Source of the DNA: Adineta vaga
Lineage: Eukaryota > Animalia > Rotifera
DNA: 64,000 nucleotides
Direction: 5' to 3'
Assembly (NCBI GenBank): GCA_021613535.1
Contig: CP075492.1
Span: forward strand, 6,696,001 to 6,760,000
Shown here: one piece after another, positions 1 to 64,000 of the stretch
Position numbering within the stretch: position 1 is the stretch's first letter
Layout of the letters: the number at the start of each line of letters is the position of its first letter
The notes under the pieces: generated by a model
Told to the model about the DNA's origin: nothing
The model's database searches: none
What the model saw: the letters and a program-made list of their open reading frames with translations, nothing else
Program-made: the position numbers and the translations under genes

Positions 1-501
1 TCAAAGTTGAATCGAAAAACATATCATGAAAAATTGGTGTTGTCTCGTATGCCATTGATTATATATGATTGTTTAGTCGATGTTTAAAATCATATATATA
101 TATATATATCATCACAAGAAAAAAAGAGTAGATCATTATCTTTTTTTGCACTGTTCATCTGTTAAATATAGATAAACGAATCAGAGAGCATGTCTATGCA
201 TCTGATATTCGTTCACATTCTTTCTTTTCGTTGTTACAAACATGCAAATCTCTGTCTAGAGAAAAAGAACATATCATGAAGATGTTAACAATTAGTGAAA
301 TAGATATTTAACTCTTGTGAAGCAATGATATTTAGACAATATCTACCATAATAGAGAATGTTTCAGTTCATTCTCAGGATTAAAGATACATATTGATAGT
401 ATGAATCATTTATCAAGAAATTAGCAATATATTCTTTGAAGGAAGTTTTTATTTATAATGCAGCTAACTGAGTTGTTCATATTAACATGTTAGCTGATCG
501 A

Positions 502-935
502 TTAGCCAGAACTGGATGATGACAATGCAAATATTGATACCACACAATACCTAAGACAATCTAAAATATATAATTACATCTTCCAATCCATACGTCCTAC
601 ATCGATTCATTTTCCCATCTAAATATCACAATATTACACTACCTTCTACATCAAACTTCACTTCAATTCACTTACTGAACAATTGTACTTCCATCAACTT
701 CAAACTCCCATAAACAACCATTACTCATATGAACATATTCATCTCTCTTTGCAACAATCATTGCACTAACAATTGTACGAAATGACTGTTGAAGATCTAC
801 TAATGATCGTTGACATAAATCAACAATTTGCCGAGTCCATTGATCAATATTTTCTTTCTTGTATTCATTTGTATTCAAGACGTTTTCGATTATAGTTCGA
901 ATGAGTTCAGTAGTTTTTATGACATCGAAAGACAT
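502..935 (-). CDS. Tctex-1 family dynein light chain (DYNLT1/3-like); exons 935-676, 618-601, ~550-502; 5' end uncertain
   Basis: Spliced product MSFDVIKTTELIRTIIENVL...IDQWTRQIVD...CLWEFEVDGSTIVQ|WENESM|YCVVSIFALSSSSSG* matches the Tctex-1 pattern (CxWD..DG...V.WEN.SMYCVVSxF). GT-AG introns keep the frame. Confidence 0.88.
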
Positions 936-1156
936 GAAATATTTAAAAAATAAATAACAGAAGAAGAAGAAGAAGATGTTGGCGGTTTTTTGTTTATTCG
1001 AATACATTAGAGAAGATGACATCTCCTGAAAAAAAAGCAAGACAAAAGAATGCGTTTACGGTTGACTGAAGTTTTCGCTCATTGGTTACTCTTGAATCAA
1101 TCGATTGCCTAATATTATCACCGTTTTCATTTCATTCATTCATTGATTTCTAAGAA

Positions 1157-3709
1157 ATGTCTCGCCGTACAAAGGTCTTATTTTTTTCATCAGCATGTGC
1201 TTTAATTATTTATTTGCTTCGTCGTTATCGTCGATATTTGATTCTGAAACGAAAACTTCAAAGATCTGATTCAGCGAATAAACGATTTTATCATCAATTA
1301 CTTCGGCTTCTTCCGATCCTTATTCCACGATTACGAAGTGATTCATGTGCTTTATTAGCAATATATTTGACAACACTTGTTTCTCGAACATTTCTTTCTA
1401 TATCTATTGCACATATCGATGGTTCTATTGTCAAATCTTTAGTTCAACGAAATCATCGTGATTTCCTTCGTACTATTGGTATTTTTCTACTTGTTTCTAT
1501 CCCTGCTAGTTTTATTAATAGTTTCATTCGATTTGTTGAATCGAAACTTGCACTAGCATTTCGAACGAAATTAACTCATCATGCGTATGCCGCTTACTTC
1601 CGGGTAAATATCCTTCTTTCAAATACTATCGTTAACGAAAACATATTCATTTAGAATCAAACCTATTATCGTATATCAAATTTAGATACTCGTTTATTAA
1701 CACCAGATCAAAATCTAACGGATGATATTGAAACATTTACAACAACATTGACACATCTTTTTTCTCACTTAACAAAACCATTTCTTGATGTAGCACTTAT
1801 TTCATGGACGCTTGTGGTAATGGTTCAACAAAAACAAACGGCACGAGGTCTTAAAGGTAGCTTCCAATATAAAGCAAATCTTGAATAATCATTAACCTAG
1901 TGTTTTTCTTTTGCTAAACAGAAGTTCCTGTTTTAACAATAGTGGTTATTCTTTTGACGTTCTGGGCTCTTCGAAAACTTTCACCACGTTTCGGTAAACT
2001 CGTGTCTGAAGAAGCAAGAAAACGTGGTTTATTACGTTTTGCACATACAAGAATTATTACCAATGCTGAAGAAATTGCATTTTTCGATGGTCATGAAGTA
2101 AGAGACATAGATGAGTTATCACCTGCTTACGAACATTTTGATTCAGGTCGAAAAATCATGGATTTTGAAATTATACAATCAGTTGCGTCAACAAACGAAT
2201 GTGATTATTAAAAAAAAGTTATCGTTCATCATGCTCGAACAGTTTCTAATGAAATATTTTTGGCACTCATGTAATTTTAATCGAATGATTCAGTACCAGA
2301 AAAACTGATGGTTATTTTTATCTTTCGTTTTAGGTGGAATGGTTTTCATTGCCATACCAATGCTTTCATATCATGAATCATCAACAGCAGATAGTAATTA
2401 ATACAATTGAACAAGCCTAAAAATATGTGTCTTGTTATTAGATCCCATAGGTGAATCACTTGGGATTAGTACTCGTACAGAAGAATACACAATTAGTAAA
2501 AATCTCTTACAATCAGGTGCCGATGCTGTTGAACGTATCATATCATCATATAAAGAGGTAAGATTGAATTATGTTGATATGAAAGACATTTTTTGTCTTG
2601 ATCAGATTGCACAATTAGCAGGATATACCAATCGAGTTTATACAATGCTTCATGTATTTGATGAATGTGCACTTGAACGATATCAACGAATACCGATGAT
2701 TACAGAAGAACGATCAGCCATAGAAATGAAACGAAGAGTGGTATTAAATAAGCAAGCAGGTTAGATATATTTAATCGAAAAGATAATAATGTCAGGTTTT
2801 TTGTAATATAGAAGGTCAAATTATTGAATCAGTTGAAAATATCATCGCTGAAAATGTACCAATTATTACACCGAATGGTGATATTATTGTTGAAAGTCTT
2901 TCATTAAAAGTAGAATCTGAAAAAACAATACATAAACAAAATAACCATTCATCTTTGTTTAGATCACACCAGCGATGCACGTTTTAATTACAGGTCCTAA
3001 TGGTTGTGGTAAATCATCATTTTTCCGAATTATTCGAGGTTTATGGCCAATTCATTCAGGTCGTCTTTATCGACCAAATCCATCAAATTTCTTTCTCATT
3101 CCACAAAGACCATACATGTGTCCTGGAACCTTACGTGATCAGATTATATACCCTCATACTCTCGAGCATGCATTTGTCAACGATGATCAATTGATAGAAA
3201 TTCTCAATAGTGTTGAATTACAATACATAGTACAACGTGAAGGTGGCTTGAATGTTGAACGTGATTGGAAAGATATACTTTCAGGTGGAGAAAAACAACG
3301 TCTAGCTCTAGCTCGAATCTTCTATCACAAACCTAAATATGCTTTATTGGATGAATGTACTAGTGCAGTCTCGATTGATGTAGAAGGAAAAATCTATGAA
3401 CGCGCGAAACAATTAGGTATCACCTTGTTAACAATTACACATCGACCTTCTCTTTGGTGAGAAAAATTTTAATTTCTGAAGATTATTTATTATTGTTTGT
3501 CATTTTTCAGGGCTTATCATACACATTTATTGCAATTTAACGGCGAAGGTCAATGGACCTTTGAAGTTCTCAATACAGAAAAACGTTTAACGCTTAAAGG
3601 TGAAAAAGAACGTTTGGAAGTTCAATTAGCCGGTGTTCCTTCGATGCGACGACGTTTGAGTGAATTATGTCATTTACTTGGTGAAGATTCAAATGATGAT
3701 CAGAACTAA
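1157..3709 (+). CDS. ABCD1/2: Peroxisomal ABC half-transporter, ABCD1/ABCD2 (ALDP)-like; multi-exon
   Basis: EAA motif [16 protein letters not shown], Walker [10 protein letters not shown], signature LSGGEKQR, Walker [16 protein letters not shown]1/2-type segments [13 protein letters not shown] and [23 protein letters not shown]. Confidence 0.95.
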
Positions 3710-4109
3710 TACTATTGATTTCTTTTTTTCATGTCTTGTATCTAAATTGTGTTAAATAATAGAAGAAATAAATATACGCAATAGAAATAATTCAATTTGA
3801 ACATGAATTAAATCTGTTAATTTGACGTAAAAATGAATAGTGAAATATCATCGGTAAAAAAGGTGTTAATTTCTTCGACAATTTGTTAAAATAATCAGTA
3901 TCTTAATTTACACGTTACCAGTGTGAAATTTTATCAATTTTCTGCCTTCTTATAGCTTCGACATTCTTATTGAAAATCTGTATTCATTTATTACTATTGT
4001 ACTATCACACTAGAATCATTCAAGCCTTTTTCTCGGAACGATATACAAACAAAGTGAGTCGTGCAGATTCAATGTTGAAATAGAGAGTTATCATTCAAAT
4101 TTTTAGATA

Positions 4110-4627
4110 ATGCATCAACTGCCTATATTCATTCTTTCGATCATCATTGTACAAATGAGTTATGCTTGCTATATCACCAATTGTCCTATTGGTGGCAAAC
4201 GAAGTTTATATCTTAAGCCTAGTCATCATACACATGAAGTTAGACATCTTACTCGAAAATATGTAGGAAATGAGAGATCTTTTTGTTGATTTTAGTGTCC
4301 TCGTTGTGGACTCAATGGACAATGTTATGGATCATCCATCTGTTGTTCAAGCTTAGGTTGTCGTATTGGACATCCTTCGGACGTTCGTCAATGTTCAACT
4401 GAAAATCGAAGTGTTGTTCCATGTACGATCAAAGGTACCATTTGTTCGGCTGTACCAAATGGCCGTTGTGCTGCTAATGGAGTTTGTTGCGGCACAGGTA
4501 GATTATTGATTAAATATAAAATTTCTCAAAAATTACAACTATCTATCGTTTAGAATCATGCCGAACGGATGAAAGTTGTTCCATATCAATAAATCAAGAC
4601 GATGAATTACCTGCTTTATCTGCATGA
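4110..4627 (+). CDS. Oxytocin/vasopressin-family nonapeptide-neurophysin precursor (exons 4110-4238, 4296-4497, 4554-4627); predicted mature peptide CYITNCPIG-NH2
   Basis: 19-aa signal peptide MHQLPIFILSIIIVQMSYA, then CYITNCPIG-GKR (4167-4202), then a 14-Cys neurophysin CPRCGLNGQCYGSSICCSSLGC...CSTENRSVVPC...C...GRCAANGVCCGT|ESCRTDESC. A 5'UTR intron is likely at 4054-4106. Not in the ORF track. Confidence 0.97.
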
Positions 4628-4941
4628 TATCAAAATCTCTTTCTCTTATCTCTTGATATTATTTTACTGTACTGATGATCTGCGTATTTAAATTAAATAA
4701 ATAAACATAAAACGAAGAAGATTTTCAATTTTTTGTCTATCTAAGAATGTATCTTGAGCATGAAAAACAGAAAAATCAGATGTCACTAGTTTGCTTTGTT
4801 CATAGTAAAGTATTTTCAATTGGATCGATATGAATCATTGAAAAACCACGTGGAATAAAATTTATCTTTCTTCTTTAGTTATATGCTTATATCGAAATAA
4901 ACTTACCCAATATCAGTAAATCAATATTCCTTGTATCTATC

Positions 4942-6358
4942 ATGTCTCGTCAATATTCTAATCGTTCATATAATTCTTCACATGATAATTCATCTCGACG
5001 ACTTCGTCAATCACCACAAAATGATTATTCCTACTATCACAATTCACCTCATCGAGAAGGAACTAATCGCCGTCCAACAATACCTTTAAGTCGTATTACA
5101 GTAATAAATAAATTCTTTTTTTTTCTCAATCTTTTCTTTGTATATTACAATCAATTGCATTCAATAGACTGCCGCAACAGTATCAGCATCAACTCCACAT
5201 TATCGTTTTGAAAATCCATCAGCCGCTTCATTTACTCGTCGTCCACCTTGGTTTGATGGCGATTGGGAAGATCAACAACGACCAACATATTATCAAAATA
5301 ATCATATAAAACGTCAACGATCATCTGCGATTAACACATCTAACTTACAATCACATCATCATCATCATCCTCATCGTCAATATGAACGAAAACGTTCACG
5401 ACATAATGAACATGAACATTATCCATCGTATTCGTAAGAAAAACTAATCCTTACACAATTCTTTTTTAAGCTTTCTCGGTTTTTTTTGTCTGATGTAGAA
5501 ATCATCGTTCTACTACTAATCCTATAGTAACACATAATCGTTCTGTTCAACCTCTTCATCAATCACCACCTATTCCTACGATCTATCGTCAATCAATGCC
5601 TTCTCCTTCTCCTCCACCTTCTTCTTCAAATACACATTATCATCAAAATGGAATAACATTTGAATCTCTACCATATCATCCATCTCCAGTCTATCATCAA
5701 ACATCAATGTCTACACATATACATCAACGACCTTCACCATCGTTTCTTCTTACAAATTTACTTCAGTAAATAGCTCGATATTGATTTTAAAAACGAATGA
5801 AATTTTATCTTGTTCTCTAGTCGTATTATCGATACACATGCAGCTTCATACAGTGATAATCATATACATCATCATCCACCTGCAGCATCAATTGATTTGA
5901 TTGCCTATGCATGGATCTCTCCTAGTCACGAAATCTTTTCTTTATCACCAACATTTAATATGCAATTTGGTGTAAGAATTCTATTCTGTCAAGATTAGAC
6001 ATACATAAATACATACTTGTTTTCTATAGGATTTCTTTGATTTGACGATTCCGGATGAAACTCCAGTTGTTGGTTTAACTGATACTGAACTTGAACGATT
6101 ACCAACAATAATCTATTCAAAAACATCTACGAATATTGATATTGATGAAAAATGTGCTGTATGTTTAAATGAATATAATACTGGTGAAAAACTCAAACAT
6201 CTACGTTGTAAACATTACTTTCACAGTGAATGTATTGATCCATGGCTGAAGGTATGTGATAAATGTTATATTTTATTTCAATGAAGAGAAAAATATGATT
6301 GATTTATTTTTAGACATCAACTCGATGTCCCGTATGTCGTGGTGAACAGACAAATTAA
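4942..6358 (+). CDS. C-terminal RING-H2 E3 ligase with low-complexity His/Ser/Pro N-terminus (RNF38/RNF44/Arkadia-like architecture)
   Basis: GLTDTELERLP...CAVCLNEYNTGEKLKHLRCKHYFHSECIDPWLK|TSTRCPVCRGEQTN*; several short GT-AG introns upstream. Confidence 0.88.
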
Positions 6359-6746
6359 ATTCAAGTTTTTTCTTTCTTTCTATTATTTGCAGATAAACAT
6401 GAGTTGTTGTTTTCTCTTCTTTTCTTTCTCGTTTGATGATGAACATATTTGATTTGATTTGATTTGTTTTGTTTATATATCTTTGTATTCCAGAACGTTT
6501 TTTTGTTTTTTTTCTCGATTTTGGTGTCTTTTCTCTTTGTGCAATAGTCTTTCAATACACAAGACATCTTTAGAGTGAAAAAAAACCACACACACACATA
6601 CATTGCATATTTTGTTCTTTCTTTTCTCTTCTTTTTGCTTGTCTTTTTTATATACGTAAGAAAATTTCATACAATAATAAAACATATTATAGAACAAGAA
6701 TGAAAATTTATTTTTAGTTAGATGTATGTAAAATACTCTTTTAGTT

Positions 6747-8788
6747 TTAATCACAATCGAGTATCATATGATCATCGGGATGTTCTAACCAATGAAGAAC
6801 TGATGAAAGTTCATCTTCTAAAATCTCTTCAGTTTTCTTTACTATTGGTCGGGACAATAAATGACTAGCTTTTTCTTTAATTTCATTTGAACAACCATCA
6901 TTGACTAAAAAATCAAGTACATTTTCTAATTCTTTTGTTTTCGATCCAAGAAATTCGATTAAACGGAGACATTGAATCTCTGTTTCTTGACCACCATCAC
7001 CAATTAACAATGGAATTTGATTAATAACAATCGTTGATAATGAATTATCTTTCGAATTGTCTCCGAATGAAAATTGATAATGCTTCTCTAAAGTTTGATC
7101 ATTCGTCGCTTTGGTTAAGATGATATACCAGGCGTGAGCAAGTGCACAACGAACAACATCACCAAGTGAATATTCGGTTAATTGAATAAAATTTGATGTT
7201 AAATGATTATCCATTGGAGAAAGTAAATCACATTCAACAAGTGTAGCAAGAAAATCGATTAGATCTCCTTGAATATATTCATTTGTATTATGAACAAGTT
7301 TATCAATCAATTGTCGAAGAAAATCATTGGTAAACCAAGAAGGAAGTTGAGATATGTTTGAGCTTTTGACTAGTTGAATAAGAAAATGAAGAACACAATC
7401 TTTATTATCCCATTGTAATAATTGATCTGTATCTTGAAAGAGAAGTATTTCAATGATAGACTCAATCGATTCAAGATAATCTTTATTATTCATTGTATTA
7501 AGAATTAAACTAAATAATGATTGATAAACAAAGGTCGATCGAATTTTCATTTTCACTTGATCAATGATCATTTGAATTGATTCGTTGTTGTTAGATTGTT
7601 GTAGTTTTTCCAAGCAAACAATCAATTGTGCAAGAATTTTATCTGAATGTTTATCTCCAAGTAACATTTTTCGAATGGATAAAGAATAAAAATCAAGTTT
7701 ATAAAGAAATGATTTTGAATCAAGAATAAATGGTTGAATCGCATCAAATACAATCGTTGCCAAAGCAATTGAATCCGTAGTTCGTTCATATAGTTTACAA
7801 CATAGATATTCTGTTAATTCACCAAATTCATCTTCGTGTTCGACTAGAAAGAGAAGTTTTTATAGATGAAGAATATTTTTATTCACTTACTGTTTTGTTC
7901 ATTTTCATCGATTTCTTCGAATTCTGTTTCTTGTAAGTAGAGAAACAGAGCTTTGAGACAAGCAGTTAATTTACTCGTTGATTGATTATGTTCATAACGA
8001 GATGAAATAATTGATAAAAGCATATGAACATAATCCGATAGAGATTTTTCAAGAATACGATTTAAATAAAATACAATTTGATCTTCATTTGTAACATATT
8101 TTGCTGTTTTTAATACAAATGCACGTACTGCTGTACTATCCATTAGATTTTCATAGATATTCAATTGTTTGATTAATATCTGTTGTTTATTTTCATCAAG
8201 AAGCATTAAAATATTATAAATCAGATCTGAATTGACAGATTGTTTTTGAATTTGATGAAATAATTGATATTGATCATGTTTAGAAATATAAAGAGCTAAG
8301 AATTGTGCAAGAGTATTTCGTACGTAAAGATTTGGATCTGGTGAGAAAAGTTGAATTATATGTGTGAAGAATATTTCATCGAATGATTGTTGAAGATCAT
8401 GTTCATAAATGAGAATTGCAATTTGTAATGATAAATGTCGAACAATACTTGAATGAATGAGTAGTGAATGATTAAAAAGTTGATTCAAAAAATCTTGATA
8501 ATCGAATTGGATAATGTTTAAATGTTGTCGAAATGAATAACGTATTAAACGAAGTTGATACTCAAATGTAACGATATTTGATGAATGAAATGGATAGATA
8601 ATTGTAGAAATAAGAGTTTCAATAGATAATTTTAGTGGAGAATATTTTTGTATTGTTTGATTCAATAATTGAGTAAATCGTTCAAAATAATCACGAGATA
8701 ATTGAGGATTATCTGATTGTGTTTGAAGTAAGAAACGGTTGAATATTGTTTGAATTAAGATCAAATGTTTGTCTTCGGTAGAATTCAT
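6747..8788 (-). CDS. BRAT1: BRAT1-like helical-repeat protein (Integrator INTS9/INTS11 partner); exons 8788-7891 and 7843-6747
   Basis: A 47-nt intron joins the two ORFs in frame. Segments resemble human BRAT1 as recalled: DPNLYVRNTLAQFLA ~ DSSLFVASAASQLL; HNTNEYIQGDLIDFLATL ~ HPCWEVRDSALEFLTQL; C-terminal ILDCD ~ EADCY. Confidence 0.6.
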
Positions 8789-10878
8789 CTTGAATAACAA
8801 AATTTTTCATGTAATATTTTTGTTTTATTCTCATTCACTGTGCGTGAATGTGAAAGAAGATCGATGAGTCAAGATTACCTTTATGATTTTATGCTTTCCA
8901 TCGATTGGTTCGCTATATAATTACTAAAGGTTATTTTTGATGATGACAACTTGTTTTGAGAATAAAAAAGTATCTTGAATAATTATATTAGTTTTATCTT
9001 GTGATTTGAAATAGCAAATATCAACAGTAAGAAATAACAGATACTATTGGTGGCTCCCTCTGAAGAACATTCGAACACAGTTCTCTCGATCCTATTTTAA
9101 CATTTTCGCATATATGTGAAGGAATATTTCGAATGCACCATCATTTATATCTATTCCTACGTGCTGTTTTGGAATATTTAATAAGAATGAATATTAATTA
9201 CTAGAACAGAGATCCTTCCTGACATATGCTTTATTCAAGACAAAGAATCATAACAATTAGTTATTTGAAGTACTTTTCTTCTCTTATTACATACTTTCGC
9301 AAATATTCATTATACAATTGTTAGTTCTGATTGGTTGATGACAATGAATACGTGAATGAATGAGAAATCGTTTTCAATGATAATAAATATCTTCAAATAA
9401 GATACGAATGTAGAGATTAATATCCAACTAGTTATTTGATTTATTCAAAAGAAAAGTAATCTCTTACGGACCGGTTATCATTTACTTCGTGTAAGATATA
9501 CTGAAACAAAGTCTTGAGATTTTTGAATTATTATTTTTCTTTAAATTACTTGAAGTAAGTATTGATATATTCTTTGATGGATTAAACTTATCGATCCGAT
9601 TGCAAAATTGTTTTATCATTCATAGGAAAAGAGAGAGGCTTGTTAATAATGCTAAAATATTCGATAAAAAAACTCAATCGATCTAACGAAGTCATTTTAT
9701 ATTTGACAAATCTATTGGGAAATTAAAGTATGATTAACAAAATGTGAAGGCATAAAGCCTAAGCTGATTTATCTGTTTTCTTTTCCACCCGTCTATCATA
9801 AACGTCATTACATTCCCTTGTACTTTTTTTAACATTTCATTCTCTTTTGAAATTTGGTTAACAAATTATGTCACTCAATAAGGATTCTATTCAAATATAA
9901 ATTGTTCCCTATGTTTGATTATCGAAAAGTCGTGATCAATCATCAGAAAGAATAAAAATGAGTACGTGTTTATTGATCTCAATCATTAGAGTAGTATGGT
10001 TGTTATTTTCACAGAGTTCGTTACTAAGTACACTTCCTCGTATGATAGTCGTCGTGCAGTTGGTTTTGGATATATATATGTATTTGTATTTATGGAGATA
10101 AGTTGCTTGTTGTTCTCTTACACATTACCTAACAGCTTATACATGTGCGCATTTGCTTCGACTATTGAGAAATAAAGACAGCATCCGAGTGCTGTCTACA
10201 CTGAAATATTCTTTCCTTTCACTATAACTGAGGACGACACTTTTTCTTTTGTCAGCTAAGAGAAGCATAAGAAGTAGTATAGTTTTTCTTTCCTTTTTTC
10301 ACATCTAAAGAATTTTCATTAAATTTGACAGAATATTTCTTTTGACCTTCGGAAGTTTTGAGAGACATCAGGAAGCAGAGTCTAACAAATATTGACATGT
10401 GTTTTCTAGCAGATAGTTAAAAGAATAAATAAGTACGTGTACTTTAGAACAGTAGAAAAAACAAAATTAACCAGCATAGAACTGTATATGGATCAATTAA
10501 TTAAATATGCATCAAGCCTTCGAATAACAACTGTTAAATAGAAGGTATAGTCGAAATTACTTTTCTTATACTTTTTTAATAAAGATTTAAGTGAATCATA
10601 TGCGATAAAAATCGGAAGGTGATATTATGTTTCGTAGTCTTTTAAACACATTATTAAGTAGATAATTATCTATGTAGAAGGTAGTCATGCGAGCAATCGT
10701 CAGGTTATTCGAGTGTTGATAGTGTCATTTATAACGAATGTAAATGAGAAGCAGAGAAAGAGAGCGATAGAGAAAGAAAAGAACTGGAAGGAAAAAAATG
10801 GTATACAAACATGTTTTTTCTATCATTTTTTTAAGAAAAGAACACATCAAATCATCCTTATTATCATGTGATAAATGA

Positions 10879-13584
10879 ATGCGGTACTTACGTCTTCGTT
10901 TACGCTCTTCAATCTTCTTAGGTTTATCGATTATTACTTTCTTTTCTCTTACTACACTTCATTTATTTCTACGATCAACAAGGGAACTAGAACAAAAAGA
11001 TTCTACTATACTAACAGAATCCAAAGCAATACCATCACAAAAACTCAATAAACATAAAGAATACATATCATCTGAACGTGTTGATGAACTTTATCGATTA
11101 ATACTTGCGAATCGGAATGATCAATCAAATTCATTTCATTCATCATGGACTTTGGGAAAAATTCTTAGCGAACAATCTCAAATACAACGCAACGATACTA
11201 ATACGCATAAAAACGAAACAACTGATTCTAGAGACTTAAAGAACAACCGTTTCAATTTCAATTAAATCTAACGACGACTTTGAAAAATTTCAACGAAAAT
11301 GATAAAACTCAATTGCGATATTTCATTCATCATATCTTATCAAAATGGAAAAACGACCATCAAAATGATACAATTGTTAGTTTAGCTGATATTATGCAGG
11401 AAGATCTTGCACAAAATGATCCACAGTAAGTATTATATGCATCAGATCGAAATATTGTTTCCTAGTCAATTAGAATAATAGATTTATATCTAAAAAAAAA
11501 TTAATTCATCTAGGAATAATGATATGTTTCATGGTTTACAGGGATTTTTTTTCTGTATAGAAATGATTGATTAAGATAAATGATGTTGACAGTACACGCA
11601 TGTTTTTTCTTTTTCTCTGTCGATTTGTATTAGTATTATGAGTATTAAAGCGAACTGTTTGATGCATTGAAGCATATCCATAGTGATGAATGTATCTTAA
11701 TATACAAGGTCAGATAATATTTCATTCAAAATTGGATTTTCTCTTTCATTTCTGTTCGATATTGCAAAAGAATTATTCAAACTTGTTTGACTTCAGTCTC
11801 TTTTTAATTTATTTCGAGAATATGCAAATACGATATGAATAAATCAATTAAATGGAATAAGAGACGCTTTTCAGGAAACACTACTAATATTTCAATTAGT
11901 TTTTTGTTTCAAAATTGCTTTCAAGTAAATTAGAAAATAAAACGTAGATACAATAAGGATCTATTCTCAGCCGACGAAGAGAAACCATCACTTATCATTA
12001 GCAAATGCCAATATTAAACTTGCTTGAATTGTTCTTTTGTGAATCGATTATCTCACTGAAGGAAATTTTCTGTCTTTCAAAATGAATTCGACTGTATATC
12101 CGTTGTTGATTGATGTAAATTATTATGGAGACATCTTTCTAACTTCCTTCGGAATCCATATAACGAAGAATTTTCTAAGCATTAATAATGCGTTATCTAG
12201 AAAATTTCGAATATTTTTTTCAGGCGATTGAAGACAACATGGTATAGATACATAAAAACTGTAACTAATTCCCGTGTATATAATCCCAATAGCTCAGAAT
12301 TTAAATATCTATTGAATCATTTACAAAATGGTGCAATATCTGAAGCAAGTTAGTGAACAAAATCCATTTTAATAGATTGATATTGAATGCTGTTTTTCCC
12401 CGTTTTCTAGGTGAAATGTCACAGGGAACTCAAATAAAGCTTATCCTTCAATTGTCCGATGGTTTCCAAAGTTTATTAAAACCCTACAGGTATTTTAAGA
12501 TGAGACTTGTCAACAAATATTTTCTAGGGGAATCTTTTTATTCTTTAGAGTGCCGCGAAATTATCAAACATTTCCAGATCATTTCTATTTCAGTGATATT
12601 GAAAGACATCATGCTGAAATAGCTGCATTTCATGTCGACAAGTACAATTTATTTTGTTTATCAATTGAATAGGACACGATAAGATATTTGATTTAGAATT
12701 CTTGGTTTTAATCGGGTACCTCCGTTGATCGGACGATTGTTAAATATAACCAGTGATCTTCGTGATAAAGCAACTGAAGAATTACGGAAAACATTCTTTC
12801 TTTCACCAGGTAAATACATATTCACGAAAACTTTCTCTTTTTTTTCTAAAAAATCTTCTTTTCTAGCAAATAATACGTGCTTCCGTGGACATTGTACCTA
12901 TTATTGTGATACATCACATGCTGTATGTGGTAAACCAGGAAATCGATTAGAAGGTTCTGTTCAACTTCTTTTACCTCGACCACCTGAAGTTGATTGGCAA
13001 AAGATAACTCATCCATATCGACGATCTTATAGTGCAACACGGCAAGCTGAATGGGAAACAAATGAAAATTATTGTTATGAACATGTTATAATTGATGAAG
13101 ATTATCACAATCGTTTATTACTTGATATGATGGATTTATGTGCATTTGATTTTCTGATTGGTCAGTAAATCTCTTTATTTCTACAGTATGAATTTTGTCC
13201 TTTTTCTTCTTTTTTCCAGGCAATTTAGATCGTCATCATATGATGCGTATTAGTTCTTTTGGTATCAATACAGCTTTAATTCATCTTGATAATGGTCGAA
13301 GTTTCGGCCGACATGATTCTGATGATCTATCAATTTTAGCACCTATTCGTCAATGTTGTTTTTTTCGTTATTCAACATTTACTCGTTTATATCGTTTATA
13401 TCGTAAAGGTCTTTCAAAATTACTTTCAAATTCTTTAAATATTGGTGAACAGTTGCCAATGATTCTTATTAAAGAACATCTCATTGCTATTGATCGACGT
13501 CTAGAAATTCTCTTTGCACATTTAGATACTTGTATTCAAACTTATACAGTGAAAGGAGTCATGATTGATGACGGTGTTGATTAA
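10879..13584 (+). CDS. FAM20C: FAM20C-like secretory-pathway (Golgi casein) kinase; multi-exon with an ~800-nt intron (11426-12223)
   Basis: N-terminal signal anchor; [92 protein letters not shown]. Confidence 0.9.
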
Positions 13585-13714
13585 GTGAAATTCGAAGTAT
13601 TTGTTTCTTTTTTTTAGTAAAAATATTCTATTGAATCTCTGTTAATTGTCTTTATTACAAATTGTTTTTTTTGTTACACAATAAAATATAATTTTACAGA
13701 ATTAATTTTTATTG

Positions 13715-14633
13715 TCATTTTGAATTGAGAACTTTGAAATTGAGTGCATTGAAACCACGACCATACGTTGTCTGCCAATCAAATTCCGATGATTGATGAT
13801 TTTCTCTACTAAATGCATGAACCATTTCTAACTCGTCACTTTCATATTCATCTCTTTCGGATTGTTTTTCAATTGTTTTAAATCGTGCACCTTGTCCATA
13901 TATTTGACCAGTATGACGATTTAAAAATGTTGCAACTGTTCGTAAAGTTAACGAAATACGTTCACCATAGAAAGAAGATTCATCAGGATCTTTAAGATCA
14001 TTAGGACGTTTATCTGGACGAATAGCATGATGCCATTCACGATTTGTTTGCCAACCTAATACAAATAATGAATTATGTGGTAATTTAAAATTTTGTCGAA
14101 CACCAGGTTGACGTTTATGAATTAAAGTCATTGTACGTGCTGCACCTAAAATCATAGATTGATGAACGATTGTTTTGATGTAAATATGAATTCTTACCGA
14201 GACTATAATTGACAATATTTGATCCAAGTAAGATATCTAATGTTTTATCGGAATGTTCTCCAATATTATCTTTTCCATTTTTATAATATTGTATTAATGC
14301 ATGATTAAGTTTTTGTTCAATTACTTCCTCAACTCTTTCCTTGATTTTTAATGCTGTAGGTGTCCAAGAAACAAGTTCAGGTTGTTCATCAGCTGGATGA
14401 CGATAGAGTGGTTCATATTCATCTCCATTCTCAATAGTTATCGTACCTTGTATAGAAACTTCACGAGGTACACGTTTTCCTCTTTGTCGCATTGTATTCC
14501 ATTTAACTTCACTATGTACATTATAAAATAACTCATCCGCAACATCTTTTGGAAAAATATCGAGTATTAAAAAAGAATCATTTGATCCATAAATAGCTGC
14601 ATTTTGTGCCCAAGATGGAGTTGAAGTTGCCAT
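13715..14633 (-). CDS. AlkB-superfamily 2OG-Fe(II) dioxygenase, fungal-type (exons 14633-14198, 14145-13715)
   Basis: LNHALIQYY..GKDNIGEHSDKTLDI (HxD), WHHAI (distal His), RISLTLR (2OG-binding Arg). A 52-nt GT-AG intron joins NYSLG|AARTMT. Confidence 0.88.
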
Positions 14634-15114
14634 TTGTAAGAAATGTGGTCAATATAAACAGCAACTTGTTTTTCTTTCCTTTTATTTACGACTCTATAAG
14701 TGGCGAATGACGAATAGCCAGCAAATAAAAGGTGAATGTTGTGTAAGATTGCATCATTCAATCTACATTGCTAATTGATCAATGTCTATGCTGAAATAAC
14801 CGTTCTGTCATATAAGATACTGATTTTAGTATGGTTTCGAAATCAATATAGACTATATAAACGACGTATATCTTTGTTAAACTTTTTTTCTCCCACATCT
14901 AAATATTATAATAAAAACTTATTCTATAGAACAGCAAAGACAATGAAAATAACGAGATAAATTAAAAATAAAAACCAGACCTTCATATCAAATAATAGTT
15001 ATTAAGTTTTTCTCTTGTTTTTTTTAATCAGAATGCAGAACAAAAGGAAAACGAAGAAAAAGAAAAGAAAAACAATGTTAAAAGTTCTTTTTGAGCACAG
15101 GATACATATGCATT

Positions 15115-15812
15115 TTAATCGATAAGTTTTTTTGCTTTAAAATATCGTCGTAAATAAAGAACTTGCCAAATAGCTAAACTCATAAGACAACACATGGAAA
15201 AAACAGAGAAATAAAGCACTTTATTATTTGTTGATTCATTTGTATCACGCATTTCTTCTTCACGTTGTTTCATATATGCAAAATCAGAAACAATAGCAGA
15301 AGACAGATCTTCTAATCGACTTAATTCAACTTCTAATGGTTTGAGTTTATTTGCTTTTGCTAAAGCATCATAATCTTTGGTTTCAACTCCATGTTTAATT
15401 TTTATAGAAACTTCTTTAGTTGTATGTTGAGCAGATAAATGATGTTGTTGTTGACCATGAGGTAATTTTGTTTCGAAACATATTTCAAATATATCATATT
15501 CTTCTGTTGTAAAAGCAAATTTTCCTTTTGAGGCATCTTCTTTATTATAGAGTGTATGTCCTTTGGTATCCTTGACATCGAGATGAGTGACTAAACCAGG
15601 CAAAACACTTATATCATAATCACCAGTAACCATTGTATCCTAGAAAATAATGAACGTGAAAGAGAAAGAAATGGATTTTTCTTGCAGAGACTTACTTTGT
15701 GAATTTCTTCTTTTAAACATTTTCTTGTGTTAAGTGGTAAATTAAAACTAATTGAATGAATAGATCCAATCAGAAGCAAGAAAATTGGTAAAAACATGGA
15801 AATCAATCGCAT
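15115..15812 (-). CDS. TMED10: p24 delta / Tmp21 GOLD-domain cargo receptor (intron 15640-15695)
   Basis: Signal peptide, [19 protein letters not shown]|[46 protein letters not shown]. Confidence 0.96.
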
Positions 15813-16677
15813 TTTTATCTGTGCACTACCCAAGAAATTGACTCAATAGTACGATTGATCAGAATATATGCCAGCGTATCAAGTTAGAACATGGTATTTC
15901 AAAGACTAACCAATCAGAATATGGAATATTATTTTGAAAGATTTGAGATAATAAATGATAATGATGATTGAAAGTTATAAGAAGTACGTCTCATAAAAAT
16001 ATTTCAATCAATTTTAGATTATATTGTCATAGATGGCAGAAGTCATCAAATGAATACATGTAATTGAAATGTAACAGAATATTTGTCATAGAGCAAACTA
16101 AGAAATAAAAACCGCCAATATCTTGTTCTTTCATGTGTATCACTCATGCCTATCATGCAAAATGTCATTTCGATGGGAAAATGTATCAATATATGGAGAA
16201 TGTAATCATCGACTTTTGATTGTGATAGATATTGTACTTGTACGATATCACTATTTGCATTATCATTATAAGTTAATACTCAATGAATGATCTGATATTA
16301 ATAATCGTTAACATCCGTGTTATTGATGTGAAATTTAACTGTCCAATATCTGATTTACTACCCTATCTTATCTCTTATTGTTCATAATTTAAATATGTAT
16401 GAGTATAAAACTATGCTATCGTTTGATGGAAAGACAGAGTGTTCACACTTTTTGAAATTTGTTGTGAATGGATCAAAATGAGAAAGTTTAATTTCACGAA
16501 GCTTTTATTAATATACTACACAAACAGAACGAAACACACATTCATATATGAAGAGAATAATAAGAAACCATATAGCTAACTATCAAGTTCTGCATATACG
16601 CAAGAAAACAATCTTATCATCCTCATTGCCGAAACTTTCTAATTAAATTGCATAAGAAAATCATTTCATAATAGGAT

Positions 16678-18147
16678 TTACATTGGTGGTAATAATTTTT
16701 CATTGACTTCACCTAAATTATTTTGTTTCATTGGACTTTTCACTCCTAAACCAATAATTTGTCCACCATTATCTGATTCTAATGATGTATTAAAACGTAT
16801 TTGTGGTAGAACTTTCCAATTATTCCATAGAGCACAAACAACTTCTCCAGCAATAACATGATTTGTATTTTTCTTAATAATACGTAGAAGAAGAAGACCA
16901 TCTTGTCGACAATAATGTTCTACAAAATCATCTAAACGTTTCAATGGTGTATGATCATCATGTTCATTTTTTAACATAAGACGTGGTGTTGATGATGTCG
17001 AATAATGAATATCATTGGCTTGTAAAAATCGTTGAACAAAATTTATACGAGCATTGCTTGAAAAATAATAGAACCATTTGATAAGACCATAAATAGATGC
17101 AATAGCAACAAATGCAAGCCAAAACCAAATAATCATGAAAACCTAAAACCAAAAAAAAACAAAAAAAACAGATTAAATCAGGAACATCGACTTCTGCCTC
17201 GATGATAGTTAATCTTCGATATAAATTTCATACTTTTTCATTGTAAATATTAATTGGTAACAAACATTGAACATCGTATGGTTGAATATTATCACCAAGT
17301 GTTCGAATAATAAATTTACACATAGTTATACGTGGAAAACGTTCTACAACTTCAATTTCTTGATTATTCCACCAACGTTGCATGGTTTCAAAACCAAAAA
17401 ACGAAAATCCACGGCCCATAAAGACATTCAAAAGAAATAATTGACCAATAGCATTGAAAATATAGAGGAATTTAATTAGTATATAAGTCAATGCTAAATA
17501 ATTTCCTGAATGACGACCCATTGAACAACAGCAAAACGAACCAAAACGTTGACGAATATTATACATTAAACCATATTCATATTCACGATGATATGCCAAC
17601 GCTTTATCAACATGTTTAGCTAAAGCACGAACTGCATCTTCACGCTTTGAACCATCTAATTGATCCATATCCGTAACCATTTTAGTAATCACTTTTGTGT
17701 TAATACCACATGCTCTATTCAAATTACGCCAGATAAAACCAGGTATATAGAAGAGAAACATCATACAGAGTAAAATAAATGGCACCCATTGATAATATGG
17801 ACTAAAACATAGATATGCAATTGATGACTAAGAAAGTTTCTTCTGCATTTTGTTACTTACATTTTTTCCGGTGTTTTTTCGAAACGATTTGGTAGAGGTT
17901 TATCAAATGGTAGATAATATGACGAACTAATCCAACATACCCAATTGACATAAGTTGAATGACTAGCCATATTTTGTGTATAACAATTGATTGGACTACC
18001 GATAAATTGAGATGAACTGATGATAAGAAATGAAACACCAAGAAGAATTATGGAATATCTTCGACTTAATCGATCATAGAAATCATCATTTTTAACACCT
18101 GGCGAGCCAAGTTTCTTGAATGCGTCCGTAACCAAGTACAGTGCCAT
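16678..18147 (-). CDS. Innexin (gap junction protein); 3 coding exons
   Basis: DDFYDRLSRRYS, QFIGSPINC..CW, spliced IPYYQWVPF, FPRITMC..QCLLPINIYNEK|VFMIIWFW, YCRQDGLLLLR. Confidence 0.96.
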
Positions 18148-19954
18148 CTAGAACATAAGAAAAAGAATAAGATGCAATGGAATCAAATGGTAAATGTCTA
18201 AAGAGTAAGTCAGATCAATAGAAGTAGTAGTATGCATTTCTTTCTTCTCTTGGTCAAGAGAAAAAATCATGATGATGGTGTTTATCGTATCTCTCCTATG
18301 AACATTTCTATAGCACAATGTTGTTCATCATATGGAGAAGAATGATCAAATGACCGGTGGGTCGTTCTCTCCTTGTCATTTAAACTGAACTAGAAAGGGC
18401 AGTGTTCTCTAGAGAAGAATGAACCGTTTCGTTTTTTTTCTTTCTCTTCTTCTTCGTCTTTCTCGTCTCACTCTATATGACTGAATAGATTCAAGCGGCC
18501 AATCGGTCGACTAATATAGATTCATTCATTACTGTATGTACGATCGATGATTGTACTTTGGAGTTGGACATCAAGTGGCATCTTTCGCCTTTCATATTGA
18601 TATATTTATATATACATATTTGTATATTCGTTACTTATTGCTAGAAGATTTTCAATATCGAATTCAGATGAACATTCTTTTAGTAACAACGTGCTAAAGC
18701 ATAAATATATATAAATGAGAAAAAAAAGCTTAAAATCTTCAAGAACATGTATATATATATATATGCATTATATAATCATTAGAACCGGAATCAATTTTGA
18801 ACTTTCAATGTCAGATATCAACTTCTCATGACAGTACAATTATAGAGCTTGAAAATAGACAGTAACAATCGATCAATTGAAATTGAGTAATACATCAAAT
18901 TTCAAGAAAACATTTTCAATGTATTATTTTCTCTTTAAATTTTGGCAAATACTCATGATTTTATTCATCATATTTAATATAAAAAATCAATGAAACGTCA
19001 AGAATAACTAAAACAACATCTTTCTAAACTTGTCGATAGTTATTAATAGCGCTGTTCGTCCGCAAAGAAATTTCATTGTAAAATCTAGACGTATTTGTTC
19101 TGGATATAAAAAGTCTGTAAACAATCTTTTGACTGTTCTTGGAAGTCTATACATATATTGTTGCTGTAGACCGACGTGGCGATGTGTGCGTATTTTTTTC
19201 CATGCTTAGCGCATGTGTTGCAAGCATAAATTTTTTTTCTTTTCTCTTATAGTGTCTGAGTGTTTCTTCTTCAACGTGCGTGCGTGTTTGCATAATATAT
19301 ATATATATATAATATATCAGAGTAACGACAAAAGACGAGAGAGAGAGAAAGAGAGAATGCCGGGATATTTTTTTTCTCCGTCAATAACAATACATTTACT
19401 AGTACCCAATGCACAAGCTTTTCTTTCCTCATTCTCGAGGCTAGGAAGGTTTTTTTCTTCTCTTGATCTTACGATGTAAGCGTAGATGCGTACGATTTTT
19501 TCTTCTTCATTCTCCCACTCCCTTATTTGTTCTGTAGTGTTTTTTTTTCGAACATTTTCTGTTCTGTTCCGAGTATGTATTAGATTTCTACTACGTTTTA
19601 TAGATTTATTTTCCCCTTGTTTTTTTAGCATAATATAATGTGTCAAATTTATCGTTGAATATTTCAGACTTATATCTTTATCGAATAATTATTTTTCATG
19701 TAAATATCTATAACTCGATCTCCTTTCATTTTCTTTTTCCTTTCATTAGAAACTATTTTACGAAAGCATGAGTGAATGTTAAAATTGCCTAAAAGCTAAG
19801 ATAGACGAAAACAAGTATTTTGTAGATATTGTTTTGTGAGAAGCAAAGATTATTGAGAGTATTATTTCTTTTTTATTTTAAAGAAAAATATACTTGTTAT
19901 ATGAAGAAGTTCCTACTTGTTTTAAACATGATACAATGTTTTCTTTTTCTAGAT

Positions 19955-22201
19955 ATGAATATTTTACATTTTGTTTGTATGTTGATTTGTTTTACGAATA
20001 ATATTTCAACAGAATCAGTAAGTGATAAATAAGTAATTCAATCAATGTCTATTCTTTTCTTGAAATAGTGTTTATTATCCAATACTTCATATGCTCTTTG
20101 TTCGATTTCTGGTACAACGCCGATGATAAAATCAAAATCATTTACTAAAACAGACTTTGATAATGAATGTCATGTCCATTTTGTAGAAACAATTCTCAAG
20201 ACTAATTGTAATAAACCAGTTTTAGATACACGAAAACCACCCACTAGTATTGAAAGTAAAGTATTAAAAATTAAACAAAAACATACAGTTGAATTCTCTT
20301 GATTTTTTTATAGAATATGCTTATGGATTTTTGGCAGTTTTTATTGTCTCAGCTCTATCACTTGCTGGTTTATTAGCATTTCCACTTCTATATAAAGTTT
20401 CATTTCAATATGTTTTAACGTTATTTACTGCTCTAGCAGTTGGAACACTCTTTGGTGATACAATGTTTCATTTGATACCATTTGTATGTATTTCTATTTG
20501 GAAGAAAAAAAACAAGAAATTGATGAATTCTACTTAGGCACTTGGTAGTCATGGTGATCATGATGGACAGAGTCACGCAACATTCTCTGTGCCTGACTAT
20601 GCTTGGAAAATGTTAATAAGTGTATTAAGTATGTTGCATGAATGAAATACAATTCAATCGATTGATTGATTTCATTTTTATTTAGTTCTGTATAGTTTTT
20701 ATCTCTTGGAAGTTCTTCTTCATTCATTTGCTCATTACAAACATAAAAACTCTGTAAGTTTCATTTAAAAAATAAACCTTGCTATTTTTTGAGAACTATT
20801 TTATTTAGAATTCCGTACATTTTCATGCACATGGTCATAGTCATTCGATGCCACATCATAATCATTCTCATCCGGAAGGAGAAATTTGTGAACATACTCC
20901 ACTTGATATTGATGCTGATTTAGAACATGGCCATCGTTTACATAATCATATGCATCATAATCTTCATCAGCATGTATCCAATGAAATTAGTACAGCATCA
21001 TCATTATCTGCTGCGAATCAAACATTTCATAATAATAATAATAATAATAAGCATAGTAGTCATAAAAATCTCACTTGTGTTCCATGTGCATATTCAAATG
21101 AAACTCGATCACAACCAGCAACATCAATATTAAAACATGATTCAAAAGACAATATTTCAGTGAACGATGATCAAACACCGGTATCAGTTGTTATTGCTGA
21201 TCCACATGAACAATCGGAACCGAAAAAAATCAATCCCGTCGTTCAACAATTGAAAAGTAATTGAATTAATTTTCATTCTACAAATTTTGTTTTTCGTGTC
21301 ACGACATATTTGATGTTTGCTGTGAATATGACTGAACAGTTTGCTTTGCAATTATATGAATTTCAGAGGATTCTACATATGCACCTGGTATTTCACTCGG
21401 TTTGTTTATACATATGTTTTTTTTCTTCTTTGAATTCTATTCATTGCTTGCACACCTTTTCTAATCTTACTAATAGTGGAATGTCTTCTTTCTTTTCCTG
21501 CATGATATAGTTAAAAAACAAACAAACAAACAGACATATGATCGAATTGTGATATCAGATTTCATTTATTTTTCTTTTCTAGCTATCAAATCGACTGGAT
21601 GGATGGTATTAATTGGTGATGGTATTCATAATTTTGCCGATGGATTAGCCATTGGAGCTGCATTCAGTCAAGATCTTGTTCTAGGAATGACAACAACATT
21701 AGCTGTTGCTTTTCATGAATTACCTCACGAATTAGGTAAAGATTCTCTTTCCAAAAAATCTTTATTGGTTCTAGAACAATCTATGAAAAATGTCTTTTGT
21801 TTTTGTTTAGGAGATTACGCTGTTCTAATTCAATCGGGTTTTTCTCACTATCGAGCAATTTTATGGAATTTTCTTTCAGCGACAACAGCAATAATTGGTT
21901 TTTTTATTGGTGCAGCATTATCATCTGATGCTAATATTCGTCAATGGATATTTGCAATAACTATTGGCATGTTTTTATATATAGCACTTGTTGATCTAGT
22001 ATGTTAAAATGAATGAAAGTTTCATTACAGAAATCCGTTTTTTTCCTTCTGTTCAATTTATTTTAGTTGCCTACATTATTAGCGGATGGACAAGTTGAAT
22101 TCAAACGTTTTATTGTTGTTAATATTGGATTTTTACTTGGTATTGCGATTATGTTTCTATTGGTATTATTTGAAGATAGTTTAATTCATTCGTCGAGATA
22201 G
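19955..22201 (+). CDS. SLC39A LIV-1 subfamily ZIP zinc transporter with His-rich loop; multi-exon
   Basis: Signal peptide MNILHFVCMLICF, ALAVGTLFGDTMFHLIP, GDGIHNFADGLAIGAAF, HELPHELGD, GMFLYIALVDL. Confidence 0.95.
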
Positions 22202-23515
22202 TTTTCATATTTCTTTTGTTATTATTAAAATTTATTCTTTGTTGTTGCTCTTCTTCTTCTTCTTCTTTTTTTTTCATTCCGGTGATCTTTTCTTTTTGGT
22301 TTGTTTTCACTTTTTTTTTCTTTTGGAAATCTGTATGGAAAAACTGTGATGATAATTATGCATGTTATACACACAATTTGTCACGTACTTAGCAAACAAA
22401 CCAACGAAGGGGATTTTTTATTTTAGTTTATTAAAAACTGCTTGAATTGAATCGTTATGTCTATTTCCAATATTTTACATTACATCGAAACTTCAGTTGG
22501 TTACCTAGTATTCAGTTGAAAATATTCTTTGTACTATTACGATGATATTAGAGACAGAGAGCAAATACTGGGAGCTTTATCAGAAAAACTTTCTTCTCAG
22601 ACATCAGCGATACAATAATTGAAATCATTGCCATTATCTTTTAAAATAGAAAGAGTGATTTCGTTATCTTTTCTCACACTGTGGGTACTCTTACTCCCCA
22701 GACCCAAAATAACTGATTTCTCTCACCAGCAAGACACATTGAGTAGGAGAATTATCACATATACAACATGGTATATCATTAACTTAGTTATTTCATTAAA
22801 TTTTAACAAATAATTTGAGTTATTTTATTCGGCCTACTCATATTCTCGAAGAGAAAAGTAAATAATCACTTTTTTTTTGTTATAATCAATTATTATTTTC
22901 AACGAAATAAAGAAATAATTCATCGAGAAAAGACAAAGCAAATTTCATTGTAATTGTCGTAATCTGCTATAGAAATATTAGGAACCATCTGTTACATATA
23001 GAGATGCTCGTTCGTTTTGATATTCTCTAGACAGAACAAATATTTATACAATGTTATCATGTTCGATAAGACAAGTCATTTTTCAATCAATTAAAATTCA
23101 TTCGTGTTTGAAATTAAAAAATCACAATGAGTCAATAAATGATTCATAAAATAAATAAGTTTGATGAAGATAACTTTTTTTATCTTTCTTATTGTCAATT
23201 TGTGCAATGATGACAAAGGAATTTTTAAGCAAATGTAAAAATTGTCAATGATTTCATAATTTACATTAGAAACTTCTCCTTCATATGGTTTGTTTTTCGT
23301 CTTTCAATCAATAAAAATCAAAAATCAAAATAAATAAATGAATAAATATCAACACTGACAAACGTATACAACAGAAGTGGAAAAAAAAACGAGAGAAGTG
23401 TTTTATACAAACAGGAGAAAAATCTATGAAATAAAAGCGAGTGATTTTTTATGGAATGAAGGAGAAAAGAAGAAGAAAAATAAAAGCTTCTTATCATTGA
23501 CATGTCAATCTTATT

Positions 23516-24371
23516 TTATGAACGACTATTCGATTTTGAATGTTGGATTAACCATTGAAGTGTAATATCTAAATTGAATGAATAATAGATGATTTGAGAA
23601 AAGTTTATTTTTTACCAATATTTTCTTTTTCTTTGCATGATATAGAATAACAACAGATTTCTCGATCTTTTATTGGAGAAAGATCCCTAGGAAAGAAAAG
23701 AAGAAGAAGATGACAATAATCGTTTACTTTTTCTTTATGAAATATTTTACAATCGTTGAATTAGTTCTTGAACTTCAAGCGCATTCGGTAAATCACGTTT
23801 ATTACCAAGTACAAGTACAGGTATACCTTGAAGTTGAGGTTTTTCAAGTAAATTACTAAATTCTTGTTTAGCTGCATCAAGTTTTTCATGATCTGCTGCA
23901 TCTACCATGAATCTATTCAATAGTCAAATAAAAAAAAATTTCTATGAATTTATCAAATTTTAATATCTCTACATACACAATCGCATTTACACCACGACAA
24001 TAACGTTCCCACATACTACGAAATCGTGGTTGACCGCCTAGTTTCATTAAAAAGGAATAAAATACAATTGAATATTGTTTATTCATATTCAACACATACC
24101 AATATCCCAAATCTAAAAGAAAATCAAACAATAATATTCATAAAGTAACACCGAAGAAAACTCTTACTTTAATTGTTACATTTCCTTTCGTAATTTTTCT
24201 CATATTAAAACCAACTGTTGGTATCATATCTTCCGAATATTGACCTGATGCAATTAAATTAACAAATGTTGTTTTACCAGAATTCTGTAAACCAACAAGT
24301 GTTAATTCCATTTCTTCTTTCCAAAATAAGCTTTTAAACCAGTCCAAAATACGTTGAACAAAAGCAAACAT
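23516..24371 (-). CDS. ARL8: ARF-like GTPase 8; multi-exon with a 13-nt microexon (24100-24112)
   Basis: [49 protein letters not shown]|IWDIG|[27 protein letters not shown]-terminal [12 protein letters not shown]. Confidence 0.97.
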
Positions 24372-24689
24372 CGTTCACAAATATGTTTTTACAGAAAAAT
24401 CTAGAAGAGAAAAATGAATATAGAACAAAATCTTCTTTGCAAATAACTCATATCACACACTTTCGTACTTTTTCTTGTCATATGTACGATACGAACAGAT
24501 AGGAGATATATAATATTATATTATGCATGTATATAGAAGACATTGTCATAGTCCAAGTTTTTCCTTTTTAATAGATGTCGCTAATAAATCATGTGCATTA
24601 TTAACTCAAAGGAACGTCCAATAAACAAACAGAGAATATTCAATCTGTCAGACAGACAGACAGATGAAGATGACTTTTTTTTGTTGTAA

Positions 24690-26186
24690 ATGAAAAAAAC
24701 GAAGGTATGTATTGTTGGTGCCGGAGCAGCTGGAATGTCGGCTGCTTGGTCGCTATCTCGATATCCTGATAGATTTGATGTAACAGTTTGCGAGAGAAAC
24801 GCTCAAGCAGGTGGTGTAGCAACAACGGAACATATTGAAGTTAAACCAGGTGTTTTCTGTGATATTAATGATGGAGTTCAAGGTGGATCGTCAAGTTATC
24901 GAAATTCGATATTGTTACATCGAGAAGTTGATTTCCATCCAAGTTCTGTACATATGCGTGTTTCATTTGGACAAAATTCTCGATCATGGACAAATTATTT
25001 ACCTTCGAATACGAATGGAACAGAAATTCAAGAACTTCAATCGGAAATTCGTCGTTTTGGTCGTTATTTGAAAATTATTTCTTGGCTTGAACCGATTTTT
25101 ATCTTTATACCTATTTGGTTAACAATTCGTCTCTTTTGTCTTTCTTCTCGTTTTAGTAATGCGATGCTTTACCCACTGACTGCTCTCTTTTTTGGTACAG
25201 GTAATCAAACATCAAATGTGAGTTCTGCGTTGATAGCACGTGTTTTTCTTGATCCTGATTTGAAATTATTTGATTATAATTTCGAACGTCTTCTTGCTTC
25301 TCAAGCTGATATGTTTGCATTTGATAAATTATCACATATCTATCAAGCATTAATGGATCGTTGTATTCAACTAAGTTATGGACAAACAAAATTTTATTTT
25401 AATCAACCCATCACAAAAATTTCGTCGACTAATGTTTATATAAATTCCAATGAATTTCTCGATTCATTTGATGTGATTATTTTTGCATGTGATGCAGAAA
25501 ATGTTTTAAAAATTCTTGATAAACCCAATCGATTTCAACAAACTGTTCTTGGTAATGTTCGTTATTTTGATGATGTCACTTATACACATACGGATCTTGA
25601 TTATATGAATGAACATTATAATGTTCATCTTGATTCCGATCAATATTTTATTCATACAGATATCAACGATCCTTCTTGTCCATTAGAAATGTCATTTAAT
25701 TTATCGAATTATCAAGCAGATTTAATTAAATTAAAACATGAACAATATCCATCATTAAATGTATTTCAAACAATTTTTCTTAATAAATTAGAATCAAATA
25801 AATGGACGGTGAACAAAATGAATAAGAAAAAGATTCTTCTCGAACGTTGGTGGAGACAATTCGCACATGTTTGGCAACATTTTCTGTTTACAGTTCCATT
25901 AATGCGTTTTATTCAACAAGATAATCAAAGAATTCTTTTTGCTGGAGCTTATACAATGTTTAATACACATGAAATTGCTTGTATATCAGGTTTAGCAGTT
26001 GCACATCAACTCGGAGCAACATATCCATTTGATAAAGATCCTTTAGCGGTCAAACAATTTGATTTATATTTGAATTATGTCTATGGAAAATCTCGAAATG
26101 GAAAAACAACATTTTTACAAAGATTAACTACGTGTTTATTGATACCATTGTTATGGATAGGAGTTGCCTTTCGTAAACGTCATTGA
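24690..26186 (+). CDS. Intronless FAD-dependent oxidoreductase (flavin amine oxidase-like, fungal-type family)
   Basis: Rossmann motif VCIVGAGAAGMSAA..VCE...GG; NDGVQGG; YPLTALFFGTGNQT; FAGAYTMFNTHEIACISGLAVAHQLGATYPF. Single exon of 498 aa. Confidence 0.85.
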   Translation: MKKTKVCIVGAGAAGMSAAWSLSRYPDRFDVTVCERNAQAGGVATTEHIEVKPGVFCDINDGVQGGSSSYRNSILLHREVDFHPSSVHMRVSFGQNSRSWTNYLPSNTNGTEIQELQSEIRRFGRYLKIISWLEPIFIFIPIWLTIRLFCLSSRFSNAMLYPLTALFFGTGNQTSNVSSALIARVFLDPDLKLFDYNFERLLASQADMFAFDKLSHIYQALMDRCIQLSYGQTKFYFNQPITKISSTNVYINSNEFLDSFDVIIFACDAENVLKILDKPNRFQQTVLGNVRYFDDVTYTHTDLDYMNEHYNVHLDSDQYFIHTDINDPSCPLEMSFNLSNYQADLIKLKHEQYPSLNVFQTIFLNKLESNKWTVNKMNKKKILLERWWRQFAHVWQHFLFTVPLMRFIQQDNQRILFAGAYTMFNTHEIACISGLAVAHQLGATYPFDKDPLAVKQFDLYLNYVYGKSRNGKTTFLQRLTTCLLIPLLWIGVAFRKRH

Positions 26187-26291
26187 TAAACAAAGGCGAA
26201 ATTTATTTCTCCGTCTAAAACGTTCTAGGATGAAAATCAATCAAACTTTCATTTGTTTTTCTTTCTTTCAGATAATCTCCTTTTTCTTCTC

Positions 26292-26924
26292 ATGGATCCA
26301 CCACCTATTCTAAGTAGTGCATTTCCATTACCACCGATGAGTTATATTGAATTATTCAGTGATGATAATATTAATCAAAATGATAAAATTTTACAACCAC
26401 CACCACCCATCGAAGTAAATTATTTTATAAAATTTACTTTGAATCTATCGTTTTCTTTTTAATAGGGTCCTTATGAATTGTTCGGTGCTTATGTAAGTGG
26501 AATTGATTATTCGGAACCAATCATACGTCCACTAGCAGCTCTACAAATTCAACGTGTTTATATGCGTCCAGATGATTATAAAGGTGAATTAAAGAAATTA
26601 TGTTTTGCAATCTTAACAAATTATCTTGATTTATTACAAATTGTTTCACGTTCAACATTAACACCAAGTACGGATAGTGGACATCTAACATTACGCGAAC
26701 AAAAATTGAATGAAATTGAATTATTATTTATTAATATTCATCATTTAATCAATGAATTACGACCACATCAAGCACGTGAAACACTTCGAGTTATTCTTGA
26801 AGAACAAAAACAACAACGAGAAAAGACAAGTGAAAAACTCTATTCATTTTTGAATCGTATTGTTGATGTTTTAAATTCAGCAGTCTATTCACTTAATGAT
26901 CTTGTGCCTAAAGTTTCCAATTAA
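26292..26924 (+). CDS. MED7: Mediator subunit 7 (2 exons)
   Basis: SAFPLPPMSYIELF, QPPPPIE|GPYELFG, ELKKL, LLFINIHHLINELRPHQARETLRVILE. Confidence 0.96.
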
Positions 26925-27211
26925 ATCAGATGATCACTCTTCATTCATCTTTTGTAAATGATCTTTTTTTTCTGTCGCAAAAAAAAAATAATCGATGAAA
27001 TATTCTCATCTCAGATATCTTTATTTGATCTTGAAGTTTTAGATCTAATTTCGTTTAAATAGTCACAAATATTACTTGAAATAATAATAGTAAGTTTCAC
27101 TGTTCGTGTTTGTGAGAAAATAAAACTGTCGATAGTAATATTTAGATGCTTTCAAACTTCTATAAGTTTTAAACTTTATCATAAATCCAACCATTTTCAT
27201 ATTTAGAAATA

Positions 27212-27949
27212 ATGGAACCTTCTACAACGATTAAATCATCTATTTTAAAAACCAAATCTGGTCGTACATCCTACCGTATTCGTAATTTTTCTCTTTCCGA
27301 TCGTTTTGATATTCAACGTTTATGTACAGAAGAACGAATAGAAATTCTCGTGCCAATATCTCGTGCTTGTTTTCGTAATCGATTTACTTTCATTCTACTT
27401 CTTCTGTGTATTATCATTTCAATGTTTATTTTTACTCGTCTGATTGTTTCATGTATGGTTCCTGCAATATTAATTACAAGTTTCCTTTCATATCGTATCT
27501 CCAGTTTAAAACATAAAATCAAAGCACCATTTCAACATTCATATATTGAATATACAGATAAATTATCTCGTCGACGAATTCTCGTCGCTGTCACAACAGT
27601 TGAAGATGATAGTGATGTTATGCTTGAACAAGATATTATTGGATTCATTTGTTTTTCATCACATCCATCAGAAAAACAATCAGCATTGATTACACATTTA
27701 TTTGTAACAAAAAAATATCGACATGAAAAAATTGGTCATACACTTTTACAAACATGTCGTCGAGTGATTTCCGAAGAAACTCCATATCAACATTTGTATG
27801 CACTTTGTTCGGGTTATCAAAAAGATGGATATCGATTTATGTTAGATCATCATTTTTTTATTAGTGAATCATGGACAACATGTATTTTTGTACCAGGAAT
27901 AACAGATGAACAGAAAATGTTAAGTACAACACGTATTGTACCTCTTTGA
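27212..27949 (+). CDS. Membrane-anchored GNAT N-acetyltransferase (NAT8/Camello-like)
   Basis: YRIRNF..SD, hydrophobic hairpin, IIGFIC, acetyl-CoA motif A LFVTKKYRHEKIGHTLL, motif B GYRFMLDHHF. Confidence 0.8.
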   Translation: MEPSTTIKSSILKTKSGRTSYRIRNFSLSDRFDIQRLCTEERIEILVPISRACFRNRFTFILLLLCIIISMFIFTRLIVSCMVPAILITSFLSYRISSLKHKIKAPFQHSYIEYTDKLSRRRILVAVTTVEDDSDVMLEQDIIGFICFSSHPSEKQSALITHLFVTKKYRHEKIGHTLLQTCRRVISEETPYQHLYALCSGYQKDGYRFMLDHHFFISESWTTCIFVPGITDEQKMLSTTRIVPL

Positions 27950-30900
27950 ATGTCTATTCAATTTTGTAATGTCAGATAAACTACTAGTCATTGTATTTCA
28001 AACAAATATCTAATAATAAACACAATCTTTTTTTTTGTATTTAATACGCATGAGAAACTCATGACAGAGGTTCTTTTTGATGTATACTAAAGTCAGTTTA
28101 CATCACAAATGTTACGCCAGAGAGAAAATGACATTGTCAATACTCATCTGTTCTTCAATTTGATCATTTACCCTTCTAATCTAAACGACTTATCCGTAAT
28201 TATTTGACATTTCATCATCATATCGACATTGACAGAAGTAATCTTTGTGTTAAACATATACTTTCTTGGAAGTAGAAGAAGAAGAAGAAGGAAAACATCA
28301 GATGAAATGAGTTTTGTCACCTCGAAGGATAACTTGAACGTCATGGTTCTTCTCTGGTTTCGAACGACAAAAGATCAATCGATTAACATTTTTCTTTTCA
28401 TTTGGTATGTATGTTCGATGTAAAGTGTCAAAAATTCAAATGTAACACTTGAGAAATCCTCCTTCACTTTTGTTATTTTTCGAACAGTCAATCAATAATA
28501 ACGTTAAGTGATATTTATTGAAAAATGATTAGATCATGTTTTAATAATCATCGAAATGAGACTTTCTCGAAAGTATATAATCGTCTGAAAGCCGTGCAAG
28601 TGTTTATTTTTCATCGGATATGATGTGAGAAAGAAAAAGAAGAAGTTGAATATCAACTTGTGACGAGAATGATTGAGTGTTCATGTCTTTATTCTTTAAC
28701 TTCAGTTTACTTTTGCTCAAGTGATGCATTTCATCATCGTCGACGTTCAATCAATACAATAACGCACTTCTCGTTTTCTTTTTCTTAGCATCTATGAAGT
28801 AGTACCAATGTTTCTATTGTTATTCTACATTCGTCAACTTGATGCTTATAAAAAGCATAAAACACGACAAGACGAGACATATTCACTTGTGAGAAGTAAA
28901 AGAAAAACGAACAAATGACATCATGATCATTATCTTTAAATGCAGCTGTTCCTTTTTAAATGCAAATAATTCTTCAAAATTGATGACCACCTGTCGTGTC
29001 CGAGGACAAAAAAATTATCTCTTTTTTTTCGTCTCTCCCTCTCTCTCTCTCGTTTTTCTATTTCTAGTCCATTATGCAATCTAAAGAGCAAGAAAAAAAA
29101 GAAACATTTGAACATATTTCTTCATGATTGGCTAATGCTTTTCTTTTTTTTTCCTAATTCATTGTTGTTATAACAATATGTATATAATTGTACTACTAAG
29201 CTACATAAGTTAATAGAAGAACAACATAAGATGTAAGACATGCATGTTTCATAATCGTTAACTATCATCGTGTACACTAGCTTGGAAGCGACATTTATCC
29301 AGTAGAGTTCATCTCCATATGAAAATAACTCTCTTAACAAATCGTCGCCGATGCCGCGTCATTCGTTTGATATTTCTTTTCATACACGGAAATATATTTC
29401 AGTAATTTCCGGTAAGTACATAGAAAATTTGTCGCACCTTACTTGTCAACTTCATTAGACTAGGTTCGTTTGATAAAAAAAGTAGCATTCCCGTCCAATG
29501 TCTATTGCTACCGAGCGATAGAAAAAGCAAACCTAATTATCCTTGATTAGTATTTTAAGTACGTACAAAATCGAGAAAGCATTTGATCACGGTCATTTAT
29601 TCTTCCAGATGTTCTACACTTGCAAACTTATACAATCTAAAAGCATAATCTATTTATATACTATCTTAGTTCAAGAGCTTTCAACTTGCGTCATATACCT
29701 ACCAATTCTTTTTCGCTTAATTACTTGTCCACTTCTTCAATCATCTTACGCATAATTCTCTCGCTCTTTTTTTCTTCTTCTTCAGAGTTTCCGTCAAATG
29801 TCTCTCGAAAACGTAATGGATCAAAAGATTGGTGCAACGATATGAAGACGTATCTATCCCAGTTGACCTGAGGAGTGAATACGAGCAGACATTGAATGTT
29901 GTAAATGATTAATTCATTGCAATGGTCATTTATGTCTTTTGTTTCTTCGTCTTTCTTTCTGTCTCCTTCTCTCTCTCCCTCTCACTATGACGCGAGAGTT
30001 AACACCGTCTTGTCCCATTCGGGTCAATGCATTTCCTGGATGTGAATTTGAAACATAAGCAATGATTATAGGAAAAAAGAAAACGACAGACAGCCGATGA
30101 GAAAAAGTGACGCGTCGAATATCATTTGTAGGGGTAGAACTCAACTAATCGAACGACATTATTACATCATTTTGTGGTCGACGCGTGCATGATGACAGGT
30201 AGACAATTAAAAAGAAAGAGCTTTTCTTTTACTTCAATGTACATGTATTACGTGAGAATTTTTTCTTCTCATTTTTTTTTCTTCTCAAATTCTATGTACA
30301 AATATCAAAGTGTTTACTAATTTACTTATTTCGTTCAATTCCATGCATATGCAAATTATTCCTTCAATCATCATTGATGTTCATGTTTTGCCGACTTGTA
30401 TACAAACTACGGTCTGTTAATTTGTTTTCTCGCCTCGAGCATATTAGATGTGACAAATGCAATAAAAGATTTCCTTCTATGATTCATTTTCACACTCACT
30501 TTACATCAATGATCGATATAAAAGACGAAAACAACAAATACTAAACATAGTCTTTGTTATTTGATCATGATCATGATCATGATGATCGTCATCACCATCA
30601 TAAAACATAGGAAGTAGTTCATATTGAAACGATGACCTCGAGGTGCCGACGAAATGTAAACAATACATCTAATTGTCAAGTGCAATATGAAGAATATTCG
30701 TATCATTATCAAAACTAATCGTTAGTCAAACTTAACGATTAATCTCCAAAAAAATTATCAAGTAAATAGAGAAAGTAAGAAATCGATATGTACATATGGG
30801 TGGAGAAAAAAAAACGCCCCTAAATTAATTAGAATCTTTTTAGGAGATTGACTTAGAAACGAATCTATCTAATCTGATTTCGCGCTGATGAAAATGCAAC

Positions 30901-31697
30901 TTAATAAGCTTATCTGATGCACGAAGAAAAACTTACATAACAGATAAATGAGTTGTTAGACGTTTTATATTCACTAATCGAATTATCATTCCGATCAAAT
31001 CTTCGTGTTCAGTTTGTTTTCCCTTTTCCGTTCATTAATGTCTAATGAACACGATACAGAATATGATATCAATTCACTTACGTTTATTAGAGAGGGAATT
31101 ATTTACGGTTGATAACTTAACATGAGACAATTTTTCTTCTTCTTTTTTTTTGTTTGGATAGCCTCTTGTGACAGTATATAGACTATGAGTAGCTGCATTG
31201 TTTCAACTACTCCTATCATTTCTCCAAAGCTTTGTTAGATGAGAGAGTGGAAAGCAATTAAATGATTAATAAGAACCCAGTATCAAATGAGATGCTAGTT
31301 AGAAGCGTTAACAATAGGATTTCTTTTTTCTTGTCATCTGCAGCTCGTTTGTTCGTCCATGCGAAGTGCTAGATGAATTAAAAGATTACGATATCTTCAC
31401 ACACCCTCACACAAGTCTCGAGATGTTTCTTTTTTTTCCTATCTTTGAAATTAGTTCACTACTGATAAAAAAAAAGAATCATCGAATTCTATTGTCTTAA
31501 CATTTGACATTCTACAGTTATTTCTTTCTCACTGTCTCCATGAGAGAGAAGAAAAAATCGATCATTGAACAAGAGAGAGAGCGAGACACATAGAAAAGGC
31601 AAAGTACATTTTCTTCCTCGCTCTTGCTCTCTCGCTCTCTCCTTCTCTCCTTCTTTCTTTTTTCTATTGATCATTGTTATATTTCTTGCTATTCTAG

Positions 31698-33002
31698 ATG
31701 CAAATGACTATCATCTACTTTTTTCTATTTATTTCATCGGTCCTTTCACTGCAACTTGATATTCGGTATCCACAATTTTTCCATCAATCTATACATGATT
31801 CTGCTATTGAAATTACCGAAGGAAAAGTATCTGGCAGTTTCATTGCATTTATCAATCTTATCAATGAAACAAATTTGACTTTGAATGAATGGTTACTAAA
31901 TACTACAAACTCAGATTTCAAAATTCAAGCCAATGGAATTTCCTACGTTTTGATTAATACTCAAATACTGGATCGTGAACGAGAGAATTTCTATGATTTC
32001 TCCATCGTTGCTCAACATCTCGTACCACCTTTTGAAAAAACTTCCAAAAATATTCGTATTCGAATTGTTGACATCAATGATTGTACACCTTCATTCAATC
32101 AAACAACTTATCAGACAAGCTTAGTACCCAATGAAACAACATTTACCGTCACAGCATTTGATTGTGATGAAGTCAATACTGAAAACAGTCGAATATCGTA
32201 TTCTTTATCAAATTATCAAGATCTTTTTCGCATCAATGAAGTAACCGGTCTCATTGAATGTATTAAAAATTTACAAACATATGAACGCTATGAAATCATT
32301 GTCGTTGCACGTGATCACGGTAAACCACCATTATCATCAACGGCATTGGTTCAAATTCAATTAGTTACATCAAAATACGAAAAAGCGAAATCATCTACAT
32401 CATGGTTTGCAATGGATCAAAGTCCGGAGAATGCTTTCATCTTAGCTGGAATATTAGCAAGTTGTTTGGTATTTCTTTGTTTATTAATATGTTTAATCTG
32501 TTGTATTAATTACAAATTAAAACGACGAAAAGAAGACAGTTTAACTGAAAAGAAATTTTCATCAACAACATCAATTAATTCCAATAATGATTTTCAACAA
32601 ACATCGGTCTATGATGCTATTAATATGTTTCCAAATACATATTATTTACCAGTTAAACAACAAAATGAATTAATGGAAAATATCAATAATTCGAATAATA
32701 ATGAAATTTCACTGCAAATTCCTCATTCATCGTCAACAACAAGTAGTCCGATATCAGGAAATGATCATGGAACGAAAATTGGTTCGGATGATGGATGTTA
32801 TTGTTCAAGTGATATGTCATCCGAACAATCGAATAATATTCTACTCTTAAATCCATCATCACTTCGATTATCAAGTTTTAAATTATCATCAAAACAAGTT
32901 CGATTTCATGAACAAAATTCTAATATTGACGGCGTTTTAAAACGTTTTGAAGATCTTTATGAAACACAGACGAATACAGACCCTTGCGCTTCTTATGTTT
33001 AA
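31698..33002 (+). CDS. Single-exon short protocadherin-like protein: signal peptide, 2 cadherin repeats, TM helix, cytoplasmic tail
   Basis: Cadherin motifs LDRE, DINDCTP, AFDCD..NSRISY, ARDHGKPPLSS; TM AFILAGILASCLVFLCLLICLICCI followed by KLKRRK. Confidence 0.9.
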   Translation: MQMTIIYFFLFISSVLSLQLDIRYPQFFHQSIHDSAIEITEGKVSGSFIAFINLINETNLTLNEWLLNTTNSDFKIQANGISYVLINTQILDRERENFYDFSIVAQHLVPPFEKTSKNIRIRIVDINDCTPSFNQTTYQTSLVPNETTFTVTAFDCDEVNTENSRISYSLSNYQDLFRINEVTGLIECIKNLQTYERYEIIVVARDHGKPPLSSTALVQIQLVTSKYEKAKSSTSWFAMDQSPENAFILAGILASCLVFLCLLICLICCINYKLKRRKEDSLTEKKFSSTTSINSNNDFQQTSVYDAINMFPNTYYLPVKQQNELMENINNSNNNEISLQIPHSSSTTSSPISGNDHGTKIGSDDGCYCSSDMSSEQSNNILLLNPSSLRLSSFKLSSKQVRFHEQNSNIDGVLKRFEDLYETQTNTDPCASYV

Positions 33003-33026
33003 TGTTCTGAGTTTTTGCTCTTTTCA

Positions 33027-33053
33027 TGTGTGTGTGTGTGTGTGTGCGTGTGT
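33027..33053. repeat. (TG)n microsatellite in the 3'UTR of the cadherin gene
   Basis: tgtgtgtgtgtgtgtgtgtgcgtgtgt. Confidence 0.9.
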
Positions 33054-34683
33054 ATGTATGTTTCTTATGACCAAAAAAAAACACTAAATAACGAACAGTC
33101 AATCGATATGCATCATTAGTTTTTACATCTAACTAGCTATGGTCATGTATGGAATGGAAAGATTCTTTCATATATTTGTGTTTTTTTTAAAGGTTAACTA
33201 ACAATATTGAGTATGTGTACGTGTTTGTCTATCCTTCTGTTATATGCCGCAATGAGTATAATCTGTATTGCGTGTATTAGAGATGCGAGACGATGGTAAA
33301 ATAAGTTGACCATTTCTTGAGCCTTATTTTGTTCTTTCTCTCTCTCTTCTCAGACCATTCAATTAGTAACTGAAAATGACAAAGCTCTTTTCTACATTCG
33401 ATGACTAATTGGTGTAAAGAAAAGAACAGATTAGCAGATGTCCGGTCATTTAGAAATACAAAAGGAAGTAATGTTTAGTCCTGTGCATATCGAATAAGCT
33501 TTATTGGTATGTCATTGAAAACCGATTTATTGTCGTGCTGTTATGATTGAAAAATATTTTGATGGGTTTGATGGACACACCCAATAGTTTGATGAAACAT
33601 AGTTATTCATTGAAGACAAGCAATTATTCACACGCAGCGAGAGCACGTTAATGAGAATTTAACAATCTCTCTCTCTTCTCTAATCTTTGTTGTGCAAGCA
33701 GCTGTGACTGATGAAATCGGCTTATAATGTCGGCAACTGTTTGCTTGTCTTCAAAAGATTTCTAAATCTATCGATTTGTTCAGTTATGTTTTTTTTCAAA
33801 TTTTTCAATTAGATATCAACACTAAATATCTAGACGTAAATTGATACACGTGTCTAAGTCGTAATGATTATATACTCAATAAATAACAATCATGATGATA
33901 ATAAGTATTCTATACCGATATTAAACATTGAACTCATCATTCGTGAGAATTGAAAGCAGGTTGACAGACATTGTCTATGTTTTATTTGCATCTAATCTAT
34001 ATTCTAAATATGTATACGAATCTGTCTTTGTTCTACTTGCACAAGGTTAACAGTACCGTCATTATCCTTTCTCTTCTTTTTCATCGCGTCCAATTTCAAT
34101 ATTGACGTGAACGATTGATGATGACGCTCGAAAAAGCATTGACCTTCCTTTCATTAGACAGAGTCAAGCTGTTCTCTTCATCTATATACAATAAGAGATC
34201 TTACCAGTGGACATTATTGCTTTTTAAATAAGTATATATATATATATTAAGAACTTGTTTATTATCATCTAAAGTTGATGAGTTTTTAAGTAAAATCGAA
34301 ACTTCACCTCGAATGAGACTGTTCTTCCATGATTTTTCTTTTCTAAATATGATTAATTTGTTAAAATGAATTTTGTATTGCAAACGAAGAAAAAATATTT
34401 TTGACCTTGAAAAATGTGTTTGTTTTCATCAATGGATGATTATGATATGATCCAGAATATTTTTTCAATGTCTTCTTTTTCAATCATCCTTAAATCTTCG
34501 TCTCTATGGTTTTAATAAGAATCAACAAAATGTCTAGATTAAACTTTTTAGTGCATCTATTGAAAAGAAAAAATATATATAATAGTTATCATTTCTAGCA
34601 CAAATCTAACCAGAGAATATATTTCATTTCATTTGCTACCTACAATCATCTTCAGACTATACAAACAACAATAATAATTATTC

Positions 34684-35504
34684 ATGTCTAAAAGTGATGC
34701 TCCACCAGCTTATACATCATATCAACATGCTTGTGTTTCATTAAATATGAGTGATCGTCTTCGTTTAATGCGATTTCCACCAACAATAATTGAACTTGTT
34801 CGACAAGCAATTCTTGATAGTTGGCCACGTGGTATAAATAAAGAGAAGCAAGAAACTGATTTTTATGAATTTAAACTTCATGGAAATCCATGGTGGGGAC
34901 AAGGTGATGAGGCTGTTCCAGCTCGATCTTTAATGTAGTTCATTTTTATGAACCCTTTCTATTCTAAAGATTTTTCTATTTAGGATTCATGTTTTGTCAG
35001 GTTTGCATAATAAGGGTTGGTTTTTATTATCTTCGACAGATGTTTCCAAAAAAGCATTGGATAAGGATTGTTTGATTTTTCAACTGGGACCAGTTCCATC
35101 ACTAACATCGTTTTTTTCGGTTTCATTCGATGATTATGATAAATTACGTTTGATTAGTGCTCCAGCTGAATTAATTCCGGCTGTACAAAAAACCCTTGGT
35201 CAAGAAAGTATTCAGCGAGAAGAATGGCGTGATGGTGGCAATGCTTATCAATTTAAATTGTATGATTTGTACTTTTTCATTTCGATCATTTTCTATACTA
35301 TCGATCAACATTTGTTTTTGTTTTTATAGACGAGGCAATCCTTGGATAAGTAATGGTGAGGATGCAACTAATACAAGATTGAAATTACTTTCATTACTTG
35401 ATTGTTTTGTCAAGTATGGATGGAAATTACATGCAAGTATTGATATTAGTCAAGGTCATGAAGGTAGAGATGCTGATTCATGGTTTCTTCGACGAGATAC
35501 TTAA
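34684..35504 (+). CDS. Uncharacterised protein with two internal ~110-aa repeats, paralogue 1 (3 exons)
   Basis: Repeat pattern S.DRLRL..FP....GI..E....EFKLHGNPW...GW.L..STD.SK..DKD occurs twice. Introns 34935-34983 and 35260-35328 keep the frame. Confidence 0.85.
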
Positions 35505-35881
35505 TTCATAGGCATGATTGTATGAAAAAAACAAACATTTTCTTTAGTATTAAATGCTTTTACTCTTAGTTAGTCCGTGTTATTGTTGTTGTCTTGTTTG
35601 AAATGTTTTGTCTAGCTTAAATTATTCGTTGGTTCTTCTATAATAAACTTCTATCTAACTAATGCTTAAGAAACATAGAAATCTTGAATTGAGTGATTCC
35701 GACATCTATCTGTTTTTTTCAGGAAGACTGGTCGATGTTTTTGTCTCCAATATAATCGTTGATCCTTTTCTAATCAGATAATATGTATGATGCGATCGAG
35801 AATTTCGTAATATTTGAAATTTCTCTGACCAGAAATATGTCAATATTTCATTAAAACTTTCACGGTATATAGTTTACATAC

Positions 35882-36712
35882 ATGATGTCTTGTCAAATAG
35901 TGGACGATTTCAATGAAATGCCACCAACATATTCTCGTCATCAACATGCTTGTATTATGTTAAGTTCGAGTGATAAACTTCGATTACTTCGATTTCCTTC
36001 AACGATTATCGATGTTCTTCGCCAAGCGATCATGAATGGTTGGTCAAAAGGTATTCAACGAGAAAGAACATATGAAAATACTTATGAATTTAAATTGCAT
36101 GGAAATCCTTGGTGGGGTCAGGGCAATGAGGCAGTACCATCACGAATGTTAATGTAAATCATCTTCTTTCAATCATTTCATATTTATTCTATTACTCATT
36201 GTCTCTAGGACTCATATTCTTGCAGCTCTTTATAATTATGGTTGGTATCTATTAGCATCAGCAGATATTTCGAAATCAAAATATGATAAAGATTCGTTAA
36301 TCTTTCAGCTTGGTGTATGTCCAACACCAACGTTATTTTTTTCTGTTTCATTCAATGAATACGATAAATTACGTTTGATTTGTGCTCCACCTGAATTGAT
36401 TCCAGCTGTACAACAAGCTCTCGGTCGAGGATATATTCAACGAGAAGGATGGCGTGACCGAGGAGCCGCTTATCAATTTAAATTGTAGAACATCAATCAT
36501 ACATTTTTCGACTTGTTATTATTGTTTTGTTTTATAGACGTGGTACACCATGGTTGTCCAGCTCGACTGAAGGGATACATTGTCGAATGAAACTACTCGC
36601 CTTATTAGATTGTTTCACGGCGTTTGGTTGGAAATTATATGCAAGTGTTGATATAAGTGAAGGATATAAAGGTCAAGATACTGATTCGTGGTTTCTCCGT
36701 CGTGAATTGTAA
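35882..36712 (+). CDS. Uncharacterised two-repeat protein, tandem paralogue 2 (3 exons)
   Basis: Clearly similar to 34684-35504 (EFKLHGNPWWGQG.EAVP, DKLRLI.AP.ELIPAVQ, DSWFLRR) with identical intron positions. Confidence 0.85.
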
Positions 36713-38887
36713 TGAATATGTTCTATTTGACTAATAGCAAATTAGTCACTTGTGAAACCATTGTTTTGAATAAAAGAAGCAATATATTAATTACGTTTTA
36801 TTAATCTTCACATAAAAGTAGCGCGTGATAATCGTTGAGAAAAGTTTTCAAAATCATCTTACATAAATAAAGATCTAATAAAATAGCTATATATTTTGTT
36901 TTGTCTAACCATCAATCGATATGTTTTTCAAATTTATACGATTATTATCCAATATCTAACATTTTTCATTGATCCTAACAATAGTTCTGATTCATGAGTA
37001 AGAGATTTGAATGATTTGTGTTCCCTACAAAAATTTCCCTGCAAACCATACGATTTCACGAAGCACTCAAAATTGCTCGTTTTCTTTCTCCGTCTCTCGC
37101 TTTCTCTTTTGCTTTCGCTCGCTTTCAATCTTTAGTTTTAGTCTTCTCATTTTATTTTATAATGTTAATAGCTAACACATTTTTTCTCTTATATTCTGAA
37201 ACACTCATCTTGACTTCTTCGATCGTCAAACGAAGAAGAGAAAAAAAGCTCACCTATGTTATTCAGACTTTTTTCTTTCTATTTTTTTTCCACATATAAT
37301 CAGCTGTTAACATGCAAAGTCATTTGACATTGACGAGGACAAACAGGATCATATACGCTCATTGATTCATAAAAATATATCATTTTTCAACTAACTGACT
37401 TGTTTCTTGTTGTTTTTATAGTTCATGTCCAGAACAATATAATCATCTATCTGTTCTTCAAAAGTTTTGATCTTTACCAATGACCAATGGGCATACAAAA
37501 AGAACGTGTGAATGCGAAATTGACCTCTGAACAACCTTTCAACTAACAGTACGAGTGCGTGCACACATCCACACATACACACCAGAGAGAAAGAATATAT
37601 ACATACACGCGCGCCGCAGGAGAACTGCAGAAGACAAACAGTAGAGATGGACGAACGAACAAATGGTTCAACTACGAACTCTCCTTCTTTCTCTTCATAT
37701 ACATATGTATGTTCTATATATATTGATACTCTTCCAACCAGTGAGAACGCGAGGGAGACGGAGAGAGAAAGTGATCGACGCCGAATCCCTTTACAGCAGC
37801 ATTCAATACACTACCACAGCATAAATTCTTTCTCTTTACTTTTCTGACGCTGTGTTCGACGGCAACGTCCAGAAGACTCTGTTCGTCGTCGACGATGTAG
37901 TTGAGAGTTCTCGTTTTTTTCCTTCATCATTGTCGACATCAAGTCTCACAAAACATACACACCCACACATACAGAATCGTCAGTAAGGTATAGAAGAACA
38001 CGAAAGAGATCTCATATACTTTAGAGTTTTCGATAAGCACACACGCACATTCTACAAAGTATTATATTTTAACTCAGCAATGAACTTTCTTGTATTCTGC
38101 ACAATAGAAAATTTGTTTACAAGATAAAAAAATCGCATAAGAAAAACTCACGAACGAAAAATGTTTTTATGAGCTGTTCTTTCGTTTGTATACATATTTT
38201 TTTCTTTTATCTGCTCTGTACACATTGAGTTTTGACGAATAAGTCATAGAGAGTCAGAAAGAAAAAAGAAAGTACAAATCAATTAAAACAGGGCGTTGGC
38301 TGGAGCTTTCATTCGGAACGATCGTACAGATGAGTAGTTTTCAGCTAAGTAAATATTTGTGTCATTGAGAAACTTAGTTTCATACAGGTGTGTTTATTCG
38401 ATCGAAGATCCAATTTTACAAGTTCATGCAGAACAGAAAGGCTGTAGAATATGTGTGTGTGTTTATATTTCCTCTCTGTTAACTAGTAGGGCTCATTTCT
38501 TTTTGAGATATAGAAAAGGTTTGAAATTGAAAGTCAGATATGGCCGCTGTCCAACTTTCATTTTCTTGCTCCTTTTTCTCTTTCTCTCTTCGACAATAAC
38601 AATAACAGACAGGAGCAGAATGAGAGATTAGACTCAATCATAACCGAGCGGACGAAAGAAAAAGAATGAAGAAACATCGTTCGGTCGTCGCTCGCATCGG
38701 TAGCAGACCAGCCAACACGGGAGAAAGGATTGTTTTGGACGTCTACGCAAATAAAAATCATCCGTCCATCTTGTCTGTTTTCCTTCATTAGAAAACAGAA
38801 TTTTTGTTTGACCTATATACATAAATCTCTTTTCAGAATATTTAATCGTTTGTCTTCGTTCTTATGTTCACTTCCGTGTGACCGTAA

Positions 38888-41257
38888 ATGGATTCAATAG
38901 CAATGTCTGCGGTAAGAAAATCGTCATCACACACATGTATCGTAACTAAATTCAATGTTGGAATTTTAGAAATCATTTGTATCACAATGGAGTATAGATG
39001 CGGTTATTGCATGGCTACATGAATCGAATCTAGGTCTATTCGAAAAGGTTTTTCGAGGTAATGATAATAACTTAATATCATAAGGTCATTTCTGTTTCCT
39101 TTTTTTTTTTATCACAAATAGATAATGAAATTGATGGGAAAATCTTACTTAAACTCAGCGAATCAATGGTTGCTCGATTATTTCCAACCATCAAACTTGA
39201 AGTTCAATTTCTTGATTTATTACAATCACTCAAACAGCGGCATACAATGGAAGCAAACTCGAAAAAAACATTACCTTCATCATCTTCTGCTACAAATGGC
39301 CGTACAGCTGCACATCAAATTGCAGCACATGTTATCGCATCTTCGTCATTTGATCATGGAAATGGTCATTCATCGAATTCGAATTCTCCGATTGCAACAA
39401 ATGGACATCATCCAACGAAAGTTACTTATTCTGAACGTTCACCAATGAATAAAATTCCACCATTGAAATCTTTCAAACGTGAAGGAAAATTTTTTTCAAA
39501 TCAACTTCATAAGTAAAAATCATTTTCTTCCATATCATCAATTCATTTCATTTCTTTTTCGTTTCTCAGTGCTCAATCAAATGGTGGCTTAAATCTAGAT
39601 GCAAATGAGAATGATACAAAACATACATTTCCTCATGTATATAAATTACCTCAATTTACTGAAACACTTCGTCTAGCACTTGCTTCAAAAGATGCAAGTG
39701 CATTTAAATTACGTACTTATTATCGAAATTTATTAATCTCCTCGATTTATGATGATCTCACACGTACATATAATCTTTGGTATGCAAAGCATTGGAACTT
39801 TAGTGTAATTGACATGTTGATTATTTTAGGTATCCAAATGCTCGACAATATAAAACAGTTGCTTCGGCACTTGTCAAAAATTATCCATTTCTTGAATCGT
39901 CAACTGAAGGTGGTGAAGTAAGGAATCTCTTTGATATCTGAAAAAAGTCATGATTCACGTTTGTTCTTGCTTTTTATTGAAGGGTGCATGGATTGATGGA
40001 ATTAAAGGAAAATTTAAACGTGGTCGTCGTACAATAACATCCTATGTAGATGCTGCGCAATCAATGGGTGCTGAGAATGGTTTCGATCGTATGTCTGGTG
40101 ATGACGAATTAGGTGAAGAAAAATTAGCACAAACATCCGGTGGACATAAACGACCTCGACATGAATTTGAAGTTGATTCTGATGATGAACATTATGAATC
40201 AGGTGAAATGCCAATGAATGGTAATGGAAAAGATACGGTATGCAAAAATTTTGATTAGGAATAAAATTTGAAAATTTTTGATATTTTGTGTTTTAAGGAT
40301 CAAACAAGTGAAAATACAGATGAAATCGATGAAGAAGAATTAAACCGTTTAAGAACTTGTATTACTGCAATGCAAGAAACATTAGCGACAACTGATGATC
40401 CAGATATTTCACTTATCTCTGATTATTTCAAAGAAACATTTGAAATGCGACGAAATTTTGTTAAAACACACAATACCAATGAAATTCTTGCCGAATATCC
40501 AGCTTTACAATTACATTCATGTGTATGTTTTTGATAAAATCAATGATCGTTTTATTTTTATGAAATTTTATTCTATTTTCTTTTAGTTATTAGCTGATTT
40601 TCACATGCAAACAAATATTCCTATTCAAACAGTTTTAATTCATAAACTTCGTTCCATATCAAAACCTATTTTACGATTAGCTAAAGAAACAGGTTGTGCA
40701 CCGGAAATTCTTCATTCATATCATACAATTATTTCACAACGACCACAATTAGAACAAAGTAAGATTTGTTTTCAACTATAAGCAATAATCATATATTTCA
40801 TTGTTGTTTTTAGTTGTTGCTGATACATTTGCTATTATAATTGTTGCTTGTTATTTTGGCGAATATCAATTTCTTCTCATTTCATCAGATAAAGTAAAAC
40901 AAGAATATTAACTAAGAACCAACAAACGAAGATGTTTTCTTTTTCTCTTTCAAGGATACTCAATCACCATGGCCAATTATTCGCGGTGATCATCCAACTC
41001 GAGCATTTTTCGATGGCAAATCTTCCTTTTCCTACAATATTGAATTAGATTATGTTCAATTATTTCATCGACCCTTAAATGATTTTCTTACAGCTATATG
41101 TACATTATTTGCTACATATACAGTTTTTGAAATCACCTATGGTAAATTAGAAATGACCTTATCATTTATTGATTGTTTACTTCGAGACAATGCACATTCA
41201 TCTAATCGTTCACCACAAGTACTCGAATTACTCAATGAACTCAATTCTCTAAAATAA
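38888..41257 (+). CDS. SAM domain plus SAMD3-like protein; about 9 exons
   Basis: SAM: QWSIDAVIAWLHESNLGLFEKVFR|DNEIDGKILLKLSESMVARLFPTIKL. SAMD3-type segments YPNARQYKTVASALVKNYPFL..WIDGIKGKFKRGRR and FKETFEMRRNFV..EILAEYPAL. Confidence 0.75.
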
Positions 41258-41374
41258 AAAGTCGAAACATTTCTTCACGCGACCGAGAATGATTTTCTTC
41301 ATTTGTTTTTCTCTTTTTTTTGCAATCATCTCATTCAGTGTGTATATATTTGAATATAATTGTTTCTTTAAAAA

Positions 41375-41875
41375 TCAAACAACTATCTCGTTCATACGAT
41401 AAATTAATATTGCAGCAAGAAAATAAAGTATACCAATGAGAAAACCAAAGACAATTCCAATTAAACGTAATAGATTACAATCATGTGTAGTATGAATAAT
41501 TCTTTCCGATAAATTATCCAAATCATCTTGAGTTATGACATGACCATGTGATGAATGGATAATTGCATATAAAGTAAAACATGAAGCAAGAAGATAGGCA
41601 ATGAATAAGATAAGATAGAAGTATAATATTGATCGTTTTGCTTGAAGATATCGTGAACCAAATAAACGGTTAATAAGAATATAAATTTCAAATGAAAATG
41701 ATATCCATATTAAAATATAATAGAAAAGTATAGTTTGATAATTGAATCCAAGGAATTCATTGAGATATGATGAACATGAAGAGATTTTAATTTCGGTACA
41801 TATAAGTAAAGTAACTAAAGAAATAAATCGAAGAAGATGAAGAATACCTAATGATTGTGTAAAATAATTCATCAA
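41375..41875 (-). CDS. Four-TM MARVEL-like membrane protein (single exon)
   Basis: N-terminus NYFTQSLGILHLLRFI is typical of MARVEL/CKLF proteins; four hydrophobic segments; ends GIVFGFLIGILYFLAA. Confidence 0.65.
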   Translation of the reverse strand: MMNYFTQSLGILHLLRFISLVTLLICTEIKISSCSSYLNEFLGFNYQTILFYYILIWISFSFEIYILINRLFGSRYLQAKRSILYFYLILFIAYLLASCFTLYAIIHSSHGHVITQDDLDNLSERIIHTTHDCNLLRLIGIVFGFLIGILYFLAAILIYRMNEIVV

Positions 41876-41959
41876 CTATGAATTGGTTGTTAAGTAGAAA
41901 TCAATTGATGATGAAGCGCACAATTTTTGTTTTGAATTCAAGAAAGAAAAATAAACACA

Positions 41960-42486
41960 ATGAATATGAATTATCTTAGAACTCAAAAAGGTCTTATACA
42001 TTTAAGTCGATTGTTTCTTCTAAGTATTTCAATTATTTATATCAATATTTTATCATGTGGACAAAATGCATTTGGTGGACATGCGAATGTCAATTCAACA
42101 TCAGATAGTGAATTTATTCATATTAGTAAGTGGTGTTTATCTTTCTTTTTTGCGTATTCATTCATCATCATATTTGCTAACGTATAGTCATGTGGGTTGC
42201 ATTAGCAATTGATGGTTTCATATTTTTATGTCGAATTTTTGAACAAGATGATGGTACAATTGAAACATCGTTATTAATTGATGCTGCACTTAGTTTAATC
42301 TATTTCGTTGCTTTTGTTATCTTGCTTGTATCATGGATTAAATGTTCAGATGTCAATACATTATTTTGTAATAATAAATATAAATGTTATGTTCATAGTC
42401 TACCGACAATTACTTCTCTTGCTTTAACCATACTTTATATGTATGATGATGTTCAACGATGTATTCAAAAATTAAATTCATTTTAA
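41960..42486 (+). CDS. Four-TM MARVEL-like membrane protein (intron 42126-42187)
   Basis: NYLRTQKGLIHLSRLFL; four TM segments; final helix SLALTILYMYD. Confidence 0.65.
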
Positions 42487-42795
42487 AATTACATTTAATG
42501 ACAATATCGGAATAAATTATTGAAGATTTTTCTGTTTGTTTGTTTGTTTGTTTATACTGATTTCATAGTAAATATATAGAAATATACTGTTTGTTTTCAT
42601 CATTTTCTTTTCAGGAAAACAGATTTGATACATTTACACAAAAGTCTTATCTCATACGGTTCTTAACTACGAAAGAAAATGAAAATCACCAAACAATACT
42701 GTACATAAAATTAGTCACGGGAAGATCGTGAATGAACAGATGCCATAAAAATAATCATTCTAACAAGGACTAAATACTATAAAGTGAATAATTTG

Positions 42796-45700
42796 TTATT
42801 GGTTCTCATTATTTGCCAAACGAACACATTCACCCGGAAAAAGTTTCGGTGCTAAAACATCAAAAAAGAAGACAATTTTTCAAAGATTTTCATGTTACTT
42901 TCGTACCTTTTATCAATGATGTACGGACCAACCTCTACAATAGCTTGAGATGCTGCCTGTCGTAATTGACTTAAAGTGAATGAACGATTTTTCCATTCAT
43001 TTAATGAGCGTAGAAATTCTTCCGATGAATCACATGTAACTGTATCATGAAAGGATTCAAACATATGTCGAATTATAAGTGAATAAGGATAGAAAAGCCA
43101 ATTATTTCGTGTACGATCAGCAACATACGAACGAAAAAATGTATCTGCCAATTCACGTGATCGTCGTCCTGCTGATACAACGGGAATACCATCAGCTGGT
43201 AGACTTGCTTGATATTGAGAAATTTTATATTGCAATTGATCCTTTTCTTGTTGTAACAAGTCAAATTCTTCTTTCATCTTATCACGCATTTCAATGGCTT
43301 GTTGAATATGTTTTGCAGCTAAGAATGAAAAGTTTTCATTCAATGAAAAAATGAACAAAAAGAACTTACTAGTTTCAAGCATTTGTGCTTTACTCATTTT
43401 AATATTCGATGGATTGCTAAGTTCAGGAATTATTGTTCGAAGATTTTCGAAACCATTCTACAAAATAATAGAAGAGAAATAGTTTTGTTCAAAATGAATT
43501 CAATGAATTTACTTTAATATTTCGACGACGTTTATTTTCAGCATTGAAATTCAATGATGAAGAAGTTTCATTTAACTACAAACAACACGTATTGTTGTAC
43601 TAATGAATAGTTTAAATTATTTACCATAGTATTATTTGAGATAGAGAGATTTCCTGGTACTGATAAACTATGTGAATCAGTTAAAAAGGATGTTGCTCGA
43701 GCGTATTGTTGATTGATTGGTATCTCTTCTGATATTGTACGAGACATAGAACGATGTGTTTTTGATTTCGATGCCAAAGGAAAATTTAACATTGTATGAT
43801 GAGGATTCGGCATTTGCTAAAGAAAAATATTCTTTGTTATTGAAATGGATCATTTCAAATCAATTTACTTGAATACGATGATCATTTGTTACTGTTGATA
43901 GTCGTTTTATTTGTGTTTTTCTCTGCGATGGTTTTCTTGTTTGTTTCAGTGTTTTATTGTGTGTTGAAGATTGATCAGTTAATGACGAGTGATTTTGATG
44001 AAGAAGATTAACAAGTGTTGATGATTTATTCATTGATGATGAACTATACGTTGAAGGTGTTTGTGGTGTATTAACCATAATATTTGTTGGTGAAGATGAT
44101 GACATCATTTGATTCAGATTCGTTCCATTGTTAACTGCTTTTGTTATCGATGATGGTGAATAGGAATCGAATGGAAGTGAATGTGGTGTTAATGGTTCGT
44201 AATGATTTGTATTGTAGATATTCATTGAAGCTAAATTATTGACATTCATCTATTAGTAAAGAGAATGATGATTAGGAATATGTTTTTGAGAGAAAGATCT
44301 ACATGAGATGTATTTTGATTGAGAAGAGTTTTTGGATGATTTATTGCTAGAGTAGTACGATCATTTGGAGGCGAAACTAATGTTGGAAAATGAGTAAAAT
44401 CTTCTCGTGATTGCGATGATAGATTTAAATCATAATGAGTATTCGATTGATAATTAGTTATTGGTAACTAAAGTATAAATAAAGTTTAGACAGAATATTT
44501 ATTCAACATTTCGTATTCGTTTTGGAGATGTGTTTGTTTACTACATAAAAACATAAAACTTACATGTTCATTTTGACATCTCATGTTGAAAACATCGTCT
44601 AGAAAGATAAAAAGGAAACTTATGTGTTTTTTTTTAATCAATCATTCGAATCGGATCCTTTTTTACTTGTTATTGGCTGTTCGAGCTCATCAAATAATGA
44701 CGTAAAATCAAAATGACATTGACCCATAACTGGTTGATATAAATCCGGATTACCACCAAGACCTGAAAATAAACAATTCATTTCGTACAAACTAAAGAAT
44801 GATAGGTTTCAAACAAAACAAAGCTGACATGACCATAATTAGAAAGGCACAATTCTAGTACTGAAAGCAATTAGACTATGATATTCAATGTTTCTACATA
44901 CATACACACATAGAAATAAACCAGTGAGCATTTAGAAAAACATTCATTAACCCTTTGACGAATGATGTGTACACCTTTACATCAACCATTTTTCTTTCCT
45001 CTCTATTCTAGATATTAGAAAACCTCGCTCATCAAAGGGTTAATAAATACACACGTGTATATATATATATATATACATAGACATCTATTAATAACTGTTT
45101 ACCTGAGAATGGATTGTCTAAAACATAAATCGTATAAAGATTAAAAAAAACTGACAACCACCATTTGAGAAAAAAGGAAAGATTTTCAAGAGTGAATTTC
45201 ATATACCAGCGTCTTTATCATTGAATGTATTTGTTGTTGAAAAAAGTAGTTGATCTTCAATTAAATCGAATTCATCCAAAAGATTATATGGTTCAGGTGA
45301 TGGTGTTGCTGGTCGACGAAAATTAGGTATTACTTTCGGCGTATGTATTTCTCCAACTTTGCCCAATAATTTTTTCATTTCATCACTCTAAATATTCAAA
45401 TAAATTATTTAATTTGTCTATTCACGAAAATACAATCAGTACCGAAATATCATTTTCAAATTTTCGTAATGCTATTTTTGAATTTTGTCTCCATTTGATA
45501 TATTCACCTTTTAAACTGTTCAATATTTGTTGTTTAGATTGTTGAGTTAATTGTGTCTAAAATAGAAATAAATGTCGATATTTTTACTTCAAAATGTAAG
45601 AGTTAAATCAAACCGGTAATGTTTGACTTGTATCTAATGGAGAAACAAATTGACAAACGGCTGTATTTCGATTGAGAATATCTAAAATAAAATGACAAAT

Positions 45701-46238
45701 ATGTTTGGAAATTGAAATTATTCGATTTATTATTACATTGCTGATGCCATGTTCGCCAAATGACATTATTTAAACGAATTTTATCTTGACATTCGATACG
45801 TGATCCACGAAAATTCTTCCATTTTGGTGATGTTAAATTAGATCTAAATCAAGCGAAAACAACAGAATTCTATTGAATTAATCGAATCATTTAGTTCTTA
45901 CCGATATACATTATTGAAGACACGAAGAAGTGAATAGAGGCTAGAAAATTGACCATGCGCTTCTACACGTCGTTCTGGTTCGCAATGCGTTGCATCATTA
46001 AGAATTGGTAAACCTTGTGCTGCTGCATTCGGAATTGGTGATGGACATGGTACATCAATTGGCTAGAAGAACATATATTATGTTTACATTCTCAATTGAA
46101 AAATAAATATACTTCAGGATCGTTCTCAATACTTGACGTCATAAATTGGCCAGAATAAAGTGGATGTTTAACTTCTTTTGTATTCCCATTGGGACGTGTA
46201 GTTAACTCAAGTTTAATTCTTTTTGTACTGCGAGACAT
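42796..46238 (-). CDS. MLXIP: Mondo/ChREBP (MLX-interacting protein) bHLH-ZIP transcription factor; many exons
   Basis: Mondo conserved regions [53 protein letters not shown]; b[13 protein letters not shown]|[16 protein letters not shown]; ZIP and DCD ([16 protein letters not shown]). Confidence 0.93.
44947..45043. mobile_element. piggyBac-type MITE (89 bp, 44951-45039) with TTAA target-site duplication, inside a Mondo intron
   Basis: TTAA-CCCTTTGACGA ... TCATCAAAGGG-TTAA: 11-bp terminal inverted repeats (10/11 match) starting CCC, flanked by TTAA on both sides. Confidence 0.7.
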
Positions 46239-47857
46239 TGATATGAACTATTGATAAATGTTGTCTTATTCTATTTACGATCTTAAAAACAACAACAAAT
46301 AGAACAAACGATAGAAATAACTACAACACAGCTTCGTTTGCTTTTGCTTCTCTTCTTCGTAGAATAGCTTATCATGTCTTTAAAAACGACATCTTCAGTT
46401 CATATACGAATGGTTGATTTTTTTTATCCAGTATTTTATTTATTGCTAATGTCTCTCTCCCTCTCTCACCACCTAGCCATATCTAATACTTGTATCTTTC
46501 CAGGGAATTACTTTTTATCATGTGACTAGCGTGGGTGCGTAGAATGTTTAATGTACCCAACCAGAGCAAAATAAAAGCAAGAATGAAAACTCGAAAAAAT
46601 AGCCCCTCATCATAGATTGCGTACATGAGTCATATCATGGAGAGAAGGAGGAGCGAAGACCACACCTCTCGCGAAGATAAAGATATGTTGCAGTACAAAA
46701 TGTTTCTGGAATCAATGCTGTGAATTCGTTTTATAACAAATAATTATTAATTGCTTACAACAAAAGCATACTGCACATTATAATCGCCAAGAGGAAATGG
46801 TCTTATCATCTCACGAAAGTATATAATACATAGATATCAGCAACTGTCGAAAGATAAAAATGCATCATGAATTTATATGTCAATATTATTCGAATGAAAA
46901 GAATAAAATTTGGATGGTTAAAAACATCATTAAATACACCGTGCTATCAATACCACAGAAGGATGTGATTACATATCTTTTCTCTGATGACGATTATATA
47001 ATTTTTGTTAATTGAAAACGTATAACTTATTTCGATTCATAAAATGAAGTGAATTAGAAGACAATTGTTAAAAATCTATATATTTATCTTCTATATAACA
47101 GTAAAAAAAAATATCGATTCGATATACTTATATCAAGGAGCTACATCGAGAAGTGAAAAAGAAAAGAAAACTGAATGTCAATATAAATACATGATGATTT
47201 ACAGCAAGATCAGTCAAACGATCAAATTACTAATTGAAAGTAATAGTTACCCACTAAAAATCCAAGTTTTTACGTTGATCCTTCAATTTTCAATTAATAT
47301 TATAATCATTCAGTCTATTTCTTCGTCAGCATTTTTAAGAGTCTTTATGTTCTATAACTCTCTTCTACTTATTGTTAAGTTAAGGATATGTGAAATGCAA
47401 TGAGATAAACTCCGATTGTAAATCATTGTCGTTATATTTCTTAGGATGTCGCTAGCTGTCAGTTGACTTTTGGAATCCGTTTTTTGTGTTTCCCTATTGG
47501 TTTCTTATGTATTTTATTATTTTATCGTATTTTTGAAACACTGATCGACTTGATTTTTCTTTTCTTTTCATTCCTACATCTTTTCATGTACCTTCTAACA
47601 TGAAAAGAAAACCGATGCGTATTATCAATATTTGATTTTTTATCTTTTTCAATTCACTTTATCATCAAATAAGTGTAATCGAAATCTTTAGAACTTTCAT
47701 CTTCAATGATTTATTTTAACTCTTTTTCAAAATTTGATAACATATCTAACTTTATAAATATGAGCGAAAATTCATTATTGATCCTATTTTTTCCTCAATG
47801 CCTTTACTTTTTCATTTACGTCATGTACACAATTATTGCAGACAAACATTGGTCTAT

Positions 47858-50800
47858 ATGTCGACGACTAAAACTCAACTTATCGATGGGAAAGAAATCG
47901 CGAAGTAAGTGTTGATAAAAAGCAGACTTTTGTTTTTTGATAACAACAAATCAATCTTAGAAATATTCGTGAAAAATGTCGATTAATGGTCGAACAACTT
48001 CGAAAACAAGAGAAGGATTTCAAACCCGGTTTTGCTGTTGTTCAAGTAGGAAATCGAGAAGATTCGAATGTATATATTCGACATAAATTGAAAGCTGCAG
48101 AAGAAATTGGAATCGATGCTCGACTTGTTCGTCTTGATTCATCAACAACTGAACGACAAGTTTGTTTCAAATATTATTCTATCGCTTTCATCGCATACAG
48201 AAATACTTCGTTTTTCTATAGTTAATTCAACAAATTGAAGAACTCAATAATGATCCATTAATTCATGGTATTATCGTACAATTACCATTTGATTCTGTAC
48301 AAACAATTGATGCCAATCGCATTGCTAATACTGTCTCACCAGATAAAGATATTGATGGGTAGACAATTACGAAGACAACTATTGATTTTTGTATTTCTAT
48401 TGTTATTTTTTTTTCTTCATAAATAGTTTATCAGATCTGAATGCTGGTCTTTTATCACATGGAAATTTAGATAAATGTTTTGTTCCATGTACACCAAATG
48501 GTTGTTTAGAATTGATTCGATCAACCGGTAGAATGGGAGACAAGAATTTTATGATTCTATTCGTATTTCTCTACTATTAGGAACGCAAATCGAAGGTGCA
48601 AGTGCAGTTGTTGTTGGACGAAGTAAAATCGTAGGTACACCGATGTTTGAATTACTCAAACATTACAGTGCTACGGTAACAATTTGTCATTCAAAAACAA
48701 AAAATATTCAAGATATTGTAAGAAAGTATACATTGAATAGAAGAAAAAACAAATTGTTTGTTTTTCTTAAAATTCTAGATAAAAAATGCAGAAATTGTTG
48801 TTGCTTGTTTGGGTAAACCAAAATTCATTCAAGGATCATGGCTCAAAGAAAATGCTGTAGTCATTGATTGTGGTATTACTCCCATACAAGGTATTTGATC
48901 ATCTGATATCTTATGTGACTTAGGCATCTAAATGATTTTCTATTATCAGGTGAAAATGGCAAAAGTAAATTGGTTGGTGATGTCGATTTTGAGTCTTGTC
49001 AAGGTATTGCTTCATGGATAACACCTGTTCCTGGTGGTGTTGGTCCGATGACCGTCGCCTTACTTATGTAATCTATTCTTCGATGGAGATGAATGTTCAT
49101 TCGTTGTACTTATCTTTCTTTCATCAGGCAAAATACCATTACAGCTGCTCAACGTTATCTGGAAACGTATTCACCTACACTATGGAAAAATATGACTTAT
49201 CTTCCTTTGACATTGGAAACACCCGTTCCATCCGATTTAAATATAGCAAAAAAACAAATTCCAAAAGATATTCAACAACTAGCTACTGAAATTCATTTAC
49301 ATAACAGTGAATTAGAATTGTATGGAACTAAAAAAGCGAAAGTAAAATTGAATGTACTTGAACGTTTACGAAATGCTCCAAATGGAAAATATGTTGTTGT
49401 TTCTGGTATTACTCCAACACCATTAGGTAAATATGAAATGAATGTTTTTCTTCGAAATAAACTGGTTGAAATACTATCTTAGGTGAAGGAAAAAGTACGA
49501 CAACTATCGGTCTCTGTCAAGCTCTTGGTGCACATTTGAAAAAGAATGTTATCGGTTGTTTACGTCAACCAAGTCAAGGACCTACATTCGGTATGAAACA
49601 CTATCTTTCTTGTTCATAATACGTTTTGTTCTTGTAAATAGGTATCAAAGGTGGTGCAGCTGGTGGTGGTTATTCTCAAGTCATTCCTATGGAAGAATTT
49701 AATTTACATTTAACCGGTGATATTCATGCAATAACTGCTGCAAATAATCTTCTAGCTGCTCAAATTGATGCACGAATGTTTCATGAGAATACTCAAACTG
49801 ATCAACAATTATTTAATCGTCTTGTACCAACTATTGATGGTAAACGAACATTTTCTCCGATTCAACAAAGACGATTAAATAAATTAAAAATTACTAAAAC
49901 TGATCCAATGACATTAACCGAAGATGAAATCACAGCATTCGTACGATTAGACATGGATCCATCAACAATTACATGGCAACGAGTAATTGATACGAATGGT
50001 AAAAAGTGTTCTTGTTTTTTTCTCTAGACGATGATAGGAAAAGAACGGAATTTTTTTTCTAGATCGTTTCTTACGAAAAATTACTATTGGACAATCAGCA
50101 ACAGAAAAAAATTTTACTCGAGAAACAAATTTTGATATAACTGTTGCTAGTGAAATCATGGCTGTTTTAGCTTTAACGAGTTCACTCGCTGATTTACGTG
50201 AACGATTAGGTCGTATGGTTGTTGCATCAAGTCGAAATGGTGTTCCAATTACAGCTGATGATTTAGGTGTAGGTGGTGCATTAGCAGTATTGATGCGCGA
50301 TGCAAGTATGTTGAGTTATTTTGATTGAACGAATAAGAACGACCAATCAATCGAATTCATTCGTTTTAGTTAAACCAACTTTGATGCAAACATTAGAAGG
50401 TACACCTGTTCTTGTACATGCTGGACCATTTGCAAATATAGCACATGGAAATTCATCAATCTTGGCTGATCAAATTGGTTTGAAACTTGTTGGTCGAGAT
50501 GGTTATATTGGTATGTACACGGAAAGAATTTGAATAAATATTCATCGTGAAAGATTTTTCGATTAGTTACTGAAGCCGGTTTTGGTTTCGATATTGGTTG
50601 TGAAAAATTCATGGACATCAAATGTCGTTATTCTGGTTTAGTACCCAATTGTGTTGTCATTGTTGCAACAATGCGTGCATTGAAACTTCATGGTGGTGGT
50701 CCGAAAGTCGAAGCCGGTTCACCTATTCCACCTGAATATTCACAAGAAAATTTACCATTACTGGAACGTACAGCAAATTTAGTTAAACAAATTGAAAATG

Positions 50801-51538
50801 CACGATATTTTGGTGTGCCAGTTGTCGTTGCAATTAATCGATTCAAGTAAATTCGTAGTATTTTTCTTAGAATTGAATTTTAGTCAATGTTTCAATATTG
50901 AATAGAACGGACACACAAGCAGAAATTGATTTAGTTAAACGTATTGCAATTGAAAATGGAGCATTTGATGCTGTTATGGCTAATCATTGGGCAAAAGGTG
51001 CGAGGAAAAATTTCTCTTGGAAAATCTTAATATAAAGCTTGTTTATTTCTAGGAGGAAGTGGAGCAATTGATTTAGCTCGTGCTGTTGAAAAAGCGTGTT
51101 TAGAAAAACCTGATTTCAAATTTTTATATGAACTAAAAGTAAAGATATTCTTTCGACACGATTCAACTCTATTTTATATATTTCATAGTTATCTATTGAA
51201 GAAAAATTCGTATTATTGCTTGTAAAATCTATGGAGCCGATGATATTAAACTATCGGAAATGGCTGAAAAACGTATTGAATTATTTACTAAACAAGGTTT
51301 TAATGATCTACCTATCTGTATGGCTAAAACTCATCTATCATTATCACATGATCCATCATTAAAAGGTTGTCCAAAAGGTTTTACTTTACCTATACGTGAT
51401 ATTCGTGCTAGTATTGGTGCTGGATTTCTATATCCATTGGTTGGCGAAATGTCAACTATTCCAGGTTTACCGACTCGTCCATGTTTCTATGATATTGATA
51501 TTGATCCAGTTACCGAGGAAATTTATGGACTTTTCTAA
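47858..51538 (+). CDS. MTHFD1: Trifunctional C1-tetrahydrofolate synthase; many exons
   Basis: [107 protein letters not shown]. Confidence 0.98.
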
Positions 51539-51843
51539 TGTCATTTTCTCTTTTGTGTCAACGTTTTTCATTTGTTGTGACATCGATTTTTTTTCTCAGT
51601 AGATATTTATTAGATAGATTATATGGTGATGGTAAAACAATTTTGTTGTATTTTAGATGAAAAAACATCTGAGAAATAAGATAGATGTCGAAATTTTCGA
51701 TTAAAATTGCAAAAATCTAATCTGATAGAACGAAACGATTTCATAAAAATCACAAATGTTTACATGTTTCATTCTAATTATAAGCAAATATTGATTAAGT
51801 TTAAAACTATTCAAAGATATAATTCATTGCCTTTATTTTCCAG

Positions 51844-53988
51844 ATGGCTACTTCAATTGAAAATGAATTAACTCAAAAACTAGAAGTCAGTAATATTCAA
51901 CCAAAATCATCTGGAAAAGATACTGCTGATGTCATCAAAAACCAAGCTAATGAAGCATTTAAAAGTAAATCTTTGTATATGTTATTTTTCTCCTTCAATT
52001 TACAATTGTTTGACATAGACTGTGATTATGAGAAAGCTATTGAACTTTATACAAAAGCAATCGAAGTTCATCCAGATGCAGTTTTATATTCGAATCGAAG
52101 TTTTGCTTATCTTCGTCGAGAATGGTATGGTTATGCATTGATCGATGCAAAGAAAGCTTTGGAATATGATCCAAAATATATCAAAGTATTCTATAGATTA
52201 TTCGAATATACGATTTGGTATACTTTCCTTTTCTATTCAGGCATATTATCGACGAGCATCTGCCTACATGGCATTAGGAAAATATTCATCCGCTTTATCT
52301 GATTATGAATATGTAAGTCAGATTATATTCTTTGGAGAAAAAATAATAATTTTTATAACTTTCTGGAATAAGGTAACAAAAGCATGTCCAAATGACAAAG
52401 ATGCGAAATTGAAATATGATGAATGTAAAAAAATCGTAACACGTATTCGATTTGAAAAAGCAATTGCTGTTGATGAATCAACAAAATCTGTTGCTAATCA
52501 AATTGATCTTGATTCCATGAGTATGTTATAAATACAATAAGAAAGAATAAGAAATGCGAGCATATATTTGAATTTATTTAGCAATTGAATCAGATTATGA
52601 TGGTCCACATTTAGAAGGTGATATTCGTGTGACAAAAGCATTCATGGAAGCACTTTTACCATATTTTGAAAAAGAAAAAAAACTTCATAAAAAATATGCT
52701 TATCAAGTTTGTTCAAAGGCTATCTCTTGAAAACAATGGACGTTTTCGTATTTAGATTGTTCTACAAATACTTTCATTGTTTAAATCATTACCAACTTTA
52801 ATTGACATTACCGTACCATCGGTAAGTTAATAGGTATGAATTTTTAATTCTTAGAAAGAGAAAAAATCGATTTAGAAACATAAATTTACTATTTGTGGTG
52901 ATATTCATGGACAATTTTATGATCTATTGAATATCTTTAAATTAAATGGTTTACCTTCTGAAAAGAATCCATATGTAAGTTCAATGGGGTTTTTATTTTC
53001 TTTCTATAAGTTGAATATTTTCATTTTGTAGTTATTCAATGGAGATTTTGTTGATCGAGGTTCATTTAGTATGGAATGTATTCTTACTTTATTTGGATTT
53101 AAATTACTCTATCCAAATCATTTCTTTCTTGCTCGAGGTAAAATTGATAATGAATTGAAAATGATATGTCATTTACATTCGTTTTTGTAGGAAATCATGA
53201 ATCAATAACAATGAATCAAATGTATGGTTTTGAAGGTGAAGTTAAAGCAAAATATACAGTTCAAATGTTCCAATTATTCACAGAAGTATTCAATTATTTA
53301 CCATTATGTCATTGTATTAACAATAAAGTTCTGGTGAGTTGTCAGACCTATAATTAGAAAAACCTTTTTTCAACATTAGAATCTTTCTAAAAAAATATAG
53401 AACTAAAAGTCTCGTTTTTTCGAATGTTTAGATAATGCATGGTGGATTATTTAGTAAAGATGATGTAACATTGAAAGATATTCGTGCTGTTGATCGAGTT
53501 CGACAACCACCGGAAGATGGTATAATGTCGGAATTATTATGGAGTGATCCACAACCACAATATGGACGATCCGAAAGCAAACGGGGTGTTGGTAAATATA
53601 ACCAAGAATTCGAAATGTTCAATCCATATCGTCATATTTCTTCTAGGTCTTCAATTTGGACCTGATGTTACTGAACGTTTCCTTAAATTGAATAATTTAG
53701 AATACATTGTCCGAAGTCATGAAGTTAAACAAGAAGGCTATGAATTAGCTCATAATAGTAAGGATAGAACATTTTCCTTCTTCTTATTTTCATATTTGAA
53801 TTTTAGATAAATGTATAACAATATTTTCGGCACCAAATTATTGTGATACAATGGGTAATAAAGGTGCTTTTATAACTATCACTGGTGATGATGTTACACC
53901 AAAGTTTACATCCTATGCTGCTGTACCACATCCAGCAGTTCGACCAATGATGTATGCAAATCAATCATCCTTGTTTGGTTTGATGTAG
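51844..53988 (+). CDS. PPP5C: Serine/threonine protein phosphatase 5 (TPR + PPP catalytic domain)
   Basis: [25 protein letters not shown]; [36 protein letters not shown]; C-terminal [12 protein letters not shown]. Confidence 0.98.
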
Positions 53989-54433
53989 AATATTCTAGCA
54001 AATCACGATCGAGTTTTTTTCTTCTTCAAAATGAATATTAAAATTTATCCGGTGGTTCCTTTTCGTTTTGTTTTTGCTGTCTTTTTTTTTATACCTTGAC
54101 ATGTGTTTTTTTTTCGTTCCTTTTCTTTCCAAATTCTAACTTGTGCTAATCAAAATCGTGTGCCATGTCGATCTCATTTGAGACATGTTTCATAAATTTT
54201 GATACAGCTCTTGAATTTTCTTCGTTTTTTTTTTATACGAGATTTTTCTTATTCATCAAATAAACAGAAACAAAAAGGAATGATCGAATAACGAGATTGT
54301 CTATATGAATGTTCTTTCATCTTGTTAATTGTATAGAAGAAAAACAAACATTTGTTCATATATTTGATTTGTTGAATAAAAATATAGTTCAACAAACATA
54401 GAATCGAAAATGTTAAGTTTCGTATTGATATAT

Positions 54434-55740
54434 TCATTCGAATAAATATGGTTCAACTTTAATTTCCAATCGTTGAACATTTAGTGGATCAATAGATACT
54501 GTTCGAACATCATGAGCTAGAAATTCACAAATAATTCAATCATTTTTCTCAAATCATTTTACCTGTTTGATCATTTGCAATCGATAGAATGAACGGAGTT
54601 GCCAATTGTTTTGCAAAGATATATCCTTTATAGAGATTTTTATTTCGATTATGATACCATGTACGAATAAGATTTTTATTAATACATTGATGATTAATAA
54701 AATATTGTAACAAAAATGTCATCATTTCTTCTGCAGGTATTTCACCTTTTTTATTCGATTTGAATATTGAATGTACTGAGTCTTCTTTTGCAATGACCTT
54801 GATATAATGAAAAAATCCTTGAATACCATATAAGATTTCATAGTTAAACGTACTATTGGTAAGATATTTTCGAATTGTAAAGATATGTTCATTGAGAAGA
54901 AGAATTTTATCGTTTAATTTCGATTTTTTATACCAAGCACCAAGATATGAACAAACTAGAGTAGCTAATCGAAAATTGGAACCTTGACTCTAATAAAAAG
55001 AAGAAGGATTTATGAAATATATGATTATGAATAGTTTTATTCACTTCAATATACGTATGAATATCATTTCGAGCTTGTTCGATTGATGAAAGACTTGCAA
55101 ACAATTGAACAAGTCGTCGAAAAGGAACACATGCTACTGTTCTAGACGTATTCGATGATATCTTCTTTTTTGCTTTTGATAAAACGATCTGTTCTTTATC
55201 TGGGCTTGTTGAATGCTGTTGGATTGGATTCGTATTTGAATTCGAATCAGTTTCCGGTAATGTTATAAATCCAGGAAAGTGTTTTTCACTTTCATTTCGT
55301 ACATTTTCTATTGTTTGTTTAATGTAATTAAGTGCACCTATACTAATATTTTGTTGACGTTTCATTTCATCTAATTGTTGTCGAGCATCTTGATCTAATG
55401 TTTGTAATAATTGATGACAAAGTTGTTCAGCTTTTTGTTGCTGAGCTGTAACTGTTTCTAATCGATTTGTGTAGATTCCTTCGATTCGATTGAATTGTTC
55501 TTTTCGCCAACTATCTAATGATGATAGAATACGAGTAAAAGTGAATTTAGTTTTTTCGGATGCTTCTTTCAGACGTTGAGATGTTGTTTCTAATTCATTC
55601 GAAAGTTTTCCAACATCACGAAAAATCATTTGATTATGTTCAGTTATATGCGAAATACATAATCGAAGATTACAATGAAGACATATAGCTGATTGAAAAT
55701 TTCTACATGAAGATTTATCTTCACAAAGATAAGTTGCCAT
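54434..55740 (-). CDS. B-box zinc finger + coiled coil + W2-like domain protein, paralogue A (exons 55740-55045, 54989-54563, 54516-54434)
   Basis: C-x5-C-x7-C-x2-C-x4-C-x2-H-x3-H, then a coiled coil. Exon 2 encodes ILYGIQGFF..MMTFLLQYFINHQCINKNLIRTWYHNRN..KGYIFAKQLATPFILSI (W2-like). Confidence 0.8.
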
Positions 55741-55972
55741 TATGAGAAATTTAAATCAACGTAGAATCTAAAATATCATTCGAGTAAACGAATCAGTGAA
55801 AGAGAAAAAGAAACTGTCACAAGAATGTTTTGTTTACTTTATATTTATAATATATAATCTCTTCAAGATGAAAATGTATTTATTTTGTCATTCTGTCAGT
55901 GTCGAACAGTCACAGTAGAAAAACAACGATATAGTTCTCTTTCCTTTTTCAGTCAAAGTCACTATAAATGTA

Positions 55973-56282
55973 CCAGCGAGACCTGCGGTGCATACTGCAC
56001 CGCTACCTTCTGTCTTCAATGGAGACTATCGAACGTTTCAAGTGACACTGGAAAACAGCCATAGAAATATTATATATTAAGCTCGATAGTTTCACAGCCT
56101 CCCACTCCTATATCTTACATACCTTTAAAATTGAAGGACCCTGAACCTATAGCACTATTCAGTCAATACTTGATCATCTGTTGAATTACTTCTTTCCAAG
56201 TCAATACGTATCTTAGTATAATATCTGTTCAGGATCTACCGACACCTCTATACAATAGTCCTTCCCGATCTTTCAGTACTCA
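55973..56282 (-). mobile_element. Helitron-like 3' terminus, copy 1 (element probably extends to at least ~56900)
   Basis: Minus strand reads hairpin GCGGTGCA-GTA-TGCACCGC, 8 nt, then CTGG|T (CTRR followed by host T). 310-bp direct repeat of 58824-59133. Confidence 0.75.
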
Positions 56283-56875
56283 GATATAACAGTTCTTCAG
56301 GACCTACGGATATTGTGACAGTATGTAGTGTTCAGAACCTATCATTACATCTATAGAGTATCTGGCGTCAAATTTTGGATACCTCCATACAACATACATT
56401 TAGGACTTATCGTCAGCTCCATTATGTATTTGGTTTGGTTCCATCAATGCGAATACAATACGATCCTTGAAGACCAATGGATAGCCCAACTCCTATAGCA
56501 TATCCTTGACGATCTATGACTGTTCTCACAATACAATATTTAGTGCCTATAGATACCATTCATGGGATATCGCTGAGGACTTATCACCATTTTCAGAACA
56601 AAGTACTTTGGAACTCATTGCCATTCATGTATATAATACCTTCGAGTCTACGGCACCCCTTATTGTAGTACTCGGGAACCTATAGATACTCTCACAATGT
56701 AGCACCTGGGAATCGATGATCAACTCGAAACTACGCTACTTGGAGATCTACCAGTATGTCCGTCATATCGTACTTCGGACTCTGTGGTGATCCTCATGAT
56801 ACTGAACTGTGGGATCTATGTGAATCACTATTCGATAGCCTTTAGGTGTCGGTAACTATCCTCATGTAAAGCATC
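56225..56875. repeat. Highly degenerate ~34-bp tandem array (about 19 units) inside the Helitron-like element
   Basis: A core resembling RAYCTA recurs at 56233, 56267, 56301, 56336, 56404, 56472, 56511, 56544, 56578, 56612, 56645, 56677, 56711, 56745, 56779 and 56813, mostly at 34-nt spacing. Confidence 0.7.
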
Positions 56876-57209
56876 GTGCAACACTGTTCGGATAGCTTCA
56901 AAAAACGTTTAACCTTTCCATGTGTTTTTTATAATAGCTTCTGGAAAAATCCAGACACCTCTATGATATTCGAGAACATTCTAGAATCCATATTCTCCTG
57001 GACCCTTGACCCGGCGCAGAGAAAGGCACACACACACTGAACATTATATATAAGAATTCGTCACTATCATCCACTATTTCGTCTAGTCTGCTTATTTTCT
57101 TTCTCTCTTCGATTTTCCGTCGCTCTTCGATATATAAAGGAAACAACGTGGAATGAAAACACTTCATTCATTTTTTTCCACTGTTTCTTTTCCATTCTAG
57201 ATAACAAAA

Positions 57210-58178
57210 ATGTCTTGTTCAACAACGGAAGGTAATAAGCCAATTAGATGCTTTTTGTGTGATACAAAAGAGGTACAAAACGTTGGATATTTTTAAAGAA
57301 TTTAAGCGAAGTTTATATCATAATGTCTATTTTAGAATCTTTATGAATGTGTTGAATGTAACTTGATAGCGTGCAACCATCTGCAAAAAGACCATTTCTT
57401 TCAGTATGTACCTTTTGTTATGTTACTAATAAAAACAACTTGTTTCTTTACAGGCATTATTTAGATACAAATCATGGTGAAGGTATTGATTTAAATGATA
57501 ACAGAAGATATGATGTTTTGTGGTGTATTTTAAAATCAAATGAAAATTATATCCAAAAAAAAGCTGAAGATGCATGGTTCAATCTCGTTTGGACAAATGA
57601 ACCACTTATATTACCATCAACTGAAAAACAGAAACATAATAAAGATATCAAGAAAAATGAAGAAATTCATAAACTGAATCAAATTGTTCAACAAAAAGAT
57701 GAAGAAATTAATCGCCTGAACCAAAACATGACGAAGGTAGTGCAAGAGAAAGAAAACAAAATTGAACAAACTGTGAAGGAGCTGCAAGAAAAAGAAAACA
57801 AAATTGAACAAGTTATGAAAGAAGTGCAAGTACAAATGGCGTACAACGAAAAATTGAAAAAGAAAACTGATCGTATGGAAAATCAATACAATGAAGAAAG
57901 ATCTTTGAACGAAGAGATGAGAAAGAATCAAAATGATCTTAAAGATCACATTGGAAAAAAAGACGAAGTGAGTGTTTCTATCAAAAAATGCATTTTTGAC
58001 GTTTTTTTTTATATACTAGGAAATCAAAGAAATGCAAGACGAATTAAGAGATATACGATTCCATCTTGCGGGTGGAAAACATTTGCAACATACATTAGGT
58101 GAAGAAAGTGCAACCGCAAGTATTAGCGTTGCGTATTCATCAAATAAAAGATCTAAACATGATCAACGAAAAAAATAA
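57210..58178 (+). CDS. Truncated BRAP2/IMP-like protein: ZnF-UBP + coiled coil, no RING (exons 57210-57272, 57336-57403, 57454-57967, 58020-58178)
   Basis: RCFLCDTKE|NLYECVECNLIACNHLQKDHFFQ|HYLDTNH resembles the BRAP ZnF-UBP (CFECGVQENLWICLICGHIGC..HAYKHFEETQH). KKDE|EIKEMQDELRDIRFHL..basic tail resembles the BRAP C-terminus (EIQEQLRDVMFYL..KGRSKRGK). Confidence 0.78.
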
Positions 58179-58823
58179 AAAAATCATTATTGTTTTATTT
58201 GTTTTCTTCTATTTTGTTATACAATTATTTTCTGTTAACGACAATCTTTTCAAATAAAATATAATTACTATTGTTGAGAAAAAAATTAGTTTTCTAATTC
58301 AAGATATGAATCAAAAAGAGATAATGATCGTACAGAAAACGGTGTTGATATTTTATATAGAACATTGACATCACCACATCTTGTATGCTAGACTTTTTCG
58401 TTTCTAATAAAAAACATTTTAGTAATAAAAGCAATATTTTTATTGAGTATGAATCCAATAATAATTTCTTTTACAATGATTTTTTTGTGATGGTGTTATT
58501 TGTAATTATTTTCTTACGTTTTGAACTAATAAACATCAATTATTCTTCTGATAACCAAATTTGTGTTTTAAAAAATCAGTATGTTCTTTCTACGACTTTT
58601 TTTTTATTTAGAATATTTTAATGAATTATCATTATTAACCGGCAAAGGAAAATTTGATTTTAATAATAATAATAATTCAACATTCTCTTCTCTTGATCTT
58701 TTACAAGAATTACCTCACATTCATTCTTTTTTTTCAAAGTAACTTTTATATTCCAAAAACTTTTGTATCAATCGATTTTGAAATTTAACAATACTTTGTA
58801 CTTTCAATGAACATTATATTCAA

Positions 58824-59133
58824 CTAGCTAGACCCGCGGTGCATACTGCACCGCTACCTTCTGTCTTCAATGGAGGATATCGAACGTTTCAGGTGACACT
58901 GGAAAACAGCCATAGAAATATTATATATTAAGTTCGATAATCTCACAGCCTCCCACTTCTATGTCTTACATATTTTTAAAATTGAAGCGCCCTGAACCTA
59001 TAGCACTATTCAGTTAATACTTGGTCATCTGTTGAATTACTTCTTTCCAAGTCAATACGTATCTTAGTATAATATCTGTTCAGGATCTACCGACACCTCT
59101 ATACAATAGTCCTTCCTGATCTTTCAGTACTCA
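58824..59133 (-). mobile_element. Helitron-like 3' terminus, copy 2
   Basis: Same hairpin (58836-58854), 8 nt, then CTAG|T on the minus strand. About 18 substitutions and no indels versus copy 1 over 310 bp (manual count). Confidence 0.78.
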
Positions 59134-59286
59134 CCGTTAGAACCATATTTCTTATTAACGATCAAAAACGTTTGAGACAAGTCAATATCCTTTAATCAGT
59201 TAATTGTCTTATTTATTTGTCAAACTATTGAAAATTTTTATTTTATAATAAATTTGTCTTTTCCACGAATTGTATTTCGTTTTTAT

Positions 59287-60654
59287 TTATTCACATGTTT
59301 GTTCTTGATGTTCATCAACACTTTGTTGCATTGGAGTTGCCTGTGCAGCTGTTTCTAAAATCAAATCATTCGAATTTTATTTATTCGCAAAAAAATTTCA
59401 TTACCCGTCTTTGGCGCCCATAAAGATTTAATAAATGGTGCCGTCATTTGTTTTGCTCCATCGAAACCTTTATAAGAATACTCATTTTTATTATGATACC
59501 AATAAAAGATTTGATTTCGATTCAAACATTTACTATCCACAAAATATTGTAATATAAAGGTCATTAATTCTCCTAGAGAACGAAAAATTTATCAAAATGA
59601 ATGTTTAATTCATTTTTCTTTACTTTTATTTCCTTCTATTCGTTCATTATAAAAGAATGCATGTATACCAATTAAAACAGTATAATCATTAGGATCATGT
59701 GAAATATGTTTCATAATTGTTGACATATATTCTTTGAGTATAATATTCTTTTCATTCACATTCGAATTTCGATACCAAGCTGCTATATACGATGCAACAA
59801 CATTCGGTAATGGTAAACTACCCTCTTGTCCCTTTTGAAAAGAAAAAGAAAAGAATTTTCGGAATTTGTTTATACACCTACTTTGATATAATCATCGAGG
59901 TCGATTTTATTCTGTTCAATATTTGTCGTAATTCCAAACAATTCAACAAGACGTTTATATGATCGAAATCGTCGAAGATTGATATCATAGAGAGATGATA
60001 AACTGCCGATTAATCGTCTTCCTCGATGTGTTTTACCATCACCTGGGATTAGAAGAAGAAGAAAATATCAGAATGAGTTCTAGTGTCGATAAAATTCATA
60101 CTTGATGAAGAAACTTGTTTAGAAGCTTGAAATTCAGCTGGTTCACCCATTTGTTTATTTAATATTGGCCCAAGAAAATTCCATTTTAATTCTTTACTTT
60201 TCTCCTGTACACGTTTGATAGTTTCTTGTACCTGTTCTAAACCTCCCGAATTAGCACTATGTTGAGTTTGCATAGTTTGCAATGGTTGTCGAACTTCTCG
60301 ATCAAGCAAATCAGTTAATTCTTGATGAATAAGATTTACAGTTTCTTGTCGTGATTCGATACATTGTAAATGATGTTCATAGATCTGTCCTATTTTTTCT
60401 AATTGTTTTGCACGCCAATCATTAACAGTTGTAAGAATATTTTGATAGATTTCTCGTGTTTTCTCATATTCATTGTTGATATGTTGAACAATTTCTTCGG
60501 CTTCTTTCGTTATTTGTTGATGATTGTCTAAATTTAGTTGACTATGTTCGGTTATATGTAATACACATAATCGACGATTACAATGTAAACAAATAGCAGA
60601 TTGAAAACTTTTACATGTTGACGATTCTTCACATAGAAAACTTTCCATATTCAT
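59287..60654 (-). CDS. B-box zinc finger + coiled coil + W2-like domain protein, paralogue B (5 coding exons)
   Basis: CEESSTCKSFQSAICLHCNRRLCVLHITEH; coiled coil; spliced NEKNIILKEYMSTIMKHI..VLIGIHAFFYNE..K|RELMTFILQYFVDSKCLNRNQIFYWYHNKNEYSYKGFDGAKQMTAPFIKSL. Confidence 0.8.
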
Positions 60655-61993
60655 ACTGAAAAAAACACACAAATGAAACGGACAACATATAAAATATATG
60701 GTGGGTGCGAGGTGTCACACAGAAAAGATATTGCGACTTGTTTATATCAAAGGTATTCAACGACTCATATATGAAACATGGACAAAAATGCGAATTTCTG
60801 ATGCGTATCGTCACTTTCTTTTTCTCGTTCTATTCAAGTTATTCAGTGAACAATCACAAGAAAGAGAAGGTTTTTGTATACAAAATACAGACTTGAATAT
60901 AGCTCATTAACCTATATCACAAAAAACTTCAAGGGAATGCGCACATAAGATAAGAAAACTTGTTCTCAATAAATATATATTCAGAGAATTATCTTTATGT
61001 ATCGATGCTGGGACTCCATCACGTTTTCTTAAGTGTGATCTTATTTCTTCAAAATAGACCAATAGAACAAAATCGTGTTACGCATCATTGATTAAAATCA
61101 TAGATCAGATATGCACATTTTCTACAACACGAACGATTCAATCGTTTATCAATAGTAAAAAATTATACTAGAAACCTTCAATTTTTCATCTGATTCGTAG
61201 TAACAATAGTTACTAGTTTTCTTCTTTTCATACTCAGGTCATATCATTGTTAATTTGGTTGTCATAAATATCAAGATACAATGGATTAAGATAGATAAGA
61301 CTTATAAAAATATGATAACACACGGTGCATGAAATAAGATCTAAGTACCAATAATTTGAACATTATTACAGTGCTCTTTTTTCTATATAAAGAAGCATTC
61401 TGATGATGTAAAATTAGTTTTGACATGTAAAAAGATCGATCGTGTATGTATCTAAAACTATGTACTCATGCCAATGTATTTTGCAATCAACCGTATTATT
61501 ACGGTTTAGCATATGTATTCGACAAAATTTATGCAATATAGTCAACGTACAGGATAAATCCAAAGGCACTTCATTTTAATTTACAAAACATTGTCATCTT
61601 GGAAATTCCGAATATTTGTAATTACATGAAAAATCTTTTAACTAACATCAAACATTGTGATTATTATATGACAACTTTTTCAATCGTACCGATTGTGGCG
61701 CTATTAACACATTCTATTTTAAAAATAAAACCTGGCTGGTTAAACCGACACATAATTTTTTCTCCTTCTTCTCTCCCAATCGTGCTGTTTTTTCTTAACT
61801 GCTTACATATACACGTGTTAAGTTGCTTGATGCGAATAGATCGGTATATGACTCATTTAAGTTAAAACCTTATCACTCCATGAAGTAAACAGGGAAAAAA
61901 CGTTTCGTATTATTCAAATTTTCTTTTAGATACACTTTTAATTAAACGATTCATCAATTAAGTGATTGGTATCGATACATCTTTCATACAACT

Positions 61994-64000
61994 ATGGTGG
62001 AACGATGTGGAATGCAACGTTCATCATTTCTAAATAATGATATGCCAATTCATAAATGTATTAATGAACATAAATTTCTTTTCATAATGTCTTCAACATT
62101 CTTTTATTTTTCGTTAGCTATTCCTATGGAAAAATTAGATTTTATTGAATCAAATCAAGTAAAACTTCTCTGTTATCATACTCCACGTCGATTTTGTGTA
62201 TATCTTCGACAAAAAATCGATATACATGCAAAGGTACATTCTTTAAAACATTTAACTATAAATCCAATTACTAATTTGATAAGTTTTAGTTTCAAATCGA
62301 ATTGCAACGTACAATGCAAAGCTATCAATCAATATCATCACCAACATCGAATTATGAACGTTATCAAGCAATTGCTGCTCAAGATAATCATGCTGTATGG
62401 CATCGAGCTATTATATTAGGTAAAGATTTGTAATTTAATTCGAATCATTTCAATGGAACTTATTATTTGATTTTAATTACAAAGATATTCATTTAAATTC
62501 AACGAAAGTTCGTGTTTATTTTGTTGATTTTGGAGAAGAAGAAAATATTTCCATGACAAACATTCGTCCATTACCACAAGAATTTGCTCGACAACCAGCA
62601 TTTGCTATTCCATGTCGTTTATATGATACATGTCCACTATATGGAAATGAACAATCAATTTGGAATTCAGATGATCCAGTACATGAAGAATTTAGTCGAC
62701 ATATGACTAATATGGTTCATTGTAAAGTTTGTGAAGTTGTTGATCATACTTGTTATGATGTACAAATCGATGTTCCTGGTAAGTATCAAATGTTTCGATT
62801 ATTATCAATTTAAATGAAATAAATGATAATAAGATCATCGACTTATGAGAATTTGATCATCATTTATTCTTTTATATTATGAATCATATAGACTCGCAAG
62901 TTGATCGTCCCCTTTGAAAGAGTTTTAAATGAAGATAAATTCGATTATCAGCGTCATCTATTATGATAATCGAAATTTATCTCCCTGATTTGTTTATATT
63001 AAATTCTGGGTAAAAATGTCGTTATGCGAACAATTTTTCGTTTTCTTTTCTTCTTTTGAATCCAATATTGTATCTCTTTCTTGCTAGGAGGAAAAAAATA
63101 CGTACATTATTTTCTCCATGTGCGATCTCGATAAGAATTTAACTAAGAGAGATATAAACTTATCGATAAGTATAAAGATATTTTTCATTTCAGACGTGGG
63201 AGATTTGGGAATATTTCTTTGGAATAAAAAACTTGTCTCTCGTATAACAATGCAAACATCTCAAACAAATATGTATAATACAAATCCCTCACCACAACAG
63301 CAATCGTTTGGACGAATACCGCCAGGCTATTCAGGTTTACCGCCTCCGATACAGCAATTACAATCACAACGATTAACACCGCAAAATGACTATTACAATA
63401 GTTCGAATAATCCAACTCAACAAGTACAAACACATTCCATACAAAAACCGATTGTTCAACAATCTTCAAGTGCATCGTAAGTTATATGAAGAAATAAGAT
63501 TTCTACTAAAGTCTATGTGAAATTCGTTTAGAACATTTATTGATTCATCATCGGATACTCGTTCTCTTCCATTGCGTATGTTATCTACAAGAAAAGTTTT
63601 ATTTTATCGTGTCAAATTGATTTCTGTGTTTCTTTTTAGAAGATGGACATTATATCATAACACAAGTTTATAGTGCTGTTGAATTCTATGGTTGTTCACA
63701 TGGACGTGAAAAAGAATTGAACGCATTACAGAATCATTTTGAAGAGATGTTTAATAGTAGCAATGTTAATGATCAATCGTTAAGTGTTCATCTATTAATG
63801 GAAGGTACATTATGTGTAATTCAACAAGGAGATAAATATCATCGTGTTGTAATAAAGTAAATGAATGCGTTACAAAGGCAAAATGAAAATCATCGAAATG
63901 TTTTCTATTTTTTAGACATCGTGAAAGTGAATCACGTGTATCAGTTAAACTTATCGATCGTGGTGATGAACTTATTGTTGATACATCAGAATTATTACAA
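61994..64000 (+). CDS. Multi-Tudor domain protein (TDRD-like, extended Tudor); 3' end beyond the window
   Basis: HTPRRFCVYL; AVWHRAIIL|D..VRVYFVDFGEEE..IRPLPQEFARQPAFAIPCRL; a second Tudor starts at GTLCVIQQGDKYHRVVI..VKLIDRGDE. Confidence 0.88.

Follow-up and report, generated by a model that had tools for sequence, protein, structure and literature searches.

The locus described here raises a simple question: is a sequence in a rotifer genome that could encode a nonapeptide one residue away from fish isotocin a genuine and expressed gene, and to which family and lineage does it belong? The window, by which we mean the whole stretch of DNA analysed, comprises 64,000 nucleotides of the Adineta vaga assembly (C3:6,696,001-6,760,000), and the vasopressin/oxytocin (VP/OT)-type gene occupies window positions 4110-4627 on the plus strand. 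A sequence-only reading had proposed that this interval, which is absent from the open reading frame (ORF) track, hides a complete precursor with a signal peptide, the hormone CYITNCPIG, a GKR site, a 14-Cys neurophysin and no copeptin. The evidence presented below argues that this is very probably the chromosome-3 copy of a bdelloid VP/OT-type precursor gene, orthologous to Vasopressin/Oxytocin_1 of Adineta ricciae.

Translation of the interval bore out the proposed anatomy in each of its parts. From a start ATG at 4110 to a stop TGA at 4625-4627, precisely the bounds that had been suggested, three coding exons on the plus strand give a 134-residue VP/OT-type precursor. It opens with a 19-residue signal peptide (4110-4166, MHQLPIFILSIIIVQMSYA), called by eye from its hydrophobic core and from the residues at -3 (Ser) and -1 (Ala); the first Cys of the hormone comes next. 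The nonapeptide CYITNCPIG (4167-4193) has the form C-x-x-x-N-C-P-x-G and reaches 19.2 bits with Pfam Hormone_4 (PF00220; curated cut-off 17.1) over residues 20-28. In the exon-1 translation it is followed by a GKR amidation and dibasic cleavage site (GGC AAA CGA, 4194-4202) and by a spacer of 12 residues that leads up to the first neurophysin Cys (4203-4238, SLYLKPSHHTHE), the end of which is fixed by the splice donor seen in cDNA. The neurophysin contains 14 Cys residues, 12 of them in a 67-residue Cys-rich block encoded by exon 2 and two in exon 3, which codes SC..D.SC, a 15-residue acidic tail and the TGA. Profile searches were made exon by exon. Exon 2 scored 47.2 bits with Hormone_5 (PF00184; curated cut-off 27.2, E 4e-12), the profile that the sequence-only reading had named as a check, and among solved structures (PDB) it matched bovine neurophysins only (E about 2e-5). 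Exon-by-exon translation of 4110-4627 revealed no copeptin. The locus is missing from the ORF track because its coding sequence is split by introns of 56-57 nt.

To define the transcript, assembled contigs from four public runs were placed on window positions 3950-4750. Spliced contigs with GT..AG joints were recovered from three of the runs (X1, X4 and X8), which come from three studies, so that the spliced transcript that had been called for was found, with three introns. A non-coding first exon (3980..4053, +) is present in X1 and X4 contigs and is joined to the first coding exon by removal of a 53-nt GT..AG intron in the 5′ UTR (4054..4106, +; joint 4053>4107, two studies); the X8 contig begins at 4151, and this joint is thus known from X1 and X4 only. 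Coding exon 1 (4107..4238, +), which carries the Hormone_4 match, ends at a donor at 4238/4239 in the cDNA. Intron 1 (4239..4295, +; 57 nt, phase 0, donor GTTAGA; joint 4238>4296 in X1, X4 and X8) directly precedes the first neurophysin Cys. Coding exon 2 (4296..4497, +), identified by Hormone_5 and the bovine neurophysin structures, supplies the neurophysin core with 12 of the 14 Cys. Intron 2 (4498..4553, +; 56 nt, phase 1, GT..AG; joint 4497>4554 in the same three runs, placed by moving the cut of the raw joint 4495>4552 by +2) falls within the Glu codon of CCGT-E-SC. The last exon, defined by translation and cDNA contigs, combines coding sequence (4554-4627) with the 3′ UTR (4554..4719, +). 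Overlapping AATAAA signals at 4696-4701 and 4700-4705 stand about 15-20 nt before the poly(A), which is placed at about 4716-4721 by loose poly(A) runs after 4716 in X8 and 4721 in X4. In X4, 24 nt of non-genomic sequence, presumably a SMART-type cDNA adapter, abut position 3980 and mark the cDNA 5′ end. The mRNA therefore consists of 3980-4053, 4107-4238, 4296-4497 and 4554 to about 4719, with transcription starting at about 3980, three GT..AG introns removed and poly(A) added near 4719. The RNA label of the runs is itself a guess that rests on the contigs, which are spliced, adapter-capped and polyadenylated and therefore represent cDNA; they carry no information on expression level or tissue.

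The position of the exon-1 donor determines the length of the spacer. A donor at 4262, the end of the long open frame, was considered and ruled out: the RNA joints, the paralog on chromosome 6 and the A. ricciae protein all point to 4238. Splicing takes place at GAA|GTTAGA (4238/4239), although the frame stays open to 4262, and this gives the 12-residue spacer and the precursor length of 134 residues.

The contigs also contain sequence variants. Two synonymous substitutions in the coding part of exon 3 (4582 C>G and 4612 T>C) and one in the 3′ UTR (4636 T>C) occur at about half depth in the X1 and X8 cDNA contigs. A fourth, 4417 T>C, changes a neurophysin Val to Ala; it is absent from X1, present in the sole covering X8 contig and at about half depth in X4. 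All four look like differences between homologous chromosomes or between strains. A further run, X9 (organism B), yielded a single low-depth contig spanning 4486-4635 that is unspliced across intron 2. X9, which bears another organism label, thus contains the locus either as DNA or as RNA that was not spliced.

VP/OT-type genes outside octopus have three protein-coding exons, and invertebrates usually have one such gene (PMC7181382). The cDNA joints show that the window gene has the same three-exon structure. Taken together, the transcripts, the domain matches and the exon structure establish the window gene as a genuine, expressed VP/OT precursor and a typical representative of an established family. 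In bovine genes, the introns occupy the same two positions with respect to the neurophysin.

We searched the genome for further copies. The assembly comprises six contigs of 13.9-20.4 Mb each (100.8 Mb in total), and the published A. vaga assembly consists of six haploid chromosomes, with 1, 2 and 3 homoeologous to 4, 5 and 6 (PMC8494291). The search returned a second VP/OT-type gene on chromosome 6 (L002:1333-1885, C6, minus strand), which is 72% identical in protein sequence to the chromosome 3 copy over exon 2. The two genes have the same exon sizes (129 and 202 nt) and intron positions, share the donor hexamer GTTAGA and encode an identical CYITNCPIG-GKR. The C-terminal tail of the chromosome 6 copy is longer, ending in ...HPRFPFLQ. 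Its sequence is present in an X8 contig, which indicates that this copy is also transcribed. Genes on both sides of the two loci are collinear, which identifies the pair as homoeologs from the bdelloid paleotetraploidy, in keeping with the published homoeology of chromosomes 1, 2 and 3 with 4, 5 and 6, and the second gene, set against the usual single gene of invertebrates, is accounted for by genome duplication. The genes that flank the window precursor lie at 3074-3709 and 5171-5404, and their counterparts stand beside the chromosome 6 copy in the same order. Protein identities of 52-87% between flanking genes on the two chromosomes show that the whole block was duplicated.

Divergence between the copies was measured by Nei-Gojobori counts, exon by exon. 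Within the hormone plus GKR there are 5 synonymous and 0 non-synonymous differences. For the neurophysin in exon 2, dN is 0.19 and dS 0.68 (ratio about 0.27), while the ratios are about 0.45 for the signal peptide and about 1 for the spacer. Such values are what one would expect of a precursor whose functional parts are the peptide and its carrier.

These data bear directly on two other explanations of the locus. If it were a decaying relic, a pseudogene or a chance open frame, the neutral evolution of the spacer would be easily understood; the hormone and neurophysin, however, are under purifying selection, the frames are intact in both paralogs, cDNA from three studies shows every splice site in use, both Pfam domains score above their curated cut-offs, and intact orthologs exist in other rotifers. 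We consider this reading to have almost no chance of being correct. Contamination, or a recent horizontal acquisition from a fish or another vertebrate, would explain why CYITNCPIG is one residue off both isotocin and mesotocin, but protostome peptides such as CYITNCPPG of Strigamia are equally close, and vertebrate neurophysins are matched only weakly (E about 2e-5). The setting of the gene argues against a foreign origin as well: it lies 6.7 Mb into the 20.35-Mb chromosome C3, its introns of 53-57 nt in AT-rich sequence resemble those of neighbouring genes, it has a collinear homoeolog at a synonymous divergence of about 0.7-1.2, and orthologs occur in other bdelloids and in Brachionus. A foreign source is accordingly extremely improbable, and the earlier suggestion that the DNA comes from a bdelloid rotifer is upheld by the chromosomal position and the syntenic homoeolog.

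We next considered what the resemblance to vertebrate peptides means. The comparisons made in the sequence-only reading are sound: isotocin (CYISNCPIG) and mesotocin (CYIQNCPIG) each have 8 of 9 residues in common with CYITNCPIG, including a neutral position 8. Their genes, like the window gene, have three protein-coding exons, and oxytocin-type precursors likewise lack copeptin. The window gene differs from them in Thr4, in a longer spacer before the neurophysin and in a neurophysin of no more than distant similarity (E about 2e-5). Table 1 of PMC7181382 adds an invertebrate comparison, as the closest invertebrate peptide listed there is CYITNCPPG of Strigamia; Tyr2-Ile3-Thr4 is thus not unusual among protostomes. 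The Strigamia peptide, inotocin (CLITNCPRG) and the crustacean peptide CFITNCPPG share with the rotifer peptide the x-I-T-N-C-P core and amidation, and their precursors likewise include a neurophysin, but the peptides have Pro or Arg in place of Ile at position 8, and mostly Leu or Phe at position 2. The comparison with Strigamia therefore reduces the likeness to isotocin to position 8 and does not extend it to orthology with the vertebrate oxytocin lineage. Nor do the rotifer copies descend from the vertebrate VP/OT gene duplication; they are bdelloid homoeologs that encode the same peptide. Of the earlier description of the peptide as oxytocin-like, the neutral Ile8 stands; judged from the sequences compared, the term covers position 8 only, as resemblance rather than orthology.

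Whether the gene is new was addressed by comparison with published rotifer precursors. According to the 2020 review (PMC7181382), with reference to Lockard, Ebert and Bargmann 2017, rotifers have lost VP/OT-type signalling. For the ligand, this statement was reversed in four rotifer species by a 2024 preprint on NP-HMMer (bioRxiv 10.1101/2024.07.20.604414), which reports two VP/OT precursors each for A. ricciae and Rotaria socialis (Figs S7, S10), all with CYITNCPIG-GKR, and lists one precursor for Brachionus plicatilis, with CYITNCPWG (Fig. S8). A full-text literature search for the nonapeptide string gave no match because the string stands only in a supplement. The novelty implied by the sequence-only reading is therefore lost: the identical nonapeptide was in print for two bdelloid species, and within the genus Adineta both this very peptide and its occurrence in two paralogs had been described.

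The published protein nearest to the window gene is Vasopressin/Oxytocin_1 of A. ricciae, which has the identical nonapeptide, GKR, a 12-residue spacer, all 14 Cys and a short acidic tail. By eye, 54 of the 67 exon-2 residues are identical (81%), leaving 13 substitutions in this part of the neurophysin; the signal peptide and the spacer also diverge. It was published as a protein only, without gene structure, transcript ends or homoeolog synteny. VP/OT_2 of A. ricciae and VP/OT_1 and VP/OT_2 of R. socialis show the same CYITNCPIG-GKR-neurophysin design, but the VP/OT_2 type has a longer C-terminal tail that it shares with the chromosome 6 copy, and these three proteins are counterparts of that homoeolog or orthologs from another genus rather than of the window gene. 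In the B. plicatilis precursor the hormone (CYITNCP-x-G) and GKR likewise precede a neurophysin with 14 Cys, but position 8 is Trp rather than Ile, the C-terminus carries a long extension and only one copy is listed. What the present analysis adds for A. vaga is a gene model backed by transcripts, which includes an intron in the 5′ UTR, the precise exon-1 donor and conserved coding-intron positions, and the demonstration that both copies are collinear homoeologs retained under purifying selection.

By analogy with other members of the family, the precursor would be processed as follows. The signal peptide would be removed after Ala19, a prohormone convertase would cut after Lys-Arg, and a carboxypeptidase would trim the basic residues. 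Gly10 could then serve as amide donor through peptidylglycine alpha-amidating monooxygenase, and the predicted product, CYITNCPIG-NH2 closed by a Cys1-Cys6 disulfide, has a calculated monoisotopic [M+H]+ of about 980.43. The neurophysin with its 14 Cys may act as carrier and chaperone of the peptide in secretory granules, and the released peptide would be expected to act on a putative G-protein-coupled receptor (GPCR). The chromosome 6 copy, as a paleotetraploidy homoeolog, is predicted to yield the same peptide. A copper monooxygenase family domain (PF01082) and a proprotein convertase P domain both occur in the genome; PF01082 also spans dopamine beta-hydroxylase-type enzymes and by itself is no proof of an amidating enzyme, so the two domains appear compatible with such a pathway rather than proof of it. 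A part for the peptide in the control of egg laying, of water balance or of desiccation behaviour, as had been suggested, is speculation.

Completeness of the A. vaga VP/OT system depends on the identity of the receptor. Hallmark motifs of VP/OT receptors include FQVLPQ, FQVxPQ, QxLPQxxW, WxPF[F/Y]xxQ and NPW[x]Y or NPWIY. These motifs were converted to degenerate DNA patterns and screened genome-wide, with reversed patterns as a control. Genome-wide, FQVLPQ, FQVxPQ, QxLPQxxW, WxPF[F/Y]xxQ and NPWIY occurred at about the control frequency or outside a GPCR context, in a screen for exact short motifs that an intron within the motif, short exons or one substitution would defeat. In parallel, 147 of 1955 first-look PF00001 candidates were scored, giving 159 matches, and about 120 loci were read by eye; none of these had a VP/OT-like TM2-TM3 or TM6-TM7 signature. 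Across the motif patterns and the loci read, with 147 of 1955 candidates scored, a canonical VP/OT-type receptor, which the sequence-only reading had made a condition of its proposal, was not found.

Several candidates were considered individually and rejected. The first exon of a GPCR on chromosome 4 (L084:546-1094; C4:12701545-12702093, minus strand) matches PF00001, but in the PDB it is closest to the GnRH receptor (E 6e-17), V1a being weaker by about four orders of magnitude. A homoeologous first exon lies on chromosome 1 (L094; C1:1941423-1941914, plus strand). The TM3 sequence is C-K-I-L-x-x-L-K, and CWTPYY is found in a later exon. As far as these matches indicate, the homoeologous pair is probably the AKH/GnRH-type receptor of A. 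vaga, and it is the nearest relative among the GPCR loci read. For two other loci, L123 and L060, the closest PDB entries are galanin, tachykinin, TRH or leukotriene receptors. An oxytocin or vasopressin receptor was thus the top match for none of the three candidates compared with the PDB (L084, L123 and L060).

These observations could be taken to mean that the ligand gene was kept and is expressed while the canonical VP/OT receptor is missing, the peptide acting through a diverged or different receptor or the precursor serving another role. Five hallmark motifs without a genome-wide match in a GPCR context, no VP/OT-like receptor among about 120 inspected PF00001 loci, a GnRH/AKH-type pair as the nearest clade member, and the passage of PMC7181382 that, citing Lockard et al. 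2017, has rotifers without VP/OT signalling all point in this direction. The motif screen, however, is broken by an intron or a single substitution, and the PF00001 scan scored 147 of 1955 candidates with no reference receptor as query. The claim of loss overlooked the peptide and is equally unreliable on the receptor, and a nonapeptide that is invariant between two paralogs and among three bdelloid species speaks for a binding partner that is itself conserved. On balance we regard a missing canonical receptor as unlikely. That bdelloids combine two expressed, constrained ligand genes with no canonical receptor, and rely on a highly diverged receptor or one of another family, is in our view likewise unlikely.

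One motif did exceed its control in the genome-wide screen, as NPW[x]Y gave 33 matches compared with 10 for the reversed pattern. This excess was rejected as a sign of VP/OT receptors, since it belongs to an unrelated, lineage-specific membrane-protein family. The family has at least 10 copies of a multi-pass membrane protein on several chromosomes (L015, L018, L021-L024, L027, L030, L031 and L034), and the copies share the conserved stretch ...C-[MV]-K-S-x-[RHQ]-NPW-[LFV]-Y-L-x-G-Y-F-I-S-F-I-P-S...
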